Shown one piece after another: positions 1-31,065 of a stretch of 31,065 nucleotides of DNA. How positions within the stretch are numbered: the first letter of the stretch is position 1; every line of letters starts with the position of its first letter. The position numbers were made by a program, and so were the translations under genes. The notes under the pieces are model-generated. The model made no database searches, was not told the origin of the DNA, and saw nothing but the letters and a program-made list of their open reading frames with translations. The DNA is from Octopus sinensis (taxonomy: Eukaryota): the NCBI RefSeq assembly GCF_006345805.1, contig NW_021832453.1:1-31065 (forward strand), in the 5' to 3' direction.

Positions 1-382
1 ATGTATGTGTGTATATATATTTATGGTGTATATGTATGGACTAGTCTTCTAAGCGTGTAGACATGAATCTGTAGGTACGCGTACGTATGTGTATAAATGT
101 GAATGTATGTAGATGTATGTATGTATGAATATAACGCGTGCGTGCGTGTATGTGTATGAGTGTACGAACGAGTGAGTGTGCATGCTAATGAGTGTGCGTG
201 CGTGAGTGAGTGCTTGTGTTCAAGTAGAAAGATAAATGGACTTGCTGTCGTAGCCAAGATGCCTGTGACCCGCGGTCAAAGATAACAAAAGTAATAAATG
301 ATGATAATAATAAAATTAAAATTAGGGAATGGGTTTGTATTTGTATGTATATGTGTGTATGTGTAGGTATGTATAGGTACAC

Positions 383-452
<70 letters not shown>

Positions 453-599
453 GTATATATATATATGTGTGTGTGTGTGTATGTATGTGTGTGTATGTAT
501 GTGTGTGTATGTATGTGTGTATGTATATATTTTTGTGTGTATATGTATGTGTGGTCGTGTGTGTATATATACATGTGTGTGTGTATATATATGTGCATA

Positions 600-646
<47 letters not shown>

Positions 647-752
647 GTGTGTGTATATGTATATGTATATATATGTGTGTGTGTGTGTATGTATGTGTGT
701 ATGTATATGTGTGTGTGTGTGTGTATATATATACATATGTGTATATGTATAA
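1..752. repeat. Compound (TA)n/(TG)n/(CGTG)n microsatellite block
   Basis: Direct dinucleotide runs, with a short unique interruption at ~215-335. The YIYI/VCVC ORFs here are translation artefacts. Confidence 0.97.
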
Positions 753-1585
753 GTGAGAATCTCCTTATTTACCTAAAACTCTATTCTTCTATATATTTTT
801 TTATTCTTTTATTTATTCTTTTATCTAATTTACCACTGACTCCTTGACCCCTCCCCAAAGTATGATATTTTTGCGCTATGCCTACCCCCAAAAAGTCCCC
901 CACCACCACCCCTTTAAACCTGCCTAAATGTATAAATGCCAATACAATTCTTGTTAACTAGTTTCCTGATGATTTCTCTTGAATGAAACAGTTCTAGTCC
1001 TGTAGAAGCTCCTTCTATATAATAAATATATATATATATATATATATAATATACATATATATATATACATGTATATACATTCATATATATATATATATAT
1101 ACACGCACACAATGAAAATTAAAATATTGCAAAACAAATGTCTTACTTTCCAGTCAAATAAAACACCAGGTTAAGGTAGAAGTATAAATATAGATTAGTG
1201 GTACAACAAGGCACCAATGTTTACTGGAAATAGCAGTCAATAGATTTACGACCCTGTAGTAAAGCTTCACTGTGTCTATATACTGGGAAAGACGCGTGAA
1301 GGCTGGGAACATAAAGACTTCCATCTTACCTCTAGGAAGAACATTAGATAAATGAACAACCCAGAATCAGATAATCTAGTACCTAGGTTTCAGACCCTTT
1401 AAATACGTTTGTAAATTTGATTAGTCTTCTTCATTTAGATATACCTGGACAATACTTCAAATGTATATATATATATATATATATAATTACGTAATAATGA
1501 AGGGTGAAATTAATTAATTTGGAAAAATTATCAATTACACCAAGTAGTCTTCGCATGTAAAAGCCTCATTCGAGGAAAATTTAAG

Positions 1586-1729
1586 TAATACTAAGCAATA
1601 AGGGTTTAGCAACGAGTTGCCTTACCACATACGAATTTAGAAATAGAAATAGCTATAACCCTTTGACTGCTATTTCTAAATTCGGTATGTGGTAAGGCAA
1701 CTCGTTGCTAAACCCTTATTGCTTAGTAT

Positions 1730-1731
<2 letters not shown>
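1586..1731. mobile_element. Foldback/MITE-like element with ~61-bp terminal inverted repeats
   Basis: 1586-1646 (TAATACTAAGCAATAAGGG...TTTAGAAATAG) is the reverse complement of 1670-1731 apart from one indel. The spacer is 23 bp and the right end runs into (TA)n. Confidence 0.8.
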
Positions 1732-1797
<66 letters not shown>

Positions 1798-1821
1798 TAT
1801 ATGTATACATATATACTATTG

Positions 1822-1879
1822 TTTTATTGTTTTCTTTTACTCATTTCAGTCATGCAGCTGTGGTCATGCTGGAGCACCA
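1822..1879 (-). mobile_element. 3' fragment of the repeat family also seen at 13520-13698 and 27813-28005
   Basis: TTTTACTCATTTCAGTCA...GCTGGAGCACC matches 27826-27868. Confidence 0.65.
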
Positions 1880-2694
1880 CCATATATATATATATAGACA
1901 GATAGATAGACAGACAGACTGAGTTTCTTACTTAAAAGCAATTTCCAAAGTCTTCTCCTTTCTTCCGTGGGGTGGAGGGTGGAGGGTGTATCAGATTTCT
2001 TTTCACACAGTCTTCATGTCTGCCCAGGTCTTGAGGGGTGTGGCACATCCCTACGCACACACATTAGCATGCAGGTGGTTGCACACACGCATACATATAT
2101 ACACACACATACACATGAATAGAAATTGCAAGAGGTCAAAATAATAAGCAAAAAAAAAAAAGAGAAAAAGGAAAAAAAAACCGGTTGTTGTGCATTATTG
2201 AATGAAAGGATTAATACCTGCTGAACAGAAGAATCAGGTGAGTTTTATTTGAAAAGATGAGATTTAGGCCAGCTACAATGTCACCTGTGTTTATGTCTAA
2301 GTAAAAACATACGTAAGAGTGAGTGTGTGTGGGCAGATGTGCTTGGGTACACATTTACTTATACATAAATACAGATATATTTATGACCTTACCCGAAAAC
2401 AATTGTTTGAAATAAAACTCACCTGATGTTTCTCTATTCAAAAAGATTTAGTCATTTCAATCAATAAACCTATTTTTTAGCTTTATGAGTTTGTTTTCGC
2501 AAGATTATCCATGTTTCTGGCCCAGTCAACTGAAAACAGGTAGACACCCTACCACCACCTCAATGGCCAAGAATACCCTTATGGACAGATGGATCAGAGG
2601 CATAAGGACCCCTGAAAAAAATGTCACCTGATAGCTGCGAGTACCAAAGTTAATTTAAAGGGTCAAATGTTTTAAGTTCAATAAAAAAATATAT

Positions 2695-3612
2695 GGCTCC
2701 TTGTCAATGAATGCCATGTATGGAGACTATCTTTGACTAGGTATTTCTCCTGCAGCTGTCTTACCAGAAATATAGCATCAATAGTGCTTCTCCCTGGCAC
2801 AAACCCAAACTGCATCTCATCTAAACTAACTCACTCCCTATTTAGTTGGGCTATGTCCCTCTCCGTGGCTTTCATCACCTGGTCCAACAATTTCATACCT
2901 CTGTAATTAGTTTTGTCTAATGCATCACCTTTACCTTTGTAGCAATTGATTATGGTGCTGCAACACCAGTCATTGGGTATGACCCCTTTGCACATCACCT
3001 GCTTGACTATACATGTGACTAGACTACAGCCTACACCACCAGATATTTTAAGCATCACACCAGTGATTCCTAATGAGGCAGGAGCTTTCCCTGCTTCCAT
3101 ACCCTTAATTGCTTTATCTACCAAGGTACTGTCAATTTGAATAGCTGATCCCTCTGTTAGGTCAACATTTGGCACACTTTTTTCCATTCAGGAACCATTT
3201 ATAGTGGCATCTCCAAGTCTCTCTCTTTGCAGCATCATTAAATGCAAGTGACCCATCATCCATGCAGACACATTTCTCTCTTTTGACATCACAATTCTCT
3301 CTCACACACTGTCTTGCAATATGAAACACTTTGAGTCTCTGGTCCACACAAGAAAGAACATTGGCATCTTACCTGCTTCCCTTCTGGCTAAGTAAACCTG
3401 TCTCCTAGCTTCCCTTCTGGCGATCTGATACAGTTCCCTGCTTCCACCACACTTCCAGTCCTTCCATGCCTGTTTCTTTTTCCTAATGACCATGTCAACT
3501 ACATTGTTCCACCACCATGCCACCTTAGGTCAAGTGGGCCTTTGCATCAGCCACAGATCTGGTCAGTAGCCCGCAACAGGTTGTCCCATAGGAACCTTCA
3601 ATTGTCCTCCAG
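2695..3612 (-). mobile_element. Degraded non-LTR retrotransposon (RTE-like LINE) ORF2 fragment: post-endonuclease linker and start of RT
   Basis: Minus-strand translations give WWWNNVVDMVIRKKKQAWKDWK, KAIKGMEAGKAP, KGKGDALDKTNYRGMKLL and LDEMQFGFVPGRSTIDAIFLVRQLQEK, which are characteristic LINE ORF2/RT motifs. Contains stops and frameshifts and is truncated at both ends. Confidence 0.9.
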
Positions 3613-4704
3613 AAGTGGTGTCACACTTCTCCTGTCTCTTTTATGCAGTTGTGTATCCCTCATCTGTAGAAGTTGGTAGGCTGCATCTAGAGTCAAGGCT
3701 TTACTTCAGAAATAAGTTTGTCATCTGAAAATTTCTTCCCTTTCAAAAAAGATTTCATGGTTGGAAAGAGGTGGAAGTCAGATGGTGCGAGGTCAGGAGA
3801 GTAAGGATTTCATAGCCACAGGAGTGTGCTTCCATCTGGGCAACACGTGTTTTGTGAACTGAGTTGTTGTCTTTGAGGAAGCAGACTCCTTTGGTCAGCC
3901 CTTTGCCAGAAAATCCATCATCACTAATCTGTGCTGGTCCAAAAAGATTGAGCATCACCTTGCCTGGTCAGGGCTGGACGCGACCCTTCTTTGGAGGTGA
4001 TGAGTTATCATACTTCCATTGTTTTGACTGGACTTTAGTCTCAGGACCATAGTGATGGACCCACGCTTCATCCTGTGTGATAGGTCTGCTGAAAAAATCC
4101 TCCTCATTTTCTTGACACATTGCCAAAAGGGCCTTGGAACAATTGACCCATTCCTGCTTTTGAAAAGATGTGAGCATCTGGGGAATCCATTGTGCTGATA
4201 ACATGTACAAATGGTTGTAAATGAGTTTTTTCCCACAGATCCTAAGCTTATCTTCACTTTTTGGGTTAGTTGCCATAAAGTTCTGTGGTGATCCTCCAAA
4301 ATGGCAGCTTCCACTTTATGGATGGCATCATCATCAATGGCAGAATGTGGTTGTCCAACAGTTTCCACCAATGTCCAGCCCCATTTGAACAGGTGATGCC
4401 AGTGCTTGACTATGTTGTATGATGGTGCATCGTCACCATAAGTGCTTCTTTCATCTCATCAAAAGTCCCATTTGGTGTACGACCTTCCAAGTATAAGAAC
4501 CTGATCCCTGATCTGCATTCAACTGCCTCCATTATAACAGCTAAGTCCACTTCAGCAGCCGCAAAAGACAAACGAATCCGAGTGGAAAGCTGCAATTTAC
4601 AATGGGACATGGGGAGACAGGTATGACTATACCTGTACAAGTTCCGTTTCCTGCAATAACTGGAAGTGGGTGGGTGAGGGAACATCTTTAATGAACACCC
4701 CTCA
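3613..4704 (-). mobile_element. Decayed mariner (DD34D) DNA transposon with 5' TIR present and 3' end missing
   Basis: ATG at 4532 (MEAVECRSGIRFLYLEGRTP). Motifs: WIPQML (WVPHEL-like), TQDEAWVHHYGPETKVQSKQW, KDNNSVH and YSPDLAPSDFHLFP (~3805-3765). Minus-strand terminus TA|TGAGGGGTGTTCA at 4706-4692 resembles CGAGGGG-type mariner TIRs. Confidence 0.93.
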
Positions 4705-5339
4705 TATTTTTGTTAAGCCTTGTATTTATTCCAGCGATCCCTCCTTCTTTCTCACTCAATCATTATATGTCCTCCTCCCTCTCTCACTCTTTTCTCTCTC
4801 ATTCTGCTCTCTCTCTTTCATCTTCTATGTTTAATTTCAGAGGGAGATTTGGATGTTATTTCTAACAAGCCGAGTCACAATGCTAATATTTCAGTATAAT
4901 GTGTGATTTAAAGGGATTTGACTGCTATTTCTACAAGAGAAAATATCAATACAACTATATACACAGATATACAAAAAGCGACTCCCTGCCCTCAGAAAGA
5001 ATAGATTTTTTTTTCCTCATTTATGGAGAATGCTAGAAATTTTAAGGGGAGGGGTTTAATCAACATTTACTAAAAGTGATCTAGCTACCAGATAGAGATC
5101 CTGTATGACCTCATATATACATGCATTAGAAATTACACTGTAATTAGAGCTTTAATTGGCTGGTAATTCCAACGAGCCTTCCTACAATGCAGTTAATTTC
5201 TTCAGACATAACACAGCATGGTGTGTGATTTTAGGAGATTTGACTGCTATTTCTAAAAGCATATATGTATTAATATAACTATATATGATATATATTATTG
5301 TAGTTATAGTATGTGTGAGTGTGTGTGTGTGTGTGTTCA

Positions 5340-5545
5340 TAAGGCAGCGTGTTGGCAGAATCCCTCACACGGCAGAGGAAATGATTCACACCATTTCGTA
5401 GTTTCACATTGTGAGTTCAAATTCTGGTGAGGGTAGCTTTGCATCTAATCGTTCCAGGGTCATGAATTGAGCACAAATCAAGTAATAGGGTCAATGTAAT
5501 CGATTAGGTGCCCACAATAATTGCAGTCCTTGTGCTAAATGTAAA
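5340..5545 (+). mobile_element. tRNA-derived SINE (same family as the 14264-15533 array)
   Basis: TGGCAGAAT head, GAGTTCAAATT B-box-like motif, GGGGTCAATGTAATCGA body and ATTATT tail. A partial second copy lies at ~5646-5745. Confidence 0.75.
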
Positions 5546-6067
5546 ATGAGAATTATTACATAATTAATAGATGAATAGAAAGATAGAGAAGGAGAGAGTG
5601 ACAGAGAGAGAGAGAGAGATGTTACAGTATGTGTATGTGTATAAGCCGGTGAGGTGGAAGAATCGTTCACACACAGGGTCGATGGGGTCAATTAGCTGCC
5701 TCTACTAGAATTCCAGGCCTTGTGCCAACAGACAAAGAATAATCATATATGTGTATGGTAGAAAATGGTGCTCTCTGTGGGTGCCCTGGGACTGAATGTC
5801 TATACGGATGAGGGTTGCAAGGAAGGTATCTGATCCTAAAATGCTGTGAAGAAGAGCTGATAATAGATAGACAGACACACAGAGAGACAGGTCTGTGATT
5901 TAGGGAGACTTGGCTGCTATTTCTTGCTGCAGGTCTAGTGTCCATTAAGCATTGATACATGAGATATTTAAATATTTTTCTTTCTGCTTCTTTCTATATT
6001 TTGTCCATGTCGGAATTCTGATTGAAGCATCCCATATAATCACTCATAACAGTTTTGTTTTTTTCAG

Positions 6068-6189
6068 TTTCCAGGAAATTTTGTTTTAATATTTTGAAAT
6101 TAAAAAAATGGACAGTCTGGACTTTGTGCTTAAATCCCATCAAAAGACCATTAAAGGAATTTATTGAAAGATAATGAAAACATCAATAC
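6068..6189 (+). CDS. Candidate first coding exon of the beta-propeller gene (MDSLDFVLKSHQKTIKGI[L]LKDNENIN)
   Basis: Polypyrimidine TTTTCAG acceptor at 6067, AAAATGG start at 6108 and AC|GTAAGA donor at 6190. It needs one T restored in a T-run at ~6161 to stay open. Confidence 0.35.
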
Positions 6190-6764
6190 GTAAGAGTGAG
6201 AAAGAAACAAGGAGGGTATCAAGTGGTCATGCGATATGTTAAAAATAACAGCTAAATAGCCCTTAAAAAGAACAAAAACTATCTTTTCTTTTCACTTTTG
6301 CATAACTGTATCAATTCCTGTGTTTAGAACAAATTTACAAAACTCTTCTAAAAATTCACAAAAAGGAAAAAGTTATGAGGGGTTGTTTGGGGTGATTACA
6401 TCAAAATTGCCCCTTCTCTTTCTCTGTCTTCATATACATGTTTGCTAAAGTCTTGCTGTTGTTTCTAGCATATGAAGTGCTGCAGTTAAATGGACCTGTT
6501 GTTCATTTGTTGAAAGACAGCCATAGAATTTATAAACTGCAGTTAATTTCAGTAGGTTGGAGGGGCATTTGGCTGCTATTTCTAACAGCTCTAGCCCTCA
6601 TGTACAATTCAACTGTCACTGGTCACATACATAAATATGTATGAAGTTATGTTAAGACACAATGGTGTTGTTAGAAGGGGATTTGGCTGCTATTTCTAAC
6701 AGCTCTAACATTCTTTAACCTTTTATACATCATGAATTTAATTTTCTTTCTTTGGTCTTGATGG

Positions 6765-6845
6765 TTGTGGTGGTGGTGGTGGTGGTGGTGGTGGTGGTGG
6801 TGGTGGTGTGTGTGTGTGATATTGTTGGTGTTGTTGTTGTTGTCA
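6765..6845. repeat. (GTG)n/(GT)n/(GTT)n microsatellite
   Basis: Direct repeat runs; source of the poly-Val ORF. Confidence 0.9.
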
Positions 6846-7272
6846 TGTCATTTCCCCCAAGCTTGTTGATCAAGTCAGTGAATGCCAGCTACAAATTTAT
6901 TGTTCCACATGTGATTTGGGTGAGGTTTACCTACTTTCTCTAATAGTCCATGCTAGTGGTGGTGGTCATGGTGCCTGTCGGAGGGAGAGGATCGTATTAT
7001 TGTGGTTATAGCAGTTTAGCCCCAACTCAACCCTGATCCATCAAATCTAGAAGCCAAGACATTCCAGCCATGACATACTATTTAGACTAACAATACACAG
7101 CATCTCGCCAGACAGTGAAAAACATCAAATACCAGTAATACGTTGTTACCATTCTGCTCACGTAATTATTAGATTTTGGGGCACTGCGTTACACTCTCTC
7201 ACTAATTAATTAGCTTGCATTATGTGCATAAATGTATATATACATACAAACAATCATATATAGGTAATATAT

Positions 7273-7307
<35 letters not shown>

Positions 7308-8202
7308 CAAAATAAGAAAATGGAGAAATACATCCAAATCAAATATCAATTTCCAGATAATACCCAATCACATACTTTATTAAACCACCACATAAGAAAC
7401 TTTAAGGTCAAACATAATAATATAGAACAAAACAGTGTACATAAAGGAGTAATGTGATACAATAAGTACAATATGTATAAGAGAATATAAATATAAGTAA
7501 ATAGCAGTATATTGGATATATGTTATCCCATGGAGGGTTGCATTTACAACCCCTATCTCAATTTGTATATATATATATATACACATATATATATGTACAT
7601 ATATACATATATATATTTATGTAAATAATATAGAATAAACTTGTCCATTCTCGAGCTTTTAACTAAAACATGTGTCCTTGTTCCTACACCTGTCTTTTGT
7701 TTCCTGTAAATTTGAACCATATACCTGTTTGTGTGATTGGATGCGTGGACAGACGGACGGACGCAGAGACAGACAGTTGGACAGTCTCTCTACAGAAAGA
7801 GAGCGTTACTTTTCACTCCCCTCCTCTCTTCTTAAATAGGATCATATTCGGAATAGGCAGAGTGAATGCACAAAGAAGTAGGAGCATCTGTATAATGAAG
7901 GGGTTCAGAAGACTGTACAGGGTGTGTGGATAGAGAGAAGAGAGAGGGGTGATCCCTAAGAGGGTGAGAGATACAGGAGTGTCTAAGGGGACAATGGTAC
8001 GTCTGTGAGGGCATTGAGAGTGAATGTGTGTGAGGAGGCATATGAGGGAGAGTGGAGGGGCATGAAGTAGGAGGAAAGGAAAGTGTTGAGATAGGGTGGA
8101 GGACCAGATTGTATTGGGGGAAGGCATGGGTGTAAAGGGTGTGACTGTATGTATGTGTGTGTATGTATATATATATATATATATATATAATACATATACA
8201 TC

Positions 8203-8233
<31 letters not shown>

Positions 8234-8249
8234 TATATACCCAACCACA

Positions 8250-8560
8250 AATCATCATCATTGTTTAGCGTCCATTTTCCATGCTAGCATGGGTTGGACA
8301 GTTCAACTGGGGTCTGGGAAGCCAGAAGGCTTCACCAGGCCCCAGTCTGATCTGGCAGCGTTTCTACAGCTAGATGCCCTTCCTAATGCCAACCACTCCG
8401 TGAGTGTAGTGGGTGCTTCTTACGTGCCACCGGCACAGGAGGCTGGCAAACGGCCAGAATTGGTTGGTGCTTTTACGTGTCACCGACACAAACGCCAGTC
8501 AGGCCACGCTGGCATCTCCCACATTCGGACGGTACTTTTAACATGTCACCGGCACAGGTA
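8250..8560 (-). mobile_element. SINE-like interspersed repeat ending in CATGCTAGCATGGAAA...ATGATGATG
   Basis: Shares a ~150 bp core (GATGCCCTTCCTAATGCCAACCACTCC; TGGGAAGCCAGAAGG) with 16745-17102 and 16138-16265. Confidence 0.8.
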
Positions 8561-8719
8561 TCTTAACAACAATTTCCATTTGGGCAAATCAATTTATTTG
8601 CACAGTAATAGAGAAACTCGTGTTCCCTTTGAAATTACTCTTGTGGTTTGGGCTTTAACTGCCCTCTCTAGCACATAAGGTGTCCTGTGTATAAATATGT
8701 GCACTATTATATATATATT

Positions 8720-8899
8720 GGCTTCAAATTTTGGCACAAGGCCAGCAGATTCGTGGAATGCTCCAGTTTTGATTGCATCAGTCCCAGTGGCCATCGTCCC
8801 TGAATGCGAATCTCCATGGAATTAGAACTCAGAACATAAAGTCAGATGAAAACACTGCTAAGCATTTTCCTTGGGGTACTAACGATTCTGCCAGCTCAG
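8720..8899 (-). mobile_element. tRNA-derived SINE copy
   Basis: The reverse complement begins GCTGAGCTGGCAGAATCGTTAG and contains CTGAGTTCTAATTCC, like 14270-14345. Confidence 0.75.
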
Positions 8900-9844
8900 C
8901 AGATATACATACATATATATACACATATATATGTTTATATATACACGTATATATATATATTTATATATATATATATATATATATACATATATCTATATAT
9001 ATATATATACATATATTTATATATATACTTACCTTTGTATATATACTTACTACATATGTCTATACATATACTTAATATGAACATACACACATATATACAG
9101 CTACAGATGCATGCACATACTCACCCCTGCATACATACATACATAGATATGCTTACTGACCTACATACATACAGACACACATTCATACATTTATATACAC
9201 ACACATATATACATTGATGAGAGGGATTATATATACATTGGTTTTTCTTAGGTTTTGTTTTCTGAAACAAAGAATGTCTGTTGAAATAGAATATTTTTCA
9301 GTAGAAAACTGAGACATTTTACAAGAAAAAATTGTGAGGAATAATTTGATATTATATACAGTAACATACGGAGATATATACACACACACATACATAGATA
9401 TATGTATATGGACAGTGTGTGTGTGGTGTATTTAAGGATATTTAATTATCAGTATATCACTCTCTCCAAACCAATTAAAGGGCTCCTTTCTGATCCCTTA
9501 TGGCAGATAAAATGCTAACACAAGAAATGAAAAGAGATGCAGCCATTGTTTGGAACTTAGAGATTTAGAAAATATCAAACTTTAAAGATCTTTAGTACAC
9601 AAAGCTCAGATCAAAATAGGAGAATTCTCGTGATGTAACAGCCATACAGAGCTCTCGGTCATTGGCTCAATACACACATATATACATTCCTATAACAATA
9701 GAATCTGACTAGAAGGAGATTTGGCTGTTATTTCTATCAGGGTTAGCTACTCTAAAGCATTCTCCTTCCTTGCTTCGTTCAATGTCCGACACATTAACGA
9801 TGAAGTCATTCACTGCACAAATAACAGTCCTTTCTTCTAAATGC

Positions 9845-10026
9845 ACAAGGCCTGACATTTTGTAGGGAAGCGGACGGTTGACTACATCGGCCTCAGTACT
9901 CAAATGATACTTGTTTTATTGACCCTGGGGAGATGAAACCAAAGTCGGCCTCGGTGGAATTTGAACTTGGAACGTAGTGACAAGTGAAATACCACTAAGC
10001 ATTTTGCCCAGCATGCTAACGATTCT
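9845..10026 (-). mobile_element. tRNA-derived SINE copy
   Basis: The reverse complement reads AGAATCGTTAGCATGCTGGGCAAAATGCTTAG...GTTCAAATTCCACCGAGG...GGCCTTGTG. Confidence 0.78.
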
Positions 10027-10804
10027 TATTAATTATAATAATAATAACTATAATGGGCTTATTGTATACGATGTTAGGGTCACTACAACTCATTGGAAAA
10101 GGTATGCCTGTATGTGTGTGTGTATATGGGTGTGTTTGTAGGTACATGTTTATATGTATATATATGTATGTGTGTGTGTGTGTGTGTAGCTATATATGTA
10201 TGTATACAAATTTAAATGTTGAGGATGGGATTTTTCCATATAAAGAAAGAAGGCAAAATAAGTGAATATGATTGGTTCAGAAACATGAAACACTTGAATG
10301 GAAATGCATGGAGAGGTGGTGGTGGTGGTGGCCATGTTGGAGAGGATGTAAAGAGAGAAAGAAAGAATATAGAATTGGATGGGAGGTGGGGAGAGGGTGT
10401 CATTCATACAGTCTGTGGTAATCTGAGATAGGCGTGTCGATGCAATCTGGCTAACATATACTACAACACACCAACATATACACACACATACCTATACACT
10501 ACAACAGACACATACTTTTAAACCAAGATACATACCCATGACAAGGTAACACCCACCAGGTATCTAGAAACTTCTTCCTGGTAGATTATAAATATAGCTT
10601 TAAGTGCAGTATACTAGCCAAACTACTGCGACTTTTGCATGATATTTCTGAGAGAGACAGTCTTCAGGCTAGAATAAACACCTCAACACAAGTAATCCAG
10701 GTAATTATTTTATTTAATACGCAATTTACCAATACACTTCGTTAAAGCTTCATTAGAACTATTTGAAGCATAAACTTTTATATTGGAATTTGTTTTATTT
10801 TCAG

Positions 10805-10974
10805 GCAGTATTTTTAGACAAGAAAATTTTCAGAGATTTTACACTGTTACATTACAAATAAAAATTTTCATTTCCAGAATATAAAATAAAGTATAGTTTG
10901 GTTATGACTATGTCAAAACTATTTAATGGAAATTAGAGGAATGGATATGTTCATCTAAGGATACACAATTTTAG
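10805..10974 (+). CDS. Candidate internal exon, frameshifted
   Basis: TTTTATTTTCAG acceptor and AG|GTAGTT donor. Overlapping open segments SIFRQENFQRFYTV / FPEYKIKYS / GYDYVKTI / LMEIRGMDMF are joined only if single bases are restored. Confidence 0.25.
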
Positions 10975-11246
10975 GTAGTTTACAGTGGATTTCTAATTCT
11001 CAAGTGCAATTTAAAATTTGTAAATTAATTTTATGGCTGTTAAATTATTAGTTTTTTGTAAACTTAATCTTTTGAAAGCTTAGCAAGGGAGAAGGGCCCT
11101 GCCGATGGTCCTTTATATTTCCAGGGTCTTCAAATGTGGTGAATGCATACAACAGAGAAATCCTCTCCTAAAAAGCATCTCAAGGGCCAGGTGATGGTGT
11201 TGAAAAAGGTGATAGATTAAGTCTGCAACCCAGGGAGGCAACAAAA

Positions 11247-11433
11247 GGATTTGAACTCAGATCACAAAGAACCACATTAAATACTACAAGGCATCTTGTC
11301 AAATATATAAATCCATCAGACCACCACCTCAGACTGGCATTTTAATTATCGACCCTTGCATAATAAAAAATCAAAATTAATCTCGGCAGGATTTGAACTC
11401 AGCAGACAAAGAGTTTGTATAAATACCACAAGG
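11247..11433 (-). mobile_element. Two truncated SINE fragments
   Basis: Two GGATTTGAACTCAG motifs, the reverse complement of the family's CTGAGTTCAAAT. Confidence 0.55.
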
Positions 11434-11583
11434 TAGTGTGTGTGTGTAGCTATATATGTATACAAATTTCAATATTGAGGATCGGATTTTTCCATAAAAA
11501 GAAAGAAAGCAAAATAAGTAAAAAACAAATTTATAGCCTGATTAAGTTTGTGTCTAAGTCCAACGTTCTAACGACTCTACTAA

Positions 11584-12938
11584 CACAATGTAACACGTTT
11601 TGTTTATTTGTATTTTTTAATGTTCATATAAGCATTTTTTGCCACTAAATTCAAAAATCACATTCATTTTTACCTAACATCGATAGTTATTTATTTATTC
11701 CTAATTTCATATTTGCTCGTTATATTTGTAACTTTTCTCTACAGCACTTTGTTGGTTCAATCTATTCTAGTATTGTAAGGATAATTACACAACATTTAGT
11801 AATTTTTCATTTATTGAAAAGTATTTAGGAAGTATAATATTAGTTACAACAAAAAGAAACAATAAAACTCTGCACTGTAAATGCCTTGATAACTCTTTTC
11901 TTAAGATGAGAAGTGCTTTGACGATCGAGATTTTCTAGAGTGTATACCTTCATCTCTTCTGACTAAAGACCATATATAATCTCCCATCATAGCAGTATCC
12001 CATCGTCCTTGGTATCTTCTTTCCATAGTTGCGACGTCCTGATTAAATCTCTCACCATGATCCTCACTTCATGGCATTTCCAGTTCACAGATGTCTTGCA
12101 GTCTTCCCCCAGTAGATTCCATTCCTTCAACCTTGATGAAAGGAGTTCAACTCCTGGCTTAGTAAGACCCAGATCCCTGATTAAATCATCTAGCTCACTC
12201 TGATTTGGAAAGTGAGGCTCTGAAGTCGTTCATGGTACGAACGCTTCTGCCATTTCTTGGCTTCTGCTACTTGTTGACTCTTCAGATGAAATATTTTCTG
12301 GTGGTAGTGGTACTCGTAAACTGTCAGGTGCTCTAGATGATGGTATGTCTGGATACTGAAGAGCTTGTCTTCTTTTCACTTTTCTGTACTTTGTCACATT
12401 GATTATACAAAAGTAACAGTCATCGTGATGGTTCTTTGGCTCTCTCCACACCCTTGGAATGGCAAAAGGCATTGACCTTCCTGTACCTCTTAACCATCAT
12501 TCTAGAGTAGACTGACAGCTTCCACATATCACATGTGGGGGCCCGTGGTTTGTCCTGGTCACCCATGGGCATTCCGAAATAGTCTGTACGCTATCCACAA
12601 TTTGGCACCTTTCACAATCTTATGTAATACCTGCTTTTTTCCAATATAATAACCACACACATAGCAAAATGTATCTGGAGAATTTTTACATATTCTAGAA
12701 GCCATCCTGAAAGTAGCACAACTTAGTAATTGGTCTGAAAGGGAAAATTAGACATACATTAGTCAGCGGAACATTATAACAATACCGAATATATAATAAC
12801 ATTGAAAGTCGACATATTTTTTTAACTGTTGATGAGACACAAAAATAATTTCATTTTTGGAATCAGCAGAAAAAATAGATTGATAAACAATAAAAAAAAT
12901 ACAATTAACAAATTTTTTTTGAAAATTGTTACGTTGTG
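11584..12938 (-). mobile_element. Non-autonomous, internally deleted Chapaev3-type (CMC) DNA transposon
   Basis: TIRs CACAATGTAACA (11584) and CACAACGTAACA (rc, ending 12938), with TAA on both flanks. Transposase N-terminus from ATG 12705: MASRICKNSPDTFCYVCG...GDQDKPRAPHVIC...MPFAIPRVWREPKNHHDDCYFC. C-terminus: SEDHGERFNQDVATMERRYQGRWDTAMMGDYIWSL, stop at 11901-11903. The family assignment comes from remembered motifs and the 3-bp TWA TSD. Confidence 0.85.
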
Positions 12939-13519
12939 TAATTGATCTTTTTCTTCTTTCAATCAATGAAATATATTTTTTTAACTGATTTTGATTTTAA
13001 TATTAAACTTTGTATATAAATGGAATTGTTCTGGTGATTTCATTTCTATTTTATATCTTGAAGCAAACAAGAAGAATTGTTTAAATATTAAACAATTTGG
13101 TGACAACATATATTTTCTCTCCCAGTACAATCTACATCCTACATCAACATTTTAATGTGCAATGCATTAAATATATATATAAGTGAGAGAGAGAGAGAGA
13201 TACACACTTGTATACATACATATATACGCACACTCTTCACGTTTGTGCTAATTTCCTCCTACCATTTTATAAACTATAAAAAATGTGTCCAGGATTTCAA
13301 ATACTTTTACAAGAAGAGAAAGTTTATATTTTTTTGAACAATTTCAAAAATATTTGATGAATTCTAAAGAAAGAAAATGTAAATTATATTTAATGACAAA
13401 AAGTTTTAGATTTTATTTTGCATAGAAAATTCAAAGTTTGTAAATCAATTTTACAGAAATATAAGCTAAGAAATCAAATAGGTACGTAATTGTGTCTTTA
13501 TTTTTGTCCCACTAACATT

Positions 13520-13698
13520 GCTTGACAACCGATGTTGGTGTGTTTACATCCCTGTAACTTAAAAGTTCAGCAAAAGACACCAATAGAATAAGTACTAGGC
13601 TTACAAAGAATAAGTCCTGGGGTCAATTTGTTTGACTAAAGGCAGTGCTCCAGTATGGCCACAGTGAAATGACTGAAACAAGTACAAGAATAAAAGAA
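13520..13698 (+). mobile_element. Interspersed repeat (SINE-like) ending in GACTGAAACAAGTA(AAAGAGT)
   Basis: Collinear with the minus-strand copy at 27813-27990 (TGCTTGACAACCGATG, AATAAGTACTAGGCTTACAAAG, GGTGCTCCAG). Confidence 0.75.
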
Positions 13699-13943
13699 TA
13701 TATATATATATACATATATACACGTACACTATATAAATACACACACACATAATATATACATGTTTATGTAAAAGGGAAATAAAATGTTGAAGTTGATATT
13801 GAAAAGGAGAGAGGGAATGAGAGAGAGAGAGAGAGAGAGAAGAAAGTAAAAGAAGAGAAGGACATATGAAGGATATGAAATAGGAAAGGAAGGTTGTTAT
13901 CATTATTATTAATTACTGTTACTATTACTATTATTTGGGTGAA

Positions 13944-14256
13944 GGCGCATGGCTCAGTGGTTAGAGCGTCGAGCTTACGATCGTGAGGTTGTGAGCTCGA
14001 ATCCCGGACCGGGCTGCGTGTTGTGTTCTTGAGCAAGACACTTTATTTCACGTTGCTCCAGTTCACAGGTGCCAAGCTGTATCGGCCCCTTTGCCTTTCC
14101 CTTGGATAACACTGGTGGCGTGGAGAGGGGAGGCCGGTATGCATGGGCGACTACTGGTCTTCCATAAAACAACCTTACCCAGACTTGTGCCTCAGAGGGT
14201 AACTCTCTAGGTGCAAACCCATGGTCACTCATGACCGAAGGGGGTCTTTACCCTTT
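13944..14256 (+). mobile_element. tRNA-derived SINE with A box TGGCTCAGTGG (13950) and B box GAGCTCGAATCC (13993)
   Basis: tRNA-like head followed by a TTCTTGAGCAAGACACTTT core and a non-tRNA body. There is no complete cloverleaf. Confidence 0.85.
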
Positions 14257-14263
14257 ATTATTT

Positions 14264-14939
14264 GGGTGGTGAGCTGGCAGAATCGTTAGCATTCCGGGCA
14301 AAATGCTAGGCAGCTATTTGTTTGCTTTTACGTTCTGAGTTCAAATTTTTCCAACATCAACCTTTATCCTTTCGGGGTCAATAAAATGAGTACCTTTTGA
14401 GTTCTGGGGTCGATGTAATCAAGTTGCCTGCTCCCCAGAACTTTCTGGCCTTCTGTTAAAATTTGAAGCCATTATTATTATTATTATTATTATTACGACT
14501 CATCTGCCACTACATTCTGAGTTCAAATTCCACCAAGGTCAACTTTGCCTTTCATCCTTTTGGGGTCGATTCAATAAGTTCCAGCTACGCAATGGAGGCG
14601 ATGTAATTTACTAGTCCCCTCACCCCAAATTTCAGCCTTGTCCTATAGTAAGAAGTATTATTATTATTATTATTTTATTATTAATTATTATTACTATTAT
14701 TATTATTATTATTATTATTATAATTACTGTGACGAGCTGGCAGAATTGTGAGGATGCAAAGCAAAATGTTGAGCGGCATTTTGTCCATCTTTACATTCTG
14801 AGTTCAAATTCCACCAAGGTCAACTTAGCCTTTCATCCTTTTGGGGTCGATTCAATAACTTCCATGATGCACTGAAGCGATGTAATTTACTAGTCCCCTC
14901 ACCCCAATTTCAGGCTTGTGCCTATAGTAGAAAATTATG

Positions 14940-14982
<43 letters not shown>

Positions 14983-15533
14983 ATTAATTATTATTATATT
15001 ATTATTATTATTATAATGTGACGTGGCAGAATTGTGAGGATGCAAAGTGTGCGGCATTTTGTCCATCTTTACTTTCTGAGTTCAAATTCCATTGACTTAG
15101 CCTTTCATCCTTTTGGGATCGATAAATTAAGTACTAGTTGAGTACTGGGGTCAGTGTAATAGACTGGACCCTTCCTTCAACTGCTGGCCTTGTGCCAAAA
15201 CTTTTTTATATTATATTAAAAAAACTAAAAGAAATCATTGCTGTTGTTATTGTGTTTTTGTTGCTGCTGCTAATATTATTATTATTGATGTGTTATTGTT
15301 ATACATTGATGAGAAGCGGAATTGTTACAAAATGGCAGACAAAATACTTTGCATCATTTCTTCCAAGTTTACATTTTGAGTTCAAATTCCACCAAGGTTG
15401 ATTTTGCCCCTCGTCCTTTTGGGATTGATAAAATAAGAACCAGTTAGGGGCTGGGGGGGTGACATAATCAATTAACCCCCCACACCCAAAATTTCAGGTC
15501 TTATGCCTATAGTAGAAAGGATTATTATTATCT
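14264..15533 (+). mobile_element. Head-to-tail array of ~5 copies of one tRNA-SINE family separated by (TTA)n tails
   Basis: TTCTGAGTTCAAATT...CATCCTTT(C/T)GGG recurs at ~14335, 14515, 14795, 15075 and 15375. Confidence 0.88.
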
Positions 15534-15555
15534 TCAAAATATTACCAAAAAAAGT

Positions 15556-15759
15556 TGGGGGCATGGCTGTATGGTTAAGAAACTCACTTCAGAACCTTGT
15601 GGTTTCAGGTTCAGTCCCACTCTGCAGCACCTTAAAGAATTAACTTCTTCTAATGTTCCAGGTCGACTCAAGCCTTGTGAGTGGGTTTCGTACCTGGAAC
15701 TGATAAAGCCTATGGTATATACATGTGTGTGTATATTCATGTATGCATATCTACATTTG

Positions 15760-15806
<47 letters not shown>

Positions 15807-16005
15807 TGTGTGTGTGTGCATATGTCTGCTCATGTCTCCTTGTCTTGACATCTGCTGCGAATTATAAACAAATGTCACGTCAAACAAACAGAGTCGTTTG
15901 TTTGCAGTGTTCCACCAGAAAACATATCCAACCATTGTGCTGTTCATGTTGGAAGAACTTGGGGAAATATTCTCTTGCTTGAAGCCAGGTGAGGATTGGT
16001 GACTC
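15556..16005 (+). mobile_element. tRNA-derived SINE with internal (TG)n tract
   Basis: GGCTGTATGGTTAAG A box, GGTTCAGTCCC B box and AAGCCTTGTGAGTGG body. Homologous to the minus-strand copy at 28034-28195. Confidence 0.75.
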
Positions 16006-16137
16006 TCATCAAGTGTAGTCATAGACTCGACTGAGTGGGACTCATGAGAACCTGGCAAGAAACAAAACAAAATTATTAGAAGGAAAATACAGAAAAGAAA
16101 ATACACCACCTGATGTATTATAAAGGTTTTGATATCC

Positions 16138-16265
16138 ATTTTCCCTAACTGGCATGGGTAGGACAGTTGACGAGGAAGTAGTGAACCAGAGGACATTGCT
16201 GAGCTCCAATGAAAGATTTGGCAAGATTTGGCAAGATTTCTACAGCTGGATGATCTTCTTAACAC
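16138..16265 (-). mobile_element. Degenerate copy of the 8250-8560 repeat family
   Basis: CCATTTTCC...GCATGGGTAGGACAGTT...GATTTGGCAAGATTTCTACAGCTGGATG. Confidence 0.6.
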
Positions 16266-16744
16266 CAGATGCACACATACACGTGTGTGTGTGTGTTTAT
16301 GCATGCATAAGAGTATATGAATGAATAAACATGGGTTTACTTATGTTTGATTGCACATCTGATTTTGTATGCTAGCATGGGTTAGGTGAATATATTATTG
16401 TAGCCTTGTTTTACAGACAGACAGCCTTCCTATTGCTCACCCAAAACCATTTTGCACGAACAAAAGTTCTTATTTCCCATGTCTTCCAAGGTGGGGGTGA
16501 TTGGTTGACAGATGTTTCTGCTTGGAGCAACTTAAAAGAGATTGCAAACATAAACAAATGCACAGACACCTATGCGCACACACACTCAGCTCGAGTTCAC
16601 TGCTTCCTGTAGCAGAAACAGCTGGAAGCTAATGAAGGTGTCTACGTAACTCTTGTTCTTTTGTCGTTCATTGATTCATATCTATAAACATACATAGACA
16701 CAAATATTTATACACGGGTATGTGAAGGTATATATATGTAAAAG

Positions 16745-17102
16745 AACCCACTACACTCATGGAGTGGTTGGCGTTAGGAAGGGCATCCAGCCGTAGAAAC
16801 TTTGCCAGATCAGACTGGGCATGGTGCAGCCTTCTGGCTTCCCAGACCCCAGTGAACCGTCCAACCCATGCTAGCATGGAAAGCGGATGGTAAATGATGA
16901 TATATACATATATATATATATATATATTATATATGTATATATCATCATTTACCATCCGCTTTCCATGCTAGCATGGGTTGGACGGTTCAACTGGGGTCTG
17001 GGAAGCCAGAAGGCTGCACCATGCCCAGTCTGATCTGGCAAAGTTTCTACGGCTGGATGCCCTTCCTAACGCCAACCACTCCATGAGTGTGTGTAGTGGG
17101 TT
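16745..17102. repeat. Near-perfect 358-bp palindrome made of two tail-to-tail SINE-like 3' halves
   Basis: 16745-~16914 is the reverse complement of ~16928-17102, apart from a 1-bp indel and a 4-bp (CA) indel. The spacer is a short AT tract. Confidence 0.93.
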
Positions 17103-17519
17103 TTTGCGTGCATCCAGCTGTAGAAAGAAAACCAGAAAATGTAACTTCAGGCAAGATATTCTTTGAACCATCCAACCAATTCCAGCATGGAAAGTGGGGG
17201 TAAAATGATGATCATCATACATACATACAGACATATGGATGTATAAATATACATATGTGCATCCGTGTGTATATATTATACATGTATAAATATACATATG
17301 TGCATCCTTGTGTATATATTATACACATTCATTCATATATATGTATGCATGTGTATATAAATACATCTACGATTAGATTAAAGTCTAATTATTATGAGGG
17401 GTTTTGTAGGTTTTTCTTCCCCAAAATAAACCAAGTAGAATGGCACAAATGAAACATAAACATTCATTCCAATTTAATTTTACAATAGAAATATTTGCAA
17501 TTATCTGCTTTTCTCTTTA

Positions 17520-18197
17520 TAAACTTTGCTGCCAACAACAACAGCAATAACAACAACATAGCCTTATCCAGCTGTTCCCCAAAAATATGTTGTTGTTTAG
17601 TCCATGTATATTCAAAGAGCTGACATCCTGAACAAGGTCTCTTTTATTTTTCATTCCTCCTGGGGTCAATAGAGTAACAGTCATTATTTCATAGACCAAG
17701 GAGGCGGTGGAGGATCATTCTGATGATGATGGGTCACCAGAATGTCATTAAACACCCCCACCAATATTTCCTAATCCACCTCATTAAACCCCCAATACTT
17801 CATAATAAACTACACCAAGTTATAACTCCTCACCTAACACAAAACAAAACACACTTCACCTGCCAAACCCCTTTTTCATACAAACACATCTTTCTCATTG
17901 CTACCCAAACATTGTCCCTTATATTAAAGATAATTAAGATGAACCTACCTTTCATTAATTGGGCTTATTCATTAACCAATCTTTATTATCTCAATCAGCA
18001 ACAAATAATAACGATCCTCTCAACATGCTGTCTATCAGTGTGATTATATGAAAGCCCATCTTTGGATAAGCTTTCCGAGTTAATCAATGTGTGTGTATGA
18101 TAATTGTGTGGATTATATTGAAATGTCGAGAGATTTACAGCATTTGTCAGGTTAAGAACAGTTTCATCTCCAGCTTTATTGGTATCTGTGAATCCAG
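17520..18197 (+). CDS. Candidate coding exon, heavily frameshifted; 5' boundary uncertain
   Basis: Non-repetitive, with overlapping open segments ending ...YIE[N]VERFTAFVRLRTVSSPALLVSVNP at a CAG|GTAAAT donor (18198). It joins in phase 1 to the acceptor at 18409/18410, giving P|EIIVGSDF. Confidence 0.4.
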
Positions 18198-18409
18198 GTA
18201 AATATGATGGAAACCAAGCCAACCATGACTGTCACATCATTTCCAGTGCATATAATTATTAATAATACTTATATTCCTGATTTGTAGGGACGGGTATTTC
18301 ATTATGCAACCATAAATTCCTGTAAAATATATTAAATCGTTTTAGAAGTCAACACCACATTCTACTTTGTTAGCAGTGTTTTTCACATTATTCTATTGAT
18401 ATTCCATAG

Positions 18410-18751
18410 AAATTATAGTTGGCTCTGATTTTTTGCTAAAACCTTTCCTATCGAGATGTCAGATGTAAACAAACAATGAGATAAACAATGAGAACAAACA
18501 ACAGATTTTTTCTCTTTGATCTCATTGTTTGTTTCCGTCTGACATTTCGATATGAAATGTTGTAGCAGGAAATCAGTCCTGGCTATAATTTCTACCGATA
18601 ATATCTGTAGAAATAACCTCAACAAAATATTTATATTCCTTCTTACTACAACACTTTTCACCATCACTTATATTCAGTCAATAAAGATAATGGTGTATTT
18701 ATATCTTCAAGTTTTATTTCTAATGATTATTCCATTGAAAACAGTTTAAAT
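18410..18751 (+). CDS. Candidate coding exon, frameshifted; 3' boundary uncertain
   Basis: TTCCATAG acceptor in phase with the 18197 donor. Segments read EIIVGSDF / FDLIVCFRLTFRYEM / SYYNTFHHHLYSVNKDNGVFISSSFISNDYSIENSLN. The donor is weak. Confidence 0.3.
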
Positions 18752-18895
18752 GTTTAACTTCACTGTCAAATAAACAATTTGTTTAATATATTTAATGAAA
18801 TGTGTGTTTTCCTTGAAATTCTTTGAATGAATCAAGTAAATATTATTTTATCAAAAGCTTTTCACAAAACTAATAAAGTTTTCATTTTATTTCAG

Positions 18896-21800
18896 CTTTC
18901 ATGTAAAAATTAGTGAATTTTGAAGAGATAAATTGTATTCCAAAAGAAGAAAAACAAAATCCACAGAAAAGAATATATTTAACAGAAAAAGATAATAATT
19001 CTATATTCATAAAATGGAGAAGATTAATGAAGAAAACAAAATGTTGGCTCTCATTCCTGCCACAGTCTGTGATACAACAGCAATTTATAAGGAAACTACA
19101 CCAATTATTACCCAAATATTATTACACACAAAACACAAAGAAAACAGAAGAACAGGAAAGAAAAGACACAAAGAAATCTAAAGAACAGGAAAAGTCCATG
19201 TTACCAAGTTTCCTTCATATTGTGACATGTTACCGAACACTAATCAAAACAGACCACATCAATACGTTTATAGATTATGTAAAGGATAAATGTAATCACA
19301 TGGACTCTCTGGGTTTAAATGGATCTCGAATTTTACGTAATATCAAACGTAAAATGCCAAGATTTCTGGAAATTGCAGAACAAAATAATGATTTTGTTCA
19401 CCAAAACCTTGATTGGTTTCAACAAAGACTCTTTGACATTTATGTCACCTGTAACCCATACAACCACAAGACCATTGAACCACCAAAAGTAACCACAAAA
19501 TTTCGTCCTCTTCGGCCAGTTGTGACCAGAGAAGTAGAGATTGAGGAATCTGGTGAAGACTTAAGCAACCCAATATCCAATATTGTCGTCATGCAAGGGG
19601 GTATTGTAACATATTCCCGCCACTGTATGACAATATGTTGTATAACAAGAGACGGCAACAGAAACGATGTTCGTTGCTCATCTTCTGTCACTGATTTTAC
19701 AAGAATCAGTGAAGACACAGTCCTCGCCACCCTGCCCTTCCGAAAAATGATTCTTATTATCAACCCTTTAAGTTTGAGAATCACAAGAATTCAGCTAGGA
19801 TTAATCTTGGTTTCTTATTTGGAACATTCTACGCTTATAGGTGTAGAAATGTTTGGTCAGACCATATACGTCATTGACTGGGAAGAGAATAGAATAAAAT
19901 ACGAATTCATAACGAAAGAAATCCCTTCAGATATTGCTGTAGGAGCACAAAATAAACTCTTAGTATCCTTTTCCAATATTAACAGGGTTACCTGTTACAA
20001 TGTGGATGGCCAGCATTATTTGAGGTGGATACCAATTCCCTGGACATTCCAAGCCACATCTCTGTGTACCAAAACCATTTTTATGTCCTTCAGGGACATA
20101 TTATTTATCGGATATCAGGTACAGGTGCTGTGACAACAAGAGGAATTGGCATGAAATGCCGCCATATTTCTGTTGGCAGAGAAAACATTTTTGTACCGAT
20201 TATTTTGATGTCCTTCATATCATTGGAACAAATGAAGACTTTTGGCCCAGGCAGTCACATAACCCCAGCTATGGACCCCAACATTGAACAGCTATATTTA
20301 TATTGAGGATTGCTACAACATTACAAATATTCTACCTATGTCTACATCTTCTATATTAATAATTTACAAAAACAAGAAAGCTAAATTATTCACTGATAAC
20401 GGGGAAATAATTAACCAAAATAATTCAGTTTTCCTTGGGCTTCCTTCTTCTGTTGTAGAATAAACGCAAACAGATTCCTGGTATTTTATCCTGAAATGAA
20501 AGGGTTTCAGTATATCACCTGTCCTGAAAGAAAAGGCCTTTAATAAAGGTGCAAACTGGTTACATGAAAATCTGTCATATTGTATCAAATAAGTGTTAGC
20601 TGTGACCACCATGAAAACAAAAGCGAGGTCCATATCCTCTTGATCCACAAAGATAAAGTTGACATTGCAGAAAGAATTTCTCTGGGACATCATAATGTCA
20701 GCATTGCTGCAACTCCAATTAATTTTGTAGTCGTAGATGGAAACGAAAAAAAAATGGTATTTTATTCCACATGTGGTGAAGAACTTTTTCAAAAATACCT
20801 TCCATTCTATGGCTACCCTCATCACATCTACTCTGATAATGTTTATTCTATGTCCTCTTCAGGAGACACTCTATTCTCAGATGTTACGATCTATATGGAC
20901 AAATGAAATGGCAGTGGGAACTGCCTTCCCTGTTCACCCTCACATTGCTGTTTTCCAAGGAACTCTTTATGTCCCGGACACTCAACTCAACAGGGTTCTT
21001 CTTTACAAGTATCAAGACCGGTCGTCTGGCTGTCTTTTACCCATTAAAAATCCTTACATCAGAAATCTAAATCTACGACTCAAAGAAAAGGAGAATGACC
21101 AAAAACTTGTCATTGGCGAAATATGTAATCTGTCCAATGGACAGTTGGTGGTGTCCGACATCAACCATGATTGCTTGTTGTACATTTCTGAGGAAGGAGA
21201 CATTGTGTCCAGATTATCTCTGCCGTCTACAGCCACAGATATATGTCGATGGGATTCTAATCATATAGGGGTCACATTACCCCTACAGAAACAATTAAGG
21301 GTCATCGGAAACCTATCAAAGACAGTGAGAAGTGTAAAATTAAGGCAGCCTTATGTACGGGTGTGTAAGATGGGTGAATGTGAAATTGTTTGTTATTGTG
21401 ATAAACCATCACATTTAGACATTTTAGCCATCAATTATTATAATCAAGTTGAAGTAATTAAGACAATTAATATCCCTGTGTTTGTGAAATCATTATCAGT
21501 AGACAAGGAAACAGAAAAGCTATTAATTGTTACTAGGGAAAAAGCTTTTCAGTACAACACTAGAATAGGTGGTGGTGGTCATCGTCGTCATCGTCTTCGG
21601 TGTAAAACTAGATATGGTTATGCTAGTAGTATTAAGATGGTCCCCAGTGTTTTATGTCCCAAGTGAAACGTCCCCTCAGTCTCCAAGGTGGATCTATTGA
21701 CCCAACGTCTGTTTATCTGATAGACAGAAGCCGTATGTTTGCCATAAACGATCAGAATTTGTTGGTTAATGATCTCGTTACTAATAATCAACTTAATTAT

Positions 21801-24422
21801 TATATCGACCTGGTGGATGTATTTTCCAGACACATTTCTCTCAGTGAAATGTTGTCTTCCACTTTATATCTACAGGACCTGACAGTTTCTGATAAAGGCA
21901 GACGTATTCCTCTCCCTAAACATTTGGGAGACAAAAGACCAGCGAAGATTAAACGTTTGGTTCTTACTGAAAATAATCTGATTGCAGGATGTGACAGGAA
22001 GAATGGATACATTAAGATATTCACATTGGATGGTCACCTTATGGATTCAATCAAAGTGAAAGTTTATAGAGATATTAAAATGTGTCGATGGCAGTCAAAC
22101 ACACTGGTCATTACGACTGGGGATCGTTCTAATAAACACCAATTGTGGACATTAAAAGTGGAATTTCCATTGTCGTTGGTAATTTACAAAACGAGAAATA
22201 ATTATAATTGTGTGGCTTCTTTATCAAACAATCAACTGGTTTTGAGTGAAAAGAGAGATGGAAGACATTTGCATTTTGTTGATATTAATGAAATACATTC
22301 GAGTGTGAAGGAAATAAAAAAAATAGACATACCTGAACCATTAATAGAGAGAAGCAGAGATGGAAAGTATTCTGATATAATCCGGGATATTAAAGTTACT
22401 GATGAAGATGTCATCATTGTCTTCAACGAAAGATTCATCATTTTCTTCAACAGTGGTGGTCAATATTTACATTCAGTCAGACACTACATGGAGTATTATG
22501 TTGGTGATGATGACAGGATGACAATTGATGACAGTTTTTTGTACATTTATGGTGAGTGGGAGAAATGTTTTGTTTCATCTGGATATCGAAATATTTTGTG
22601 TTTGACCCAGAATGGGGAATACAAGAGAATATTTTTAAATAAAAGAATTTATAAAGATAGAGTAGATTTCTCCAGTATAGACTGTAAAGGACCAAGGTTT
22701 GTTGGAAGCCCCAGGAGGAATGAATGTATGTTGAAGGGTTGTTTATGGTGAATCGAGACAGCTTCCCGGTTGCTCGTTTACAACAGACGAATGTCCTGTT
22801 CAGAGTAAAAGATTTTGATGTCTCTGAGGAAGGAAAGACAGTTGTGTGTGAAAAAGCCAATAATGGAAATGTTAAAATATTCGATGAAGACGGCCAGTTG
22901 CTATGTCACAGAAATGTTGCAAGTTTAGTTGGTGGTGTGTGTTTTACACAAGAATCACACATAATGGCCACGGTTCCTAAAAGGAAAGAAATATTTCAAC
23001 TGAATGGAGAAGATTTGCAGACATCTCAAGTTTGGTCGAGTCTCATCCCTTATGGTGTAATATGGAGAAAAGTGGCGGGTATTTACTGGTGTGTACATAA
23101 TGAATTGATTGAATGTCATTGCATAAAGATTGATGGGGACCAAGTGAACATTCTGGAATCTGTGTCGTCATTAAATCTTGATTCTGGTCTTCGTTCCCTT
23201 CCATTACATCTGAAACGAACAAGGAAATATTCAGTAATGAATTAATTAATAAATTGGAATACAGAGGAGGAGATGGAGATGGAGGAGGAAGAAGAAGAGG
23301 TAAATCAGGTGAAATAATTGGTAAAGGTAGATTAAAGGTGAGATGTGGTAATTACATAGCGGAGATTAATAATTCAGGAATTGATGAAATATCAGTGAGG
23401 AGACTTCCATATAGGACAGCAATGGTCCCTTTTTCCATTCCTGCATTCGAGGAACCTGTTGATTATGATTTGAGGGACATTAGGGACCTGAACAGTAAAC
23501 TAATTAAGTTAGATGAGAATGTGAGTGTGTTGATGTTTCGAGAAAGTGTCACATTAATCAGAACAACAACAACAACAGTGGACATACTTCAACATGAACA
23601 ACAACACGACCACCACTGGACATATGTCGGTGGACAGAGGAATGTTTCATTGTCGCCTTTGGAGAGAAATGAGGGTCTTCAACAGGGATCTCTCGTCGTT
23701 TAAAAACCATCAGAACTGAGAAATACTACAACAGGATTTTAAATACAACGACAATCAACTCGTGTGTGGTGGTCATTATATTAGAGACATAACTCAAGAA
23801 GAGAGAGACGAGAAATACGAAAGAATATGGGAAAACAACAAGGATTACTATTTTGCAAAGACCCTGACATCTTTGACCCTTATTATGTGGATGTGTTGAT
23901 ATTGAAGATGGGAAATGTAAAGATGAAGTGTGTCGTGGGAAGATGGGGATATGGAAGGTTTGAGGGAGATGAAGGGGTGGATGATGTGGGAGTCACATCT
24001 TTTGGTGATGTTGTTGTTGTGAGGAGGGAGATGAGGAGGAGAAGGGGTCTGGAGATTGGGAAGTTTTGTGTTTTGTGGAATGGTTCAGGGAAAAGTCTTT
24101 GGTGAGGAGGATAAGAATAAAAGGAATATTTATTGGTCAGAAATATTATAATCCAAGACCTCGTCTGACCATAATTGGTGAATGTGTTTATATAACAGAT
24201 ACAATAAACAATATTTACGAAATACCTCGACAGATTGAAGAGGAAACATCTGAAGTTATTAAAATCTGGGGATTAAAAGATAATCCAAAATATTTACTCC
24301 TCAGATGGGATGATAATGAAGTCTTTGCAGTTCTTGGTTTGGATGTTTCAGACAATTCTTTGATGGTTTTTGGAATTATTCTTGGACGTCAATCTTTTGC
24401 TTTCTTTTATTTTGACAAATAA
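18896..24422 (+). CDS. Giant terminal exon (~1840 codons after repair) of an uncharacterised protein: helical linker plus six tandem NHL/TRIM-like beta-propeller modules. Frameshifted in this sequence.
   Basis: TTTTATTTCAG acceptor at 18895. Seven long overlapping ORFs (18913-24422) join into one reading when single bases are restored in homopolymers. Blade motifs such as LVIGEICNLSNGQLVVSDINHDCLLYISEEG and DICRWDSNHIGVTLP recur. The stop TAA (24420-24422) lies inside AATAAA (24418-24423). Confidence 0.8.
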
Positions 24423-24801
24423 ATATTTTCAGAAATATTAAACTTCAATCTTCTTCTTCTTCTTATTGTTGTTGTTGTAAATGCTTCGCCCGGGAATCGA
24501 ACCTGCATCGCATACATTGCATTCTACACACTTATTGTCGTAACATTCCTCAACCCTTCTCTTTGTGTGTGTGTGTATATTTATGTACAGTATATGTACA
24601 TGTGTTTATATATATATACACACATATTTAAGAGGATGTATGTATAGAAATAAGGCTATAAGTATGTATTTTTGTGGTGTATATGTGTTGTATATATATA
24701 TATAATATTATATATATATATATATGCTTGCATGTATGTATAGGAATGTCTGGTCCGAAAGCAGAGACTTTCATAATCATTGATTCTCCATTAAAAGGCA
24801 A

Positions 24802-25095
24802 CGACCACCGCCGCCGTCTCCGCCGTCGTCGTCTCCGCCGTCGTCGTCTCCGCCGTCGCCGTCGTCGTCGTTTCCGCCGTCGTCGTTTCCGCCGTCGTCT
24901 CCGCCGCCGTCGTCGTCGTCATCATCATCATCATCATTATCGTCATCATCATCACCATCATCATCGTCATCATCATCATCGTCATCACCATCATCGTCAT
25001 CATCGCCATCATCATCGTCATCATCATCATCATCGCCATCATCATCGTCATCATCATCATCATCGTCGTCATCATCACCATCATCATCATCATCG

Positions 25096-25186
<91 letters not shown>

Positions 25187-25518
25187 AGTCATCATCGTCA
25201 TCATCATCATCATCATCATCGTCGTCATCATCATCGCCATCATCGTCATCATCATCATCATCATCATCATCGTCATCATCATCTTCTTCATCATCATCAT
25301 CATCGTCATCATCATCGCCATCATCATCGTCATCATCATCATCATCATCGTCGTCGTCATCATCATCACCATCGTCGTCATCATCGCCATCATCATCGTC
25401 ATCATCATCATCGTCGTCGTCATCATCACCATCATCATCACCATCGTCGTCATCATCATCATCATCGTCGTCATCATCACCATCATCATCGTCATCATCA
25501 TCATCGTCGTCGTCATCA
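24802..25518. repeat. Cryptic trinucleotide array (CGC/CGT grading into CAT with CGT/CAC/CGC variants)
   Basis: Uninterrupted triplet periodicity for ~240 units. It produces the poly-Arg/His (+) and poly-Met/Thr (-) ORFs. Confidence 0.97.
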
Positions 25519-25680
25519 GCGTTGTGTGTGCGTGTGTGCAGTCTGCATCTGACAGTTTTTAACGTTTAATAAGAATAGATTGTTGTTGTTGTTCTTGCAG
25601 TGACATTCCAACTGCACACACGCACAAACATTGCCTTTCGTCCTCGTAGGGTTGTTCTTGTTGTTGTTGCTGTTGGGGGT

Positions 25681-26035
25681 TCATAAAAAAAGAGAAGGAC
25701 ACTTTAAGAAGCATTCAGTAAAAGCTTTCCCATAGCTGGTCATTTTTCACGCTAGAAATAGAAACCACTTTATTTTTCATATAAATTTTGAAGGACAGAT
25801 AAGAAGCATTCATAAATAAAATTGACCTGTATATGGTCTCATTTCATGCTAGAAAGAGCCATCTAAACCTTCACATTTTTGTTTCATCACAAATAAAAAT
25901 CGATGGACAATTTCCAAAGCATCCATGTCAAATATTGTCCTATAGATGGCCTAACATATGCTAGAAATAACAGCCAAATACTCTGAAATTGTATCGTTTT
26001 TCATAAAAAAAGTGAAGGACACTTTAAGAAGCAAC
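25681..26035. repeat. Degenerate ~100-115 bp tandem repeat (~3.3 units)
   Basis: CATAAA...GAAGGACACTTTAAGAAGCA at 25681 and 26001, with weaker copies at ~25778 and ~25888. The first three units contain GCTAGAAA (25751, 25848, 25960). Confidence 0.65.
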
Positions 26036-27058
26036 TCTAAAAATATTGTCCTGCGGCGGTTTAAGTGTAAAAATTATAAAAGTATGCATCTATGAGTTTT
26101 ATGTGTTTAAAAAACATAGCAAAGACATGTGTGTATATGTAGATATATACATGTGTATAAAGGTATTTTTTATAAAAATGGTATTTTTGAATGAATTTTG
26201 TAGAAATAACTTTCAAACGATGCAGATTACGATTAAAAAGAAATTTGTTGGCAAAATGTTTTGTAAGGGTTCGAGGAAAAAGTGTGTGATTTAAGGGAGA
26301 TTTGGCTGTTGTTTCTAGCACACCACCCTCCTTGTCTTCTTTTTTTTTTCTCATTTTTTCCCTCAGAAACACATTTATGTTACAAAAAAATAAAAAATAT
26401 TTTTAAATCTCTGATTATTTTTAGCCCCACTTCCTGGCCCCCGATTCTTTCTCTTTATATAATTGTAAAATATTGGAGAGCCTGAGAAGATTCTTGCTGG
26501 GATTTATCCACAGGGATTTAAATAAGAGCTTTGTAAAAGAGGATTCTTTTGAGAGCATCCTTTTCTGTTAGAAAATGAAAGTGGAAGTTTCATTAAAATA
26601 TCCATTTTCCTGGAAGTTATGAGGAAACAAAGTCGATGGGGTGTTCATCTGTAGTTATGCCACAGGATGTATATTATATATATATATAACTGTAGAAATG
26701 TGGTGTGTATATATATATATTATATAATTATGGTGGTTTGTGTATACATTTATTCATGTATATGTACAAGTTTAAAAAAGAATATCAAAAGATGTTGGAA
26801 TATTTGAGGTATTGGATAAATTCCGACTCAGGATTGCCAATACATTTATATAGGAATATAAATATACATCATTATTATACGTAGCCTTCTTGCACACACT
26901 AAGCATACCCCGTAGAAAAGACGACGGGTAAATCCATCTGTGACAACCCATGCTTAAGGGTGTCTGGTGATATTTCGGGTCTGGTATCACACAAACCGCC
27001 CAGTCTGGAGTCTCTCTCTAAACTTCTTCTGCCGCTTCCCGTTCAATTGTTTCTATTT

Positions 27059-27256
27059 GTTGCCTAGCAACGCTAATTTGAATGACAAAAAACGTGGAGA
27101 AAAAGGCGGGAAATTTAGACAAAACTTTGTCTAAATTATTTATTTAAAATCAAAGAGACATTGTCAGCATTTTTATGAATTAAATAATGTTAAATGACAT
27201 TAAGGTCTCACAATTAAGTCATTAATTAGGAATTATAATTAATTTGGACGCGAAAA
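27059..27256. promoter_or_regulatory. Putative promoter: RFX X-box, CHR-like site and two E2F-type sites
   Basis: GTTGCCTAGCAAC at 27059-27071, TTTGAA at 27077-27082, GGCGGGAAA at 27105-27113 and CGCGAAAA at 27249-27256, in a locally CpG-retaining non-repeat patch. Confidence 0.5.
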
Positions 27257-27544
27257 GAAAGGAAAACTAACGGATGTGTGTATATGTATGTATTTATGTA
27301 TGTACATAAGCAGGTAAATATTTATATATGTAAGTGTGTATGATATTTACATACGTCTATAGAGAGGAGAAGGGGGAGAGAGAGGGTGGGTATTACACAT
27401 GTATACACATAAGACGAATGATGTCTGGGTGTGGTCGGTGTGTCTGTGTGTGTGTGTATACACGCCTGTTTATGTTTGTGCGTGTGTGTTATTTATGTGT
27501 GATGTTGTTTGTGGTGTGTGTGTGTATCCGGGAACGTCACTTTC

Positions 27545-27570
27545 TGCCTCTCTCTCTCTATATCTGACTG

Positions 27571-27601
<31 letters not shown>

Positions 27602-27757
27602 CTATCTATATATATCTATATTATATATATATATATTATATATATATTATATATATATATATATTATATATGTCTGTTTGACTCTCTCCCTCTCCCTATC
27701 TATCTACCATCTCTCTCTCTCTATCTGTCTATCTTTTTATGAATATATCTATTTATG

Positions 27758-27812
<55 letters not shown>
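27545..27812. repeat. (CT)n/(CTAT)n/(TA)n microsatellite block
   Basis: Direct repeat runs. Confidence 0.93.
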
Positions 27813-27814
<2 letters not shown>

Positions 27815-28005
27815 CCTTTTACTCTTTTACTTGTTTCAGTCATTTGGCTGCGGCCAAGCTGGAGCACCGCCTTTAATCGAGCAACTCGATCTCGGGACTT
27901 TTTCCTTTGTAAGCCTAGTACTTATTCTACGGACCGTTTTGCCGACCCGCTAAGTAACGGGGACGTAAACATCGGTTTGTCAAGCAATGCTAGGGGGACA
28001 CACAG
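27813..28005 (-). mobile_element. SINE-like repeat (family of 13520-13698)
   Basis: TTTTACTTGTTTCAGTCATT...GTAAGCCTAGTACTTATTCT...CATCGGTTTGTCAAGCAATG. Confidence 0.78.
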
Positions 28006-28033
28006 ACACACTCATATATATATATAAATATAT

Positions 28034-28195
28034 ACGACGGGCTTCTTTCAGTTCCATCAAACAAATCCACTCACAGGGCTTTGGTCGGCCCGAGGCAATA
28101 GTGAAGACACTTGCCCAAGATGCCACGCATGGGACTTGTACCCGGAACCTGTGGTTGGTAAACAAGCTACTTACCACACAGCCACTCCTGCGCCT
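28034..28195 (-). mobile_element. tRNA-derived SINE head (family of 15556-16005)
   Basis: The reverse complement reads GGCGCAGGAGTGGCTGTGTGGTAAGTAGC...GGTTCCGGGTACAAGTCCC...CTTGGGCAAGTGTCTT. Confidence 0.8.
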
Positions 28196-28333
28196 ACACA
28201 CATACACACACACACACACACATACACACATACACACATACATATATATATATTAATTAAGGGTAGAAATTGATATTTATCAATTAAGACCAGTGGTCTA
28301 GCATATTAAAAAAGAATACAAGATTAAAATATT

Positions 28334-28507
28334 TATATATACCAATTGAGGACTGAACACAAAAGTGGACAGTCAACATGCTAGATATAGACGTCAAATC
28401 GCCATTCTCCACAAAAGATTATGTTCTCAGATCAAACTCACCAAGTTTTTGTACGAAACATAATAAACTGTCCACTTTTCGTGTTCAGTCCTCAATTGGT
28501 ATATATA
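28334..28507. mobile_element. Foldback/MITE-like element with ~40-bp inverted arms
   Basis: TATATATACCAATTGAGGACTGAACAC-AAAAGTGGACAGT (28334-28373) matches the reverse complement of 28467-28507 with one indel. TA context on both sides. Confidence 0.8.
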
Positions 28508-29617
28508 TAATATACTTTATTTTAAGCAGCAGAAAATTCAACAAAATCTGTTACTCTCTGAGTTCTCGTTGCCGTTCATCAGACAGTTTTGGCTAGAATG
28601 GAACATATATTTAATTCAATCTATACTCTTACAAACGCTACAACCTTTAAAAGAAATGGACTTGTTTGATTGGCCCTTTAGAAAAAACGGTCAATCTTCG
28701 AGCGATAAACAAAAGGTCAAAAATATATGTATATATATATAAAAAAAACTTATAAAAATTATAAAAATTATAAAATCCGGAGGAAAAAAAAAAAAAAAAA
28801 AACCCGAGGAAAAAAACTATTGCCGTTAATGAAGACAGTACAAATTAATGCATAGAAATTAAACCTGTTATAAATACTGCAATACAATTTATATTAAAAT
28901 CCACATATATATATCAACATACACAAAAGGATGCGCGTAAACGGCATACATACATATACAGACGTATGAATATGAAATCTAATTATACACATAAAAGCAT
29001 GTGTACATATATTCACGCAAACCGTCTCGCACGCAAGCTAAAATTCATCTATGTAGCAATTCTCATATACTGAGCAAGGAGGGGGAACGAAAGAAAGGGA
29101 AAGAGAGAAAAGGAACGAAAGAGGTGGTGGGGGAAACTTGTAGCGATGTGTTATTGCATCTATAGAGGCCAGTATACATACACAATTTGAATTGATACAT
29201 ATACATACCGTCGTGTGTATGTGTGCTTAAGCACAGCATACTTTCACTTACACATACACAGATACGTATGCTTACAAATACATATGCTTTGCTATACCAA
29301 ACTTATATAAACATTCTAAATTTGACAACATTGCTTTTTTAAAAAAAAAAAAACATTGCTTTTAAAAAAAATGGTGCATTAATAAATATATACGAAAGAC
29401 ATATAAAATAAAATATAACATCCTATTTTGGGTCATTTATAAATAATCAGGTAATATAAATAATCAAGGTAATTCTATGCAATACAATAACATGAAAACA
29501 AAGTTTGTAGGTTTTTTCCTAATATATATGTAAAACAATAAGACTTTGCTATAGATCCGTCGTAGCGCTTAAGAGTCAAAATCAAAAATCAAAAATCAAA
29601 ATACAAAATAATATACT

Positions 29618-30972
29618 CTATCCATATGGTATATTTATATTCGACATTTTTAATTTTGCCGCGTGCCTACATAAGTTCATTAACTCACTTCTTTGAATCA
29701 AAGAATTATTGTCTTTGAATAATATGTTCATTTTTTCTAATAAGCAAAGCTTGCACTTGAAATAATATTTGTAAGCTCCATGCCTGTATGGTGCCGCCTG
29801 TCCAGAATGCTCCATGTCACGTTGAAAGGGGGCTTCCTTTTCTTTTAGTTCCCAGACATATTTTGCTAGGCTGGTTTCTTTCCTATTCTCTGGGTATTTA
29901 AAAATTTCTTATGAGAATAAAATCTTGTTTTAAATGAATTTTCTGAAGCCCCTGTGTATGTCTTGTATTCCGATGAGCCTTCCACTTGCACCTTGGCTCT
30001 ATAAACTACTCCTTTCACTAGACATTTCCCTTCTAACGGACAGGAGCTTTCGTTTTTGCAATTACATTTCTTAATGGGCTCGGCACCATGTCTAATCTCA
30101 ATTAGCTTCCTATTATGTTGGCTAATGTAAAAGGCGAAATTTCTGCAACAAGAATAGCTAACCTTCAGGTTCTTCTATTAAATATTCTGTAGAATTTTAT
30201 GACCCTGCTTAAAATGCTTAGAGACTAATCTCAAAAATTCCTTACCTATATTAGTCTTTACGGCCAAATTGAAAGCCGGGTTGAACCACAAAACTTTCCT
30301 GGTCCTAGTTCTTCGTGCAGCATTATTATTAGCATTAAGCTGGTTGAACTGGATCTTATCCGAGAATCCACTATTCTTTAATGCGCTATCGTAATAAGGT
30401 GCAGCATTTGGAATGCTGCCTCGTCCGAAGAAATTGAAGATATTCTTCTACCTACATTGCTGACTAAGTTGCTAAGGATAACTGGTGGATGGTTCGAATC
30501 TTTGCTAATATACGATAGCTTTTCATTGGGCTTACGGAAAGGTTTAAATCTATCCGATCTTACATTAAAATTTACGTCTAAAAAATCTACACTATTCAGG
30601 TTAGTATCTACGTAATCCGTAAGCCCATCCTTAAAGAAAGCTATAGGTCCTTCCTAAGTCTATCTGATTCATGGCCGTTTAGATTATGCGTGGCTATAGG
30701 CCGTCATCCCTATATAGACCTGCCCTCTATAATGGGAATTCTATTTTTAGATTATGGAGAATAAAGGCTCCTATGAGCATACATAATTCAGCCCCTCGTA
30801 TGCCCCCATCGTACATCGAAAAAAGAATCCTCAGTCTTCTTAATCCGGTGGAACCTCGAAAACAGAAGCGATTTCTCGCATGCATAATAATTCAATTTCC
30901 GAGCTATCGATGTTGACACACTGCTTGGCGAAGTCCAATGCCCTTAGGAGCAACGTCCTAGATATCGACGGG
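29618..30972 (-). mobile_element. 5'-truncated Penelope-like retroelement (Naiad-type RT plus C-terminal GIY-YIG endonuclease), frameshifted
   Basis: Manual minus-strand translation across frameshifts: PSISRTLLLRALDFAK, IMHARKSLLF, FDVTMGAYEGAELC, GLYRDDGL, VDFLDVNFN, SKDSNHPPVIL, RKVLWFNP, CNCKNESSCPLEGKCLVKGVVY...YTG, CKLCLLEK...RSELMNLCRH. Confidence 0.9.
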
Positions 30973-30973
30973 T

Positions 30974-31025
30974 AATATATATATATATATATATATTATT
31001 ATATATATATATATATATATATATA
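30974..31025. repeat. (TA)n microsatellite at the 5' truncation point of the Penelope-like element
   Basis: Direct run abutting 30972. Confidence 0.9.
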
Positions 31026-31065
31026 TCTGTCTGTATTTAACTCTCTCACTTTGTCTTTATCTACA

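What the first reader, a model, noticed from the sequence alone, without database searches (positions are those of the whole stretch)
18896..24422. Hidden giant exon encoding six tandem NHL/TRIM-like beta-propellers
Seen: the fragmented ORFs stitch into one ~1840-aa reading. The same second-blade motif occurs six times at 690-860 bp spacing: TDFTRISEDTVLATLP (19690), SSVCRINANRFLVFYP (~20446), TDICRWDSNHIGVTLP (21235), IKMCRWQSNTLVITTG (22074), GGVCFTQESHIMATVP (22931) and LDICRWTEECFIVAFG (23616). Two of these (modules 2 and 6) are invisible in the ORF track. Known: molluscan B-box/TRIM-like proteins usually end in a single such propeller. Inference: this is a lineage-specific multivalent propeller array in one intronless exon, possibly a pattern-recognition or scaffold protein of an uncharacterised cephalopod family.
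Basis: partly seen in the sequence, partly recalled or inferred. Interest (0 to 1): 0.8.

Follow-up and report, generated by a model that had tools for sequence, protein, structure and literature searches.

The report
Octopus six-propeller giant gene copy
The region is one frameshift-riddled copy of an uncharacterised, octopus-only, intronless gene of about 5.4 kb whose roughly 1,800-residue protein is a chain of six related modules, at least one predicted to fold like the NHL beta-propeller of TRIM-NHL proteins.

Summary
Five of the six motifs are exact at the stated coordinates. The sixth (20445) straddles a frameshift. The pieces stitch into one reading from an ATG at 19014 to the stop at 24420-24422.

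Paralogues in Octopus vulgaris and O. sinensis carry the same reading in far longer ORFs (1011+758 aa; 1377 aa). Intact intronless members of 1,625-1,925 aa exist in O. vulgaris, O. sinensis, O. bimaculoides and Argonauta hians. All are annotated "uncharacterized".

The six modules are homologous in register (hhalign probability 84-97% for eight pairs; reversed controls at most 4.3%). An AlphaFold2 model of the window's own module 4 gives six four-stranded blades. Its best PDB matches are NHL domains: TRIM2 (TM 0.68), Brat, Thin, TRIM71.

Pfam NHL stays below threshold, and no Pfam family, RING and B-box included, reached threshold. "NHL-like" is therefore supported and "TRIM-like" is not.

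The window copy needs about 25 frame corrections, mostly private 1-bp deletions. These are equally frequent in the non-coding flanks, and no nonsense substitution is present. I favour assembly errors in a multi-copy ~15-kb duplication; a very young pseudogene is not excluded.

Function is unknown. I infer an intracellular multivalent binding scaffold.

The parts
19014..24422 (+). Whole coding region of one copy of the octopod six-module gene. It runs from the ATG (MEKINEENKML) to the TAA stop and is interrupted by about 25 frameshifting indels.
   Evidence: The start matches intact paralogue P0012. The C-terminus ...SFAFFYFDK* matches P0010, P0012 and L006.
19014..19545 (+). N-terminal non-repeat region of about 175 aa. 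It is poorly conserved between subfamilies and has one 1-bp insertion at 19122.
   Evidence: Pfam finds nothing here. No signal-peptide-like or transmembrane-like stretch was found.
19546..20300 (+). Module 1 (motif at 19690-19737). Bounds are approximate, set 48 aa before the motif. Private 1-bp deletions at 20015, 20194 and 20262.
   Evidence: (module 1 vs 2: probability 93.6%).
20301..21090 (+). Module 2 (motif at 20445-20492). It is broken by deletions at 20449, 20528 (4 bp), 20596, 20611, 20845 and 20925, which is why the ORF list does not show it.
   Evidence: It is intact in P0003, P0005 and L006. hhalign of module 2 vs 3 and vs 4 gives 91-95%.
21091..21929 (+). Module 3 (motif at 21235-21282). 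A low-complexity Gly/Ser/His-rich stretch at about 21560-21660 sits between blade-like units 4 and 5 and varies in length among copies.
21930..22786 (+). Module 4 (motif at 22074-22121). It lies almost wholly inside the 371-aa open frame 21636-22748 and is cut in its last blade by a 7-bp deletion at 22724.
   Evidence: AlphaFold2 gives six four-stranded blades, with pLDDT 70-93 for residues 90-310. The top Foldseek hits are NHL domains of TRIM2, Thin, Brat and TRIM71.
22787..23471 (+). Module 5 (motif at 22931-22978). It is the shortest module and carries a disordered Gly/Arg-rich insert. There is a frameshift at 23193.
   Evidence: (module 4 vs 5: 93%). Its first blade matches TRIM71 and Brat NHL repeats in the profile search.
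23472..24419 (+). Module 6 and the C-terminus (motif at 23616-23663). It has at least 8 private frameshifts, so the ORF list does not show it.
   Evidence: (module 4 vs 6: 96.6%; 3 vs 6: 95.7%).
13168..28464 (.). Duplication unit of about 15.3 kb (gene plus 5.8 kb upstream and 4 kb downstream). It is shared at 88-97% identity with other loci of O. vulgaris chromosome OX597841.1 and with O. sinensis contigs.
   Evidence: The left end, 13168, is the same against L002 and L006. The right ends fall at 28253-28464 against L002, L003, L005 and L006.

Best explanation
Window 19014-24422 (+) is one copy of an octopod-restricted, intronless gene.

The protein, about 1,800 aa, has a non-repeat N-terminal region of about 175 aa. 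No signal-peptide-like or transmembrane-like stretch was found. Six tandem, mutually homologous modules of 215-280 aa follow. Each module is built from blade-like units of about 40 aa. Module 4 is predicted to close into a six-bladed NHL-type beta-propeller.

This copy belongs to a young sub-cluster spread by duplications of about 15 kb. In the window its frame is broken about 25 times, mainly by private single-base deletions. I judge most of these to be consensus errors of a long-read assembly in a multi-copy region (about 60%) rather than real decay (about 40%).

Mechanism (inferred, not shown): the protein is a soluble intracellular platform with no catalytic or E3 domain. Each propeller would offer a face for binding a protein or RNA ligand, as the single NHL propellers of Brat, Lin41 and TRIM2 do. 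Six in a row would give multivalent or combinatorial binding. Weak constraint and recent copy-number growth fit a fast-evolving recognition role.
For: Reading frame:
- Paralogues hold the same reading in ORFs of 900+844 aa (L001), 1011+758 aa (L003), 976+511 aa (L005) and 1377 aa (L006).
- The majority consensus of four copies gives ORFs of 928+850+137 aa.

Intact family members:
- Intact intronless members are L007 (5025 bp), L008 (5043 bp) and L010 (5493 bp).
- Full-length proteins of 1,625-1,925 aa come from three Octopus species and Argonauta hians. They are collinear over their whole length.
- The orthologue pair P0019/P0030 has dS 0.099, dN 0.039 and omega 0.39.

Repeat and fold:
- Modules match in register, against reversed controls.
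- The AlphaFold2 model of the window's own module 4 has pTM 0.68 and six blades.
- Its top Foldseek hits are NHL domains: TRIM2 7qrv (E 6.5e-10, TM 0.68 by target length), then Brat, Thin, TRIM3, TRIM71 and Mei-P26.
- In the family-profile search of PDB sequences, 10 of the 12 best hits are TRIM-NHL domains; the best is TRIM71, E 2.9e-4.
- The modules 5-6 model is all-beta, with 10-11 four-stranded sheets. It matches tandem-propeller proteins.

Localisation: no transmembrane-like or signal-peptide-like stretch in a hydropathy scan.

Error reading:
- Private 1-bp deletions versus private substitutions are 25:50 in the window. They are 2:91 (L002), 3:81 (L006) and 12:87 (L005) in sister copies, with Fisher p 3.5e-8, 5e-7 and 1e-3.
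- The rate is alike in non-coding flanks (4.1 per kb) and coding sequence (2.8 per kb).
- There are 0 in-frame stop substitutions.
Against: - No sequence-family model reaches threshold. The best Pfam NHL score is 18.5 bits against a cut-off of 20 (P0025). In the window the hit has E 0.041.
- The PDB profile hits cover only one repeat of about 28 aa each.
- Both models have mean pLDDT about 65. The two-module model has low TM-scores (0.16-0.31).
- Modules 1, 2, 3, 5 and 6 are called propellers by homology or low-confidence modelling only. Module pairs 1-5 and 1-6 are at control level.
- Omega among the young copies is 0.48-0.92.
- The O. vulgaris copies L001-L003 each carry one to several disabling lesions. 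L002 also has two in-frame stops. Real decay in this sub-cluster is therefore common.
- With only 36 private coding substitutions, the absence of nonsense changes is not significant on its own.
- No expression data and no ligand data were available.
Confidence: 0.8

Rival explanations
1. The window copy is a genuine, recently dead pseudogene. The roughly 25 frameshifts are real mutations in a redundant duplicate undergoing birth-and-death turnover.
For: - Every young copy examined has at least one disabling lesion (L001, L002, L003, L005).
- L002 has two in-frame stops.
- P0012 is intact but lacks about 190 aa spanning modules 1-2.
- Omega among the young copies is 0.5-0.9.
- One window deletion, at 20449, is shared with L006.
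Against: - The window has only 36 private coding substitutions against 15-20 private 1-bp deletions. That ratio is 4- to 20-fold above its sister copies.
- The same excess is seen in the non-coding flanks, where real mutation should treat all copies alike.
- Deletions outnumber insertions about 6:1, and nearly all are 1 bp.
- There is no nonsense substitution.
Confidence: 0.38
2. The six sequence modules do not form six separate propellers. Some blades are shared or lost (module 5 is only about 215 aa), giving fewer, larger or open beta assemblies.
For: - The modules 5-6 model shows 10-11 sheets rather than 12, with low TM-scores to any solved tandem propeller.
- Module 5 is short and carries a disordered insert.
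- Module 3 has a low-complexity insert between blade-like units 4 and 5.
Against: - Module 4 on its own models as a compact six-blade unit matching whole NHL domains (aligned about 300 columns, target about 278 residues).
- Modules align in register over up to 178 columns.
Confidence: 0.25
3. The roughly 15-kb multi-copy unit is a mobile element, and the giant ORF is its cargo or its own protein.
For: - The unit has reproducible ends (13168 and about 28253-28464). Its copies lie dispersed over about 3 Mb in both orientations on OX597841.1.
- An inverted pair of 77%-identical repeats lies near each end, at 13505-13761 and 27755-28000.
Against: - No transposase, integrase or reverse-transcriptase domain is found in the unit.
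- The inverted repeats lie 340-460 bp inside the ends. They match an interspersed repeat present many times in other loci.
- Older family members are single-copy orthologues with conserved upstream sequence between species.
Confidence: 0.05

Closest known systems
NHL domains of TRIM-NHL proteins (TRIM2, TRIM3, TRIM32/Thin, TRIM71/Lin41, Brat, Mei-P26)
   Same: The fold is a six-bladed beta-propeller built from units of about 43 aa. These domains are the top Foldseek matches for the window's module 4 (TM 0.62-0.68 normalised to the target). They also make up 10 of the 12 best hits of the family profile against PDB sequences.
   Different: Those proteins have one propeller after RING, B-box and coiled-coil regions (with or without filamin). 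Here there are six modules in a row, and no Pfam family, RING and B-box included, reached threshold. Sequence identity is 11-14%. Pfam NHL stays below threshold.
Uncharacterised octopod proteins XP_014776406.1 (O. bimaculoides), CAI9743080.1 and CAI9728090.1 (O. vulgaris), XP_029641499.1 (O. sinensis), GAB1597371.1 (Argonauta hians)
   Same: They belong to the same family. They are collinear over the full length, share the same six motifs and, in the closest members, the same C-terminus, and are intronless.
   Different: Those are intact ORFs, whereas the window copy is frameshifted. None has a name, a domain annotation or a publication that I could find.
Tandem YWTD six-bladed propellers of LRP5/6 and LDL-receptor relatives (from my own knowledge)
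   Same: Several six-bladed propellers of a related superfamily lie in one polypeptide, giving multivalent ligand binding.
   Different: Those are extracellular. Their propellers are separated by EGF modules, and they have a signal peptide and a membrane anchor. None of these features is seen here.
Multi-propeller WD40 proteins (DDB1, Utp21, axonemal WD proteins)
   Same: These are the top Foldseek hits for the two-module model, as tandem propellers.
   Different: They are seven-bladed WD40 proteins. TM-scores are only 0.16-0.31, and there is no sequence relationship.

Membership tests
NHL repeat (Pfam PF01436) | Sequence scores above the Pfam gathering threshold (20 bits) | tested here: not met
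   Window module 1: E 0.041, 14.4 bits. The best family member, P0025, scores 18.5 bits with E 0.002. Other members score nothing.
NHL repeat (Pfam PF01436) | Six-bladed beta-propeller fold superposable on solved NHL domains | tested here: met
   Tested for module 4 only. The AlphaFold2 model has pTM 0.68 and pLDDT 70-93 over residues 90-310. The top Foldseek hits are TRIM2, Thin, Brat, TRIM3, TRIM71 and Mei-P26, with E down to 6.5e-10 and TM 0.62-0.68 by target length.
NHL repeat (Pfam PF01436) | Profile-level sequence similarity to solved NHL domains | tested here: inconclusive
   TRIM71 gives E 2.9e-4. TRIM2, TRIM3, Brat and Thin follow. Each match covers only one repeat of about 28 aa, the first blade of module 4 or of module 5.
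TRIM (tripartite motif) proteins | N-terminal RING finger | tested here: not met
   No Pfam family reached threshold on the window's N-terminal ORF (E up to 1) or on five full-length members (E up to 10); RING is not among the sub-threshold hits listed.
TRIM (tripartite motif) proteins | B-box zinc finger | tested here: not met
   No B-box hit appears in the same Pfam scans. No exon upstream of the ATG is needed: intact members are single-exon from their own ATG.
TRIM (tripartite motif) proteins | Coiled coil before the C-terminal domain | not tested
   The N-terminal region of about 175 aa was not modelled, and no coiled-coil predictor was run.
Octopod six-module protein family (unnamed; e.g. 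XP_014776406.1) | Collinear similarity over the N-terminal region, six modules and the C-terminus | tested here: met
   The window projection aligns end to end with the paralogues. phmmer and profile searches recover only this family. Family alignment.
Octopod six-module protein family (unnamed; e.g. XP_014776406.1) | Single uninterrupted intronless ORF of about 5 kb | tested here: not met
   The window copy has about 25 frameshifts. The feature is met in L007, L008 and L010. Whether the window's breaks are real cannot be tested without reads.

The most novel reading that the evidence does not exclude
Octopods invented, and O. vulgaris and O. sinensis recently amplified, a family of intracellular proteins made of six NHL-type propellers. 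The family evolves by birth-and-death and diversifying selection as a multivalent sensor or restriction factor for foreign RNA or protein. This would be an invertebrate analogue of the fast-evolving vertebrate TRIM arms-race genes, but built without any E3 module.
Probability: 0.12. Interest if true: 0.7.

Novelty: new variant of a known kind. Interest (0 to 1): 0.5.

Why it matters
Octopus genomes are known for a few large lineage-specific gene expansions (from my own knowledge). This family adds an unannotated one.

- It is a 5-kb intronless gene family seen only in octopods.
- Pfam does not recognise it.
- It uses a familiar fold, the NHL propeller, in an architecture I have not seen described: six modules in a row with no partner domain.
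- It gives a concrete target for structural work on multivalent propeller arrays, and for expression and ligand studies in cephalopods.
- The case also shows how assembly indels in multi-copy regions can hide a long ORF from gene callers. The existing annotations of the young copies are fragments of 262-791 aa.

Tried and rejected
- DNA self-comparison of the region found no module-to-module similarity. BLASTP among the window's own ORF fragments gave one weak hit. The repeat only becomes significant with family profiles.
- Pfam scans of window fragments, of fragmentary paralogues and of full-length members gave nothing above threshold.
- phmmer of P0010 against PDB sequences gave nothing.
- A global MAFFT alignment of partial paralogues (A1) was too messy to use and was replaced by A2 and A3.
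- I considered using the absence of nonsense substitutions as proof of intactness. I dropped it as a stand-alone argument, because only 36 private coding substitutions exist.
- I considered terminal inverted repeats for a mobile-element reading. The pair found is an interspersed repeat lying inside the unit ends.
- A literature search for an octopus NHL or propeller family found nothing relevant.
- Transposon-like ORFs elsewhere in the window (2831-3187 and 3955-4371, minus strand) were not confirmed by Pfam.
Full report
**1. The observation**

- 19690 and 21235 in frame 1
- 22074 and 23616 in frame 3
- 22931 in frame 2

The sixth reads FFCCRINANRFLVFYP at 20445 in frame 3.

The plus strand between 18907 and 24419 is covered by a chain of overlapping open segments in alternating frames. 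Nothing comparable lies on the minus strand. The reading begins at the ATG at 19014 (MEKINEENKML), which is the start of the intact paralogue P0012. It ends at the stop at 24420-24422.

**2. Relatives**

A search with the 371-aa open frame (21636-22748) found only "uncharacterized" Octopus vulgaris and O. sinensis proteins of 262-623 aa.

I fetched their loci. The window is collinear with several other loci at 88-97% identity over about 15.3 kb, roughly window 13168-28464:

| Locus | Source | Position or contig |
|---|---|---|
| L001 | O. vulgaris chromosome OX597841.1 | 6.04 Mb |
| L002 | O. vulgaris chromosome OX597841.1 | 8.70 Mb, reversed |
| L003 | O. vulgaris chromosome OX597841.1 | 8.93 Mb |
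| L005 | O. sinensis | VCDQ01005947.1 |
| L006 | O. sinensis | VCDQ01005935.1 |

Those copies hold the same reading in much longer ORFs: 900+844 aa (L001), 1011+758 aa (L003), 976+511 aa (L005), and 1377 aa in L006. The L006 ORF runs from the module-2 motif to the shared C-terminus ...SFAFFYFDK. The majority consensus of four copies gives ORFs of 928, 850 and 137 aa, broken only at two low-complexity linkers.

An exhaustive phmmer search of 1.84 billion representatives with P0010 found 20 proteins. Every one I looked up is from an octopod. They include full-length predictions of 1,625-1,925 aa from O. vulgaris, O. sinensis, O. bimaculoides and Argonauta hians. A profile search added more Octopus members and one intact 1687-aa ORF from a public read-set assembly, and nothing outside the group.

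Three members I checked are single uninterrupted exons: 5025, 5043 and 5493 bp. The O. vulgaris / O. bimaculoides orthologue pair has dS 0.099, dN 0.039 and omega 0.39. The family is therefore real, protein-coding and under moderate constraint. I found no paper on it.

**3. Repeat architecture**

In P0016 the six motifs sit at residues 216, 470, 733, 1014, 1289 and 1504.

I cut the family alignment 48 residues before each motif and compared the module profiles with hhalign. The matches are in register. Pairs 1-2, 2-3, 2-4, 2-6, 3-4, 3-6, 4-5 and 4-6 give probability 84-97% and E 1e-5 to 5e-10. Pairs 1-3, 1-4 and 2-5 give 56-66%; pairs 3-5 and 5-6 give about 38%. Pairs 1-5 and 1-6 are at background. 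Reversed-profile controls peak at 4.3%.

The roughly 260-aa repeat is therefore genuine. It is old enough that no DNA similarity remains and almost no pairwise protein similarity.

**4. Fold**

Pfam gives nothing above threshold. The best NHL score is 18.5 bits against a cut-off of 20. Other sub-threshold hints are all propeller families.

A family profile searched against PDB sequences puts TRIM71, TRIM2, TRIM3 and Brat NHL domains in 10 of its 12 best places; Thin is 14th. The best E is 2.9e-4. Each match covers only the first blade of module 4 or of module 5.

AlphaFold2 on the window's own 371-aa frame, with a 16-sequence family alignment, gave pTM 0.68. pLDDT is 70-93 across residues 90-310. 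The model has six four-stranded sheets, the last truncated where the window's frame breaks at 22724. Foldseek ranks NHL domains first: TRIM2 7qrv (E 6.5e-10, TM 0.68 by target length), then Thin, Brat, TRIM3, Lin41/TRIM71 and Mei-P26.

A model of P0010 (end of module 4, then modules 5 and 6) is all-beta with 10-11 sheets, at mean pLDDT 64. It matches tandem-propeller proteins only loosely, with TM 0.16-0.31.

- Shown: module 4 is NHL-propeller-like.
- Inferred by homology: modules 1-3 and 6.
- Uncertain: whether modules 5 and 6 each close into a ring.

No Pfam family, RING and B-box included, reached threshold on the N-terminal ORF or on five full-length members. A hydropathy scan shows no convincing membrane span or signal peptide. 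The TRIM label therefore does not apply beyond the propeller fold.

**5. State of the window copy**

Against five paralogues the window carries about 20 private 1-bp deletions, a few private 2-, 4- and 7-bp deletions, and three private 1-bp insertions. More than half shorten runs of 2-3 identical bases.

Counted strictly as singletons in the six-copy alignment, the window's coding region has 15 private 1-bp deletions.

| Copy | Private 1-bp deletions (coding + two flanks) | Private substitutions |
|---|---|---|
| Window | 25 | 50 |
| L002 | 2 | 91 |
| L006 | 3 | 81 |
| L005 | 12 | 87 |

Fisher p for the window against each copy is 3.5e-8 (L002), 5e-7 (L006) and 1e-3 (L005).

The rate is the same in the flanks (4.1 per kb) as in coding sequence (2.8 per kb). 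In the flanks all copies should mutate alike, so the excess is most simply a property of how this stretch was assembled. L005, from the O. sinensis assembly, shows a milder version. I do not know which assembly the window comes from.

Projected onto the consensus frame, the window has no in-frame stop. With only 36 private coding substitutions, that is weak evidence alone.

Against the error reading, every young copy I examined has some lesion. L002 also has two in-frame stops, and omega among the young copies is 0.48-0.92. I put assembly error at about 60% and a true young pseudogene at about 40%. Only reads can decide.

**6. How it probably works (inference)**

The protein has no catalytic, E3, membrane or secretion feature, so it looks like a soluble intracellular array of binding modules.

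From established work on Brat, Lin41/TRIM71 and TRIM2, single NHL propellers bind RNA or protein partners on one face. Six in tandem would allow multivalent or combinatorial binding.

Moderate-to-weak constraint and recent copy-number growth by ~15-kb duplications are typical of recognition genes under changing pressure. They are equally compatible with drift of redundant copies.

**7. Verdict**

The TRIM affinity, the count of closed propellers, the function and the integrity of this particular copy remain open.

The fold is known, but the architecture and the taxon-restricted family are new variants of it. Interest is moderate.

Noticed in passing
window 24811-25518: A GC-rich minisatellite (15- and 39-bp units, 24811-24917) is followed by a (TCA)n microsatellite of about 200 copies. 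It lies 400 bp downstream of the stop codon. Its length varies, but it is present at the same place in the paralogous loci.
   Followed up: partly
window 18391-18612: Adjacent inverted repeat with arms of about 110 bp at 78% identity, about 400 bp upstream of the start codon. It could be a MITE-like insertion or a hairpin. It was not examined further.
   Followed up: no
window 13505-13761 and 27755-28000: An inverted pair of a 250-bp interspersed repeat (77% identical), with a partial third copy at 1768-1877. The same element occurs many times in L001. It is probably SINE-like and does not form the termini of the duplication unit.
   Followed up: partly
window 2831-3187 (-) and 3955-4371 (-): Two ORFs that look by eye like fragments of a retroelement polyprotein and of a transposase. 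Pfam gave no hit at E <= 0.01.
   Followed up: partly
L005 1-1002 and 17447-17995: The O. sinensis paralogous contig carries two other features. One is a reverse-transcriptase fragment (RVT_1, E 1.6e-12). The other, just past the duplicated unit, is a C2H2 zinc-finger ORF (zf-H2C2_2, E 4.9e-44).
   Followed up: no
L001 11475-11542; L003 about 9395-9426 (window 21910-21937): The two closely related O. vulgaris copies each have an independent frameshift within 30 bp of each other, in the module 3/4 linker: +1 in L001 and -2 in L003. The window reads straight through here.
   Followed up: no
P0012 (O. vulgaris CAI9743080.1), about residue 350: This otherwise intact young paralogue has an in-frame loss of about 190 aa that fuses module 1 to module 2. 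The array can therefore lose part of two modules and keep an open frame.
   Followed up: no
window 19014-19376 versus L001 8457-8875 and L003: The first 120 codons or so exist in two divergent versions among otherwise 89-97% identical copies: MEKINEENKML... in the window, L002, L005 and L006, and MEDQTENTLRKL... in L001 and L003. BLASTN does not align them.
   Followed up: partly
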